From positions 1 to 64,000 of the forward strand of contig CBDBFU010000033.1 in the NCBI GenBank assembly GCA_965205025.1: a DNA stretch of 64,000 nucleotides, given 5' to 3'. Shown here piece by piece: positions 1 through 64,000 of the stretch. The notes below the pieces were generated by a model. That model was not told the DNA's origin, did no database searches, and was given only the letters and a program-made list of their open reading frames with translations. The position numbers were made by a program, and so were the translations under genes. How positions within the stretch are numbered: position 1 is the stretch's first letter; each line of letters begins with the position of its first letter. The stretch comes from Candidatus Poribacteria bacterium (lineage in GTDB: Bacteria > Poribacteria > WGA-4E > WGA-3G).

Positions 1-222
1 TACTTCCCAGATACCGACTCATTGTATATCAACTTGTCCGAACAACCAAGCGTAGAAAGCCAAGAAATCTCCGATGGTATCCTGCTTGATTATGATGCCG
101 ATGGGAGACTTGTTGGTATTGATATAGATAATGCAAGCCACAAAATTGACATGGAGAAACTGATTCTAAGTCAACTTCCTTGTCGAATTGAAAATAGCGT
201 TGAAAAAATAGATTTTTCTTAA
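1..222 (+). CDS. DUF2283 family protein (putative antitoxin), 5'-partial
   Basis: Frame open from base 1: YFPDTDSLYINL...ILLDYDADGRLVGIDID, typical DUF2283 pattern. Confidence 0.8.
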   Translation, partial: YFPDTDSLYINLSEQPSVESQEISDGILLDYDADGRLVGIDIDNASHKIDMEKLILSQLPCRIENSVEKIDFS

Positions 223-426
223 TTTTTTCATGATGGTATAGGTCTTGTAGCTTGTGATGCTGGTGTCTACTGTCACGCGATGAATTCAAACTATAATCTC
301 AAAATGAGCCCCCCAGAATATCTGGTTGATGGCGATAAATTGACGTGTTTTCGTCGTGTGGAGACCTTAGAAGATTACATACGGTTGTTCGATGTTTAAT
401 TCTGACAAAGTTAATAGATTACAGAT

Positions 427-1443
427 TTATAAACGTTCAAGCAAGAACTCAATCCCAGTATCAAGATTGATCTCATGTTCACCTTGGAAATGGTCAAGGA
501 CTAATTGATCACGTTTTCCACTGGCTGTATAGATCTTCTCCAGATGATCAAATGCTTCTAATGCATCAGATTCAATAAAGCACATATCATCAGAACCGAT
601 TTGTACCATACACGCCCGTGGTGCAATTAATCCTGCCACATCGGCAATATCACCCTCTGCGCGTAAACCGAACATGAATTGAGATCCACATGTGTTACCC
701 CTGCCCCGATCACCCAATGCATCAGTGAGAGTGCTGAGATAACAAACTATAACTGCTGCTTTTATTCTTTTATCAAAAGCTGAGATATAGGTTGTCATAG
801 TTCCACCAAATGAACACCCCATACATCCTAACCGAGTGCCATCAACATCTGGACGCGACTGAAGGTAATCTAAACATCTCTTTCCATCAGATATATTGAG
901 TTGAATAAGTTGATAACCGAAATATCCGAGTGCCAGATATGCGACATTACATCCATCTCTTCCAGGTCGTCGGACCCACTCTTCTCTGTCTTTGCGTTCA
1001 CCGAAACATCGCCAGTCCGGTGCAATCGTAACAAATCCCTGTTTTGCTAATTCAACTGCATATTGTTTCTGATAATCATCAACTATTCCTACAGCTCCAT
1101 CTTTTCCTATGCCATGTCCATGAGCACAAAGAACAGCAGGGGCAGGATTATCAGGAGTTGCAGTGTCAGGTATTAATACATATGCAGGGATTGAAGAGAA
1201 TGGATCTGAATTGAAGATTATCTTCTCTCTTGTGTATCCATCTTGATGAATCTCTTCTAATACTTCAACCTCCAATGGGACATGTTCTGGCATTGGACCT
1301 AAATGACGAACCATATTCCGTCTGAACTTCCTACGCCACTCTCTCCAATCCGTTTGTGACGTACCGTTGAAGTAAAGTGGTGGTGTTGTTTTCAGAAGAT
1401 TTTGGACACCCTGTTCTACTGTCAAAAATCTTTCTACTGCCAT
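427..1443 (-). CDS. Alpha/beta hydrolase (dienelactone hydrolase / acetylxylan esterase-like)
   Basis: Nucleophile elbow GCSFGG, HGHG oxyanion region, C-terminal GEH, RBS GGAGA. Confidence 0.85.
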   Translation of the reverse strand: MAVERFLTVEQGVQNLLKTTPPLYFNGTSQTDWREWRRKFRRNMVRHLGPMPEHVPLEVEVLEEIHQDGYTREKIIFNSDPFSSIPAYVLIPDTATPDNPAPAVLCAHGHGIGKDGAVGIVDDYQKQYAVELAKQGFVTIAPDWRCFGERKDREEWVRRPGRDGCNVAYLALGYFGYQLIQLNISDGKRCLDYLQSRPDVDGTRLGCMGCSFGGTMTTYISAFDKRIKAAVIVCYLSTLTDALGDRGRGNTCGSQFMFGLRAEGDIADVAGLIAPRACMVQIGSDDMCFIESDALEAFDHLEKIYTASGKRDQLVLDHFQGEHEINLDTGIEFLLERL

Positions 1444-1595
1444 AATTTGTGTCTCCTATTGTGCTGCTTTTTATAACGTGCGGGTATTTTAGCACGAAAA
1501 GGTATTGATGGCAAAGGCAATTCAGGTTATAATTATCGTAATCAGTTATGACAAGATATTGGCTACTCTGAACAAACTGACATAGGAGAAACACA

Positions 1596-1790
1596 ATGTC
1601 ACGACTTGAGAAAGTTCAGCAAGCGATTCTCGCTCTACCTGAAGCCGAGTACAGACAATTGCGACAATGGTTCAGCGAATTGGATTGGGAAAAATGGGAC
1701 CGAGAGATTGAAGCAGATTCAGAAGCGGGGAAATTGGATTTTTTAATCGCTGAAGCTCATGAAGAGAAAAAGGTAACACAGAGAAATTGA
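1596..1790 (+). CDS. Small putative addiction-module antitoxin, no adjacent toxin
   Basis: LPEAEYRQLRQWFSELDWEKWDREIEADSEAGKLDFL pattern; RBS AGGAGA. Confidence 0.6.
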   Translation: MSRLEKVQQAILALPEAEYRQLRQWFSELDWEKWDREIEADSEAGKLDFLIAEAHEEKKVTQRN

Positions 1791-1820
1791 ATGAATTTCC
1801 CTGTGTCTAATCAAAATTCC

Positions 1821-3713
1821 CTACCACGGTTGTTGATACGATGCTACATTGACAAAACGCTGCATCCCTACTTCCAACTTAATGTGTGTATTAGGCGGTA
1901 GATTAACTTGAAGATATGTGCCGTTGATCGATATGGTGTCCCCGCTTTTACCATCATTGGCACGTGCAGTCGTGAAATTGTGTTCAGCCATCCCTCCTGC
2001 CTGAATAATTACATCCCGATCAGTTGAATCGCTTAAATTGACTAATTCAATATTTGTTGTATTATCAGTGATATTTGTAACCAACACGGCTACATCCTCA
2101 GGAAGACCTGGACGTTTATTCTCTGGATCAAAATGACGGACGCGTGTTACAAATAAACCTCCGTTGTAATGGGGTAATGGAGCACCACAAGTCAACTGGA
2201 CAAGTCCTTCACAAGTCACTGGATTCCTTCGCTGGAAATATGCATCTCCATAACCAGCCGGATCTTCATCATCATTTTCCATGTAGTTGAGTCGTTGTTG
2301 AACTTGTGATAGATTATGATTGAGGATTGATTCGGGATATTCAGGAAAATCACCTCGCATATATGCCAACCAACCACCATCACGTCCACCTTGGTCTTTA
2401 GTATGATGCCATGTGTTAATGTCAAATTTCGATCCTGTCTTTTTCATAATCTGTATGGCACGATACTGGTCCTCATCTTCCATTGACATAGCCCATAAAT
2501 GAGCAACATCAGATGGGTGCATTGGCATAAATTCAAACCAACCATCTTTTTGTAAGACGGTACCGTCCTCTTTTGTAATCGGATACTGCATCCACGGACC
2601 AAGAGTATAGTTTGCAATTCCAGGATCACCATATTTCTGTGGTACATAGAGTTGATCGTTATGCTCCATACCGTTCTGAATTAGGACATCAATTTGCGAT
2701 CGCGGGAAATCCATATATGTCAAATCATTGTGAAGGAGTGCTGCATTCTGTGCAGCAGTACTCACTGCTTGTCCAACGCTATGCCAGCCGTGTGGCCAAC
2801 TCCAACCATAACGAGAACCATACCACTTGCCTTCCATGTATTCACCGATTTTTCCTGTTAATCCAACGTTATCAGGTACAATTCCGTCATTTTCTTCAGT
2901 GCGTGCAATCCATGCATCAACATATTCCTGAACCCATGCCTTGTATTTCTCCTCACCTGTGAACATATAGGCATTGGTAGCAAGAGTAGTTGCAGCAAGA
3001 TTACCGACTGCATCTCCTTTTCCTTGTCGTTCATAGATAATTCGTCCCATCAGATCCCGTAACTCATCGCTTTCCAACATCACATCACGACTTGTGCACC
3101 CTGGAACATCAATAAATGGTAAATTGTAACCCATAGCAGGATAAAATGATTCTCTTTCGAGGATCCAAAATGCCGGTCCTTTACTACCATTCATTGCACA
3201 CTTGATGATTTTGTGTTCTGGGTCGTAATTCTGGGCATCTGGATCCTCGTTCAGATAGAATCCTGCGAAGCGTTTGGCGCGTTCAATGTTTGTAGTATGT
3301 GTCGGATCAGCCATACACAACATGTAAAACAGATAGTTCCCTTCACTTTGGTGAAACCAGTCGTATCCCGGTTGATACTCCTTATAGACCATTGGATAGT
3401 CGTGTCCCGATCCGAATCGTGCCATGTCTTTTGTGATAACATCAAATTCGGTTTGTGCATCTACCAAGAACTGTGCATCTCCACCAAGCATATAAAAAAG
3501 TGGCCAATTATGGAAACTCTCATAAGCATCGTCTAATCCATCAAAGCTTTGAAAATCTGGATGTGTTGGCCAATATAACGTTCCGTCTGGACGTGTGTAC
3601 TTTTTTAGAACTTTAGGTGCTGCAGTATTAATTTCGTCAATCAATTTACGTTCAAGAACCGCCCATTCTGGGGCATTCTGGAAGTGATTCTGTGCTTTAA
3701 TTGTAGGAATCAT
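1821..3713 (-). CDS. Large conserved hypothetical protein, possibly an (alpha/alpha)-barrel lyase/hydrolase
   Basis: ~630-aa ORF, ATG at 3713 with GGGAGA RBS; aromatic/acidic motifs DDAYESFHNWP, YDWFHQSEG. Confidence 0.65.
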   Translation of the reverse strand: MIPTIKAQNHFQNAPEWAVLERKLIDEINTAAPKVLKKYTRPDGTLYWPTHPDFQSFDGLDDAYESFHNWPLFYMLGGDAQFLVDAQTEFDVITKDMARFGSGHDYPMVYKEYQPGYDWFHQSEGNYLFYMLCMADPTHTTNIERAKRFAGFYLNEDPDAQNYDPEHKIIKCAMNGSKGPAFWILERESFYPAMGYNLPFIDVPGCTSRDVMLESDELRDLMGRIIYERQGKGDAVGNLAATTLATNAYMFTGEEKYKAWVQEYVDAWIARTEENDGIVPDNVGLTGKIGEYMEGKWYGSRYGWSWPHGWHSVGQAVSTAAQNAALLHNDLTYMDFPRSQIDVLIQNGMEHNDQLYVPQKYGDPGIANYTLGPWMQYPITKEDGTVLQKDGWFEFMPMHPSDVAHLWAMSMEDEDQYRAIQIMKKTGSKFDINTWHHTKDQGGRDGGWLAYMRGDFPEYPESILNHNLSQVQQRLNYMENDDEDPAGYGDAYFQRRNPVTCEGLVQLTCGAPLPHYNGGLFVTRVRHFDPENKRPGLPEDVAVLVTNITDNTTNIELVNLSDSTDRDVIIQAGGMAEHNFTTARANDGKSGDTISINGTYLQVNLPPNTHIKLEVGMQRFVNVASYQQPW

Positions 3714-3951
3714 AGACTTATCTCCCAAAATCGAATCATAGGTTTCAGTTAGGGATACAGATTTGATAAAACAGATAGCTTTTTCATTAAACTACAATAG
3801 TGTTTTAAGTTATCACGGATCACAAGAATTGTCAAATATGACTTGCCACATGGGTGTGTAAAGTTTTTGTCACTAAACATTACGCTGCTATTGTACTTGG
3901 ATACCAATTTTTATCTCAAGTATCATTTTTAGTATTCATCTCAACTCCAGA

Positions 3952-4118
3952 TATGTTAGCTGTATGGATACTATGTATTGTAAAAAACTGTTAATTTTTA
4001 TCGTCTTAAAATGTATACACTTTCACGGAAACCTTCACGGAGCAATTTTACGAACCCTTATTCTATATAGGTTTATAATTTTAATGATACCAATTTTCCG
4101 TGAATCACATTCGTTAAT
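3952..4118. repeat. ~165-bp dispersed non-coding element, copy 1
   Basis: Aligns with 55752..55916; exact shared core TACACTTTCACGGAAACCTTCACGGAGCAATTTTACGAACCCTTAT and ATACCAATTTTCCGTGAATCACAT. Confidence 0.85.
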
Positions 4119-4177
4119 TATACTATAACTAAATTGTGTGTTGAGTGCTTATATGTTTTTCATACGAAGTATATTGG

Positions 4178-4252
4178 CACATAGCACTCCGCTGGAGTGC
4201 CCGACTGTTCCGATATTGTTTTCTATAGACACATAGTACCCTGCTGGAGTAC
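4178..4252. repeat. REP-like hairpin doublet
   Basis: CACATAGCACTCCGCTGGAGTGC and CACATAGTACCCTGCTGGAGTAC in tandem. Confidence 0.65.
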
Positions 4253-4821
4253 GGTATTTTTGATATACAAAACTGAATAAAAAATAGACTTATCATTAGA
4301 TACTCAGTTTCTCCTGAATTAGAATTGTTAATCCTAATATACAGACAATAAATCAGATGTAAAAACAGTCATTTAATCCTAAATACTCAGTTAGTAGATC
4401 GTGTTTTTGTTGCATTTCTGTATGGGTGGAAAAAATGTAAAAAGTTACACTTTTTGTCACACGGTGTGACATTGAAATTGGTGTAAATTATTCCTGTAAC
4501 CCCTGTCATAGACTGGCTTTACTCCACTTTGAATTGACTTTATAAGAATTTCTAAAATGTGTGATTTTGTGTTTTTGTTGTGCTTCCTGATTTTACATTC
4601 CCAACGGTTAAAAAGTTATGCATTATTGACGTATATAAGATTTCGTAATTAGGATCGTTTTTCGTGTAATGTATTAGCATTGTTTTAGTATTAGTATTCA
4701 TAAAATAAACTATATAATATGGTGTAAATTTATTTTTATATTGATAAACATTATTCATATGTATGTTAGTTGTTAGAAGTGAATTTATTCTTCATTTTAT
4801 TTTGAACACAATAAATATAAT

Positions 4822-4851
4822 CGGCAGGTGATTTATATCATCTGCTGTTTT
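4822..4851 (+). terminator. Intrinsic terminator-like hairpin
   Basis: CGGCAGGTGAT-TTAT-ATCATCTGCTG (two G-U pairs) followed by TTTT. Confidence 0.45.
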
Positions 4852-4953
4852 ATGTTTAATACCGATTGAGAAATGGGTTGTGATATGGTAAAATTACAAG
4901 GAAATAAGTCTACTGGACAATCCTTGTTTTTGTCATAATTTGAGAGAAGGCTT

Positions 4954-5475
4954 ATGAATAAAAACACAACAAATCTGGCAAGATCCTATAGTAATCGTGC
5001 CAAAACTCACTTCAAGAATTGTGATTTTGATAAAGCTATAGAAGATTATACCAAAGCTATAGATCTGAATATACAAGATGCTGATGTATATTATACTCGT
5101 GGAAAACTATATGACGAAGACGGTGAGTCTGAAAAAGCATTAGCAGACTTTAGTATGGCAATAAAACTCAACCCAAGGCATGCTGATGCGTGGGGTTTTC
5201 GCGCTACCCTTTACAGTGAGCAAGGTGAGTATGACAAGGCAATTGATGGTTATAGTAAAGAAATTGAACTACGTCCGTATGATGAAGAAACTTATTTTGA
5301 GCGTGGTATGATTTATGTTAAGAAGGGTGAGTATCATAAAGCTATACAGGATTTTACCGAAGCAATAAAAAGAACACCATGTTTTTCTGAAGCATATTTT
5401 GAACGTGCAATGGTATATTTCCGAATAGGTAATTTAGATTTAGCGATTTTAGATTTGGTTAGAATATCGATATGA
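4954..5475 (+). CDS. Tetratricopeptide repeat protein
   Basis: Serial 34-aa repeats AIEDYTKAIDL, ALADFSMAIKL, AIQDFTEAIK. Confidence 0.9.
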   Translation: MNKNTTNLARSYSNRAKTHFKNCDFDKAIEDYTKAIDLNIQDADVYYTRGKLYDEDGESEKALADFSMAIKLNPRHADAWGFRATLYSEQGEYDKAIDGYSKEIELRPYDEETYFERGMIYVKKGEYHKAIQDFTEAIKRTPCFSEAYFERAMVYFRIGNLDLAILDLVRISI

Positions 5476-5631
5476 AACATTATGATACTGACATTTCTAA
5501 ACGATGATTACTAATTGAAGAAATTCCTAAATATCTCTTGTCAGGGTACTACTAAGAGTGATCGTATTTTGAACTATTTAATAGAAATGGTATAATCATC
5601 CATTAAACTTGATTCACGTAAAGGAGAAATT

Positions 5632-6051
5632 TTGATCTACACATTGACTATTCATCCAGAAATGACGTTCAACGAGATAGCAACGGCACTCGCGGACACA
5701 ATCCCGCATGAAAAAATTATTACAACTGCAGAAAGTGTATTAGCAGATAAATCCGAACCTTTTAATCCTCTTAATCGTTCTAGTCCTTGGCGTATTACCC
5801 TTAACGAAATGGTCACAGATCACATTCGTATGAATGAATTTCTACCTGTCAAAACGATTATAAACGCAATGGTAAGTCATTACATTGATTACTACAAAGA
5901 TCTTTGTCCTCGTGCACCAGTTGGAGCCTTACAATATTTTGTTGATGACTGTGAGATATCTAAAAGTTACCCTATGTTAATTGGAGAAGTGTCAGAAATA
6001 CTTTTTGATAGACACCATACACCTGAGAGTGTTGATGCTTTAAAACAGTGA
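5632..6051 (+). CDS. Hypothetical protein upstream of R-M genes
   Basis: 139-aa ORF, TTG start with AAAGGAG RBS. Confidence 0.65.
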   Translation: MIYTLTIHPEMTFNEIATALADTIPHEKIITTAESVLADKSEPFNPLNRSSPWRITLNEMVTDHIRMNEFLPVKTIINAMVSHYIDYYKDLCPRAPVGALQYFVDDCEISKSYPMLIGEVSEILFDRHHTPESVDALKQ

Positions 6052-6153
6052 ACTTCATAAGTTATATACCTCTCTGAAACACTTAATCTTACTGAAGCGT
6101 TTATTAAGATTAAGATATACACATTTTTATACTCTAACAAATGGAATGGTTTC

Positions 6154-7467
6154 ATGTCACCAAACGAAATTATTGAGTTGTTCAATCACAAATCTATTGA
6201 CAAAGACTGGTCATTTAGCGAATATAAGCCATCAGACACGGGAAAATGGACGCATGGTTACCACCGCTATCCCGCCAAGTTTATTCCACAACTTGTTGAA
6301 AAGTTAATGGATACTTACATCATAAACGGAACAGCAAGTATAAACGATCCGTTTATGGGATGTGGCACAACCATTGTTAGCGCGATATCGCGTGGATTTC
6401 ACGCGAGCGGAACGGACATTAATAAAATTGCTTTTTTGATGACTGAAGTGAAGGCAAAAGCGATCTGCCCCGAATATCTTAAGAAAAAGGTAAATATATT
6501 TTTATCAGAGATTTGTCCACCTGAAAAAGAGGATGGGTTATTCAGTAAGACTCATATAGAGCCTTACATTCCTGATAGGCATTTAGAAAAGATAGACTAT
6601 TGGTTTAAAGAATCAGCACGAGACGAACTTGGAAAAATCCTGTCCGTAATTCGTAAAGAAAATGACGCTGTAATCAAATTCTTTCTCCTTGTTGCTTTTA
6701 GTCATGTTCTTAAAACATGTTCAATTTGGAGCCAGAGCAGCACTAAGCCAACACGGGATTTCAAAAAGCGATCCACACTTCCTTATGATGCTATCAAAAG
6801 ACATATTCTGAAAATGGTAAAAGGAAATTCTCAATTATATGAAGCTGTACCGTCTCATGTTAAAGACGATCCTGATGGTTATCTAAAACTCCGATTAGGT
6901 TGTGCTAAAGAACAGCCAGTTCCGAATGATAGTGTCGATCTAATTGTAAGTTCAAGTCCGTATGTAACAAGTTACGAATATGCGGATCTTCATCAACTCT
7001 CAACTCTTTGGTTGAATTTAGCTGACGATCTCAAAGAGTATAGAAAAGAGTTCATTGGTACTTCCTATAAGTATTATGAGAACAAGTCACTAAAGAGTCT
7101 AATAGCTGCTAATATCGTTAATGAAATGGTGAAAAAAAACAGAAAAAAGGCAATGGAAATTGAAGCATTCTTTATTGATATGCAGGATGTTTTTAACGAA
7201 AGTTTTAGAATTCTAAAACCGGGCGGTAGGTGTTGCTACGTCATCGGAAACACCAAATTACGAGGGGTTGAAATACTTAACGCAGAAGCATTTGTAGATT
7301 CCCTGCAACATTCTGGATTTAAATTTGATAATTTAATTAAACGAGAAATTCCTTTGAAAATCCTACCTCAGACAAGAGACGAAAAAACAGGACGGTTTGC
7401 AAGCAGGGATAAGGCTGATTCTCAAGCATATCCAACGGAATATATTGTCATCGGGTTAAAGGAATAG
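6154..7467 (+). CDS. Site-specific amino (N4-C/N6-A) DNA methyltransferase
   Basis: HGYHRYPAKF, motif I DPFMGCGTT, motif IV DLIVSSSPY, RILKPGG. Confidence 0.9.
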   Translation: MSPNEIIELFNHKSIDKDWSFSEYKPSDTGKWTHGYHRYPAKFIPQLVEKLMDTYIINGTASINDPFMGCGTTIVSAISRGFHASGTDINKIAFLMTEVKAKAICPEYLKKKVNIFLSEICPPEKEDGLFSKTHIEPYIPDRHLEKIDYWFKESARDELGKILSVIRKENDAVIKFFLLVAFSHVLKTCSIWSQSSTKPTRDFKKRSTLPYDAIKRHILKMVKGNSQLYEAVPSHVKDDPDGYLKLRLGCAKEQPVPNDSVDLIVSSSPYVTSYEYADLHQLSTLWLNLADDLKEYRKEFIGTSYKYYENKSLKSLIAANIVNEMVKKNRKKAMEIEAFFIDMQDVFNESFRILKPGGRCCYVIGNTKLRGVEILNAEAFVDSLQHSGFKFDNLIKREIPLKILPQTRDEKTGRFASRDKADSQAYPTEYIVIGLKE

Positions 7468-7473
7468 AAAATC

Positions 7474-8157
7474 ATGAAGTTTGAAGATTTGAAAGATATG
7501 TACAGCGATGCACAATTGGTAGATGGTGAAGAGGCCTATAGATCAGTTTCTCAAATTTTGCAGTATGGAAAAGAACGTCATAAACAGGATTTTTTGAGAG
7601 AAAGACCCAACGGAGATCATGAACAAAGTTGGCGGGCTTTCAAAGGAAAGAATTTTGAGAAATTAATACAACATATTATTACGGAATCAATTGAAGCCCT
7701 TGGCATGAAGGTTATAAACGGTAATAAATTAGAACGGAGCAAGAACCTAGCCTACGGCTTGAGTTTAGTTAAGCGAAATTTAGCAATTGACTATGGTGAA
7801 TTTGGATTGCAATTTACCCGATGTTGATATTGTGGTCTACAATCCCAAAAACCATAAAGTACTTGCTGTAATTTCAAGCAAAAGTTACGTTGCGTGAGCG
7901 CATTGCTCAAACAGGTTATTGGAAACTCAAATTATTGGCGGATAAAACAACAGAACATATTAAAGTCTACTTTATCACTCCCTGACGAAGATGGCACTTT
8001 GACGACCACATATCTTCCAAAAAAGGGACGTGCCATTGTTGAGATTGACCTTGATGGCACTTATGTACTAACAGAGGCTGACCTCGAAGAAAGCGATAAG
8101 GTAAAACTTTTTGAGCATTTCATTGAAGATTTTAAGCAACTGATAGAAGACAACTAA
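7474..8157 (+). CDS. BsaWI-family type II restriction endonuclease, copy 1 (three apparent +1 frameshifts)
   Basis: Reconstructed: EQSWRAFKGKNFEKLI...LPDVDIVVY...ISSKVTLRERIAQTGYWKLKL...VKLFEHFIEDFK. Confidence 0.75.
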
Positions 8158-8175
8158 GCCTTAAGGAGTTTTACA

Positions 8176-8875
8176 TTGAGCAAGTACACCGTTGATGATG
8201 TGATAAATATGTATAAAAAAGTGCAACGTACTAAAGGGAAAGAAGCCTACAGATACGTTTCTGAAGTTTTTGAACAAATTGAAGGACCTTACAAGGAAAG
8301 TTATTTGAAAGAAAAACCAAAAGGGAGTGCTAGCCAAAGTTGGATCAAATTTAAGGGAGGTGTTTTGGAGCAACTACTCCAATATATGATTACAGATTCA
8401 ATTGAAGAGCTCGGATTGAAAGTAGTCAACGGCAAATAAATTACAGCGTGCCCAGTTATCAGCAGAATTAAGAGTTATTAAGAATAAGGTGATAAATTAA
8501 TTATGGTGAATTTGAGTCGCTCCTACCTGATGCTGACATTGTTATCTACAACCCTGAGAATTCAGAAGTTGTTGCTATTCTCTCAAGTAAATTTTCATTG
8601 AGAGAACGCATTACCCATACGTGTTATTGGAAATTCAAATTCCTTGAAAATCAAAGAACAGAACACATCAGACTTTATTTAATTACGCTTGACAGGGACA
8701 AAGACCTGACGGAAAGGGAGCATCCGAAAAAACAACGGATCATTGCAGAAACAGATCTTGATGGTACCTATGTCTTAACAAAAGAAAAACCTTCAAGAAA
8801 GCGACAAGGTAAAACTTTTTGAGCATTTCATTGATGACTTCAAGAAAGTGTTAGAAGAAAGTAATAATCAGTAGT
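8176..8875 (+). CDS. BsaWI-family type II restriction endonuclease, copy 2 (three apparent +1 frameshifts)
   Basis: Reconstructed: SQSWIKFKGGVLEQLL...LPDADIVIY...LSSKFSLRERITHTCYWKFKF...VKLFEHFIDDFK; RBS AAGGAG. Confidence 0.72.
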
Positions 8876-9772
8876 ATGAAATTAGCGAATGCGCCATGTT
8901 CATGGGGGATCCTTGAGTTTGAGTTGGAAGGGGAATCCCCTGATTACACACAAGTTTTGGATGAAATGCACGAAATCGGGTATCTTGGTACTGAATTGGG
9001 TGACTGGGGTTTTATGCCGACAGATTCATCACAACTTCGTGATGAACTTGCGATAAGAAAATTAACGCTACTAGGTGCTTTTGTTCCTGTTAACTTTATT
9101 GATGCTAATGCACATATTTTGGGTGAAGAAACAGCATTACAACATGCACGTCTATTAGCAGATACTGCTGGTGATATACCATACATCGTATTAGCTGATG
9201 ATAACGGTTCATCTGAAGTAAGAACACAAAATGCTGGTCGGATTCTTTCTGAACATAGTCTAAACACTCAGCAGTGGGAAATTTATAGTAGAGGTGTGAA
9301 TCGAATAGCAGAATCTGTATTGAATGAAACTGGGTTACGTTCAGTTTTCCACCATCATTGTGCAGGATATGTAGAAACACCAGATGAAATTGATAGATTA
9401 ATGGAACTTACCGATCCAAATCTTGTTGGGTTGTGTTTCGATACAGGACATTATAGATTTGGTGGTGGTGTGCCTATTGAGATATTCGGTAAACATGCAG
9501 ATAGGATATGGCATGTTCATTTTAAGGATTGCGAACCGGATATCGCTGCACGTTCTCGTCAAAAGGAATGGGATTATTTTAAGTCTGTTGGTAGTGGTGT
9601 GTTTTGTGAATTAGGTAATGGGGAAGTGGATTTCCCTGTATTCATTGACGAATTACAAGATCGGAAATATGATGGTTGGATTGTGGTAGAACAGGATGTA
9701 TTACCTGGGATGGGAAGTCCTTATGATAGCGCAAAACGAAATTATCAATACCTAAAATCTATTGGAATTTAA
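8876..9772 (+). CDS. iolE: Myo-inosose-2 dehydratase-like TIM barrel
   Basis: ANAPCSWG, FHHHCAGYVET, DTGH, HVHFKD, WIVVEQD; next to iolG. Confidence 0.8.
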   Translation: MKLANAPCSWGILEFELEGESPDYTQVLDEMHEIGYLGTELGDWGFMPTDSSQLRDELAIRKLTLLGAFVPVNFIDANAHILGEETALQHARLLADTAGDIPYIVLADDNGSSEVRTQNAGRILSEHSLNTQQWEIYSRGVNRIAESVLNETGLRSVFHHHCAGYVETPDEIDRLMELTDPNLVGLCFDTGHYRFGGGVPIEIFGKHADRIWHVHFKDCEPDIAARSRQKEWDYFKSVGSGVFCELGNGEVDFPVFIDELQDRKYDGWIVVEQDVLPGMGSPYDSAKRNYQYLKSIGI

Positions 9773-9788
9773 CTAAGAAAAAGTCTTA

Positions 9789-10808
9789 ATGAACATTTCA
9801 AAAATCGGTGTTGGTGTAATTGGTACAGGTAGGATTGGAAGGGTTCACATAGATCATCTGTGCCAGAATATACCTAATGCTGAAGTTCTCAGTATCTGTA
9901 GTTTAGATACAGATATTGCGAAGACCCTCTCTGATCAATATTCCATCCCACATATTACCTCTCAATATAACCAACTCTTAGACAATTCAAATATAGACGC
10001 AATAGTCGTAGCTTCTTCAACAGATACACATGTTGAAATATGTCAGGCTGCGGCAGATGCGGGAAGACATATCTTCTGTGAAAAACCAATTGCCTTGGAT
10101 TTGACGGCAATTGAAGAAACATTAACAATAGTCAAGAACACTGGTGTGAAATTTCAGGTGGGATTTAATCGACGGTTTGATGTTAATTTTCAGCGTTTAC
10201 ATGAGATAATCATGAAAGGAGAAATCGGAGATCCACATATACTACGAATTACGAGTCGAGATCCTGCCCCTCCACCAATTGAATATATCAAGGTATCTGG
10301 AGGTTTGTTCCTTGATATGACAATACATGATTTCGATATGGCTCGATTTTTGATTGGTGATGAAGTAGAGGAAATCTATGCTGTGGGTGATGTCAATGTT
10401 GATTCAGAAATTGGTGAGGTTGGCGATATTGATACAGCAGTAATCACACTTCGTTTTAAGCATGGTGTCTTGGGTACAATTGACAATAGCAGACAAGCAG
10501 TCTATGGATACGATCAAAGGATTGAGGTATTTGGCTCAAAAGGAATGGTGTCTGTAGGGAATTCAATTACTGATACGGTAACATCTACTCTGAAGAATGG
10601 AAGTATCACTTCCTTACCCCACTACTTCTTTATAGAAAGATATAAACAAGCTTATTTAACAGAAATGGAATCGTTTATTCAGTGTATAATTGAGGATACA
10701 GAACCCATGGTTACGGGTGAGGATGGAAAATTACCTATACAGATGGGATATGCTGCTTTCAAGTCCCTAAGTGAAAACCGACCGGTCCGTATATCTGAAA
10801 TTCAGTAG
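9789..10808 (+). CDS. iolG: Inositol 2-dehydrogenase
   Basis: GTGRIG, CEKP, GFNRRFD, ITSRDP, DMTIHDFD, YGYDQRIEVFG. Confidence 0.9.
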   Translation: MNISKIGVGVIGTGRIGRVHIDHLCQNIPNAEVLSICSLDTDIAKTLSDQYSIPHITSQYNQLLDNSNIDAIVVASSTDTHVEICQAAADAGRHIFCEKPIALDLTAIEETLTIVKNTGVKFQVGFNRRFDVNFQRLHEIIMKGEIGDPHILRITSRDPAPPPIEYIKVSGGLFLDMTIHDFDMARFLIGDEVEEIYAVGDVNVDSEIGEVGDIDTAVITLRFKHGVLGTIDNSRQAVYGYDQRIEVFGSKGMVSVGNSITDTVTSTLKNGSITSLPHYFFIERYKQAYLTEMESFIQCIIEDTEPMVTGEDGKLPIQMGYAAFKSLSENRPVRISEIQ

Positions 10809-10824
10809 AATTATTTAGAACTGA

Positions 10825-11553
10825 TTACTCACCACCAACATCCCCAACTTCGATTTCAATCTCATCTCGATTTCTGATACGTTCAACCAGTCCATCTCGT
10901 ATATCGACGATCCTATCAGACACATCAAGCATTTTCAGATCATGTGTTGCAGAAATTACAGTGACACCGTCTTCAGTATTTAATTGTTTGATGAGATCTA
11001 TAATCTCTCGTCCTGTAACTGTATCAAGGTTAGCAGTAGGTTCATCAGCAAGGATAATGCTGGGATCGTTTGCGAGTGCTCTTGCGATTGCAACGCGTTG
11101 TCGTTGACCTCCAGAGAGTTCGTCAGGTAGGTGGTACATCCGATCCCCTAATCCAACTTTATCAAGGAGTTCTTCAGCTTTCCTATTTCGATCTTTATCA
11201 GGTATACCAGCAAAAATCATTGGCAAAGTTACGTTTCCGTGTGCTGTCCGGACGTTTAGTAGGTTATAACTTTGGAAGATATAGCCGACTCGATGACATC
11301 GAAAAGCAGCAATTTGTCGTTGGGAAAGATTGGACATATTTTGACCATCAATATATACTTGTCCTTCAGTTGGTCGGTCAAGTGCACCGATCATATTGAA
11401 TAGAGTTGACTTACCTGAACCAGAAGGTCCCATCAAAGAGATATATTCTCCACGTTGGATTTCAATATTTATACCATCCAGTGCACGTAGAACATTAGAA
11501 CCCATTCTATATTCTTTGACAACATCTTCAGTTTTTACAACGATATCAGGCAT
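10825..11553 (-). CDS. ABC transporter ATP-binding protein (LolD/MacB-like)
   Basis: GPSGSGKST, LSGGQRQR, ILADEPT, H-loop ATHD. Confidence 0.92.
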   Translation of the reverse strand: MPDIVVKTEDVVKEYRMGSNVLRALDGINIEIQRGEYISLMGPSGSGKSTLFNMIGALDRPTEGQVYIDGQNMSNLSQRQIAAFRCHRVGYIFQSYNLLNVRTAHGNVTLPMIFAGIPDKDRNRKAEELLDKVGLGDRMYHLPDELSGGQRQRVAIARALANDPSIILADEPTANLDTVTGREIIDLIKQLNTEDGVTVISATHDLKMLDVSDRIVDIRDGLVERIRNRDEIEIEVGDVGGE

Positions 11554-11621
11554 AGTATATCCTTATTACTTCCAAGATTACATAATCCAATTCTGTAGAA
11601 TTACACATTTATAGTGATAGA

Positions 11622-12299
11622 TTAGACTTCTGTTCGCATTGCTTCTGCAGGAGGAAGCTTTGCTGCACGCCATGCAGGAAATGATGAACCCACAATTGCT
11701 AATATCATTCCAAGAATACATCCGATTAGAATTAGGAGTAGAACACCAACCTGAAATGATCCATTGTCTAGACTTGCGGGAAATAGAGGGAAATAGAAGA
11801 AAAGATCCATCCCATAATTCTTTAGCCCTAAAAGAACAGCACCTAATGTACCAATTAATGCTCCAATTAATGCTCCTGCAAACCCCTGGAATCCAGATTC
11901 AAGTAAAAATAGTCGAACAACAAATCCATCTAATGCTCCTAAACATTTCATTGTACCAATCTCACGAAATCGTTCAGTAACAGCCATTAACATGGAATTT
12001 GCAATACCAACAACGCAGACGATGAGTGACATGATAATAAGCCAAATATCTTTTGTTGATATACCTTGTTCTGATGTTTCGTCAAGGTTTGTGATAGCGG
12101 AAATCCGTCCACTTTCTTGTAGAGCAAGGTCTATTTCATTATTTGTCCATACAGAGACCAAGAAAGCGATCCCAAGCGTAATCCCTGCAGTAGTAATAAT
12201 TGATCTACCAAACCGTATTTTTAGGCTTTGGAAACTAATTTTTAATGATTCAATAAATGGAAGATCTATTTGTTCTTCTATTGATGTTCTCTGATCCAA
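11622..12299 (-). CDS. FtsX-like ABC permease (short form)
   Basis: GIANSMLMAVTERFREIGTMKCLGA, PAWRAAKLPPAEAMR. Confidence 0.88.
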   Translation of the reverse strand: MDQRTSIEEQIDLPFIESLKISFQSLKIRFGRSIITTAGITLGIAFLVSVWTNNEIDLALQESGRISAITNLDETSEQGISTKDIWLIIMSLIVCVVGIANSMLMAVTERFREIGTMKCLGALDGFVVRLFLLESGFQGFAGALIGALIGTLGAVLLGLKNYGMDLFFYFPLFPASLDNGSFQVGVLLLILIGCILGMILAIVGSSFPAWRAAKLPPAEAMRTEV

Positions 12300-12484
12300 A
12301 TTCTTCTCTCCAGAAAAAATTGTTATAACAGTATTATATCAAAATTTCTGGTTTTGGTCAAGTCTTCAGAATTGTATAAATAGAAACAGTGTAGAGATGA
12401 AGACAGTAATAACAGTCAATTTAGGTTGAATAAAAACCGCCAAATGTTAAAATTGTGACAAGATATTTTCTTTGGAGGCAACTC

Positions 12485-13072
12485 ATGAAAACGATCAGTA
12501 GATTCTTTATATTCAACCTAATTCTCGCACAAGTACTTATTGCGGGATGTGCTAAACAACCGTCTGTACCTGACGTAGGGGCATTCATTGAGATTTATGG
12601 CGCACCGCATATTGTTCAGGATAATGTTTGTTATTTTATCGGACCTTGGGGACCTGGCGCAGTTGTCCTTAAGATCAATTACAAAGATTTAGGCAAAATG
12701 GATTCGCCAAGATATTTCTATGCAGGCGAGCCTTACCATGAACAAGTTACATCAATTGAATGGGAATACATAGAGGAAGATAAACTCCACTTCTATATTC
12801 CACTTTTGATTGAAAGCATGAAGGATACAACGCAAGGTGGTAAAGGTGGACGTGCTTATGTGCGTTTATATGACATCATAAACATGGGGTTTCCAGATGG
12901 TTATGGTGATTATTATATGCATCCTACAAAGGATGGATTTACCGGCACACCTTTTGTGCGTGATAAATACATGCGTATACCTAAATTTGATGAAACAACC
13001 TATGACAAAGTAATCCAGTGGTGGAACACTGAATTACACGAATTTTATCATCCAGATAATTTTAAGGAGTAA
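12485..13072 (+). CDS. Hypothetical lipoprotein
   Basis: ATG 12485 after GGAGG; signal peptide with lipobox LIAGC. Confidence 0.7.
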   Translation: MKTISRFFIFNLILAQVLIAGCAKQPSVPDVGAFIEIYGAPHIVQDNVCYFIGPWGPGAVVLKINYKDLGKMDSPRYFYAGEPYHEQVTSIEWEYIEEDKLHFYIPLLIESMKDTTQGGKGGRAYVRLYDIINMGFPDGYGDYYMHPTKDGFTGTPFVRDKYMRIPKFDETTYDKVIQWWNTELHEFYHPDNFKE

Positions 13073-13171
13073 ACAATGTCAGATAGTCAGCAAAAAGTAG
13101 AAGTTATACCAATTCTATTTGATTAGTTTACATTATTAGCATTCGGAAAAGTCAATTTACTTCAATAGGTA

Positions 13172-13254
13172 TTCTATAGACATTTCGTCCCTACGGGACT
13201 CAAGATAGTGGGCAAACATGTTTTTCTATAGACATTTCGTCCCTACGGGACTCA
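13172..13254. repeat. REP doublet (two identical 31-bp units)
   Basis: TTCTATAGACATTTCGTCCCTACGGGACTCA twice, 21 nt apart; same family at 59148..59228. Confidence 0.85.
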
Positions 13255-13438
13255 TAAATCATTATATGATTGTTCCTGTCACACTTAAATCATAATGTAA
13301 GTGTATCAATTGGAAATGGTATTATTTTAATATTTGACGATAGACCGCATCATGTCGATGATAACAATCGCACTCGCCAGATAATTATCTTAGGGGAAGA
13401 GTCCTGTAGGATTATATTTGTAGGAATTCTGAAAAGAA

Positions 13439-14191
13439 TTATTGGTTGGAAAGTCGGTTTATCAATGCAGCACTATAACCTGCACCGAAACCGTTATCAA
13501 TGTTTACGACTGTAACTCCGGAGGCACAACTATTTAGCATACCCAGAAGTGCAGCAAGACCACCAAAGCTTGCTCCATAACCTACACTTGTTGGCACTGC
13601 GATAACTGGACAATTAACTAATCCACCCACAACACTTGGTAAAGCACCTTCCATACCAGCAATTACTATAATTACACGGGCATTTAGGAATTTTTCGTGA
13701 TTACTCAGAAGTCTATGCAAACCAGCAACACCCACATCATATAGCCGTTCGGGGGAACACCCCATCATTAGTACGGTATCAGCTGCTTCTTCTGCAACTG
13801 GGAGATCTGATGTTCCAGCGGAGATTATAAGTACACCTGGTATACCTTCGGTATCCGAATGTGGGACAGTGATTGTGCGTCCAAGTTCATTATATTGTGC
13901 ATTAGGACTGATTGCTTTGACAGCCTCAAACATCTCAGGAGTAGCACGAGTTGCCAGAAGTGGATGTCCAGCATTGAGAATGCGTTCACTAATTTGTGCT
14001 ATGTGAGATTCGGTCTTACCCTCACAAAATATCACTTCAGGGTAACCTGTACGTAGTTGTCGGTGGTGGTCAACCTTGGAGAAACCAAGGTCTTCAAAAG
14101 GTAGTGATCGAAGAGATTGAAGTGCATCAGAGACTTCAATCTCTCCACTTTTTACTTGCTCAAGTAAGTTAGTTAGTTTTTCAACATTCAT
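13439..14191 (-). CDS. larB: Nickel-pincer cofactor biosynthesis protein LarB
   Basis: DHHRQLRTGYPEVIFCEGK, AGTSDLPVAEEA, AGMEGALPSVVGG, VVNIDNGFGA. Confidence 0.92.
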   Translation of the reverse strand: MNVEKLTNLLEQVKSGEIEVSDALQSLRSLPFEDLGFSKVDHHRQLRTGYPEVIFCEGKTESHIAQISERILNAGHPLLATRATPEMFEAVKAISPNAQYNELGRTITVPHSDTEGIPGVLIISAGTSDLPVAEEAADTVLMMGCSPERLYDVGVAGLHRLLSNHEKFLNARVIIVIAGMEGALPSVVGGLVNCPVIAVPTSVGYGASFGGLAALLGMLNSCASGVTVVNIDNGFGAGYSAALINRLSNQ

Positions 14192-14265
14192 ATAGTTGAA
14201 ACGTAATACAAGTATATACTACAGATCTGATATAGAGTAATATAGAAGATAGCGATAGAATAGGA

Positions 14266-14676
14266 TTAGGCTTCTTCAGTTGCTTTCTTATCAGATTTCT
14301 TTCCGTTACTAAGTCCAGGTATATTTTCAGTGATCTTACTACGGACATCTGACGATACTTTTTTTCCCGTTTCAACGGCGGATTTCACTTGGTCAGTGGC
14401 ATCCTTTACACGTTCTTTACTTGCTTCAACCAGACCTTGAACACTTTCCTTACCTTGATCAACAAGGTTTTGTACATTTTCTTTCGCTGATTCGCTTGCA
14501 TGTTGTGCTAATTCCAGAGTCTTGTCCTTAGCCTGTATTGAGGTATCCTTAATTTTCTGCCGGGTTTCCTTTCCAGTGGCAGGAGCATAAAGTAGACTAA
14601 TGACAGCACCAGCTAAGAATCCAGTCGTAAATGCAAAAATCATTGTCAGTCCATTATTCCGTCCATCGTTACTCAT
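14266..14676 (-). CDS. YtxH domain protein
   Basis: GFLAGAVISLLYAPATGKETRQKI followed by an amphipathic helical tail. Confidence 0.88.
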   Translation of the reverse strand: MSNDGRNNGLTMIFAFTTGFLAGAVISLLYAPATGKETRQKIKDTSIQAKDKTLELAQHASESAKENVQNLVDQGKESVQGLVEASKERVKDATDQVKSAVETGKKVSSDVRSKITENIPGLSNGKKSDKKATEEA

Positions 14677-14878
14677 TTGTTTTTCCTCTCTATTCTTAGA
14701 TGAATTCTACCATATAATACATTTATCAAGTTCAGATGATAATCATCCGTTTATATAAACGTATTAAAAGGTAAATAGTTTTCAATTAAGTTGTATGTTA
14801 ATAGTTTTACTGATCTTAAGTCAATTAGATTATAGAATGTAATTATTAATTCACATTAATTTGGTTTGTATATAATAC

Positions 14879-15490
14879 TTACTCTGATTCATCTTCTGAG
14901 GTGTTGTCTGGTGTCTCGACAATTTCAACTGAAGAATCGGAGTCACCATTATTCGTATTTGACTGAGGTGTTCCATTTGATTGTGTTGACTTATATATCC
15001 TATCCCAACCCGCCTTTAAACCATGCCAGAGTCCTACAATATCAGCCAGTGATTCTGCAACTTGATTTCTAAAATATTCCGCTTGATGAATTGTATCTCC
15101 TGAAAAAGTTGAAACCTTTTGTACCAGTGTTTCAAGTTCCTGTATACTCTTACTAAGAGCAAGTGTTAATTCTTGAATATTATGTATGGTAGGTTGAACT
15201 TCGTTTTCACTTATCTGTTGAATTGATGCAGTTACACCATTAAGATTCTGTAGTAGTTCAGGTAAATCGTTGTTAATTACTTTTAAGGTTTGTGAAGCAT
15301 CGGTAATTAGTATCCCAATTTCATTATTAACAAGTTTCTCTGTTGAATTTAATGTATTCTGAATACTACTAAGAGAATTCCTTAAACTACTTAATGCTAT
15401 ACATAGATAAATTACCAGTATAGTTAAAGCAATTAAGGCTATACCCAGACTGCATTGCCAAAAAATAGTAATGTATAAATTCCAATCCAT
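14879..15490 (-). CDS. DUF948 (YtxG/YoxC-like) membrane coiled-coil protein
   Basis: N-terminal TM plus coiled coil, directly upstream of ytxH-like gene. Confidence 0.65.
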   Translation of the reverse strand: MDWNLYITIFWQCSLGIALIALTILVIYLCIALSSLRNSLSSIQNTLNSTEKLVNNEIGILITDASQTLKVINNDLPELLQNLNGVTASIQQISENEVQPTIHNIQELTLALSKSIQELETLVQKVSTFSGDTIHQAEYFRNQVAESLADIVGLWHGLKAGWDRIYKSTQSNGTPQSNTNNGDSDSSVEIVETPDNTSEDESE

Positions 15491-15519
15491 CTATTTAGTT
15501 GTTTCCTTTTCTTATTTAA

Positions 15520-15641
15520 CAGGACTTACGCAACTTAAGCAGAAAAAGATAAAATTTAACTTAAAAAGCCGTCATTTCAGTGTTTTAACCCCCTAAATCC
15601 CCCTTATCAGGGGGACTTTAAGATGAAATACGTAAGTCCTG
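15520..15641. mobile_element. MITE with CAGGACTTACG terminal inverted repeats
   Basis: CAGGACTTACG...CGTAAGTCCTG, flanked by 5-bp TTTAA on both sides; internal hairpin TCCCCCTTATCAGGGGGA. Confidence 0.85.
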
Positions 15642-15684
15642 TTTAATTATCCTTATACTAAGAAAGCAATCTATCTTCTCAAAA

Positions 15685-18346
15685 TTACTTCTGGAGCAAG
15701 TCCTCTACGATTTGAGTTGTTGCTTGTATTGCAGTATCAACTTTTTCAGGATTCTTGCTTCCCCCTTGAGCTAATTCAGGTCTTCCACCCCCCTTACCAT
15801 CGGCAAGTTTGGTAATTTCTTGTATAATCTTACCAGCATTTAAACCACGATTCTTAACAAGGTCGGAGGTAACACCTACTACAAATGCAACTTCATCTTC
15901 GGTGATAGAAGCAAGAGACACAACCCCTGATTTCATTCTATCTTTTAGTTCATCAACAAGTTGTCGTAAACTATCTCTGTTGGCTTTTTCTATACTTGAG
16001 GATACAATTTTAATCCCATCAACGATAGCAGCATCTTCTATTAATGTCTGAATATTTGATAATGCTTTTTGACTATTTAATTGTTGGATTTTTAGTTCTA
16101 ATTCTCGTTGTTCCTTCAATAGTTGGTTAATTCTCTCAGATAGATTCTTCTTTGGTATCTTCAAAAGACCTGCTATCTCTGACAATAATATATCATCATT
16201 CTGAATACTTGTAACAGCAGAGTTACCAGTGAATGCTTCAACCCTACGTACACCAGCAGCGATACTACTTTCACTCATTAACTTAACAAAACCGAGATTT
16301 CCGGTACTATCAACATGTGTTCCTCCACATAGTTCTATACTGTAATCACCGGTTTGAACTACTCTGACAACATCTCCATACTTATCACCAAAAGAAAGCC
16401 AAAGCACCTTTCTCTTTTGCATCATCTAAGGACATTTCACTTATTTTGAGATAATCGTTTCCACGTATTTTCTCATTTACATAAACTTCAATTTCCTGTA
16501 GTTGGTCTGAGGTAACTGCTTCATAATGGTTGAAATCGAACCGTAATCGACCTGCTTCTACAAGTGAACCCGCTTGACTCACATGATCACCAAGAATAGT
16601 TCTTAATCCAATATGGAGTAAATGGGTTGCTGTATGACTCACTGCAATTTGTTTTCGTCGTACACTATCAATTGTGGCTGTTACATGGGAGAAAGGAGTA
16701 ATCTCTCCTTCAACTACCTTACATTTATGTGAAATTAGATCAGGTGATGGTTTTTGTGTGTCTATAACGTTCAAAGTAGCATTTGAGTTAACAATGGTTC
16801 CAACATCCCCTACCTGTCCTCCAGATTCTCCATAGAATGGTGTCTGATCAAGGAAAACCGTAACTTCATCACCTTCAGTTGCTCTTGTAACAGATTCAGA
16901 ATCACGGATTAGTGCTACGATTTCTGATTGTGTATTTTCTTGTGTGTATCCTACGAATTCAGTACCACCAGTTTCTTTAAGTACATCCGCATAAAGTGCT
17001 ACTTCATCCTCATTTACACCGCCACCAGATTCTGCCCAATCTGCACGACCACGTGCTCTCTGTTCCTCCATACTTGCTTCAAAACCACCTTCATCAACGG
17101 TGATTCCGCGTTCATGAGCCAATAGTTGAGTGAGATCGAGTGGAAACCCAAATGTATCATATAACTCAAATGCACTTTCACCATCTAATTGATTATTTCC
17201 ATCAGTTTTAATTGAGTCGATTGATTGTTCAAGTATTTCGAGTCCCCGTGCAAGTGTTTGGTGGAATCGTTGTTCTTCAGCTTCAATTATACGTGATATA
17301 AAATCACGTCTGTGTATTACATCGGGGAATGCCTTACCAAGAATATCAATGACATTGTTAACAAGTTGATAAATGAATGGTTCATCCATTCCCAACTTTT
17401 TACCATATAGAACTGCGCGTCGAAGAATTCTTCTAATTACATACCCCCGTCCATCATTGGATGGCATTACACCATCACCGATTGTGAAAGTTAGGCATCG
17501 GATATGGTCGGCAATTACTCTATGAGGTAAACCGTTGTCATCATGTGAGTAGTTTGTACTTGTAATATCAGATATTGCCTGCAGAAGCGGTGTGAATAAA
17601 TCAGTCTTATAGTTAGAGTCCACTCCTTGGAGAATTGAGGTGATTCTCTCGAACCCCATTCCAGTGTCAACATGTGTAGCAGGTAATGGTTCCAAATCAC
17701 CGGATTGATCTCTATTGTATTGTATAAATACGAGATTCCAGAATTCCAAAAATCTATCACTCGTATTTGGACCAGCATCAGGATCATTTTCAGTTTCTGG
17801 AAATGCCTCAACCCCCATATCAATAAACATTTCACTACAGGGACCGCAGGGACCAGTTTCTCCCATTTCCCAGAAGTTATCCTTATCACATCGTCTAATT
17901 CGTGAGAGTGGAATATCGGTCTCTTGTAACCATAAATTCTCCGCTTCATCATCATCAGTATATACAGTCGCCCAGAGAAGTTCAGAAGGTATTTTCCATA
18001 ATTCAGTAACCAATTCCCAAGCAAAAGCAATGGCTTCTTGTTTGTAATAATCTCCAAATGACCAGTTACCGAGCATTTCAAAAAATGTATGGTGACTTGG
18101 TGAATGACCGACTTCCTCAAGATCATTGTGTTTTCCACTGACGCGAAGACATTTCTGTGTATCAACTGCACGAGTATATTCACGTTGACCTATCCCGAGA
18201 AAAACGTCCTTAAATTGGTTCATTCCTGCATTCGTAAATAAGAGTGTAGGATCACCAGCAGGAATTAAGGACGCACTTGGTACGATCATATGTCCCTGTT
18301 TCTTGAAATATTCTAAATAACTTTCTCTGATTTCATCTGATGTCAT
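15685..18346 (-). CDS. alaS: Alanine--tRNA ligase (one apparent +1 frameshift near 16395)
   Basis: DPTLLFTNAGMNQFK, HHTFFEMLGNWSFGDY, HTATHLLH, ELCGGTHV, GGGRPELAQGG; GALAFFGDK restored by removing one base. Confidence 0.97.
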
Positions 18347-18553
18347 TTTTTCACCAACTTCCAAGTTTCTATTATATTCCAATACCACTGAGATTGTCAA
18401 TCCAAATGGTTCGCACTTTGGATCATCAACGCAAATATTATATGTTATTTCTTTTTACAGGAACGACTTCATGCAAATTCTAAACCCTATGCCTAATATT
18501 GTTTATGCCGAATTCACGTTTGTAATAAATAATTAGAAGAATTTAGAAAAAAC

Positions 18554-19177
18554 TTATAAAACCTGTTCCATAACTCTGAGAATTGTATCAGAATCAAAAC
18601 CGCGTCGTACAAGATATGCATGAAGCCGTCTTCTTGCCGTTTGAATAGGTAAACTTCTATATGCTTTAGATCTTTTCTCTGCGATTTGTAGAACTAAGTC
18701 GGTTTCATCTTTTTCTTTTAATTCAGATAATACTTCTTCTATTGTATCTCTATCCACACCTTTTTCTATTAACTCTTGTTTTAGTAGGATAAATCCTCTT
18801 GGGTTCGACTTTTGTCTACGTTGTACCCATTTAACTGCAAACTCTCTATCTTTAATATGTCCTGATTGAATTAATTCGATTACAATCTGCTTTATTGTGT
18901 TATCAGAAAATCCTTCATTTTCAAGGTGTCTTATCATCTGTGTCTTACTGTATATGTTTTCCTTAAGTATAGATAAAGCATTGTTTTTTGCGCGCATGGC
19001 TTCATCTGCAGCAATTAGCTTTTCTATAATGTGGGATTCTATTGACAGACCAAGACAGAGACCGAAATTATCAATTAATACTGAAGGAATTACAAGACTA
19101 TCTTTGTTATCAAAGTGAATTACATGATGTGAAGTTATTTTTTGATGTTTTTGAATATCAATTATTGTCTGTTTCAT
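18554..19177 (-). CDS. recX: Regulatory protein RecX
   Basis: DREFAVKWV, PRGFILLKQELIEKGV, YLVRRGF; usual recX-alaS order. Confidence 0.85.
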   Translation of the reverse strand: MKQTIIDIQKHQKITSHHVIHFDNKDSLVIPSVLIDNFGLCLGLSIESHIIEKLIAADEAMRAKNNALSILKENIYSKTQMIRHLENEGFSDNTIKQIVIELIQSGHIKDREFAVKWVQRRQKSNPRGFILLKQELIEKGVDRDTIEEVLSELKEKDETDLVLQIAEKRSKAYRSLPIQTARRRLHAYLVRRGFDSDTILRVMEQVL

Positions 19178-19193
19178 TTAATTGATTCCAAAG

Positions 19194-19222
19194 ATTTGGG
19201 TAGAATTTAATTCTACCCAAAT
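19194..19222. terminator. Perfect palindrome between the ThuA gene and recX (terminator or binding site)
   Basis: ATTTGGGTAGAATT-T-AATTCTACCCAAAT. Confidence 0.45.
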
Positions 19223-19289
19223 ACATCACGAGTTAGGAACTGAGGAATAGTTATTTGGAATAATCAATACTGTCTAATCCTTAGAATTT

Positions 19290-19922
19290 CTATTCAGTTC
19301 CATTACTTCCAGCCCAAAGTGCACCACGTTGTAGAAGAGTATTGAACATCTCGTGTTGACATGCAGCTGGGTCATGTCCAAGTGCAAGATAGAAAACTTT
19401 CCCTTCACCCCAATTTTTCGTCCATGCTACAGGCATTGCATCACCTTTCCATAGAGCAGAAGCAAGTACATGGTTACGTGGATCGTAATCAAGTATATAT
19501 TGTTCATCTGTAACAACAAATTCATCAAGTCCTTCAGTAATCTCGTGTTCACTATCGACGATACTCACCTGATAATCACGATAGCGTGGATGTGTGGTGA
19601 AATAACCCCCGACCATTGAGCGATATTCGGGACATCCTCGGAATGAATCTGCGGCAGAATGAATACCAACATACCCCTTCCCTGAAGCAACATGATTGAG
19701 TAATCCGTTTTTCTGTGCATCTGAGATTTCACCAACAGTATAATAGAATACGATTAGATCATAGGGATCTAATTTAGGTGATACCAATGCATCAAGATCA
19801 TCTTCAACAGTTGTAATTTCAAATTCGTCACGTTGAGATAGTGATTTAACAATTTCTTCACTACAGCCTTGCCAGTTATGAATAGCTCCACCAGCGAAAA
19901 CAAGTGTATTAATTTTTGCCAT
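19290..19922 (-). CDS. ThuA-like domain protein
   Basis: GYVGIHSA, GGYFTTHP, DEQY, WGEGKVFYLALGH. Confidence 0.85.
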   Translation of the reverse strand: MAKINTLVFAGGAIHNWQGCSEEIVKSLSQRDEFEITTVEDDLDALVSPKLDPYDLIVFYYTVGEISDAQKNGLLNHVASGKGYVGIHSAADSFRGCPEYRSMVGGYFTTHPRYRDYQVSIVDSEHEITEGLDEFVVTDEQYILDYDPRNHVLASALWKGDAMPVAWTKNWGEGKVFYLALGHDPAACQHEMFNTLLQRGALWAGSNGTE

Positions 19923-20169
19923 GATAAGTCTCCTTATATGATAATGTGCTATTATAGCATAAACGACTGATTTTTACAAAAACGGTTTCTAAAAGATATG
20001 TTCTGTTTTTGCCATGAATATCTTGGATCAGTTGAATTGGCGTGAGAAACGTGGTGAAAATCAGAAACACTTTGAAAATAGACAACCGTATATCAGAAAT
20101 TGTCAAAACAGTAGTAAATATTATCATCTGACATATTTAGCTTTATATGTTATGATATTTCATGAGTAA

Positions 20170-20349
20170 GTGATTAGCGGAATAATAGGTAGTGATTCCA
20201 GATTAGTCGTAGTCGTTACTTCAGAACATAATTCTGAAATTATAATGTTTACACCAGATGGAAAATCTCTGGTATGTGCTGCAAATACACTTGTAGGTGA
20301 TGATGCTGACGGTATGATTTATTTATGGGATATGGAGGGTATAGAATGA
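20170..20349 (+). pseudogene. 3' remnant of a third WD40 gene
   Basis: Translates ...MFTPDGKSLVCAA...DGMIYLWDMEGIE*; same end and ATGA junction as the next gene. Confidence 0.7.
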
Positions 20350-21494
20350 AAAACGACTATAAAATTCTCCTTTTAATGTTTATGTTGGGTGCAATAGGAT
20401 TCTTGTTTTATTCTATTTGGTATCAATGGAAGGGTCATCAAGAAACAGCATACGAGCGACTGGAACCACATCGACCTATTGCTGAATTCAATCATGAAAA
20501 TAAAGTAAGAACACTTGCCATTTCTCCAAAGGACACAAATATTATTGTATCGGCTGGTGAAGGAAACGAAATAAAGGTATGGCATAGAGACAATCCTGAA
20601 AAACCAATCAAAGTATTAACTAACCACCCAATACATGAGAATGATTCATCATTAGATATTAAATCAGTATTTTTTGATTCTACTGGTCAACTGTTAATTA
20701 GTAAGAGTTTTTGGATGGTAGCATTTTGGGATGTGTCTACTTGGGAAATGATTTCTTCATATAAGATTCCATCGAGCTTCGGAGCAGTATCTCCAAGTGA
20801 GAATTTGCTTGCAACCAGTTCAGCAAACATCGATATTTGGAATTTTAGTAAGCCAAGAGATTTAATGTTGATTTACACACTTAGGGACACCAGTGATGGT
20901 TTTCTATTTTTTGCAACTAAATTCTCATACGATGGAAGATGGGTTGCAAAAGGTGTCACAATACTTGACTCAAATTCGGAAAAGAAGAAAAAGAAAGTAA
21001 ATATATGGGATCTTAATACGAAAGAACTTCATAGAACTTTAGGAAGAGAAATTGCTTTGGACAGCACATCAAATTCTGATGAAAAACAGCCAGTTATGGT
21101 TGTTTCTAATCGTGGTATTAAGCATTTAAATCTTACAGTAGACAAAGACGATATTAGAACTATATCATTTTCTCCTGATAGTAGGTTTTTCGTAATAGGT
21201 AATAACTTTGGATTTACTATATGGTCATTACCAGATTGGCGTATATATCATCAAGTTGATAATGTCTATGTTATAAATCTTGCTTTTTCCCCAAATGGAA
21301 AAATATTTGCAATAGCATCACTAAGTGGAATTATGATATGGTCTATTGATGAAATGAAACCGATTGCTTTATGTAAAGGGAATAGAAGATTTGCTACATA
21401 TTACAAAATTGCGTTCTCACCAGATGGCAAATTACTCGTTGGTAGTGGAAATGACAATTTAATAACCCTTTGGGATATGGAGATTATAGAATGA
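20346..21494 (+). CDS. Membrane-anchored WD40 repeat protein A
   Basis: ATG 20346 overlapping upstream TGA; N-terminal TM; AFSPNGK, AFSPDGK...ITLWD. Confidence 0.88.
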   Translation: MKNDYKILLLMFMLGAIGFLFYSIWYQWKGHQETAYERLEPHRPIAEFNHENKVRTLAISPKDTNIIVSAGEGNEIKVWHRDNPEKPIKVLTNHPIHENDSSLDIKSVFFDSTGQLLISKSFWMVAFWDVSTWEMISSYKIPSSFGAVSPSENLLATSSANIDIWNFSKPRDLMLIYTLRDTSDGFLFFATKFSYDGRWVAKGVTILDSNSEKKKKKVNIWDLNTKELHRTLGREIALDSTSNSDEKQPVMVVSNRGIKHLNLTVDKDDIRTISFSPDSRFFVIGNNFGFTIWSLPDWRIYHQVDNVYVINLAFSPNGKIFAIASLSGIMIWSIDEMKPIALCKGNRRFATYYKIAFSPDGKLLVGSGNDNLITLWDMEIIE

Positions 21495-22675
21495 AGATCC
21501 AATATAAATTTCTACTGACTTTCTTCTTCTTGGTTGTAATAGGTTTCTTGTTTTATTCTACCTGGGTACAGTGGCAAGGCAATCAAGAAACAAAAATAGA
21601 ACGGATGAAACCAATAAATCCAACCAAAAGCATAAACCATGGATCGTGGATTCACGATCTTGCATTTTCACCAAATAATTCTGACTTACTTGTAACTGTA
21701 GGCCAATCCAATAAAATAAAAATTTGGAATATCAGCAACCAGGAAGCATCAATAGTTCGAGTTAGTAAACATCCAGTAAAAGAAGATGATTCTTATGTTT
21801 TTTTGAATATTGCAGTTTCACATTCAGGAAATTATCTAATAAGTCAGGATTTTTGGAAGACAGTATTATGGGATATACATACAGGAGAGATGATTAATTC
21901 CTTAGATAAAGGTGCAACTATTGGAACATTATCATCAACAAACGATTATTACGCAGCTGGCACACATTATACAAAGTTGTGGGATTTTAGTAATACAAAG
22001 AATATAAAGGAGATGTATATATTACCCTATAAGATGAATGGTAAGGCAGTTTCGCACTCCGAGATTGATCCTATAAAAAATGATTGGAACACAGCAATAA
22101 AATTTCGAAATGAAACAATTAACCAGAGATATGTGGCAATCGATTTCTCACATGACAATCGTTGGATTGGTGCTGCTATGGAAACACATAATAGGGATAC
22201 AGGAGAAAAAGAAAATATAGTCAAAATATGGAATCTCAAATCGAAGGAACTTCATAGAATACTTAGAATAGAAATTCCTGAGGGGATTGAATCAGATCGT
22301 CCAGGTATAGTAAAGTATAAAATCACATCTATAAGTTTTTCATCGGATAATCGTTTTTTTGCTGTTGGATCGGATTATGGATTAACCCTATACAGATTAT
22401 CGGATTGGACAATTTTTCATCAAGATCATGGTATAAATGTTAGAGATATAGAATTCTCAATAGATGGAGGAATTTTTGCAGTAGCTGAATTGAAGAAGAT
22501 TACATTATGGTCAATCGAAACATTAACACCCATTGCTATATTAAGCGGAAAAGGTGCACTGAGTAATTCAGTAGTTGTTAAAATCTCTCCAGATGGTAAG
22601 TATATTGTTGGTGGGGGTATGGATGGAATTGTACGATTATGGGATTTTGAAAAAATAAATAAGAAGGTAAAATGA
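21491..22675 (+). CDS. Membrane-anchored WD40 repeat protein B
   Basis: ATGA overlap with A; paralogous IGFLFYSxWxQWxGxQET, KELHRxL; GIVRLWD. Confidence 0.88.
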   Translation: MKIQYKFLLTFFFLVVIGFLFYSTWVQWQGNQETKIERMKPINPTKSINHGSWIHDLAFSPNNSDLLVTVGQSNKIKIWNISNQEASIVRVSKHPVKEDDSYVFLNIAVSHSGNYLISQDFWKTVLWDIHTGEMINSLDKGATIGTLSSTNDYYAAGTHYTKLWDFSNTKNIKEMYILPYKMNGKAVSHSEIDPIKNDWNTAIKFRNETINQRYVAIDFSHDNRWIGAAMETHNRDTGEKENIVKIWNLKSKELHRILRIEIPEGIESDRPGIVKYKITSISFSSDNRFFAVGSDYGLTLYRLSDWTIFHQDHGINVRDIEFSIDGGIFAVAELKKITLWSIETLTPIAILSGKGALSNSVVVKISPDGKYIVGGGMDGIVRLWDFEKINKKVK

Positions 22676-22717
22676 TGTTTAGAATAACTACTCTAATCTT
22701 CATGTTAAGGAGTCAAA

Positions 22718-23230
22718 ATGTCGGAGAGAATTGCGATTTTTCCTGCAAGTTTTGATCCTGTCACCAACGGTCACGCGGATGTCATTGAACGTGTGTGTAA
22801 ACTTGGTGTATTTGATCAACTTGTGGTAGTCATCGGAGTAAATCCAGCAAAAGATACGAGATTTACAATTGAAGAACGTATTGAGATGCTTGAAGAAGTA
22901 ATTGCTCCATATCCAGAAGCAACGATTGATGGATTCTCAGGTTTAATAGTTCACTATGCACAGATGGTTGGAGCATGTTCCATTATTCGTGGACTTCGTG
23001 AAATTTCAGATTTTGAATGGGAATTTAAGATGGCTCGAATGAACCAGCAAATTGCTCCTGAAATTGATACTCTCTTTATGGTAGCAAATCAGAAATATGC
23101 TCATATCAGCTCAACGTTGGTAATGGAAGTGGTTGAAATGGGTCAAGGTAAATTGAGTGAAGAAAAACTATTAGAAATGGTGCCACCGGGTGTAGTGGAG
23201 TTTTTTAAACGTAAATATAATATCGAGTGA
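22718..23230 (+). CDS. coaD: Pantetheine-phosphate adenylyltransferase
   Basis: FPASFDPVTNGH, IIRGLR, ISSTLV. Confidence 0.93.
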   Translation: MSERIAIFPASFDPVTNGHADVIERVCKLGVFDQLVVVIGVNPAKDTRFTIEERIEMLEEVIAPYPEATIDGFSGLIVHYAQMVGACSIIRGLREISDFEWEFKMARMNQQIAPEIDTLFMVANQKYAHISSTLVMEVVEMGQGKLSEEKLLEMVPPGVVEFFKRKYNIE

Positions 23231-23249
23231 TGGCATTACATATTATTAT

Positions 23250-23335
23250 AACGTGAATTTGATAAAAGTCCATTGTAGCGTAAACTTACAAGTTTGCGTA
23301 TATAACCCACAAACTGGAAAGTTTGTGGTACAAGA
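23250..23335. mobile_element. Degenerate MITE (AACGTGA end) with an inverted pair of GTAG-type REP hairpins
   Basis: AACGTGAATTTGATAA, GTAGCGTAAACTTACAAGTTTGCG, CCACAAACTGGAAAGTTTGTGGTAC; right end not clear. Confidence 0.6.
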
Positions 23336-23410
23336 ACAGTAATGAGTGCCTTTCAAGAAATGATATGTCAAAAGAAGATATCGCGTATTGGAATCCCTTA
23401 CTCAACGTAT

Positions 23411-25732
23411 TTAGAATCTATTATCCAGACTGATACTAATATTGAATCCTGGGGCATTTACACCTGAACCGTGTGGACGATAGCGTTTATCGAGTATGTT
23501 TTCAATTGCAACAGTTAACTGTGTATAATCATATAGTTTCATACCGCCACGTAGGTTAAGAGTCCACCATCCGGGTGTCCCTGCATCGATTGCATATCCA
23601 TTTGCGTCAAACTGTACTCCTTCTGGATCACGCGTTTTACCTTGAATACGAGGATCGCGTATATCACTTCGATTTAGTCGTCTTTGTTCAGCTGCAGCTT
23701 TAACAAAGATAGTTCCCCAATATAGAGAGTTCTGTGGTTCCCATTGGATACCGATAATTCCATTCAACGGTGGTTCTCTTCGTGTTCGTGCCTCCCATGG
23801 TTTATCAGGATCAGGTGATACTCCATTTATTAACAACACTTTACCTCTTAAGACTGCTGCATTTCCATAGATAGACAAGGATGAGGATAGAGGGGTTAAA
23901 CCAGCCAATTCAATCCCTTGTAATTGTGCTTCATCTACATTATCGAAAACGAGAACATCAATTCCTTCATATTCGTTTATTAGGTCTTGATGTAGCTGCG
24001 GTATCTGACCAGCAGGATATACTTCTTGAACAGGACGACGCGTAACTAAACCGTCGATTTTACTGTGGAATAAAGTAATTGCCCCTCGGAAGTAAGGATT
24101 TTTTACCTTCATACCTCCTTCTATGGTCCAAGATGTTTCAGCATCAAGATCAGGACTTGGTGCAGTTACACCGTCATTTGTCACCTCTACAGCTGTCGTG
24201 TCATTCAAGGATGGAGCACGAAAAGCAGTACCAAAAGATCCCACGAGATTGAGCGTATCTGTCAAACCAACAACAATTCCTGCACTTCCTGTTAAGCTAC
24301 TATCGAATTTATTGAATTCATCAAAACTACTATCTCTAATAGATAAGTCTGCATTTGTTTGATATAGTGTCGTTCTACCTCCAAGAGTGAGTTCAATCCT
24401 TTCATGCAACTTTATTTCATCTTGTAGATATATACTGGCATCCCAAAACTGTGATCCATCTATGAATCTACCGATATCGTCATTGATTTCCTCTTTACCA
24501 GTATTTAGATCTGTATTTATTGTCTGACTTTGTAGCGTATCAAAATAAAATTCAGCACCTCCAACGATGCGTTGATGTGGCAATATGGAACTAATAGATT
24601 GAACACTTAGACCAATCGTATTTACTGTATCATATCTTTGTCTTCGGGAGGTTGCATCAAGTTTTACTTCGTTACGTCCTTCCTTTTGACGATGGAATGA
24701 TGTAGTCAAACGGAATAAGTCAATAGTATTAGTAGATGGATTCAATATATAATTGATATAAAATAGATCTCTATTCTGCGGTTCAAAAAAGAATTCGTCA
24801 AATTCTTGGGGAGCAATTTTGTCATATCTTGGTGTTTGTGGTTGTCTCCACATTTGGTAAGCAACATTAATCCTGCTTGTATTATTGAGTTGATATGCAA
24901 CTTTTGCGTTTGCATCATAAGCATTCCAACTCAGTGGTCCCTCAGTGTCAATTAGCCATTGATCTGGAATATTATCTTTAGACAACTGATTGATTTCATC
25001 ATACTCATATAGTTTCACACCGTCCGGCATTTCACTAACTATTTCATACTTTCGGTTTTTGTAATGTTGGTCATAACCATTTCCTGCGTTAAGGTCACCG
25101 TAGAATCGTAAACCGCCACCAACGTTGAATCCAAATTTACCTTGGGTTCCTGTTACTTCAAACCTACCCAGTCGTTCTTGTGTGGCAGTTGTATATCGAG
25201 CCAAAAGCCGTGGTTGTAAATCTAAAGTTGTTTGAGAAGGATTAAGTGGTATTGGTTTCGTAAAGAAACTAACAACTCCACCCAACGCTCCACTCCCGTA
25301 TAACATTGAACTGGAACCGAGTAATACTTCTGCTCGATCGAGGATTTCAGGTGAGATTGTTGCAGTATATTGATTTGGTCCTGACCTAAAAGTTGAGTTA
25401 TTGAGTCGTACCCAATCTACTTGAATCAAAGTATGATAACCTGTTAAACTTCTCAACATAGGTGAACCTTGTCCAACAGTTGTTTGTTGGGCAATTACAC
25501 CGACAGTATCTCGTAGTAGATTTGATGCTATATCAGCATTAGTCTGTTCCAATTGTCTTACATTAAGAACACTGACAGCGTTAGGTGTTCTGAATGGTTC
25601 TTTCTCAACTCGTGTAGCAGTAACTGATACCTCTTCTAATTCCACAACTTCATTATCCTCATGGGTATCTGAACGTATGCTTAAGACAAGACCAAAACAA
25701 AATACTAAAATGAGATATAGCAATTTATTCAT
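23411..25732 (-). CDS. TonB-dependent outer-membrane receptor
   Basis: Signal peptide, EEVSVTATR, plug SSMLYGSGALGGVV, ENILDKRY, terminal Phe. Confidence 0.93.
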   Translation of the reverse strand: MNKLLYLILVFCFGLVLSIRSDTHEDNEVVELEEVSVTATRVEKEPFRTPNAVSVLNVRQLEQTNADIASNLLRDTVGVIAQQTTVGQGSPMLRSLTGYHTLIQVDWVRLNNSTFRSGPNQYTATISPEILDRAEVLLGSSSMLYGSGALGGVVSFFTKPIPLNPSQTTLDLQPRLLARYTTATQERLGRFEVTGTQGKFGFNVGGGLRFYGDLNAGNGYDQHYKNRKYEIVSEMPDGVKLYEYDEINQLSKDNIPDQWLIDTEGPLSWNAYDANAKVAYQLNNTSRINVAYQMWRQPQTPRYDKIAPQEFDEFFFEPQNRDLFYINYILNPSTNTIDLFRLTTSFHRQKEGRNEVKLDATSRRQRYDTVNTIGLSVQSISSILPHQRIVGGAEFYFDTLQSQTINTDLNTGKEEINDDIGRFIDGSQFWDASIYLQDEIKLHERIELTLGGRTTLYQTNADLSIRDSSFDEFNKFDSSLTGSAGIVVGLTDTLNLVGSFGTAFRAPSLNDTTAVEVTNDGVTAPSPDLDAETSWTIEGGMKVKNPYFRGAITLFHSKIDGLVTRRPVQEVYPAGQIPQLHQDLINEYEGIDVLVFDNVDEAQLQGIELAGLTPLSSSLSIYGNAAVLRGKVLLINGVSPDPDKPWEARTRREPPLNGIIGIQWEPQNSLYWGTIFVKAAAEQRRLNRSDIRDPRIQGKTRDPEGVQFDANGYAIDAGTPGWWTLNLRGGMKLYDYTQLTVAIENILDKRYRPHGSGVNAPGFNISISLDNRF

Positions 25733-25805
25733 CTAATTTTCCTCCATAATTGACCTTACCAAATGATTTACCATCTATATTATAGTAAACAGATATGATA
25801 ACTAA

Positions 25806-25821
25806 AGCAAGTTTTATGCCA
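25806..25821 (-). promoter_or_regulatory. Sigma-54 -24/-12 promoter candidate for the TonB receptor
   Basis: Minus strand TGGCATAAAACTTGCT (GG-N10-GC), ~75 nt upstream of the start. Confidence 0.55.
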
Positions 25822-26034
25822 TAATTAATCGAACCTTAACTAATGGATTTTTCAGAAAATATAATTAGAGATACTTCTTTATATAATAGTGTTCTGTGTG
25901 GTGCTATGAAGGATGATAGCATACACAACTGTGAATCAGTGTATGGTATTCACAAGAGTTTCGTCATATAATGTGAGTCTATTCAGTGTATAAATGTGGT
26001 TAATAATTGGAATCATGTGATTTTCTATCATTTT

Positions 26035-26155
26035 AACGTGAGTTTGATAAATCATATATTTTGTTCGGTGCGGTTAGGAAACCGCACCTACCGTATCTAT
26101 TGGAGTGATATTTTTGGATTAATGAAACTTATTTGCCTATTCTCAAACTCACGTT
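26035..26155. mobile_element. MITE (AACGTGAGTTTGA ends) carrying REP hairpin B
   Basis: AACGTGAGTTTGATAA...TTCTCAAACTCACGTT; cargo GGTGCGGTTAGGAAACCGCACCTAC; 8-bp flanking duplication ATCATTTT. Confidence 0.85.
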
Positions 26156-26308
26156 ATCATTTTACATACAATGCAATCAATTGTTCATTTTCTGGACAGT
26201 TATTATGATAATTAGTCATCAATCTTCAATATATACCAAAGTAAATATCTTGCATTTTACAATAGGTCGTGGTAAGTTAAAGTAAATAGTAATTGTAAAG
26301 GAATACTT

Positions 26309-27310
26309 ATGTCAAAACAGGCAATAAAGTTTGGGTTTATCGGGTGTGGGGGTAATGCGCGAGGACATGGTCGGAGTGTGGCAGGTGTTGAAAATGTGGA
26401 AATAGTTGCTCTTGCAGATCCAAGTGAAAGCTCACTTAACAACTTTAAGGAAACTGTAGGATTAGATGATTCTGTTGATACATATTCGGATCATGATGAA
26501 ATGTTAGCAGCAGTGAAACCGGATGCTGTTGTCATTAGTTCACCTCATGGACTCCATTTTGATCACATAATGTCTGCACTTGATGCTGGATGTCATGTCC
26601 ATACAGAGAAACCGATGGTGTGTACAGTTGATCATGCCAAACAGGTTATGGCTAAGGTAGAAGAGACTGGATTACATTTGATGATTGGTTACCAACGTCA
26701 TTTGAGTCCAACCTACCAATACTGTCGCAATGTTGTACTGAGTGGTGAACTGGGTAAGGTAAACTTTGTTGCTGCTCATCAATCTCAAAATTGGTACAGA
26801 AATCAACAAGGAAAATGGCGGCAAGATCCATTCTTGGGTGGCGGCGGACAATTAAATGATTCAGGGAGTCATCTGATAGATATACTATTGTGGGTGTTAG
26901 AAACCAGTCCAGATACTGTGTTTGCAATGATTGATAATTTAGATATTGAGGTGGATGTCCTTACCGCAATGACGATAAAATTCGATACTGGTGCATTGTG
27001 TAATATTAGTATTGTTGGACATGCGCATGGTGGCGTAAGTGAGGATTTCTCTATTTGGTTTGAGGATGGGGCACTCTTTGTCCGTGGAGGACAACTCATT
27101 CGTCAAGAGGGAGGAAATTCCCCTACTCCTGTTGAAGGTGATGATTTACCTAAAGGTGGAAATAAAGATGTAGCATTCATTGAATTGATTCGGGGTGAAC
27201 GTAAAGAGAATCCAATTGGTGTTGAAAACGGTCTTCGTGTGATACAATTAACTGAAGCTGCTTGGCAATCTGCTGACCTTGGAAGACCGGTAAAAGTTGA
27301 TCTGAGCTGA
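26309..27310 (+). CDS. Gfo/Idh/MocA oxidoreductase
   Basis: GCGGNA, EKPM, GGGQLNDSGSH. Confidence 0.9.
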   Translation: MSKQAIKFGFIGCGGNARGHGRSVAGVENVEIVALADPSESSLNNFKETVGLDDSVDTYSDHDEMLAAVKPDAVVISSPHGLHFDHIMSALDAGCHVHTEKPMVCTVDHAKQVMAKVEETGLHLMIGYQRHLSPTYQYCRNVVLSGELGKVNFVAAHQSQNWYRNQQGKWRQDPFLGGGGQLNDSGSHLIDILLWVLETSPDTVFAMIDNLDIEVDVLTAMTIKFDTGALCNISIVGHAHGGVSEDFSIWFEDGALFVRGGQLIRQEGGNSPTPVEGDDLPKGGNKDVAFIELIRGERKENPIGVENGLRVIQLTEAAWQSADLGRPVKVDLS

Positions 27311-28099
27311 TTGTTGGAGACGCAATTGCTTGAAGTCCTAAATCTAAGTATCTCTATCCATAAGTGTCCTCTACTAACTGATCTTTCATTTCAAGTATCC
27401 ACAGGAGAAACCTGTATCATCCTTGGAAAAAATGGAGCAGGAAAAACTCTCTTACTCAGTCTGTTAGCTACTTTAGTTAAACCTTCATCAGGAACTATAT
27501 CTGTGGATGGTTCAAATGCCTTCACTAACTTAGACGAAGTTCGTCCACAGATTGGATATTTAACATCAGATTTCGAAGGTTATAGAGATTTATCTGTAAT
27601 TGACTATCTTAATTTCTTTGCAAAAGCATACAAATTAGATAAAGCAGAACGAAATGGTGCTATAGATGCTGTAATTGAATTAATGGATATACAAGACCTA
27701 CGAGATACTTTGATTGGTAGACTTTCGAGAGGTGAACGACAACGTCTTCTCTATGCCAAGACATTCTTACATGATCCTGCATTATGGTTGCTTGATGATC
27801 CTTTAACACCATTAGACCCGCGAGGAAAATTGGAAGTAGTAGAATTGTTGAATGAGTTAAAATCAATTGGTAAAACACTGATTGTAACCACTAATCAGAT
27901 AGACGATATATATAGATTTTGTGATTTGAATGATGAAAGTTCTTCAAAAACAACTCTCCTTGGGATTCTTCATGATCGACAATTAGCTACATTTAATTCC
28001 CTACAACATATTCAAGAACAGTTTAAGAAGCAGAACAATAATGATACATTAAACCCAAATTGGTTATATGAATTTTATTTGGAGGTTACACGAGAATAA
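27311..28099 (+). CDS. ABC transporter ATP-binding protein
   Basis: GKNGAGKT, LSRGERQR, LLDDP. Confidence 0.85.
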   Translation: MLETQLLEVLNLSISIHKCPLLTDLSFQVSTGETCIILGKNGAGKTLLLSLLATLVKPSSGTISVDGSNAFTNLDEVRPQIGYLTSDFEGYRDLSVIDYLNFFAKAYKLDKAERNGAIDAVIELMDIQDLRDTLIGRLSRGERQRLLYAKTFLHDPALWLLDDPLTPLDPRGKLEVVELLNELKSIGKTLIVTTNQIDDIYRFCDLNDESSSKTTLLGILHDRQLATFNSLQHIQEQFKKQNNNDTLNPNWLYEFYLEVTRE

Positions 28100-28872
28100 T
28101 GTCAGAAATTGGTAAATTCTTTGATGAGAATGGATATTATTTCGCTAAAGGTGTTTATTCACCCGATGAAATCAAGACGATGGAGCATGATTTTGATCGG
28201 GTAGTAGATCAATTACTAAAAAGTGATGAAAATGTTAATGCACGCTGGGGTGGACGTTTGATGGATGCCCTTGATGGTGGTGAATCTGTAATTATTCATA
28301 CACATAATATCCAGAGTTTCTCTGGGGTTTGGATGAAAGCATTTCAACAAGATAACTTCTTGGATGTTACCGAAGCTATTCTTGGACCGGATATCATGTT
28401 ACATCACTCCAAGTTATTCTGTAAGCCACCAGAAAAGGGATCTCCTTTCCCAATGCACCAGGATTGGCAATACTTCCCTTCAGTAAAGGATAGTATGATT
28501 GCAGCCATAATATATGTATCTGAAGCGACAGATGAGATGGGTTGTGTCCGTGTTTACCCCGGTTCACATAAGGAGCTTGGTAGAACTGGTGGTATGATGG
28601 GCCGTGGTGATAATGAAGAGATCACAGAAAAATACCCTATTGAGAAAGCAACGGTGCTGGAGGCAGAACCCGGTGATGTATTGTTCTTTAGCTACTTTAC
28701 TTTGCATGGGTCGATGCCGAATCGTTCAGACAAGACGCGAAAAAGTGTTCTTGTCCAGATGTTGTCTGGAGATGACCACATTGTGGAAGATAATAGACAT
28801 ACTAATGTCAAATTAGTATTACGTGGTTGGAATCATTTTGCTACACGGTCTTCGGTAGGAAGTATTGGTTAA
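28099..28872 (+). CDS. Phytanoyl-CoA dioxygenase (PhyH) family protein
   Basis: HQD, GCVRVYPGSH, PGDVLFFSYFTLHGSMPN. Confidence 0.9.
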   Translation: MSEIGKFFDENGYYFAKGVYSPDEIKTMEHDFDRVVDQLLKSDENVNARWGGRLMDALDGGESVIIHTHNIQSFSGVWMKAFQQDNFLDVTEAILGPDIMLHHSKLFCKPPEKGSPFPMHQDWQYFPSVKDSMIAAIIYVSEATDEMGCVRVYPGSHKELGRTGGMMGRGDNEEITEKYPIEKATVLEAEPGDVLFFSYFTLHGSMPNRSDKTRKSVLVQMLSGDDHIVEDNRHTNVKLVLRGWNHFATRSSVGSIG

Positions 28873-28910
28873 ATATGCATTTACGATATCGCATTCCAAG
28901 GGGTTTGTAG

Positions 28911-29222
28911 ATGGAAGATCAAACAATACTCAACAAGGAACTAATTAAACAGAGTCTGGTGGACAATCGAGAAACCTTGCGAAAATACGGTGTCAAGCGG
29001 ATCGGCTTATTCGGATCTTACGTAAGAGGGACAGCGACTGCCGGAAGCGACATTGATATCATCGTTGAGATGGAAAGATTGACCCTTCGTGACTATATGG
29101 GGTTAGCTTTTTTTCTTGAAGATCTGTTTAGGAAGGATGTTGACTTAGTTACTGCTACCTCTATCAAACAGCGACTAAAGCCTTATATAGAAAAAGAGAT
29201 AGAATATGTCACGGATCTATAG
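28911..29222 (+). CDS. Minimal nucleotidyltransferase (MNT/MntA-type antitoxin)
   Basis: GLFGSYVRG...SDIDIIVE, LEDLFRKDVDLVT. Confidence 0.9.
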   Translation: MEDQTILNKELIKQSLVDNRETLRKYGVKRIGLFGSYVRGTATAGSDIDIIVEMERLTLRDYMGLAFFLEDLFRKDVDLVTATSIKQRLKPYIEKEIEYVTDL

Positions 29223-29440
29223 TTTATATTTCATTGAACTTACGATGTTGAAGACCCAAATTCAACAAATCCTTAAGGAACGTGAGTTTGATAAGACACA
29301 CTGTAACCCAATCTTTTAGTTAACACCAGAGTGCACAAACTGGAAAGTTTGTGCTACAAAGACTATCTTCAGGACAAAATTCTGTTTATCGAGATGACAT
29401 TTTTTATTATCAAACTGACGTTAAGGAGATAGGTGAGTGA
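29206..29440 (+). pseudogene. Internally deleted HepT/DUF86 toxin remnant, interrupted by a MITE
   Basis: ATG 29206 overlaps MNT end; MSRIYSLYF joined to ELTMLKTQIQQILK; removing the MITE gives ...QILKEIGE*. Confidence 0.6.
29279..29422. mobile_element. ~144-bp MITE carrying REP hairpin A, copy 1
   Basis: AACGTGAGTTTGATAA...TTATCAAACTGACGTT; near-identical to 52033..52176; 4-bp flanking duplication AAGG. Confidence 0.9.
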
Positions 29441-29468
29441 TACTATTAAAGTTAAAAAGGAGAATTAA

Positions 29469-30464
29469 ATGATTAGAGTTGCAAAAATTAGTATGGCACA
29501 TGTTCACGCAGGTGGATATGCGCGTCAATTAGCTGAGAACCCAGAAACAGAACTTGTTGCTATATGGGATGAGGAGGAATATGGTGGAAAGGAAGCAGCC
29601 GAACAGTATGAAGTTCCTTTCTATACCGACCTTGATGAAATATTAAGTCGAGATGATGTTGATGCTGTTGCAGTTGATGCTGTTACATCGGATCATCCTC
29701 GGGTTATGGTGGCTGCTGCGGAAGCAGGTAAACATATCTTCACTGAAAAAGCACTTGCCATTACTGTTGCGGAATGTGATCCGATTATAGAAGCAGTTGA
29801 AAAAGCTGGTGTGAAGTTTATGATTTCACTTCCTTCAAGAGCGAATTCTGAAATACTCTTTGCCAAAAAAGCAATAGATGATGGATTACTGGGTGATATT
29901 ACCTTTGGTCGTGGTCGCATTGCACATTCAGCTGCACTGGATAGTTGGTTTGGTGGATCAAGTGCATGGTTTGCTGATCCTGTACGTGCTGGAGGGGGTG
30001 CATTGTTTGACTTAGGGTGTCATCGCGTTGATGTAATCCGATGGTTAATGGGTGAACCTAAAAGCGCAATTGCCAAAATCAATAACTTCACAGGCAATTT
30101 CCCAATTGATGACAACAGTGTTTCGGTAGTGGAATTTGCTAATAAAGCCTTAGGTGTAATTGATGTTGCATGGACACATCGTTCTGGTCCGAATATGCTT
30201 GAGATATACGGAACAGAAGGATCTTATGCTGCTGGACATGGAGAAATGCATTTCGATACACGAAAATTATCTGATGAGGAAAAAGTTGAGTATATTGCTA
30301 ATGCTCCTGAAGCACCCCCTTCTCCGATGCAGCAGTGGATTAATGCAATTCTTCGTGATGAACCGATGACGATTACGATACAAGATGGACGTAACCTGAC
30401 AGAATTAATGCAGGCGTTTTATATGTCATCTGAAAATGGTCAATCTATTGATCTGCCTTTATAA
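29469..30464 (+). CDS. Gfo/Idh/MocA oxidoreductase
   Basis: GKHIFTEKAL, GGGALFDLGCH, LEIYGTEG. Confidence 0.9.
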   Translation: MIRVAKISMAHVHAGGYARQLAENPETELVAIWDEEEYGGKEAAEQYEVPFYTDLDEILSRDDVDAVAVDAVTSDHPRVMVAAAEAGKHIFTEKALAITVAECDPIIEAVEKAGVKFMISLPSRANSEILFAKKAIDDGLLGDITFGRGRIAHSAALDSWFGGSSAWFADPVRAGGGALFDLGCHRVDVIRWLMGEPKSAIAKINNFTGNFPIDDNSVSVVEFANKALGVIDVAWTHRSGPNMLEIYGTEGSYAAGHGEMHFDTRKLSDEEKVEYIANAPEAPPSPMQQWINAILRDEPMTITIQDGRNLTELMQAFYMSSENGQSIDLPL

Positions 30465-30470
30465 TTATGT

Positions 30471-30746
30471 ATGAAAGAAAATAAAGAGGAACAAATTTCC
30501 AGTATATCTAAGGCACGAAATCTGGAGGAGATAGCTGACTATTGGGATACCCACAGTTTGGCTGACCATTGGGATGAAACACAGGAAGTTGATTTTGAAG
30601 TGCGTATGCAACGAAAGTGTCGTGTAACGCTCACTCCAGAGATATATGAAAAAATAGAAAAGTATGCACTGGAACAGGGAATCTTACCTGAAACTTTGGT
30701 TAACTTGTGGTTAGCTGAACGGCTCAAGGTAAACGAGTCGCCGTAG
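30471..30746 (+). CDS. CopG/BrnA-like antitoxin, no adjacent toxin
   Basis: EEIADYWDTHSLADHWDE...ETLVNLWLAERL. Confidence 0.75.
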   Translation: MKENKEEQISSISKARNLEEIADYWDTHSLADHWDETQEVDFEVRMQRKCRVTLTPEIYEKIEKYALEQGILPETLVNLWLAERLKVNESP

Positions 30747-30899
30747 GTAGTAATTGCCTTGATAACACCAAAGCTATACGATTTATAACACCTTAGTCTT
30801 GTGAGAAAACATTGAATCACGTCGAAATGCAGTACGCGCATTTGACACCATCTGTCAAAATTTTAGAGCAAATAGGCAATACTTGTGTAAGGAGAATAT

Positions 30900-32582
30900 A
30901 TGAAATCTACTGTAACATCAATGCTAAATTTTTTAGAAGGCACCAAACAATTTGTTATACCAATCTATCAACGCACATACGAGTGGAAAAAAGAACAATG
31001 CGAATTACTTTTGGATGATATAGTACGTGTTGGGGAACTTTCTGAAGCTACACCTCATTTTTTTGGTTCAATTGTCTATATGGAACCGGAGCTTTCTCAG
31101 AACATTGGTGATGTAGACAAATATATTGTTATTGATGGACAACAGCGATTAACGACTTTATCTCTTTTGCTTTCCGCATTACGCAGAAGTCTTGAAGGCA
31201 CGAGGTATTGATATTGGCATAAATCCAAAAGAAATTTTCTAATTATTATTTCAATCAAAATAAAAGGGACGATCAGCACTATAAATTACTACTTACTCAG
31301 AGTGATAAAGCAACTTTGAAGTCTATCCTGAGTGATAAAGAACTTCCAAAACCTTTCTCACCTAACTTGGAAGATAATTACCAATTCTTTCTGTCTGAGT
31401 TAAAAGAAGTCAAACTTCAAATAGTGTTTAGAGGTATCCAAAGGTTACAGATTGTGAATATTGTTCTTGACGATAAGGATAAACCACAATTGATTTTTGA
31501 GGGGCTCAATGCAAAAGGACTTTCACTTACTGAAGCAGATAAAATTCGCAATTATGTGCTTATGGAGCACCCTCATAATTATCAAACAAAATTGTATGAG
31601 GAGTTCTGGTATCCAATAGAAGAGCTTTTTAGAAATGAAGATGAAAAACAATTTGATCGTTTTATGAGGCATTATCTAACGCTAAAAACTAGACGAATTC
31701 CTGCTTTTAGAGATATATACAAATACTTCAAATTTTATTTCATTACGGATAAGCGTTTAGAAATGTTAGAGGAAACACTTGAAGAAATATACCGTTATTC
31801 TAAGTATTATCTTGATATCGCTGTGCCTCATGAAGAAGATCAAGATCTTCGAACGTGTTTGGAGGACCTGAATGAATTAAATGCAGATACAGCTTATCCG
31901 TTTTTGCTTGAAGTCTATGACTATTATAAGAAGAGACATGTAATAGATAAATCAGAAGTATTAAGGACTATGCAATTAGTTGAGAGTTACATTTTCCGAC
32001 GATCTGTATGTGGGTTGTCCTTAAAATTTTTAAATCACACATTTGTAGACGTTTTGAAAGGATTACTTAATGGAGAAGAGATAAATTATCTTGAGTATCT
32101 GAATGACAAGTTCCTGAGTTCGTACGACAAAAAAGGATATTATCCAAGAGATAGTCAATTCAAGGAAGATTTCATAACTAAAGATATTTACAACTATAGC
32201 AAACGTAATTATCTACTTCGTAAATTGGAAAATTCTGGTAGTAAAGAACCGATCGAAATTGATGACTACACTATTGAACATATTATGCCACAAAAACTTA
32301 ATTTTGAATGGGAGCAAGAATTAGGTGAAGATTATGAGAAAGTGCATGAATTATGGCTTCATAAGATTGGTAATCTAACTCTGACAGGTTACAACTCAGA
32401 ATTGAGTAATCATTCCTTTAAGGATAAACGAGATACGGTCCCAGAAGGTTTTAGATTTAGTCCTTTATATTTAAATCAAAGTCTTGCTCAAGTTGAACGT
32501 TGGAACGAATTGGCTATCTATGCAAGAGGAAAATACCTTGCCAATCATGCGTCTGAAATATGGATTTTATCCAGATTCCTGA
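30900..32582 (+). CDS. DUF262-DUF1524 (GmrSD/SspE-like) type IV restriction protein, with apparent frameshifts
   Basis: IPIYQRTYEW, HFFGSIV, IDGQQRLTTL, IFEGLNAKG, TIEHIMPQ, IGNLTLTGYNSELSN; corrected end IWIYPDS* at 32582. Confidence 0.85.
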
Positions 32583-32634
32583 ACATTATTTTATTCAATA
32601 ACTTTATTTATGCTTTTAATAAGGTGATGTAAAG

Positions 32635-33222
32635 ATGAAAATATTTACTTTTACGAATAGAAACCCAAAAACAGGTGAAGTCGAAAAGGATAAACCAACT
32701 ATCTCAGTTGATTTACATACTTACGGACAGGTTAAGGAAATAATTGAGGATCACATTAACAATAGGCGTTCATGGCATCATCCTATGGGCGTTGATGGAT
32801 ACGGGCAAGATATATCCATACGACATCTGTTGCATATCACTTATGATACTATGAAACGTCTCAGAATGAGCGTCGAATTTGCTGAAGTCGTCGAAAAGTG
32901 GATTTTCGAAAAATCTGAAGAACGTGAAAAGTATCGTGATAAGTTGATTGCAAACGTTCAGAAAAGCGTTGCTGCATCGACTCTTACCGTCAAGCTTAAT
33001 GTTCCAGAGGGATATAAGTTTGACGGTGAAGCTACTATAAGTGAATCTGAAATAGACAAGGAAAACAAAAAGGTCTTAGTAATTATTGAATATTCGATCA
33101 TTGAGCATCTCCCTATAGAAAGGGTTAGGTCAAATAAAAAATTAGGAAAAGAAGTTGAAGAACTTAGGAAGCGTATTGAGGAACTTGAAGAACTTGAAGA
33201 ACTTGAAGAACTTGAAGAATAA
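32635..33222 (+). CDS. Hypothetical protein with C-terminal coiled coil
   Basis: 195-aa ORF, AAGGTGA RBS; ends EELRKRIEELEELEELEELEE. Confidence 0.7.
   Translation: MKIFTFTNRNPKTGEVEKDKPTISVDLHTYGQVKEIIEDHINNRRSWHHPMGVDGYGQDISIRHLLHITYDTMKRLRMSVEFAEVVEKWIFEKSEEREKYRDKLIANVQKSVAASTLTVKLNVPEGYKFDGEATISESEIDKENKKVLVIIEYSIIEHLPIERVRSNKKLGKEVEELRKRIEELEELEELEELEE
33181..33219. repeat. In-frame 9-bp tandem repeat (GAACTTGAA)x4
   Basis: Directly visible at the 3' end of the ORF. Confidence 0.9.
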
Positions 33223-33311
33223 TAGCACAAACTTCGGAAGTATTTAAGTTTAGACAAGGAAATTTTGTAAAATTAACTTGAACCCAATACTCTATACTAT
33301 TGAGGAATAAT

Positions 33312-35810
33312 ATGAAAGACTATCAACCAATTTTCTCTTGAAAACTTGTGTAATGTAGATTCTGAGGATATTGATGAAAATATCACATCGGATGTGGGTT
33401 CGGTAACATTCCATGGATTACCTTTTCACATTTCAGATGGTACAAAAACCTTCTTGGGGTTTGGAGATGGAGTGAATACGGAATCTATCCAGATTCCAGT
33501 TAAGAGTTCAGCACAGCGAGTTATATTTGTACACAGACTCTTAGAATCCAAAATTCCTGAAGGTGAAATAATTGGAAAACTCATAGCTAACTATGTATTT
33601 CACTATACAGATGGTGAGACAGTGAATGTTCCAATTCGGGAACGGTTCGAAATTGGTAGCGTTCCACAAGGTTGGGGACAACAAACCTTTATTGCCATAC
33701 CCGATACCCAAGAAGGTTTGCATGCGCGGCATCAAGGACCGTGGGGATCAGCAGGAAATCGTCAAACAGAAGCAACTCAGTGTGTTCCGCGTAACTATTA
33801 CTTGTATATCTGGAAGAATCCTCAGCCTGATAAAGAGATAGCATCTATAGAAATACAACCAGAAGAACGAAAGTTTATAATTGCTGCGATTACATTGGGT
33901 CATCTTGATGAAGATCCTGTACCACGTCATCCTAACCGTGAGGTGAAAATCACACTTCCTCAAGCTGTAGATGCTGAGAAACCTTTTGATATGGAGATTA
34001 ATGTCGATAGAGGTACGGCAACCTATCCTTATGCATTACCTGAAAATCCTTCCGATGGATTTATTGATGACGATTTCAAAGGGTGGGGTGAGACGCAAAA
34101 CAGTAAAAGTAGTCCTGCATACACTGAGATATCTGCTACACCATCTGCCACAGTTGAAGTAAAGAATGAAGGTGAAACACTTGGTAGTGTTAATTGGGGA
34201 GAAGTTCAAAAGAAAGGAAGTATACAACCTAATGACCGTGTTAGGGTAGAAATAATAGATTCAGGAAGGAATTGGGTACATACGACTGTTATAGATGAAG
34301 ATACAAATAAACCTGTTCCATGTCGTATTCATTTCCGTTCACCTCATGGTGTACCGTATGCACCCCATGGACACCATGCACATGTGAATTCAAATATGGG
34401 GACATGGCACATAGATGTAGGTGGTGATGTGCGGTTGGGACAAATCAGTTATGCCTATATTGACGGCACATGTCAGGGATGGTTGCCTCGTGGTGAAGTA
34501 ATTGTAGATGTGGCACGGGGTTTTGAATATACACCTTTACGGGACGAAGGTCAATATAAAACCCGGACAACGGGAATTGACACTACGAATAAAACGTTGG
34601 TGTGATATGAACTCTGAACGGTATTTCAGTGGGGATACCCATGTGCATTTCCTATCTACACAAGGGGCACATACTGAAGGCACAAGGTGAAGATCTTGGC
34701 GTAGTAAATCTACTCCTATCACAGTGGGGACATCTGTTTACCAACACAGAGGAATTCATTGGTCGACCGACTACTTCCGCAGATGGGAGAAGTATAGTGT
34801 ATGCGACCCAAGAAAATAGACAGCATGTTCTTGGTCATCTCACACTACTCGGATTGAAAGAACAGGTCGCGCCGTGGTGTTCTGATGGTCCAGGTGAAGC
34901 AGAGTTGGGTGGGAATATGGAGGTAACACTATCTCATTGGGCAGATGCTTGTCATGACCAAGGTGGAACAGTTGTCTTACCACATATCCCAAATCCAAAT
35001 TGTGAACCTGCAACACTTATTGCTACCAATAGGGTAGATGCTGTCGAATACCTCACCAATGCAATGTATGGACACCTTGAATATTACAGATATCTGAATT
35101 GTGGTTATAAACTTCCATTGGTTGGTGGTACAGATAAAATGACAGCGGATGTGCCAGTTGGTGTATATCGTACCTATGTCCATATCCCAGAGAATGAAGA
35201 ATTTAATTATGATAATTGGTGTAAATACATGAGTGCGGGGAATACATTTCTCAGTGGTGGACCGATGATACGGCTTACAGTTGATGGTCAACCCATAGGA
35301 AGTACTATTAATCTTCCAGGGAATGGTGGAACAGTAGAAGTTGAAGCATCAGCAGATTCTATCTTTCCCATTCACACTTTACAGATCATTCAATCAGGTG
35401 AGGTAGTTGCTACAACAGAGGAGAATAACGGTTCACATCAATTACGGATAAAAGCACAAATAAAAGTAGGCAAGCATTCTTGGATAGCCGCTCGTTGTGG
35501 TGGACCTGAGTATGTTCAAGCCGTACCACATTACGACGGTTGGAGACGTGGAATTATTGCACATACATCTCCAATTTATATTGCTGTTGGTGAAGAATGG
35601 TGGATGTTTGATCCTGAAACGGCTAACTATATGCTTACGCTGATAGAAGGTGGATTATCTTATATACAACAATCTGCCCGTCATTATGAACATGGTACAA
35701 CGACCCATCATCATGGTGAAGATGACCATATTGAATATCTATCCCGTCCTTTCCAAGAAGCACGAGAAGCTATACATCAGAGGATGCATAAATTAGGAAT
35801 ACCCCATTAA
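33312..35810 (+). CDS. CehA/McbA-family PHP-like metallohydrolase (apparent frameshifts near 33335, 34540, 34680)
   Basis: ATG 33312 after GAGG; VARGFEY, SGDTHVHFL, QENRQHVLGHL, LPLVGGTDKM, AHTSPIY. Confidence 0.75.
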
Positions 35811-35859
35811 TTTTATGTTTCGGTACACAGAGTGTATCTACTACTATTAAGGAGATAAT

Positions 35860-36834
35860 ATGCCAAAAGAATTAGTTGCAGTTGCCCCGAGAGAACCGGT
35901 TTTACGAGAATATGAAGATGGACCTGTCCCTGAAGGACATGTTCGTGTTCAGGTTGAACATGGTGCACCAAAACGTGGAACTGAGATGACAATGTATTAC
36001 GGTTTACGTGGAGCAGGTTTCCCACAAGGACTTGGTAATATGTGTGTTGGGAAGATTATCGAGGTTGGCGATGGTGTTGAAGACTGTGAAGTAGGTGAGC
36101 GTGTTGCTGGACATGGACATCTTAAAGAGACACATACTTGGAGATCCGGTGGTGTATTAAAAATGCCAGAAAGGATGACCTGGAAAGAAGCAGTATGTTA
36201 TGATCCTGCTCATTTTGCATTATCCGCGATCCGAGATGGACAGGTTCGCGTGGGTGATCGTGTAGCTGTATTTGGATTAGGCGCGATTGGACTCATGACC
36301 CAACAGTATGCCCGCGAAGCAGGTGCAGATTTTATTGCATGTGTTGACCCTATTGAAGGTCGTCGTGCTGTTGCTGAAAAAACTGGTGCTGATCTTGTAC
36401 TGGATCCGACTGCTTGTGATGTTGGTGAAGTACTTAAGGATGCAACCGGTGGTGTAGGTCTTGATGTTGCGATTGAAACAAGTGCAGTCTATAATGCTCT
36501 TGATGATGCCATTCGGAGTGTTGCATTTGAAGGTACGGTTGTCGTTGCAGGGTGGGCAAAGGAGTGTAAAGGTGGTTTGGATCTTGGCGCTGTTGCACAT
36601 TTTAATATTCCTAACTTAATTTTTGCCCGAGCGAATAGTGATCCTAATCGAGACCATCCACGTTGGAATTTCGGTAGGATAATCCAATCTTGTTGGAAAT
36701 GGCTTGCAGAAGGTCGATTTGACTGTGAAGATATTGTAGACCCAGTTGTCCCGTTTGAAGATTCTGTTGAAGCCTATATAGAGATGGACAATCATCCTGA
36801 ACGAAGTGTTAAGTTAGGGGTTTCGTTCGGATAG
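35860..36834 (+). CDS. Zinc-binding (MDR) alcohol dehydrogenase family protein
   Basis: GDRVAVFGLGAIG, GLDVAIETS. Confidence 0.85.
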   Translation: MPKELVAVAPREPVLREYEDGPVPEGHVRVQVEHGAPKRGTEMTMYYGLRGAGFPQGLGNMCVGKIIEVGDGVEDCEVGERVAGHGHLKETHTWRSGGVLKMPERMTWKEAVCYDPAHFALSAIRDGQVRVGDRVAVFGLGAIGLMTQQYAREAGADFIACVDPIEGRRAVAEKTGADLVLDPTACDVGEVLKDATGGVGLDVAIETSAVYNALDDAIRSVAFEGTVVVAGWAKECKGGLDLGAVAHFNIPNLIFARANSDPNRDHPRWNFGRIIQSCWKWLAEGRFDCEDIVDPVVPFEDSVEAYIEMDNHPERSVKLGVSFG

Positions 36835-36859
36835 AGGTGGAATAACTTATCTATCTAAT

Positions 36860-36886
36860 AGGTTCGGTGTCATACCGAACCTTTTT
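36860..36886 (+). terminator. Rho-independent terminator
   Basis: AGGTTCGGT-GTCAT-ACCGAACCT followed by a T-tract, between convergent genes. Confidence 0.7.
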
Positions 36887-36909
36887 CTTATATGAAACAA
36901 TCTCGGACA

Positions 36910-37800
36910 CTATTGCATTGTAATCAAGAATATACCAATAACCATCAGAACTGCTGCAAATAATCTTCGTTTTGTATACGTTTCTTTCAACGCATACCCA
37001 CCAAGTATTACAACAAAAATGACAGAACATTGGCGGATAGCAGTCACATAACTTACTTTTTCAGTCATAAGCACATAAAGGATAAGGGAATAGGAAATTA
37101 AGGAGAATACAACTACAAAAATAGCTCGTTTCCATTCTGTTTTACCAATTTGTATTATCTGTTGCTTAGGGAAACGCAGAAAAGTTATCACAGCATAAAG
37201 CAGTTGGGAGCAAAGGTTTTCCATCAGATAATAGTTTACGGCATACATCAATGATGTTTCGGATATATTGTTATGTAGTGTAGACATACCTTGTTTGTCA
37301 ATGAGTGAATAACCAATTACACTTGCAAGAGTGGCATACGCCCAAATTGCATCCGGTTCACGTAGGAATCTGACGAATGTTCTAACATTTATTTCCTTTT
37401 CACGTTGCTGATAGAGTAATATTGAACACATAACACATAGGATTCCAATCAACCCTTGTACTGAGATTCTCTCATTGAGAAAAAGAAAAGCGAATATTGG
37501 TAAGAACGCAGGAGCAGAACGGGTAATTGGATAGACGAAAGAAATCTCTCCAACAGTGTATGCCTGAGTCAAAAATAGACGGTACAATAGATGTACGAAG
37601 GCAGACGCAAGTATGTATACCCATACTGGTGTAGGTATAATAGGTTTATTGATTATAAATACGACAATAGCTAAAATACCGGTGTAAAGTCCACACCAAA
37701 AGAATAAAATGCGTGTATCTTTACTTGATTTACTATAAAAATTCCATAAGGCGTGGCAAAATGCTGATAGAAGGACGAATAGTATTGACGTTGTGTGCAT
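36910..37800 (-). CDS. DMT/EamA family transporter
   Basis: SAFCHALWN, GEISFVYPITR, about 10 TM segments, LKE near C-terminus. Confidence 0.88.
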   Translation of the reverse strand: MHTTSILFVLLSAFCHALWNFYSKSSKDTRILFFWCGLYTGILAIVVFIINKPIIPTPVWVYILASAFVHLLYRLFLTQAYTVGEISFVYPITRSAPAFLPIFAFLFLNERISVQGLIGILCVMCSILLYQQREKEINVRTFVRFLREPDAIWAYATLASVIGYSLIDKQGMSTLHNNISETSLMYAVNYYLMENLCSQLLYAVITFLRFPKQQIIQIGKTEWKRAIFVVVFSLISYSLILYVLMTEKVSYVTAIRQCSVIFVVILGGYALKETYTKRRLFAAVLMVIGIFLITMQ

Positions 37801-38067
37801 AAAGTTATTCTGTAAACCAATATCTTTTCAGTAAGTTACACATGAAGAATTAGACAATTTTAAACATCTTGATTATACCACAATGTAGTATACCATGCTG
37901 TTTCAGTCTATCCATTCTTTATATTTCACCATGGTATGTTATATATTGATATACTTGAATCCACTATCAAATCATTATCGAAAACTGTTGTGTTTTCATT
38001 GATAACCTCTCTTATTTAAAATTATGATCAAAAGAATTCTTACATATATTTCTCATGGAGTAGTAAA

Positions 38068-41000
38068 ATGAAAATCATAATTCAACTCATTTGTTTCTGT
38101 CTGGTTGTATCATCTTGTAAAATAATAGTCAAATCTGAGGATCAACCTGTTCTGGCAGGAAAGGTTGAACGTATTCTGAATATCAAAACTGGAAGAGAAT
38201 ATGATACAGGTTTTGGTGAGGATTATGGTAAAGGTAATATACACATACAAAAAACAAATTCCTATTTAACCTTAAGAATGACAGACTTCAGTTCAAGTAT
38301 TGATACACCTCGCACCTTACGGACAATATTGGATAGTTTTGAAGGTGACCTTTTTCAAGAAACAATTACGATTGGAGACACATGGGAACAGAGAGGATTT
38401 CGGGGTGGAACTGAACAGGTCACCCTTGAAAATTATGAAGATGTAAGAATAGGCAATAAATTATATCCTAAGTGTTTGAAACACAAGACTATCATCAAAG
38501 AAGCGAATTGGGATAGTAAAACTGAATTTGGCAATGCGTTGGTTAACGGAACACGATATCTGTGGTTTTCACCAGGGATTGGTGTAGTAAAGTTATTATA
38601 TGAGCACTCAAATGGAATTACCACCGAAGGGGAATTGATTAGTAGTTATATCCCTGTAGAGAAAAAGGATATGTTTCCAATTGATATAGGTACATCTTGG
38701 ACTTATAAATGGAAGAATGATTATGAGAAATTTACATTGATTGAAAAAATCAAGGTCTTTAAGAACACTCAGAGTGAAAATAGTCTTGGATTCAATACCT
38801 ATGTTGCATTGGAAGATGGTAGAAAGATGCTTGATGGGAATTTTTATTTTTGGTTTGATAAGAATCCAATCTTACGACTTTCTGGATCAGGGTATTCCCA
38901 CTCAGGTCGTGATAGACCAGAAGGTCCAGATAGTATATTTATTGAGTTAATCGAAAATCATTATCCAGAACTATTACGATATCCTATAAGCGTTGGTAAA
39001 TCCTGGACTAAAGAAGGTTTTTCGAATGTAAATGTGACGACTACGATCGAAGAATTTGAGACCATTGAAACAACTCTTGGTACATTTAAAGATTGTCTTA
39101 AGCATAAAACTGTTTTTCAGGGTGCAACAGTGTTTTCAAATCCTACACCTGAAGATTTACTAAGAGTTGCTCTCATAAATGGTACACGTTATCTATGGTT
39201 TGTAAAAGGTATTGGAATTGTAAAATTGCGTTATGAACACTCCAATGGTATTACTACTGAAGGCAGAATTAATCGATTATAATGTTCCAAATGGTAGTCT
39301 TGAGTATTTTCCACTGAATACTGGAACGACTTGGACATATAAATGGCAGAATGCATATCAACCAAGACCAATGATTGAGAAAGTCGCAATTATTGATATT
39401 CAAGATAAACCTGAGATATCTTTGTTAGAATCAAAATATACTATAACAATACCAGATAAAACTGAACCTGGAGAAATGCTTGTTGATTTTCAGTTATTGC
39501 CTGAAAGAGGCAACTTTGAAGAAATGAAGTTACGTCTACATGGCGATAGCGATTATATACCCCAACATGGTCAATTTGTCCCTGATCATGATGAATATAA
39601 ATCCAAAAACTATCCATTCTTACGTGGTATCATAGTAAGACCTGATCCTCTTGGTAGACCACATTTTAGTGGATATCCCTATCCTGCTTGGACAACAAAA
39701 TTCTTTAAAAGTCGTACCGGTGGAACAATAAACTTAAACTACGAAATATCAAAAGAATTTGCAGAATATTACAAAGGATTTAAGTCAGAAAGGCGTGGAA
39801 GCCAAGTCTTAACCAGATCACAACCCATATTCAGAGATAGTAGTATGGTCTGGTTGGGTGGAGACCTCTTTATAATAGGAGGAAAGTCAGCTAATATAGA
39901 GGTGGAATTCATTGTTCCAGATGGATGGAACGTATTAACTCCTTGGAACCGCATTGGGAATTCTGATATAGATATTCAGTTGATAACCAGGAAGAATTAA
40001 CGCAGAACTATATTCTGTTTGGTGAATATGATGAAGTTGTAAGCAAATCTGATAATACAAAAGTAGTTATGGGTATTGTGGGTAAGCTTAAATCGTCCAA
40101 AGATGAGATTCAGTTGACCGTTGAAAAATTCCTTAATGCTTATTCACGGGTCTTTAAGAATGGTCCTGATCATACTGTCACACTATTAATTAATCAAAAC
40201 GAAAAAGACACTCAAATCCGAATGGAAGGTCATGGACATAGACATAGTGTTAATATCTTTATGAAGGATATACAAAATCCTGATACAAAATCTGTTTATG
40301 GACCATTCCTTGGTCACGAAGTCTTTCATATCTGGAATGGACTAACATCCCTACCACGTTTTTCATCAAAAGAAACATGGTTCAGTGAAGGTGTGACAAA
40401 TTATTATTCAGATATTACTGCCAAACAATTGGGTTATCTAACTGAAAGTGAATTTCTTAGTAAGCTTGAGACAGCATGTGAGAAGTATTTATCAGTATCT
40501 CATGAATTGGCTGTCGGTGATGATTATCGTGTTAGAAGGTTAGTTTATGAAGGTGGGAGTCTTGTCGCTGCATCAATAGACCTTCAAATTAGGCATCGCA
40601 GTAGAAACAGAAAGAATTTTAATCAGGTCATGCAGGATATGTACCGCAAGTTTCCTGATTATACGATAGAATATACCAATGAAGATATCATCAGAAGTGT
40701 CAATAAAGTATCAAGTAAGGATATGAGACCATTTTTTGAAAAGTATGTATTAGGAAAGGAACGACTCCCATTGAAAGAATATCTTGCTTACGCAGGTTTA
40801 GACTTTGAGGTAACATCTTATGAAAAGATACCAACGTATCAGTATGTTGTTGATGTACTAAAGAAAAGTTTAGAACAGGACAATATGGTTGATATTAGTT
40901 CTATTGATGGTAACCGAGTGATGTCTACACTGGATTATGTAAAATAGCAGTAGATTGGAAAACAGGGGATGTCTTGGAGTTGACCTACAAAATATGGGGA

Positions 41001-41152
41001 ATGAAAGTGATTTTAAAACAGAAATGGTAACCTTAAAAGGTATATCGGATAATCCTCCTACATTTCAGGAGGTTAGTGTTAGAATTACAAAAATGGAAAA
41101 AATGAATAAACTACAGCGTGCAATCTTCAATGGTATTTTAGGAAAGAATTGA
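38068..41152 (+). CDS. Lipoprotein: two repeats of an unknown beta-rich domain plus M61-like zinc peptidase, paralog 1 (apparent frameshifts)
   Basis: Lipobox VVSSC; 2x NGTRYLWFxxGIGxVKLxYEHSNGITTE; GHEVFHIWNG, WFSEGVTNYY, YEGGSLVA; ORF pieces 38068, 39233, 40069, 40955. Confidence 0.72.
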
Positions 41153-41162
41153 TGGAGGTCTT

Positions 41163-44100
41163 ATGAATATCAAAGTTAAGAATTTCCTAAAGTATAGTTT
41201 AAGGATTGCTATAGTTGGGATAATCACTATCTTACTTGCTTGTCAGTCAGACAATAGTTTTCCTGGTAGAATTGAGCTACCTGTAAAAAAGGAACTACCT
41301 GATAGAGTTGCTCGTGACTAATTGTTGAAACTAAAACAGATATAGGAATAAAGACTGCTTCTGGAACTTTCCATGTGAAAAAAAGTAAAGAATATCTGAC
41401 GATGCACCCTAAAGAATTTTATAGCGGTGTAGTCATTCCTGAACAGATGACAATATTGTTAAGTAATTTTCTCGGAGAATTATTCCAATATCCTATTAAA
41501 ATAGGTGAAACTTGGCTAGCAAGCGACCTCAGGAGAGTAAAATCGCCTGTCACCCTAATACAGAATGAACAAGTAACCACTTCAATGGGTACGTTCAAAG
41601 AATGTATTAGACATAAGTCTGTATACACAGATGCTAACATGAGACGTGAAGTTGAAAATTCATTGTTGAATGGATACGATATTTATGGTTCGCAAAAGGA
41701 ATAGGCATAGTTAAAATGCGCTATGAACATTCAAACGGAGTAATCACAGAAGCAGAGTTAATTGACTACAAGATAGATCAAAAATTCCAAAGACTTCTTC
41801 CCTATAAATAAAGGAAATAGTTGGACATACAAGTGGCAAAACAATTATTTTAAGGAATCGAATATCGAAGAAATTACTGTTGGTAATAAAAATAGTTATG
41901 GTGACATGACAAAATTCATATTAGATACAAAAGTAAGAGACACAATTGGAGAAGACGTAGGTTCTGGCAGATTTCTTATAGAAAAACCAATAAGAACTTA
42001 AGAGTAAGCGCATCTCGAATGACATTATCTTCTGAAGGATATTTTCTTTCAAACAAATCACATTTCCCGTATACTACTTCTATGCTGTTATTACAAGTAT
42101 GTAGTGGTAAACCTGAAAAAGGATTATTTCAGTATCCATTGAAATTAGGGAAAAAATGGAACAGTCAAGTCAATGGGATTGGATAACTCAGGAAGAAATA
42201 TCTTATGAAGGATATGAATCCGTTAATGTTTCATCAGGAACTTTTAAAGATTCACTCTTACATAAGACGATCTTGTCAGATACCAATGCTGAAATCCATT
42301 TTGAGCGTTTTCAAGCTACACAACTAAGACTATTAAATGAGGCAATGATGAATGGTGTCCGATATTTGTGGTTTGCCAAAGGTGTCGGTATTGTAAAGAT
42401 GCGTTATGAGCATTCAAATGGCATCATAACTGAAGCAGAATTAGTTGAGTACTATGTGCCAGAAAAAAGTGAGGATTATTTACCTTTGACACTTGGTACT
42501 CGGTGGAAATACAAATGGAAAAATGACTTATATAAGCATCCTATGTTCGAGACAATTGAGGTAGTAAGATCAGGTGGAGGTAATGAAACACATATAGATA
42601 AAAGCAACTATACAATAACTATGGATGAGGATAACATAGGAGTTTTACAGGTTAATGCAAAATTATTTCCTAAAGAATTAGAATTAAGAAAAGTCCGTTT
42701 AGCTTTAAATGGAGAAGATACATATATTGAAAAAGTTGATTTAAGTCACAGTCCAATGAGTTCCAAAACAACGTAGCACAAGAGATGTTTGGACGTTTAA
42801 ATCTGATGATTTATATACTATACCGATTACTTTAAGATATACTGCATCTTTGAGACATGGTTCTGAAAAGAATGATGACGTTTTTCAACAGACTGGGATT
42901 AGACCCGATCCTGCGATTACACCATATCAAAGAGAAGATTGTATCTTTTTTCCATGCAATATGCTCTTCATTGTTGGTAGAGAGTGTAATGATATAACTG
43001 TCGAATTTAACCTCCCCAAAGGATGGCATGTCTCCACACCATGGCATAGTATTGATAAGAAAGGTAAGAAGTTTCACCTATATAATCAAAAAGAATTAAC
43101 GAATCCATACATCCTAATTGGAAAACATGCTGTGGTCAATGTTGAATCTGGAGAAACTAAGATTATACTTGCTATTGGAAGTAAGTTAAATAAGTCAAAA
43201 TCGATAATAGAAGATACTATTTTTAAGTACATCCAAGCATATTCAGACCTATTTGGTGTAAGTCCTATGGAACCCTTCTTATTTATTATTAATCCCTATG
43301 AAAATTCCTATGAAGATAGGTATTGGACTCGTTCAGAAGGTCCATGGTATAGGACGGAGTATAAGTATTTTGATGGATAAACCATTGGATATTTCCAGAA
43401 GTCATCAGTGGGGACCTTTTCTGGCACATGAAGTATTCCATGTATGGAACGGAAACCCTGACTTAGATAATTTTAGTGGTAATGAACACTGGTTTAAAGA
43501 AGGGGTAACAGATTTCTATGATGATATAACCGCCAGGCGACTTGGATATATTTCTGTAGATGAATATCTTAGACGACTTGAATTTGCATGGGAAAGTTTT
43601 TTATCTGCTCCGAGTGAATTCGCTATAAGTGATACAATTGATAAAAGACTCCAATACAATGGGGGGAGTCTGGTGACAGCTGCTTTGGATTTTGAAATAC
43701 GTGAACTTTCAGACAATACCATGAGTTTTGATGATGTGATTAGACGCATGTATCAAAAATTTAGATTTATCTCAAGTGGATACACAAATAGTGATATTAT
43801 TGAAATACTCAATGACCTTACTAGAAAAGATTTTAGTCCGTTCTTCAATACCTACATCTATGGAAATGCTCGAACTTCTCTTGTGGAATACTTCGAAAAA
43901 GCGGGTTTATCTGTAAATATAAATCTGAGCGAAGAATTACCGACCTCAGACTATGTAATTGAAATGCTACAGACAAATATGGGACGAGATACACCTGCTA
44001 ATGTGAGTGCTATCAATAATATACGCATATATAAACGGAAAGAACTTCGAAAACTTGCTAAAGATTGGAAATCAGGTACGGAGTTGGAAATAAGTTATGG

Positions 44101-44263
44101 AGAATATGATTCATATAATAAAGATATTACCGAGACTATTGTATTAACCGAGATTCCAGAAATTATTCCGACCTCAGAAGAAATCGTTGTTAATATCACG
44201 AAAATGACAGAGATGACTGAAAAACAACGGGTTATATTTGAAAACCTATTGCATAATAAGTAA
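41163..44263 (+). CDS. Lipoprotein: two repeats of an unknown beta-rich domain plus M61-like zinc peptidase, paralog 2 (apparent frameshifts)
   Basis: ATG 41163 after GGAGG, lipobox ILLAC; 2x RYLWFAKGxGIVKMRYEHSNG; AHEVFHVWNG, WFKEGVTDFY, YNGGSLV. Confidence 0.7.
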
Positions 44264-44283
44264 ACTCAATTAAGGAGACTACA

Positions 44284-45366
44284 ATGTTTAAGAAATCAAG
44301 ACATATCGGTATTCTGATTGTTGTAATTGTGTTGGTATTTTTCTCTTTTAGCTATTTACTCATACAACAGATTGTAGGATCATATTTTCAAAATGGACAG
44401 GTGTTGAGCAATGTGGTATATGCACAAGAAGATCCAGCTATTCCCCCAAAACCAAAAGTAAGAAGATCTGTTGTCAAAATAGATCCTGAACCAGAACTCC
44501 AAGAATCATGGCATCCATCTGAATGGGGTGCGGATGATCGTCGGGGTGCAGTCAACAGACTATCACCAAAAAAGGCATTGGATGCAGCGAGTCTAATCAA
44601 GACTGGGAAGGTCTATCAACTTGGTAGAGTATATGAGAGTGGTATTCCAGTATTTGGAACACGCCATTATAGTCTCCGAATTCCACAGATGTCCGGTCCT
44701 CTTGGAGAGAACAAGACTACTTGGTTTGAGGAGATTTTTAGTGGTGAGATTGGTCAGATTGGAACGCAATTCGATGGATTGGGACACATAGGGATCGGTG
44801 ATCATTTCTATAATGGATTAAATCAGAATGATTTTGCAACTGCAGAAGGTCTTAAAGAACTGGGGGTTGAGAATGTTGGACCTATCTTCACACGCGGTGT
44901 ATTGATTGATATTGCAGGGTACAAAGGTGTTGATATGCTTGGAGATAGCTATGAGATTACCCGTGCTGATCTTGAGGGTGCATTGGAAAAACAGAATGTT
45001 GAAATCACTCCTGGTGATGTTGTAATTATACATACCGGTTGGGGTAGTTTATGGATGAAAGATAATGATAGGTATAGTACAACTGAACCGGGGATTGGTT
45101 TGGAAGCAGGACAGTTTCTCGTAGAGCAAAAGATAGTGATGTTATGTAGTGATAACTGGGGGATTGAGGTTGTACCGAACCCGGATGAATCGCTTGCATT
45201 TCCAGTTCATCAGTTGTTTATTGTAAAACACGGTATATACAATCTGGAGAATATCATTACAGAGGAATTAGCAGCTGATAGAGTGTACGAATTTGCCTTC
45301 AGTTTTGCCCCACTTCGTTTGAAAGGTGCTACAGGTTCACCCGGAAATCCTATTGTCATACGGTAA
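44284..45366 (+). CDS. Cyclase family (kynurenine formamidase-like) metal-dependent hydrolase with N-terminal TM
   Basis: GTQFDGLGH, TRGVLID, GDVVIIHTGW, GATGSPGNP. Confidence 0.85.
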   Translation: MFKKSRHIGILIVVIVLVFFSFSYLLIQQIVGSYFQNGQVLSNVVYAQEDPAIPPKPKVRRSVVKIDPEPELQESWHPSEWGADDRRGAVNRLSPKKALDAASLIKTGKVYQLGRVYESGIPVFGTRHYSLRIPQMSGPLGENKTTWFEEIFSGEIGQIGTQFDGLGHIGIGDHFYNGLNQNDFATAEGLKELGVENVGPIFTRGVLIDIAGYKGVDMLGDSYEITRADLEGALEKQNVEITPGDVVIIHTGWGSLWMKDNDRYSTTEPGIGLEAGQFLVEQKIVMLCSDNWGIEVVPNPDESLAFPVHQLFIVKHGIYNLENIITEELAADRVYEFAFSFAPLRLKGATGSPGNPIVIR

Positions 45367-45381
45367 ATAATATATCCGAAT

Positions 45382-46152
45382 ATGATAAAATTATGTGTGA
45401 TTATCCTTGTGTCATGTATGTTAGTGTCATGTAAATCGACAGAAAATCAGTCCTTTAAAGAGAAACAGTTAACCTATCCACGTGTTCAGTTTGCACACCG
45501 AGAAAAGGATGTTCAACTGCAAAACCTATTTGAAAAACAGGGTTATGAATACCCGCCACAGAATATCTATGTCCGTATTTTTAAGGATGAACGGATTTTA
45601 GAAGTATGGACAAAGAGAAATGTTGATGAGACGTATCAGAAAGTTTGTTATTATGAATTCTGTGCATCATCAGGTAAGTTAGGACCGAAAAGACAGGAAG
45701 GTGATTTACAGATACCAGAAGGATTTTATTATATTGACCGATTTAATCCTAATAGCAATTTCTTTTTGTCACTTGGCATCAATTATCCTAACAAATCAGA
45801 TAAAATATTAGGTGTAAAAAGCAAATTAGGCGGAGATATCTTTATACATGGCGGGTGTGCTACTATTGGATGTATTCCTATAACAGACGATAAGATTATG
45901 GAAGTATATTGGTTAGCAATCCAAGCCAAGTCGAATGGTCAAGAGAAAATACCAGTCCACATTTTCCCTTCAAAATTGGACAATTTATCACTGAATCGTC
46001 TCAAGAATAGTATTGGGAATGATGATGGGTTAATCCAATTCTGGTCTAATCTGAAGATTGGGTATGATTGGTTTGTTGAACATGGAAATATACCTGAAAT
46101 TACAGTAGATAAACAAGGGATTTACCATTTTTCGGAAGGACAGATTCCTTAG
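45382..46152 (+). CDS. L,D-transpeptidase (YkuD) family lipoprotein, YafK/DpaA-like
   Basis: Lipobox LVSC; GPKRQEGDLQIPEGFY, DIFIHGGCATIGC. Confidence 0.88.
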   Translation: MIKLCVIILVSCMLVSCKSTENQSFKEKQLTYPRVQFAHREKDVQLQNLFEKQGYEYPPQNIYVRIFKDERILEVWTKRNVDETYQKVCYYEFCASSGKLGPKRQEGDLQIPEGFYYIDRFNPNSNFFLSLGINYPNKSDKILGVKSKLGGDIFIHGGCATIGCIPITDDKIMEVYWLAIQAKSNGQEKIPVHIFPSKLDNLSLNRLKNSIGNDDGLIQFWSNLKIGYDWFVEHGNIPEITVDKQGIYHFSEGQIP

Positions 46153-46242
46153 CATGACGTGAGTTCATGATTTATATCGGATGCGTATACCCCTCCTACA
46201 AAGATAAAAATTGGGATTCAAATCTCCTCATATAAAGAAGTT

Positions 46243-46478
46243 ATACCATATTTAGTAATTAAATCTCATTAGCATCTTTAATGTAGCACAAACTTCATGA
46301 AGATTAAAATAATAATTCGGTAATGTGTTAGAAATTCGGTTCGGTTAGGAAACCGAACCTACCGAGTTTGGGAAAATGGGAATTACCGAATTTAAAACTT
46401 AATCCTCATCCAGTTTGTGTAGTATCTCAAGACATAAATATCACCCAATCATGGGAGAATCATTAATTGAAATGGTAT
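46243..46478. mobile_element. MITE (ATACCAT ends) with a second MITE nested in its REP hairpin
   Basis: Outer parts match the empty copy at 55626..55751; insert at 46297..46409. Confidence 0.85.
46297..46409. mobile_element. Inner MITE with 28-bp imperfect terminal repeats carrying REP hairpin B
   Basis: ATGAAGATTAAAATAATAATTCGGTAAT...ATTACCGAATTTAAAACTTAATCCTCAT; cargo GGTTCGGTTAGGAAACCGAACCTAC. Confidence 0.85.
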
Positions 46479-46512
46479 TAGAATTGATCCATTTATAATT
46501 ATACCTTGGTTT

Positions 46513-49500
46513 TTATCTCACTACTTGAATAGTTCCTGTACCTGCCACAGCGGATTTGCTGGGATCATACATAGCCTCAGCGGAAATAGGTGGTAATGTA
46601 AAACTACCTTCGGTTACTGCCCTTAGCGTATAATAGAATTTCTGTTCGTTATCTTTAGGAAATGATCCAAAGAGAATCAGCCTATCATCACGGATATCAA
46701 TGTTATTTGGTCTGAAGGATTGTTGATGGAGAATTGACCTACTATCTCTTGTTTTGAGTCGAGGGTTTTCTATTTCAAATCCTGATGGTAACATATCAAC
46801 AACCACAACATTATGAAGATCCTTAGACAATGATTTTACACTGATTTCTGTGATTAGCAGTTCTCCCTGTTGAAATACTTTCTTAACACGAGATTGATCC
46901 TGTGTTAAATATCGTCTATTGATAACTATTTCATTACCATATTCCTCAATATATGAATCACGACCGATTCCAAAGGCTTCCCAATAGTAATAACATGTAC
47001 CATTCCCTTGTATATTGATCTTAAAATGTGAACCGTCCCAATCTGAATTTATAAGTTGCTTACCCATAGAATCAAAACGAACGACATGATCTGTATCTCG
47101 AACAATTTCACCAGAGAATTTCTGCTGAGGTAGTTTATTTAAATATTTACCAAGTGCAAGAAATGCATAGGCATTCTCTTGTGTTGTTCCCCATCTTTGT
47201 CTATTTGAAGCTGAATCTGTAAGACTTTCGACCAAATGTGGAATCAACGGATGGTCATCCTTTATCTCCATTAACATATCTAAAATAATTGCATACGATC
47301 TAACACTTGAATCGAAATTCCAACCCGTATCTCGATATTCTGTTTTCTCAATATCGACTTTATCAGGTAAGAGTGATAGTGCAATCTGTTTATTTCCACT
47401 ATGTGCAAAAGCCCCAGCCAGTTGAAAAATACTATAATCATTAAGATCCTTTATACGGTTATTTCTGAGATGGAACATAACCTGTTTTTCTGCTTGTCCT
47501 GCTTTACTTAATACATAACAGGCATAAACTACTTGTGGTAATCTATATTTATCAGGTTGTCTGTTCTCGTTGTAATTTGGAATTAATTCTTGTCTGACTT
47601 GTCTCCGTAACCCTTCAATCATTCTGTTATATGTGTAATCTGAAACTTGGTAACCTGCTATTCTTGCTTCAACGAGATAATGTGCAGCATAGATACTGCT
47701 CCAGGTGTGTGTATAAGATCCGCGTTGCCAATATGAGAACATCAGATTATTTCCTAACATTTTTTCAAGTTTTTCAATTCCTACCTCAATATATTCTTTG
47801 ATTTTACCCTCTTCTGCTAATGTTGGTTCAACTATACGCGCTAAATCAGTGAGGTATAGTAATGGAAATACACGGCTTGTTGTTTGTTCAAGACACCCGT
47901 AAGGATATTGGATAAGGTATCGAAGTCCGTTTGCAAAACGTAATGAAGGGAGTGGAGATAGCGTAACCAAAAACTCAGAAGTATCCGATCGTAAGTTCGA
48001 TGGTAGTATGAATTCTGCAGGTTCATTCACGCTAACAATTCCTTGTCCAGTCTTAGTAATGTATGGTGCAGGTGACCTGATTGGAATACTGATAGGTGCT
48101 GACTTAATCTCATCTCCACCTCCAGTAATAGATAGATTAAAATCCGAAATACCAACTGCATCATGAGCGATTACATCAAAATACACCTGTCCTTCGGTAT
48201 CTGATTCAACACTCAACTGTTTTTCAAGTGAATCATCATCAATAACCATAGTCTGATGTAGATTACTATTACCAGACAATAGTTTTACTGGACCAGAGAC
48301 TTGTAATTTTACCTTGAAATCAGCTGAATTGGTATTGCCATTATACACGGTAACAGGAACGCGTATACGATCACCACTTGAAAGAAAACGAGGGAATGTT
48401 GGTGTCATGACTACTGGATCGCGCACTTGAATCATACTGGTTGCCGAACCGAAGTCTTTTCCTGCGAATGCAACTGCCATCAGACGAAGTGTTCCATTGA
48501 ATTGTGGAATATCTATACGGATATTCCCATTGCCATCTTTATCTGTTCTTATCAATCCAGACCAGAGTGATATGGGTTTGACTCGTAGAACAGAGTCAGT
48601 GTTAACTCTTCTACCCCTACTCAACCTACGCTGTTGAACAGAACTTCTTACACTTTTTGCTGCAGGCATTGGAGATCCAATTGTATCCAATGCTACTGCT
48701 TGAGCATAAGCAATTTCGTCTTTGAAATAGGCAACTGAATCTAAACCTAATATATCCGCAAGAGATTGAATAGGTGTAATAGGAAATTGTTTATCCCGTG
48801 TAATTGCTGTATAAAATTCAAAGGATAGTGTATCTAATCTTCTCTTCTGATAGAAATATGAGTGTGGATCTGGTGTATTCATACCAGTTAGTTGAATTAT
48901 ACCTTCATCAACAGCTGCGACTGTTACCATATATGATTGTTCTTTTTTCTTTCCATTAACTTTAACCTTTATATTGATATCTGAATTCGGTCGAACCTGT
49001 TCAGGAGCATCTATAGCAACATTTAAGTGATTAAGTTCGGCATTAATTTTTAATGGTAATATTCCATAAGCCCGTGCAGGAACATCCTTCTTCAATGTTG
49101 TAGTGGATCTAATTAGTATTGCAGAAATATACACATTCGGAGAATATAATTCCTCTACAGGGATTGTCAATGTCTCAGTCGTGTTTTTCAAGGTAATAGT
49201 CTGGTAACTCAACACTTTGTCACGTTCGATTGTTAGTAATACTTTCCCTTGGAATGGTGGTTTTATAGTTAGTTTCGCTTCTTCACCTGGTAGGTATGAG
49301 GGTTTATCAAGGGACATATCAAGTTTATCAGCATTTTCGATAGACCAAGGCACACCACCCCATTCCGAAACATAAAATTGCATTGAAGTTTTTGCTTTAC
49401 TCTTAAGATCCTCAATCTCTACCAAATGAACCCCAAAAGCAACAGGAATAAAATCAAACGTACCTGGTTTTTCAAGCGATGTTAGAGTTCTTGTTTCTAT

Positions 49501-52008
49501 TTTCGTATAAGATGGAGATTCTTGTCCTCGCCTGTTGTGTGAATCAATAGATGATACTGTCATCTTTACCGGATGTCCACTCGTGACCATTCCATCTGTA
49601 TCTAATACGATGTATTCAAAACTAACCTTCTCATTTAATTTAACTGTTCCTTCCACAGGTCGTCTAATACCAATATAGTGTGTATAGGGATGGACAAGAA
49701 CTGAGTCAGAAGTAGAAACGGCACGTCCACCAAGATCTTGTACAGATATATGTATATCACAGTTAAGGGCAGCAGGTGGTTTTAATTCCTTTGGGAGTTT
49801 GAAAGCATAATTTACATTGCCATGTGCATCGGTCACTGTATCATTTAGTTGTATGGTGTTCCTTTCAAATGTGCGTGAATTATCAGCAAACTTATATGAA
49901 TTCCATTTCTCCGGTGGTATAAATTGAATTGGTGAAAGGAAATATAAAGCGTATACTGATCTACCAACAGCAGGAGTGCCATATAGGTTTGCTGCATTTA
50001 TATCAAAATTTACCTCATCCCCTACAGTATAAGTAGCTTTTTCAACATTAAGATCTATTTTCATTCTGTCTGGAATGAATTCTTCTACTTGAAAAGATAC
50101 AGCACCTATCTGATTCTTCCCAATTAACATTTTGGCGTTGTACCATCCAGTTAGAGAAACATCCGCTATAGGAATTTCAATTTCACATTCCCCTTCACTA
50201 CCAGTTTTTACTTCTATTTCTTTTACAATATTCCCCGTTGGATTAACTATGTTAAGCTGTAATGGAAGCTGATTTGGTGGAATGGTTTTTTCTCCTCGAA
50301 CAATACCTACAAGATTCACTGTTTCTCCTGGTCGATATACACCTCGATCAGTATAGAGAAATGCCTCATAGTCATCAACTAAATATGGAATACCATCAAT
50401 GTCGAATCTGTTGGTGGATAATTTCTCTCGTTGCAACTGGAGTAATGAAAAGTCATTATCCTTCTTGACTGTAATAAGAAATTCGGGATTATCTTTAAAT
50501 TCATCTGTATCTATACGAAATTTGGCAAATCCATTCTTATCAGTTTTGTCAGAATACAGTATGTTCATTCTCTTATTATTTAGTATCTGTACATCTGCTT
50601 TCGAAATTGGATTTAATGAATCGAGAGAATTTACCCACACCCACATTTCATTTTTTATTACCTTTGCAACTATCCCAAGATCTGTGATGACTAAAAGTCG
50701 TTCAGCATACCCAACTCTACCTTGATTTGAATAGATAATTATTTTAAAAATCCCGCCATGATTTTCTGTCAGAAATTCCCCTAATGGCAACTCGGTGATG
50801 ACTTCTTCATTATCTATAGAAGCGATTTCGATCTCACCTTTATGAATTAGTTCAGGAAGGCTGGATAGATGTAGTTTTGCAATTCCATATTCAAACTTAT
50901 CTATATTCGTGGTAGCAATTCCAAGATCTAAAGAACCCTTAAGTGGTATGAAGTATGTATCATCAATAAATCGTATTCTTGGATTAAGGTTCGGAACTTT
51001 TAATCTCGCAATATACGTATCTCTTAATATAGTACGGTCTATTGAGGACATACCATGTTTTATATTAAGTGTATATTGTGTGCCAAATTCAAAATCACCT
51101 CGAAGTTCATATTGACTTCCACTACCAACCAATTGAAAAGGTATTGAAGGTGTTAGGCTTACATTTTCTTTTAATATATCATGGTGAATTTGTGAACTGA
51201 ATCTTAGTTGAATGTAAGGATATCCATCTCTTTGTAGAAATTGACTATCATTAACATGTAGGGGTATAATTTCTTCTAAGTTGATTGGTGCATAAATTGT
51301 TTCACTCAGCCCTATTTCAGTCTGATTGGACCTAAATCCCTTGTTAATCTTTACCTGAAGTAATCCACTCTCTAATATCGGTACAATACTATTCAACTCC
51401 AATAAAACCGTATCTGTAATCTGGCTTTGTTCTTGAAACTTATAATCAATAGTGCTTCCCTTGCTTGTAATTATAGACAGATATTCTCCCAATGCATCAA
51501 GATTGATAACATAATTAAATGAGATTATTCCAACTACCTTTATCTGTGTTTCTTCATCAGATTGAATTTTAATCTGTGCACTATCAACCATAAATGGGGT
51601 AGAAGTATATTTGAATTTGCTCTGACCAATTAAATTATGTTTGATCTCAGGTATGAATTTCGGTAGAAATGTAAAAGTATAATCAACAGATGGGGATAGT
51701 GTGTTATCTAAATAGATACCAATTTGGTTCTTTGCTACCCAACGTGCAGTTAATTGCATTGATGGAGTTATCTCTAAAGATTTCGTTGGTATTTCAGTAT
51801 ATAACTTATCATCTTCTATTACATTCTTGGATAGTCTTAACAGGAAATCTGCTATTCCACCATTTTCCTCTTTAGATTGTAGTGATACAACACTAAATTC
51901 TGTATCTCCTTCCTCTTTTGCAAGTACAGTAGTGATTGATAGGATAAGGGTTGATATGATAATGATTCCTATGATTTGAAGTTTCTTATTTTGTGTTATT
52001 TTATTCAT
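46513..52008 (-). CDS. Bacterial alpha-2-macroglobulin
   Basis: ATG 52008 with GGAGA RBS; YTDRGVYRPGE, AAVDEG, thioester YPYGCLEQ, WGTTQENA, DMLPSGFEIEN, AEAMYDP. Confidence 0.95.
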   Translation of the reverse strand: MNKITQNKKLQIIGIIIISTLILSITTVLAKEEGDTEFSVVSLQSKEENGGIADFLLRLSKNVIEDDKLYTEIPTKSLEITPSMQLTARWVAKNQIGIYLDNTLSPSVDYTFTFLPKFIPEIKHNLIGQSKFKYTSTPFMVDSAQIKIQSDEETQIKVVGIISFNYVINLDALGEYLSIITSKGSTIDYKFQEQSQITDTVLLELNSIVPILESGLLQVKINKGFRSNQTEIGLSETIYAPINLEEIIPLHVNDSQFLQRDGYPYIQLRFSSQIHHDILKENVSLTPSIPFQLVGSGSQYELRGDFEFGTQYTLNIKHGMSSIDRTILRDTYIARLKVPNLNPRIRFIDDTYFIPLKGSLDLGIATTNIDKFEYGIAKLHLSSLPELIHKGEIEIASIDNEEVITELPLGEFLTENHGGIFKIIIYSNQGRVGYAERLLVITDLGIVAKVIKNEMWVWVNSLDSLNPISKADVQILNNKRMNILYSDKTDKNGFAKFRIDTDEFKDNPEFLITVKKDNDFSLLQLQREKLSTNRFDIDGIPYLVDDYEAFLYTDRGVYRPGETVNLVGIVRGEKTIPPNQLPLQLNIVNPTGNIVKEIEVKTGSEGECEIEIPIADVSLTGWYNAKMLIGKNQIGAVSFQVEEFIPDRMKIDLNVEKATYTVGDEVNFDINAANLYGTPAVGRSVYALYFLSPIQFIPPEKWNSYKFADNSRTFERNTIQLNDTVTDAHGNVNYAFKLPKELKPPAALNCDIHISVQDLGGRAVSTSDSVLVHPYTHYIGIRRPVEGTVKLNEKVSFEYIVLDTDGMVTSGHPVKMTVSSIDSHNRRGQESPSYTKIETRTLTSLEKPGTFDFIPVAFGVHLVEIEDLKSKAKTSMQFYVSEWGGVPWSIENADKLDMSLDKPSYLPGEEAKLTIKPPFQGKVLLTIERDKVLSYQTITLKNTTETLTIPVEELYSPNVYISAILIRSTTTLKKDVPARAYGILPLKINAELNHLNVAIDAPEQVRPNSDINIKVKVNGKKKEQSYMVTVAAVDEGIIQLTGMNTPDPHSYFYQKRRLDTLSFEFYTAITRDKQFPITPIQSLADILGLDSVAYFKDEIAYAQAVALDTIGSPMPAAKSVRSSVQQRRLSRGRRVNTDSVLRVKPISLWSGLIRTDKDGNGNIRIDIPQFNGTLRLMAVAFAGKDFGSATSMIQVRDPVVMTPTFPRFLSSGDRIRVPVTVYNGNTNSADFKVKLQVSGPVKLLSGNSNLHQTMVIDDDSLEKQLSVESDTEGQVYFDVIAHDAVGISDFNLSITGGGDEIKSAPISIPIRSPAPYITKTGQGIVSVNEPAEFILPSNLRSDTSEFLVTLSPLPSLRFANGLRYLIQYPYGCLEQTTSRVFPLLYLTDLARIVEPTLAEEGKIKEYIEVGIEKLEKMLGNNLMFSYWQRGSYTHTWSSIYAAHYLVEARIAGYQVSDYTYNRMIEGLRRQVRQELIPNYNENRQPDKYRLPQVVYACYVLSKAGQAEKQVMFHLRNNRIKDLNDYSIFQLAGAFAHSGNKQIALSLLPDKVDIEKTEYRDTGWNFDSSVRSYAIILDMLMEIKDDHPLIPHLVESLTDSASNRQRWGTTQENAYAFLALGKYLNKLPQQKFSGEIVRDTDHVVRFDSMGKQLINSDWDGSHFKINIQGNGTCYYYWEAFGIGRDSYIEEYGNEIVINRRYLTQDQSRVKKVFQQGELLITEISVKSLSKDLHNVVVVDMLPSGFEIENPRLKTRDSRSILHQQSFRPNNIDIRDDRLILFGSFPKDNEQKFYYTLRAVTEGSFTLPPISAEAMYDPSKSAVAGTGTIQVVR

Positions 52009-52032
52009 TTGTCTATCTCCAATATATATTAT

Positions 52033-52176
52033 AACGTGAGTTTGATAAGACACACTGTAACCTGATCTTTTGGTTATCACCAGAGTGCACAAACTGGAAA
52101 GTTTGTGCTACAAAGACTATCTTCAGGACAAAATTCTGTTTACCGAACTGACATTTTTTATTATCAAACTGACGTT
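52033..52176. mobile_element. ~144-bp MITE carrying REP hairpin A, copy 2
   Basis: Near-identical to 29279..29422; 5-bp flanking duplication ATTAT; lies in the leader of the alpha-2-macroglobulin gene. Confidence 0.9.
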
Positions 52177-52223
52177 ATTATATGAGTATGGTGGTTTAAC
52201 TATTAGAATATTATATGGAAATT

Positions 52224-52240
52224 TGCAAATAAAATGCCAA
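52224..52240 (-). promoter_or_regulatory. Sigma-54 promoter candidate for alpha-2-macroglobulin
   Basis: Minus strand TTGGCATTTTATTTGCA (GG-N10-GC). Confidence 0.55.
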
Positions 52241-52461
52241 TTCATTTGAATTCATACCGTTGATTTATGGCATTCATACCGTTGATTCCTTGATTTGGTA
52301 GGGACGGAATGTTTATGGCAAAAGTGTATATCCCTATGGTCACTTCCTCAGAAATGGTAGTATGTCTTGCACGTTTCTGTGCATATTGTTAATCAATGCC
52401 CTATTATGTGCATCTGAATCGACCTAACATCCCATTATCATAGGTTTTTTAAGGTTTGAAA

Positions 52462-52478
52462 TTGGCATATTAATTGCT
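52462..52478 (+). promoter_or_regulatory. Sigma-54 promoter candidate for the 52537 gene
   Basis: TTGGCATATTAATTGCT (GG-N10-GC), ~60 nt upstream of ATG. Confidence 0.55.
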
Positions 52479-52536
52479 AAATATAGAATAATCAATTCGC
52501 CATAAAGTAAATCTTTTCAAAATCCATACCAATACA

Positions 52537-53412
52537 ATGTCACACAAAATCAATCTACCAACAATATCCATTGGTTCATACCGTGTCACACGCCTAATTA
52601 TTGGTGGCAATCCGTATAGCGGAATTTCTCATAGTACTCCTGCTGCCTCCAAAGCAATGGAGGATTATTATACCACGCAACAGATAATTGAGGATCTAAA
52701 ACAAGCCGAAGTTAATGGCATTAATACAGTTCTTGCCAGAGCGGATAGGCACATTATGCGGACACTGAATGAATACTGGAATAGTGGTGGTACAATACAG
52801 TGGATAGCACAGACCCCAAAAGCAAAAGAATATAATGACCTTAGCACATATTTAGACTTAATCGCTCAATATAAACCGATTGCTATTTATCACCATGGTG
52901 GAACAACTGACGAACTCTATATTGAAGGTAAACTTGATTCACTACATGAGAGTATGAAACAGATTCGTGACCTTGGTTGTGCTGTAGGTATTGGAACCCA
53001 TGATCCCCTGATACTGAAATACTGTTATTCAGAAGGTTTTGATGTTGACTTTTACGTCTGTGCCCTATATAATCATACACGTCACCGAGAGATGTATCTT
53101 GAAGATGACAGAGAAATTGCTGTAGCAACGATTCAAGCAATTCCATTACCCATCATTGCAATAAAAGTATTGGCAGCTGGTAGAAATGAACCTATTACTG
53201 CTTTCCAATACGCATTATCTAATATCAAACCGATAGATGCGATGGCAGTAGGAATGTATACAAAATTTCAACCGGATCAAATACATCAAAACGCACTGAC
53301 TATTGCTAAACTTACCGAGGAATCTGAGAATGGAGCGGATTGTAGAACCAGAAGTAATGGATACCCCCGAGGCTGCAGCCGCTTACGACGCGATGGAGCA
53401 TGGGGAGGTTGA
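52537..53412 (+). CDS. Aldo/keto reductase-like TIM-barrel hypothetical protein (3' end probably over-extended)
   Basis: VTRLIIGGNPYSGISH, IAIKVLAAGR, AVGMY; 83-nt overlap with the next gene suggests an indel. Confidence 0.65.
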   Translation: MSHKINLPTISIGSYRVTRLIIGGNPYSGISHSTPAASKAMEDYYTTQQIIEDLKQAEVNGINTVLARADRHIMRTLNEYWNSGGTIQWIAQTPKAKEYNDLSTYLDLIAQYKPIAIYHHGGTTDELYIEGKLDSLHESMKQIRDLGCAVGIGTHDPLILKYCYSEGFDVDFYVCALYNHTRHREMYLEDDREIAVATIQAIPLPIIAIKVLAAGRNEPITAFQYALSNIKPIDAMAVGMYTKFQPDQIHQNALTIAKLTEESENGADCRTRSNGYPRGCSRLRRDGAWGG

Positions 53413-53992
53413 TCAAGCATTTGTTGATCGTGTCATTGCCCTCGGTGCATCTACTGGTCATTTTCTTGATGTCGGTACCGGTCCAGCACAAATTCCTATC
53501 CTACTTGCCCAAACCTGTCCAAACATTCAAATAACAGCCATAGACTTATCTGAAGAGATGTTGAAAATCGCCGAACAGCATGTTATTGATGCTTGTTTGC
53601 GTGATCGGATTACCCTTCAACTTGTTGACGCTAAAGAATTGCCGTTCCCTGATAAATCATTTGATGGGGTGATCTCAAATAGTATCGTTCACCATATACA
53701 CGATGCATTGAAAGCTTTAATTGATATGGGTAGAGTTGTCAAACCGACAGGTTTGGTGTTAATACGAGATCTAATTCGTCCTGAAACTAATGCAGATGCA
53801 CAAGGATTTGTTGATAAATATGCTGCAGATGATACACCTTACCAACAGAAACTATATTACGATTCCTTCCTTGCTTCCTTTACAATTGCTGAAGTTAATG
53901 AGATGCTGATTCAGATGGATATACCCGGTGCTGCTGTTGTGCAAAGCACTGATCGACATTGGTCTATAGAAAGAGAATTTATCAGAGAATAG
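53330..53992 (+). CDS. Class I SAM-dependent methyltransferase
   Basis: ATG 53330 after GAGGA; LDVGTGPAQIP, AIDLSEEML, SFDGVISNSIVHH. Confidence 0.9.
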   Translation: MERIVEPEVMDTPEAAAAYDAMEHGEVDQAFVDRVIALGASTGHFLDVGTGPAQIPILLAQTCPNIQITAIDLSEEMLKIAEQHVIDACLRDRITLQLVDAKELPFPDKSFDGVISNSIVHHIHDALKALIDMGRVVKPTGLVLIRDLIRPETNADAQGFVDKYAADDTPYQQKLYYDSFLASFTIAEVNEMLIQMDIPGAAVVQSTDRHWSIEREFIRE

Positions 53993-54026
53993 AGATATGT
54001 AAATAAATTAAACCCAGAGGTGTTTC

Positions 54027-55148
54027 ATGAAGCGTCTATATGTAATAATGTTGATTAGCCTTATTAGTCTATGCTCGGTTGTCACAGCACAAGCACCGCA
54101 AACGATAGCCGAGCAGCTGCTTGCTGCGACTGTCTATTTAGAAATGCGAGATAAGCAAGGTCGTCAGTCACATGGGAGTGGTTTTTTCATAGACGATGGT
54201 CTGGTGGCGACCAACTACCACGTCATTCAAAAAGCCAAAACTGCATCTGCACAGTTAGTGAACCAATCCGAAAGTTTTGAAGTACAGGGTACCGTGGCAG
54301 TAGATCCAATGCGGGATTTAGCAATACTGAAAGTGGATAATCTTAGTGTACGTCCACTTGTGCTTGGTAATAGTGAAGCGGTACGAATCGGGGACCCTAT
54401 CTACACAGTCGGTAATCCGCGCGGGATACAAGGTACATTCAGTGAAGGACGTATCAGCAACATACTACCCGCAGGTACACCCCAGAATCCTGACAAAATG
54501 ATACAGTTTACTGCCGCCATTTCTCGCGGTAGCAGTGGTGGTGCTGTCGTCAATGAAAATGTGGAAGTAATCGCTATTGTCTCCGAAACACGCGGAGATG
54601 GACAAAACCTAAACTTCGCTGTCCCTGTTAACGCACTGCAAAGGTTGTTAAATAACGCAGGTGATGTAACCCCGTTGTCCGTAGACACACAAGACAGACA
54701 ACCACATGCACATGTAAAACCAAAGAAAGTGGACATCATATATTTTGTCGTGTTGAGTGTTGTAGCGTTCCTGGCACTACACTTCTTACCGAGTGTCAAA
54801 GTCGAAAAAATAACAATCACTATCGGTGTCGCTGGGGTGATAGGTTTGCTGATGATGATAGCAAAAAGCATCATACCAACACTCCTGTCTGTTCCCATGT
54901 ATGACCTATTTAATGCACCAATGTCTGAACAGGGACTCTGGCATATGATAGATTGTCTGGATTGTATACCTATTTTGGTAGGAAAAATAACCGCGCTGCT
55001 TTGCTACTTCGGTGCCATGTGCCTTATCATCGGGAGCACAAATAAAATACAAGGGATCAATATCGAAGGCTTCTTCAATACTTGTTGGGTTGCGTTGCTT
55101 GTTGTAATAGGTCAGAAAATGATTTATTGGATATTGCCCTGGATATAA
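54027..55148 (+). CDS. Secreted trypsin-like serine protease fused to a C-terminal YvlD/phage-holin-4-like membrane domain
   Basis: Signal peptide; triad TNYHV, RDLAIL, ISRGSSGG; C-terminal TMs with FLPSVKVE and GINIEGF. Confidence 0.8.
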   Translation: MKRLYVIMLISLISLCSVVTAQAPQTIAEQLLAATVYLEMRDKQGRQSHGSGFFIDDGLVATNYHVIQKAKTASAQLVNQSESFEVQGTVAVDPMRDLAILKVDNLSVRPLVLGNSEAVRIGDPIYTVGNPRGIQGTFSEGRISNILPAGTPQNPDKMIQFTAAISRGSSGGAVVNENVEVIAIVSETRGDGQNLNFAVPVNALQRLLNNAGDVTPLSVDTQDRQPHAHVKPKKVDIIYFVVLSVVAFLALHFLPSVKVEKITITIGVAGVIGLLMMIAKSIIPTLLSVPMYDLFNAPMSEQGLWHMIDCLDCIPILVGKITALLCYFGAMCLIIGSTNKIQGINIEGFFNTCWVALLVVIGQKMIYWILPWI

Positions 55149-55213
55149 GAAAAGCAAGACAGATGGTGACAGTCAATGAACGTCATAAAGATAAGTCTGC
55201 TGAGTGAAAAATA

Positions 55214-55486
55214 TTATCCGCGATACCAAGCCCCGATAGACCTCACAATCATTTTGACAATGCCAGAGAAGAAACCGAGTAGAAACATCCCGACTAAAAC
55301 GAACGCCCCCAAACCAAGCCACCCCGATACAAACACAAAAGTACAAACAACCGCAAATATAGTCGTATTCAACACACCCAAACCGTAATGTTGACTGTAA
55401 TATATTGCTACAAAAAATGAAAATACGGGTATGATACCAAGTAAATAAAAATACCAACGCGGCAGAAAAGGAAACTTTTGTTTCAA
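55214..55486 (-). CDS. Small hypothetical membrane protein
   Basis: 90-aa hydrophobic ORF, TTG start, convergent on the protease gene. Confidence 0.5.
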   Translation of the reverse strand: MKQKFPFLPRWYFYLLGIIPVFSFFVAIYYSQHYGLGVLNTTIFAVVCTFVFVSGWLGLGAFVLVGMFLLGFFSGIVKMIVRSIGAWYRG

Positions 55487-55625
55487 AATTGATACCTATG
55501 AATTATAGAGAGAATTCTGTAACTCATGACACAAGATACGCCCCAAAAAGGTGCATAAAAGCAATATTTTCGTGGCACGAGATATTAAACCGTCTGAGAT
55601 TTCTTAGAGGGTGTTTAACCTACTA

Positions 55626-55751
55626 ATACCATTTCTGGTAATTAAAGTCCACTAATAAATCTCTTTAATGTAGCACAAACTTCCAGTTTGAGTAGTATTT
55701 CAAGACATAAATATCACCTAATCACGGGAGAATCATTTATAGAAATGGAAT
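55626..55751. mobile_element. MITE (ATACCATTTC ends) carrying REP hairpin A, uninterrupted copy
   Basis: ATACCATTTC...GAAATGGAAT; GTAGCACAAACTTCCAGTTTG; matches the outer parts of 46243..46478. Confidence 0.8.
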
Positions 55752-55916
55752 TATGTTAGATGTATGGATAATGTGTTTGGAAAAAGTGTTAATATTTATC
55801 GTTCTGATATGATTACACTTTCACGGAAACCTTCACGGAGCAATTTTACGAACCCTTATCCTATAAGGGTTTATAATTTTAACTATACCAATTTTCCGTG
55901 AATCACATAAGTTAAT
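55752..55916. repeat. ~165-bp dispersed non-coding element, copy 2
   Basis: Aligns with 3952..4118; contains palindrome AACCCTTAT-CCT-ATAAGGGTT. Confidence 0.85.
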
Positions 55917-56294
55917 ATTTATTTAACTTAAATATGAACGAAATGCATCTTTGGTACTCGTCTGATACCATTCCTATAAATGTTTATCCTATGAACAGTT
56001 GTTATACGAGACTTAAAATACTGCACAATCAGAAACCTGTTATAAGTACAATCACAGAAATCATGATAATGTATTCGTTAAATTTCTAATTGATTCTATG
56101 AATTTGAACTAAGTATGATAATTTATTAACGACAGGTGGGACACTTGCAGCGACAATTTAACTTGTTAAGATACTTGGCGGGGATATTGTAGGTATTACA
56201 TTATTAATAGAATTAACGAAATTTAATGATCAAGAAATGATTAGTGATATACCAATATTGTCTATATTTGAATCTGATAATCTATGATGGTATT

Positions 56295-56567
56295 TCAGTG
56301 TTCCTCTGCGTCCCAAACTTCACCTTCATCATGAAGCGCATCCATAAGATCTTCGTATGCCGCCAGTGCTGACAATTCATTATTGAAAAATTTTATCAAG
56401 ACCTGATTTTGATTGTCGTTACTTTTATCACCTGCCATGATAAAACGTAATGCGTATTTATTATCAGGAACACTATGATGCGTAACAATTATTTCTCTAA
56501 TAAACTTTGAATTGATTGATCTGCGTATAGAACCAAACTTAGATTCTTCAATATCCTTTATGAACAT
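56295..56567 (-). CDS. Hypothetical protein
   Basis: ATG 56567 after AAAGGA; 90 aa. Confidence 0.55.
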   Translation of the reverse strand: MFIKDIEESKFGSIRRSINSKFIREIIVTHHSVPDNKYALRFIMAGDKSNDNQNQVLIKFFNNELSALAAYEDLMDALHDEGEVWDAEEH

Positions 56568-56981
56568 GTTGATTTCCTTTCTAAAAGTCAATACTTGAAA
56601 TATTATATATCATGTTTTATATAAGTGTCAAAGTAAACTCAACGAATATAAATTATATGTCATTTCCCCAGTCTTCTCCTCTTCTGTAGGATGTAATTCC
56701 GATCCGCGATCTTCTCCTCTTCTGTGGAAGAAAACCGTAACGCAAAACGCCACTACAAAAGTTAAGCATGAGAGTAATTGATTTATTTTATTTTGAGAAA
56801 TTAGAGGAGTAATGATACAATTTGTATTGAATGTAAAAAAACAAAGCATGCTAGTAATAGTGAGGGATATGAAAGCGGGGGATACGCTTAATCCCTAATT
56901 ATACTGGGATACGCAAACTTAATCAGGCAAACACTATTTTAAATCACGTGGTGTTTGCTTCAAAACTAATGAGGTAACAGA

Positions 56982-57734
56982 ATGTTCACACCGAAACGCT
57001 TATTTTTCAGTTTAGGGTTTCTGTTTCTTACCGTCATAATAGTCTGGACAACATGGTATTTCACCATTGTACGCCCTAATCTCATAGGGAATCCTATCGT
57101 GCGTTACAACACAGAATCACAAATAACAACGAATGACACGGTAGACGCAGCAGTTATAGAAAAATCTCAGATAGGGAAAAACATTAAAGAACATGACACA
57201 TCGGAAACACATAAAGAGCCAAAAGTGATGAGTCAATCTGTGCGTGAGGGGAACAAAAACACAACCGCTTCCTCTACACAAAAAGAATCGGATAAATACA
57301 CAGATTATCCGCCCAAGTCTAATGACAAAAAATTAACTGCTGAGGAATTGGCGAAGAGAAAAGCCGAGGCAGAAATGATGATAAAGAATTATAAAATTCA
57401 GGTGAAGGAATTGCTTAATTCCACAAATGAACTCAAAAAGCAAAGTGAAAGATATAAAGCGAGTTACAATCGAAACGAAATGCATGCAAAACTCGTGAAG
57501 CGGTTAAACTCTCTTTCTGCTGAAGAGCAGAAAGCATACTTTGAAGATATCAAGAGTGGCAAAGCAATTGATGATGTCCTTGAAAACATGAGGACAGCAT
57601 TTAAAGAAGAAGGAATTCCCGATAGTTTTATAGGGGTTTTCTTTGAATTGCTTAAACCACAATTGGCTCAAGAATTCGATGCGGAGAAGCATTTAGAAGA
57701 GCTTCGTGCAGATGGATTTAAACCGAAGTTTTGA
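56982..57734 (+). CDS. Membrane-anchored helical hypothetical protein, tandem copy 1
   Basis: RBS GAGG; TM then WTTWYF...RYNTESQI, LNSLSAEEQKAYFE, HLEELRADGFKPKF. Confidence 0.8.
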   Translation: MFTPKRLFFSLGFLFLTVIIVWTTWYFTIVRPNLIGNPIVRYNTESQITTNDTVDAAVIEKSQIGKNIKEHDTSETHKEPKVMSQSVREGNKNTTASSTQKESDKYTDYPPKSNDKKLTAEELAKRKAEAEMMIKNYKIQVKELLNSTNELKKQSERYKASYNRNEMHAKLVKRLNSLSAEEQKAYFEDIKSGKAIDDVLENMRTAFKEEGIPDSFIGVFFELLKPQLAQEFDAEKHLEELRADGFKPKF

Positions 57735-57754
57735 GAAAATGGAGAAGTGTATCT

Positions 57755-58506
57755 ATGAAAAACAACTTCTTTGTATATAGTGTTGGTATTCTTGCAATTG
57801 TTGTTGTCCTTGGATGGACAACATGGTATTTCGCCATTGTACACCCTAAACTCATAGCGGAACCGATCATACGGTACAATACCGAATCCCAAATAGCAGC
57901 GGACAATACGCCAGACGCGACATCAGTAAAGACATCTCAAGGGCAGAAAATTTCTCAAGAAAAAAATGAAACTGTTGATAGGCATGTAGAGGGTGGAAGC
58001 ACAGAAAACGCGGCACCGCTTGTGTCAAAGAATTAAATCAACACACACATCATCCAGATAAGCCTAATGATGAAGAATTAAGTGCCGAGGAATTGGCAAA
58101 GAAAAAAGCTGAAATAGAAAGGGAAAGAAAGGTAGCTGAGAGATATAAAGCTCGGGTAAATGAATTAGGAGCTAGGATAAATGAACTCCAGAAGCATTCA
58201 GAAATACGAAATAAAGAAATTGCAAATCATTTAAACTCTCTTTCTGCTAAAGAGCAGCAAGCTTACTTTGAAAATATTCGAAGTGGTAAAGTACTTGAAG
58301 AATTACCGCCTAATTTTTTTAAATTAGCAAAGGCACATCTGCTATCAAAAGAAGATGAATATTCAGAGGAAGCAATAGACAAAGAGGAAGCAATAGACAA
58401 AGTCCTTGAAGGTTTTAAACAAGAGATACAGAAATATGCTTCAGAAGCAGGCGCGAAAAGGCATTTAGAGAAGCTTCGTGCCCATGGATTTGAACCGAAG
58501 TTCTGA
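57755..58506 (+). CDS. Membrane-anchored helical hypothetical protein, tandem copy 2 (apparent frameshift near 58030)
   Basis: WTTWYF...RYNTESQI, LNSLSAKEQQAYFE, HLEKLRAHGFEPKF. Confidence 0.75.
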
Positions 58507-58525
58507 GAAATGGAGAAACCTCTCT

Positions 58526-58819
58526 AAGAAAAACAACTTTTTTCTATATAGCATTGGCATCTTCGCAATTGTTGGTGTCCTCGTTTGCTTTATTGGATAC
58601 GCAACAAATACACTCCCAATGTACACGCCAATTACAGAAAACGATGCTTTCCTTTATCAGTGGATGACGGAGAAAATTGTTGAAAACAGCACCCTCCCAC
58701 CCCGTGATACACATCGCTGGCTTCCTATCGGTAGAGATAACGGTCAACTGTTACCGCTCTATTCCTATGCCATTGCCTATACACATAAAACGTTAGCGTG
58801 GTTCTTTCCTGCACTATAA
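58526..58819 (+). pseudogene. Truncated STT3/PglB-like oligosaccharyltransferase N-terminal fragment
   Basis: TM + ITENDAFLYQWMTEKI...RDTHRWLPIGRD...LYSYAIAY; AAG where the paralogous gene has ATG; cut off by a repeat cluster. Confidence 0.55.
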
Positions 58820-58855
58820 GCGTCAATTTAGAATATATTTCTTTATAGAATATGT

Positions 58856-59377
58856 CTACAAACCTACTATTGCTACGGTGAATGCCCGGTGAATGTCTAA
58901 ATGGCATTCATACCGTTGATTCCTTGATTCCTGATTCGCGGGGTGAAAGGTGTGTAGAAAACAGATTGCCAAAAAATAAGCCCCAGAGGGGTGAAAGGTT
59001 TGTAGAAAACGTACCAACCAAAGTCCTAAGCCCCAGAGGGGCGAAAGGTGTATCCCTAAATTGTCGCCTATGGTGTCTTCAATAGACCTGTCTATGAAAT
59101 GTTTATAGAAGATCATACGTCTCATGAGAACTCCACCTATATGTTGATATAGACATTCCGTCCCTACGGGACTCAATTATGTGGATATATACCTTTGCTA
59201 TAGACATTCCGTCCCTACGGGACTCAATACCTACCGGTCCGCGGAATTAATATTACCGATTTTAAAAATTTATCTTTATATAGCATTCCCCGTGGTTAGG
59301 AAACCGCACCTACCAGGTTCGGGAGAATAGTATTTTGGGTGAAATGATGTTCATATACCAATTATCAAACTCACGTT
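58856..59377. repeat. Mosaic cluster of REP units and MITE fragments
   Basis: 3x GGGG(T/C)GAAAGGT units, 2x TATAGACATTCCGTCCCTACGGGACTCAAT, REP B, two orphan right ends, 29-bp match to 52267..52295. Confidence 0.85.
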
Positions 59378-59501
59378 ATATTAGGATTAAATGGCAGTAC
59401 ATGTTCTATTTTAATTTTTGTGTTAACATAAAACATGCTATAATATACATATATTTAAACAATGTAATCTGGGGATGTATCTAAACTTAGGAGGAATTGA
59501 G

Positions 59502-60245
59502 ATGTTGAGAGTTCTTTTTGTATTGTTAATCTGCACAACTTTTGTATGTATGAATTCATATCTCGCTGTTGCTGCAGATGGTTTAGTAGGTTTTTGGCCA
59601 TTTGATGAAGGAGCCGGAGGAACTGCTACGGATGTTACTGGGAATGGACATGACGGGGAGTTCAAAGGCGCACCAAAATGGGTTGAAGGGAAATTCGGTT
59701 CAGCACTTGAATTTGACGGGAAAGATGACTACGTACTTGTTCCCGATCATGATGCCTTGGATATTGAAAATAATATTACAATGATGGCATGGTTCAGTCC
59801 TAATGATGTGCTTACCAGTCGTCGTTTAATGGTGAAGAATAATTCCATATTTGTTATCTTTGATTTTGGAAATAAGGACAGCATAGACTTTCTTGTGAAA
59901 CCTGACAATTTATTTGCTGAATCCACAACAACAGAATGGAAAGTTGGTGAATGGTATCACTTTGCAGGAACTTTTGATGGTAAGAAATTACGTGTTTATA
60001 TAAATGGAAAACTTGAAGGAGAAGCAGCTAACAGTACTCCTATTGCACCATCTGATTTAGATCTATGGATTGGTGGAGATGACTATGGACGACCAAGCGA
60101 TTTCTTTCCCGGGAAAATTGATGAAGTCCGAATATATGATGAAACATTGAATGAAGCGGATATTCAAAAAATCATGGATACACCACAAGATGTAGAGGCA
60201 CTTGGAAAACTAACTACTACATGGGGAAGCATCAAGAGTAGATAA
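59502..60245 (+). CDS. Secreted LamG (concanavalin A-like) domain protein
   Basis: GLVGFWPFDEG, GKFGSALEFDG, WYHFAGTFDG, GKIDEVRIY, tail VEALGKLTTTWGSIK. Confidence 0.9.
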   Translation: MLRVLFVLLICTTFVCMNSYLAVAADGLVGFWPFDEGAGGTATDVTGNGHDGEFKGAPKWVEGKFGSALEFDGKDDYVLVPDHDALDIENNITMMAWFSPNDVLTSRRLMVKNNSIFVIFDFGNKDSIDFLVKPDNLFAESTTTEWKVGEWYHFAGTFDGKKLRVYINGKLEGEAANSTPIAPSDLDLWIGGDDYGRPSDFFPGKIDEVRIYDETLNEADIQKIMDTPQDVEALGKLTTTWGSIKSR

Positions 60246-60254
60246 GGAATTTAT

Positions 60255-61874
60255 ATGACAAGCCAGCAAAAACGCCCTGTCGTACTCATTATTCGAGATG
60301 GATGGGGCAACAATCCATATCCTGAATATCAGGAATCAAATGCTGTTCATTTGGCAAATACACCTGTAGATGACTGGATGCGGAAAAACTATCCGCATAT
60401 TACAATTCACACCTCTGGAGAAGATGTCGGTCTACCTGCAGGTGTAATCGGTAACAGCGAAGTTGGTCATCAAAATATCGGTGCCGGACGCATAGTAAAT
60501 CAGGAATTACTCCGTATAAGTAATATGATTCGTTCAGGTGAATTTGCTCAGAACGAAGTTCTCATAAATGCAATATCTCATGTGAAAAATAACAGAACAA
60601 ATTTGCACCTTATGGGATTGGCAAGTGATGCGGGTGTACATAGTTCACTTGAACATCTATATGGATTGCTTAGGCTTGCAAAAGAACATGGATTGGAAAA
60701 AAAGCAAGTATTGGTACATAATTTTAGTGATGGACGTGATTGCCAACCAGATCTTGGTATTAAGTTTTGTGAAGAGATCGAAGCAAAATTAAAGGAGATA
60801 GGGGTAGGAAAAATAGCATCGGTCATCGGTAGATTTTATGCTATGGACCGAGATGATAGATGGGAACGGGTCGAAATAGCATATCGTCTATTAACTGAAG
60901 GAAGTGATTCTTCTGTAAACAACGCAGCCATGGCATATCGTGATTATTATCACAATCCTGATGATGTAAACCGAAAAGGGGATGAATTCGTTCGACCCAC
61001 TGTCGTGTTAGGGGAGGATGGTAAACCGTTACCCCGAATTTCTGACGGTGATTCTGTTATATTTTACAATTTTCGGGGAGACCGTCCAAGGGAGTTAACA
61101 AAGGCATTTTGTTTAGATACATTCCCGTATGATGGTGAAGGAAAAGATGGTGTTACCCGACAAATGGGTTTTAAACGGAATTGTAAATTGAGCGTTAACT
61201 TTATTACGATGACAGAATATGAACAAGGGATGCCTGTCGAAGCGGCTATTAAGAAGCCACCCAAGATGCAGAACACCCTCGGTTCTTTTGTCAGTGATGC
61301 AGGTTTAACCCAATTTCGTTGTGCTGAAACAGAGAAATTCCCTCACGTAACGTTCTTTTTTAATGACTATCGAGACGAACCGTATAATGGCGAACACCGA
61401 CAGATTATCGCCTCTCCTCGTGATGTGACTACCTATGATCAGAAACCGGAAATGTCTGCTCCTGGAGTTACAGAGGAGATGTTAAAAAGAATAGAATCTG
61501 AAAAGTACGATCTAATAGTCTTAAACTATGCGAATGGGGATATGGTAGGACACACGGGTTCACTCTCTGCAGCTATTAAAGCCGTTGAAGCAGTGGATAC
61601 TGGTGTTGGACAGATTGTCAAAGCAGTATTAGACAAAGGTGGTTCTCTCGTTGTTACTGCGGATCATGGGAATTGTGAGCAGATGATTGATCCAGAGACT
61701 GGAGGAATACATACTGCACACACAACCTTTGATGTTGATCTAATCGTTGTTGATGATGAATATAAGGGACGTGAACTCCGTTCAGGTGGACGACTTGCAG
61801 ATATTGCACCGACAGTGCTTAATCTATTAGGGTTACCTCAACCTATTGAAATGACTGGTGAATCCTTAATTTAA
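60255..61874 (+). CDS. gpmI: 2,3-bisphosphoglycerate-independent phosphoglycerate mutase
   Basis: IIRDGWG, GNSEVGH, GRFYAMDRD, AETEKFPHVTFF, DMVGHTG, ADHGNCE. Confidence 0.97.
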   Translation: MTSQQKRPVVLIIRDGWGNNPYPEYQESNAVHLANTPVDDWMRKNYPHITIHTSGEDVGLPAGVIGNSEVGHQNIGAGRIVNQELLRISNMIRSGEFAQNEVLINAISHVKNNRTNLHLMGLASDAGVHSSLEHLYGLLRLAKEHGLEKKQVLVHNFSDGRDCQPDLGIKFCEEIEAKLKEIGVGKIASVIGRFYAMDRDDRWERVEIAYRLLTEGSDSSVNNAAMAYRDYYHNPDDVNRKGDEFVRPTVVLGEDGKPLPRISDGDSVIFYNFRGDRPRELTKAFCLDTFPYDGEGKDGVTRQMGFKRNCKLSVNFITMTEYEQGMPVEAAIKKPPKMQNTLGSFVSDAGLTQFRCAETEKFPHVTFFFNDYRDEPYNGEHRQIIASPRDVTTYDQKPEMSAPGVTEEMLKRIESEKYDLIVLNYANGDMVGHTGSLSAAIKAVEAVDTGVGQIVKAVLDKGGSLVVTADHGNCEQMIDPETGGIHTAHTTFDVDLIVVDDEYKGRELRSGGRLADIAPTVLNLLGLPQPIEMTGESLI

Positions 61875-61935
61875 TGTGAAAACATTAGGGTTGCATAATT
61901 AATTGAAACTCTAAACAAACTTAGGAGATTTTGGC

Positions 61936-62931
61936 ATGTCTTCATTGATTGACCAAGAAGTTCGCAGCGATTTTCGCTTATTTGCAGGTCGAGCAAATCC
62001 TGCTTTAGCAAAAGAGATCGCAGGGATTTTAGGTGTTGAACTCGGAAAGATTTCGATTGGTCCATTCCCGAATAGTGAGACACGCGTTCAGATAGAAGAG
62101 AGTATTCGCGGTACAGATATTTATATCATCCAACCTACTTGTGAACCAGCGAATGAAACACTCATGGAGCTTCTGATTACAATAGATGCTATGAAAAGGG
62201 CATCCGCCAGACAAATTACTGCGATTATTCCGTACTTTGGGTATGCACGGCAAGATCATAAAACAACAGGTCGTGAACCCATTAGCGCAAAGCTTGTTGC
62301 TAACCTATTGACGACTGCAGGTGCAAGTCGTGTAATGGCGATTGACTTACACGTGCCTCAGATTCAAGGTTTCTTTGATATACCTATGGATCATTTAACT
62401 GCGCTTACCACCTTAGCAAACTATTTTAAAGAGAAAGATATTGAAAATGGTGTAATAGTTGCTCCTGATGCTGGTCGTGCAAAGTTGGCTGAAAAATATT
62501 CTGATATCTTACGACTTCCCTTAGCAATTATGCATAAGCGTAGAAATGGGAATAACGGACAAGATGTAAAATTTGTTGAGCTTGTGGGTGAAGTAGAAGG
62601 AAAAACACCTATCATAATTGACGATGAAATCGCTACTGGTGGGAGTATTCATCAGCAGGCACAAGCCTTGGCAGCAGCAGGAGCGGAACCAGCTTATGTA
62701 AGTATCACTCACGGCGTATTTGTTGGATCTGCTTTGGAAAGACTTGAACATCCTTCCATACGAGAAGTCGTCGCAACGGATACTATTCCAATTCCTGCTG
62801 AGAAACAATTAGAGGGTAAGATTCATGTTCTGTCAATTGCACCTCTCCTTGCTGCCGCTATTTTGAGAGTACATCAACACAGATCTGTTAGTCAAGTTTT
62901 CAGAGAACAGCATCTCGATTTTCCAGTTTAA
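61936..62931 (+). CDS. prs: Ribose-phosphate pyrophosphokinase
   Basis: IPYFGYARQD, DLHVPQIQGFF, APDAG, IIDDEIATGGS. Confidence 0.96.
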   Translation: MSSLIDQEVRSDFRLFAGRANPALAKEIAGILGVELGKISIGPFPNSETRVQIEESIRGTDIYIIQPTCEPANETLMELLITIDAMKRASARQITAIIPYFGYARQDHKTTGREPISAKLVANLLTTAGASRVMAIDLHVPQIQGFFDIPMDHLTALTTLANYFKEKDIENGVIVAPDAGRAKLAEKYSDILRLPLAIMHKRRNGNNGQDVKFVELVGEVEGKTPIIIDDEIATGGSIHQQAQALAAAGAEPAYVSITHGVFVGSALERLEHPSIREVVATDTIPIPAEKQLEGKIHVLSIAPLLAAAILRVHQHRSVSQVFREQHLDFPV

Positions 62932-62958
62932 TGTTAGATTTTCCAATGAAATGAACAG

Positions 62959-64000
62959 ATGATACCAATTCTTTACCTTAGCCATACTGGTACAAGTATA
63001 GGTGGGGGAGAAAAACAACTCTATTATCTTCTAACACATTTAGATCGAACAAAATATCAACCAATTGTAGTTTTTCCAGACGATGGGATATTTGCTGACC
63101 AAGTGAGGAAAGCAGATATCCCATCTTTTATTGTTCATCTACCCCATTGGCGTAGGGTTATCTCCCGTTTCTCTCGTAAGATTGCAACCACAAAGTTAAC
63201 TGAGCTTGCTAAGAAACACAACATACAAATCGTCCATACATCGGATTCATGGTTTAACCCTTATATTCTACAACTAAAAAATCGATTGAAAATTCCTGTC
63301 ATGACTCATATACGCAATTTACTGACAACCGATCAGGTATCCAAGTATTACTTTGATGAAATGGACTATATTATTTCTATATCAGAACAGAGTAAATCTC
63401 CTCTAATTGAATCCGGTATTTCCAGGGACAAGATTGAAGTCATTTTGAACTGTGTTGACCTTAATGAATTTACTCCCATTTATGAAAAAGATAAGAAATC
63501 AACAGATGATTTTACAATCGGAATTGTAGGAAGAATTGAGCCGTTTAAACAACAGAAGACATTCGTTGAAATTGCAAACGAAGTGAATAAACAGTGTGAA
63601 TCAGTTCAATTTCAAGTTATTGGGGATGTACTTGAAATTCCTAAACACCAGACGTATTTTAGAGAAGTACGAGATTTAGTAGCACAATTTGGTTTGGAGG
63701 ATGTGATTCATTTCACAGGACATAGGAACGATATACCGAAGGCTATGCAAGAAATTGATCTACTTGTCACCCTTTCTGCAGGAAGTGTAATTGCTGAAGC
63801 AATGGCATCTGGAAAACCTGTTGTTGCATTGTCGATCGGTAGTGCTTCTGATATGATTGTTAATGGTGTAACTGGATGGGTTGTACAGATCAATTCAATC
63901 CAACAGATGAGTAATAAAATCATTCAATTGATTACCAATTCAGATGAGTATGAAAAAATGAGTATTGCTGCAAGAAAACACGCTGAATCATATTTTGGTA
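62959..64000 (+). CDS. Glycosyltransferase family 4, 3'-partial (not in ORF track)
   Basis: MIPILYLSHTGTSIGGGEKQL..., GIVGRIEPFKQQ, FTGHRNDI, EAMASGKPVV; runs off the window end. Confidence 0.88.
   Translation, partial: MIPILYLSHTGTSIGGGEKQLYYLLTHLDRTKYQPIVVFPDDGIFADQVRKADIPSFIVHLPHWRRVISRFSRKIATTKLTELAKKHNIQIVHTSDSWFNPYILQLKNRLKIPVMTHIRNLLTTDQVSKYYFDEMDYIISISEQSKSPLIESGISRDKIEVILNCVDLNEFTPIYEKDKKSTDDFTIGIVGRIEPFKQQKTFVEIANEVNKQCESVQFQVIGDVLEIPKHQTYFREVRDLVAQFGLEDVIHFTGHRNDIPKAMQEIDLLVTLSAGSVIAEAMASGKPVVALSIGSASDMIVNGVTGWVVQINSIQQMSNKIIQLITNSDEYEKMSIAARKHAESYFG

Follow-up and report, generated by a model that had tools for sequence, protein, structure and literature searches.

A single open reading frame at positions 54027..55148, on the forward strand of the 64,000-nt stretch of Candidatus Poribacteria DNA that was analysed (the window), joins a trypsin-like protease to a YvlD-like membrane domain. 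The gene has an ATG start located 35 nt past the stop codon of an upstream SAM-methyltransferase gene, and encodes 373 aa plus stop, made up of a signal segment, the protease, a linker and a YvlD-like domain with four transmembrane (TM) helices, as defined with an alignment of 26 family sequences. A scan for promoters and terminators gave results at chance level, and there were no Rfam matches within 52000-60500.

The first 23 residues (54027..54095, delimited by eye) comprise MKR, a hydrophobic core and TAQA. As an earlier note on this DNA had proposed, this segment looks like a Sec signal peptide, and it is shared with soluble paralogues; an 'AQ(S/T/A)P'-like end recurs in most family members in the alignment. 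Inspection by eye argues against a lipoprotein signal, as Leu precedes the Cys and the Cys is not conserved.

Residues ~27-210 (54105..54656) form a PDZ-less protease domain of the trypsin fold (S1C/HtrA-like), defined from Pfam, NCBIfam and PDB matches. Pfam Trypsin_2 (PF13365) matches residues 50-184 (E 1.3e-28; score 101 bits, cut-off 27.6), and no PDZ family was matched by any part of the protein even at E<=10, which bears out the absence of a PDZ domain reported previously. H65 (CAC, 54219..54221), D97 (GAT, 54315..54317) and S170 (AGT, 54534..54536, within G-S-S-G-G) align with the catalytic His, Asp and Ser of E. coli DegP, and each codon was read in the DNA. Conservation in the family is 25/26 for the His and 26/26 for the Asp and Ser, with the only missing His in a truncated sequence. 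The complete triad that had been recognised by eye is thus in register with DegP, and the protease is predicted to be catalytically competent.

The best PDB matches of the protease are DegP and HtrA2 (E ~3e-20). NCBIfam models for HtrA, DegP, DegS and MarP cover only the protease part and score far under their cut-offs, with the top model, TIGR02037, at 111.4 bits (cut-off 416.2) and the MarP model at 61.8 bits (E 5.7e-17, cut-off 250). Matches of the fusion protein in a protein atlas are to generic trypsin clusters only. The window's own genome, G000 (5.66 Mb), yields 26 trypsin-like matches, and the nearest paralogues, at 45% identity, are proteins with a signal, a trypsin domain and tetratricopeptide (TPR) repeats. 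The protease module was probably derived from this family, which appears to have expanded in G000.

Several of the trypsin-like matches in G000 are clustered on contig C15. Examples from the genome as a whole are C15:135254-136909, C15:138451-139854, C12:164239-165666 and C14:209281-211764. Those that were read are mostly composed of a signal, a trypsin domain and TPR repeats, and one carries a long repeat region, WD40-looking by eye, N-terminal to the protease.

The short linker described in the earlier note is also present. About 25 aa separate the protease from the first helix, corresponding to residues 211-234 (54657..54728), which fall in gapped, variable alignment columns and end in K-P-K-K.

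The membrane domain and its inserted loop

Residues 235-373 (54729..55145) contain four long helices and two short strands, and were assigned by eye in the earlier note to the YvlD/Phage_holin_4_2 family (DUF360, PF04020). Direct searches touch this family only marginally. The PF04020 profile matches with E 0.001 and 20.1 bits, under the cut-off of 28.8 and without reaching the second half of the profile, and BLASTP against the one genuine YvlD of G000 (on contig C14; 91.4 bits to PF04020) gives E 0.001 over 55 residues. As neither result was sufficient, the family was collected for a profile comparison.

An hhalign query built from 21 fusion C-termini was compared with a template of 45 standalone YvlD sequences, picked from the best 120 of 299 matches. 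The two align with a probability of 98.65 and E 4.6e-16. The 112 aligned columns extend over the two halves of YvlD and are interrupted once, by a template gap of ~28 residues. Controls gave E 0.036 for a reversed template and E 0.22-0.64 for all ten column shuffles. PF04020 is matched at E<=1 by 19 of the 21 family members (best 1.9e-6), and conversely an HMM of the fusion domain matches 124/124 standalone YvlD, the top scores (60-66 bits) going to YvlD proteins of 115-119 aa that include the type found in this genus. The loop motifs L-P-x-V-x-V and G-F-x-V-x-G-F are common to the fusion domain and YvlD, and G-F-F-x-T and P255 are invariant in the fusion family despite identities of only 24-46% in the membrane domain.

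The domain was modelled with AlphaFold2 (AF2) from an alignment of 19 fusion and 48 standalone rows, giving a pLDDT of 87.4 and a pTM of 0.76. The order of elements is helix, strand (V-K-V), helix, two short helices, helix, strand (I-N-I), helix. Since hhalign, the family HMM and AF2 agree, the description of the domain as two helix-strand-helix repeats is correct. On these comparisons, the C-terminal domain is a diverged member of the YvlD/DUF360 (PF04020) family and not a generic anchor, and it would be nearest to the genus's own yvlD. A fold search with the C-terminal model found no matches at E<=0.001 in PDB or in BFVD, and comparison of the domain profile with PDB sequences gave nothing under E 0.35; these searches thus turned up no solved YvlD to serve as a structural reference. 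The full-length AF2 model, from a 6-sequence alignment, has a pLDDT of 33, too low to be of use.

Relative to YvlD, the fusion domain has ~28 extra residues between helices 2 and 3. The segment lacking a counterpart in standalone YvlD, defined by the hhalign gap and AF2, spans approximately residues 288-323 (54888..54995), and includes the H-x3-C-x2-C motif that the earlier note had placed in an inserted loop. The motif, confirmed from codons, the family alignment and AF2, is at 54942..54965 (H306, CAT 54942; C310, TGT 54954; C313, TGT 54963). Its residues are conserved in 26/26, 25/26 and 26/26 family sequences, respectively, and the other two cysteines of the window's copy are not conserved. 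In the AF2 model, the His is at the end of a short helix, and the CxxC covers the first turn of TM3. A CxxC in such a position, at the N-terminal end of a helix, is a common feature of redox-active pairs. The position in the model and the conservation suggest that the loop may provide a redox or metal site with a role in the stability or control of the protein.

Distribution and the locus downstream of uppS

Fusion-type ORFs of 298-445 aa were found in the other genomes of the genus, 20 among the 36 examined. Contigs from two sequencing runs span the whole gene with no differences, and a separate study yielded a contig that runs across the junction of the protease and membrane domains. An assembly chimera, which the earlier note had considered as a risk, is therefore excluded by the independent contigs and by the 20 congeners that carry the fusion.

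Among 61 related genomes (G000 included), fusion-type matches are confined to the genus, and other families of the order have only standalone forms of ~117-177 aa. Five close homologues in a set of 5.8 billion proteins are 80-87% identical over the C-terminal query region. A single-sequence search with the C-terminal domain retrieved only 6 clusters at E<=0.001 among 1.84 billion representatives; standalone YvlD was not reached in this search, and profiles are needed to make the link. The closest named relatives of the YvlD of G000, among the matches listed, are from Candidatus Poribacteria.

A 122-aa ORF at locus L037 (G009:C1:1336986-1339120) resembles helices 3-4 of the fusion domain in its last ~50 residues, and could be the remnant of a fusion.

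In eight of ten congener loci examined, the fusion lies among housekeeping genes (uppS and rsgA) at the position used by yvlD in other genomes. A set of 19 uppS loci (L041-L054 and L057-L061) was compared. The arrangement uppS, fusion, a xylose-isomerase-like TIM-barrel gene and rsgA was seen in 8/19, and the equivalent arrangement with yvlD in place of the fusion in 6/19, G000 among them. UppS and RsgA score above NCBIfam cut-offs and the TIM barrel above its Pfam cut-off. The slot downstream of uppS is empty in the remaining 5/19, two of which are also missing the TIM-barrel gene. In four of the five genomes with an empty slot, neither yvlD nor the fusion was found by the searches. As the slot is empty in 5/19 loci and four of these genomes have neither form, the function of YvlD is dispensable, and replacement of yvlD by the fusion therefore need not mean that the two are functionally equivalent.

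One of the empty slots, in genome G001, has a 384-aa ORF that looks by eye like a transposase located 2.5 kb away (L058, G001:C4, 3429-4583, reverse strand).

A standalone YvlD above the Pfam cut-off is present in 9 of 40 genomes of the genus. Among these nine, the fusion is also present only in G000 and in G018, the closest relative examined (G061 was outside the fusion search), and in both it is located away from the uppS slot. A tree of three flanking proteins from 14 genomes, obtained with a quick search and describing the flanks only, not the genome phylogeny, groups G000, G018 and G004, which all have standalone yvlD. A second clade holds the remaining 11 genomes, of which 8 have the fusion and 3, nested among these, have standalone yvlD. 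The slot states on this tree require at least 3 changes, and for this reason an origin of the fusion in situ is not proven. Most likely, the protease and YvlD were joined at the yvlD slot that follows uppS, or the fusion entered this slot by recombination. The slot appears to have turned over repeatedly, and copies of the fusion would also have landed elsewhere. Within this one genus, the uppS-adjacent slot switches between yvlD, the fusion and nothing, which shows that the two forms exchange at a single locus.

The window's fusion gene is an additional copy that lies in a variable block, and its genome retains standalone yvlD. Comparison with G018 (contig C30) by blastn revealed that 53972..59403 is replaced there by ~970 bp, and the flanks of this indel match the methyltransferase gene and the Laminin_G_3 and gpmI genes of the window. 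The fusion is the first gene in this 5.4-kb segment, which is absent at this site in G018, in line with the suggestion in the earlier note that it opens an accessory block. The higher GC content that had been noted is also real but not extreme. GC amounts to 44.2% in the gene and averages 38.5% over the genome, which places the gene at the 95th percentile of windows of the same size, and its GC3 is 0.41 compared with 0.28-0.32 in three neighbouring genes. Beyond the fusion gene, the segment contains small ORFs with no family matches, a tandemly repeated unit of ~770 bp and an inverted-repeat element of the dispersed type. Apart from a Laminin_G_3-type gene found in four, the genes surrounding the window's copy are not common to the ten congener fusion loci.

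Comparison with known proteins and predicted role

The fusion domain shares with YvlD homology over both two-helix repeats, the loop motifs and, in eight congeners, the yvlD slot itself. It differs in that standalone YvlD proteins are ~105-130 aa with a tight TM2-TM3 turn, whereas the fusion protein has a protease and the insert. In Bacillus subtilis, yvlABCD belongs to the sigma-W regulon (PMC3498285), and a Listeria YvlD homologue is induced together with PspC/toastrack genes (PMC12791056); these reports document the link between YvlD and envelope stress that the earlier note drew on. The B. subtilis operon has PspC/toastrack partners (PMC12791056, PMC3498285), whereas none were seen among the genes scanned around the fusion.

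With HtrA, DegP, DegQ and DegS (S1C), the fusion shares the protease fold, the triad, the G-x-S-G-G motif and a presumed extracytoplasmic location. It is distinguished from HtrA, DegP and DegS by the lack of a PDZ domain, by scores under the family cut-offs and by an anchor of several helices at the C-terminus, where theirs is N-terminal. The closest working analogue is mycobacterial MarP (Rv3671c), in which a module of four TM helices is joined to a periplasm-facing, chymotrypsin-like protease (PMC6628586). However, the membrane module is N-terminal in MarP and C-terminal in the fusion, which also falls below the MarP cut-off. The membrane part of MarP belongs to a family other than YvlD.

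Only one enzyme fusion of the YvlD module recurs among the 30 longer PF04020 proteins listed, namely that with Phosphodiest (PF01663). It accounts for four clusters of these 30 (P0155-P0160, 681-702 aa), and P0156, in which both domains were confirmed, has PF04020 at its N-terminus followed by a type I phosphodiesterase/nucleotide pyrophosphatase domain. Unlike in the protease fusion, PF04020 comes first in these proteins and is of the canonical type (80 bits), and the enzyme is an unrelated one. A trypsin domain was found in none of the 30 longer PF04020 proteins listed, which says little about its absence, as only the 8000 candidates sharing most words were scored. The combination of trypsin with PF04020 was not found in the literature in limited searches. 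In the main text of a PSP survey (PMC11237479), there are no mentions of YvlD, trypsin or protease. A match to DUF360 in a preprint on metal sites was to DUF3604 and was discarded. The earlier note did not recognise the fusion as described, which agrees with the outcome of these limited literature and protein searches, and a fusion of an exported trypsin-like protease to YvlD is apparently undescribed. A membrane-tethered extracytoplasmic S1 protease is a known kind of protein, and it is the YvlD-derived membrane module that is the new and informative part.

The reading we favour, and consider probable on the basis of the sequence features, is that the fusion is an exported, PDZ-less HtrA-like protease tethered at the membrane by a YvlD-derived domain, which cuts envelope proteins and has a redox or metal site in its loop. 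The N-terminal signal would export the protease across the cytoplasmic membrane, and the C-terminal four-helix domain would hold it at the outer face. A signal, whether cleaved or not, followed by four helices would leave the protease in the periplasm together with the insert loop and the C-terminus, and the two short-strand loops facing the cytoplasm. The protease would then be expected to cut envelope proteins at the membrane surface, and the His/CxxC loop, at the membrane-periplasm interface and beside the protease, could serve as the redox or metal site, with a role in stability or control. Lysines precede TM1, and counts of K+R in the loops are ambiguous for topology in the fusion and standalone forms alike. 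The architecture of the proteins with PF04020 and Phosphodiest, in which we take the Phosphodiest domain to be extracytoplasmic, fits an arrangement with the termini outside only if that enzyme domain is extracytoplasmic.

It is rather unlikely that the YvlD-like domain does nothing except tether the protease, with the His and Cys residues having a structural role such as a stabilising disulfide and with no sensing or gating. Many HtrA-like proteases are simply membrane-anchored, neither the charge nor the topology analysis points to any special function, 5/19 genomes can dispense with the yvlD slot, and PF04020 serves as a terminal membrane module in another enzyme family too. However, one helix would suffice for anchoring, whereas both YvlD repeats have been retained, and G-F-F-x-T, P255 and the H/C/C loop have been maintained among sequences of 24-45% identity. 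A larger role for the membrane domain, in which YvlD is a regulated gate or sensor wired via the His/CxxC loop to the periplasmic protease, is itself unlikely. Such a protein might sense redox, metal or membrane state and respond with proteolysis, or the protease might control the opening of YvlD. The fusion may also be the membrane-stress-activated protease proposed in the earlier note. If a gate or sensor were true, it would be the first functional handle on the widespread YvlD family.

Two further explanations are more doubtful. The membrane domain could be a temporary tether or pro-region, with the protease cutting its own linker to be freed into the periplasm or medium. The variable, unstructured linker and the soluble exported paralogues are compatible with such release, which nevertheless seems decidedly improbable, as the strong conservation of the membrane domain, including the loop on the protease side, is unexpected for a disposable tether. 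The earlier note had also raised a protease-gated pore or a self-cleaving, membrane-depolarising anti-phage effector, and this we regard as very improbable. PF04020 is named after a holin family, the window's copy is in a variable and GC3-rich block, and at the domain level the protease resembles protease domains of some defence proteins. However, PADLOC matches are limited to the generic protease domain, and the seven neighbours scanned have none other than a generic methyltransferase domain. PHROG gave no matches for the membrane domain or for the true YvlD of G000, PF04020 is matched in 8 of 14 control genomes and is therefore a common chromosomal family, and eight of the ten congener copies are located among housekeeping genes. 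No lysis or phage genes were seen among the scanned neighbours, and the export signal would put the protease away from phage cues in the cytoplasm.

Membrane proteins of the YvlD/DUF360 family, very common in bacteria, are named 'holin' and are tied to envelope stress by co-expression only. Under the favoured reading of an exported and tethered protease, the fusion offers a prediction for YvlD topology (N- and C-termini outside), a hint of action in the envelope and a conserved loop. The interest is moderate, because the fusion is known from a single uncultivated lineage and tethered periplasmic proteases are familiar.

Other elements near the gene

The inverted-repeat element at 55681-56035 has 71-nt arms separated by 213 nt. 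It has 271 blastn matches in its own genome, 87 of them of at least 150 nt, is very deep in metagenome contigs and has no Rfam match. It looks like a dispersed repeat of the MITE type.

The ~770-bp tandem unit occupies 56982-58819 on the forward strand in about three copies that share 73-83% identity, the second of which is split into ORFs 57731-58036 and 58093-58506. Its products are small proteins with an N-terminal anchor and the C-terminal sequence ...G-F-(K/E)-P-K-F, and they have no Pfam, PADLOC or clear PHROG match.

At the corresponding site in G018 (L055, contig C30), a 138-bp segment at 3099-3236 is a copy, with 77% identity, of the 3′-end of the methyltransferase gene (window 53849-53985). 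It sits immediately before the right-hand boundary of the indel and may be a recombination scar.

A gene at 46513-52092 on the reverse strand, 2 kb upstream of the fusion gene and in the opposite orientation, predicts a bacterial alpha-2-macroglobulin of 1859 aa (A2M bait region, bMG3/5/6/10 and MG2). This protein is a protease trap, and it includes a thioester-type motif, G-C-L-E-Q.
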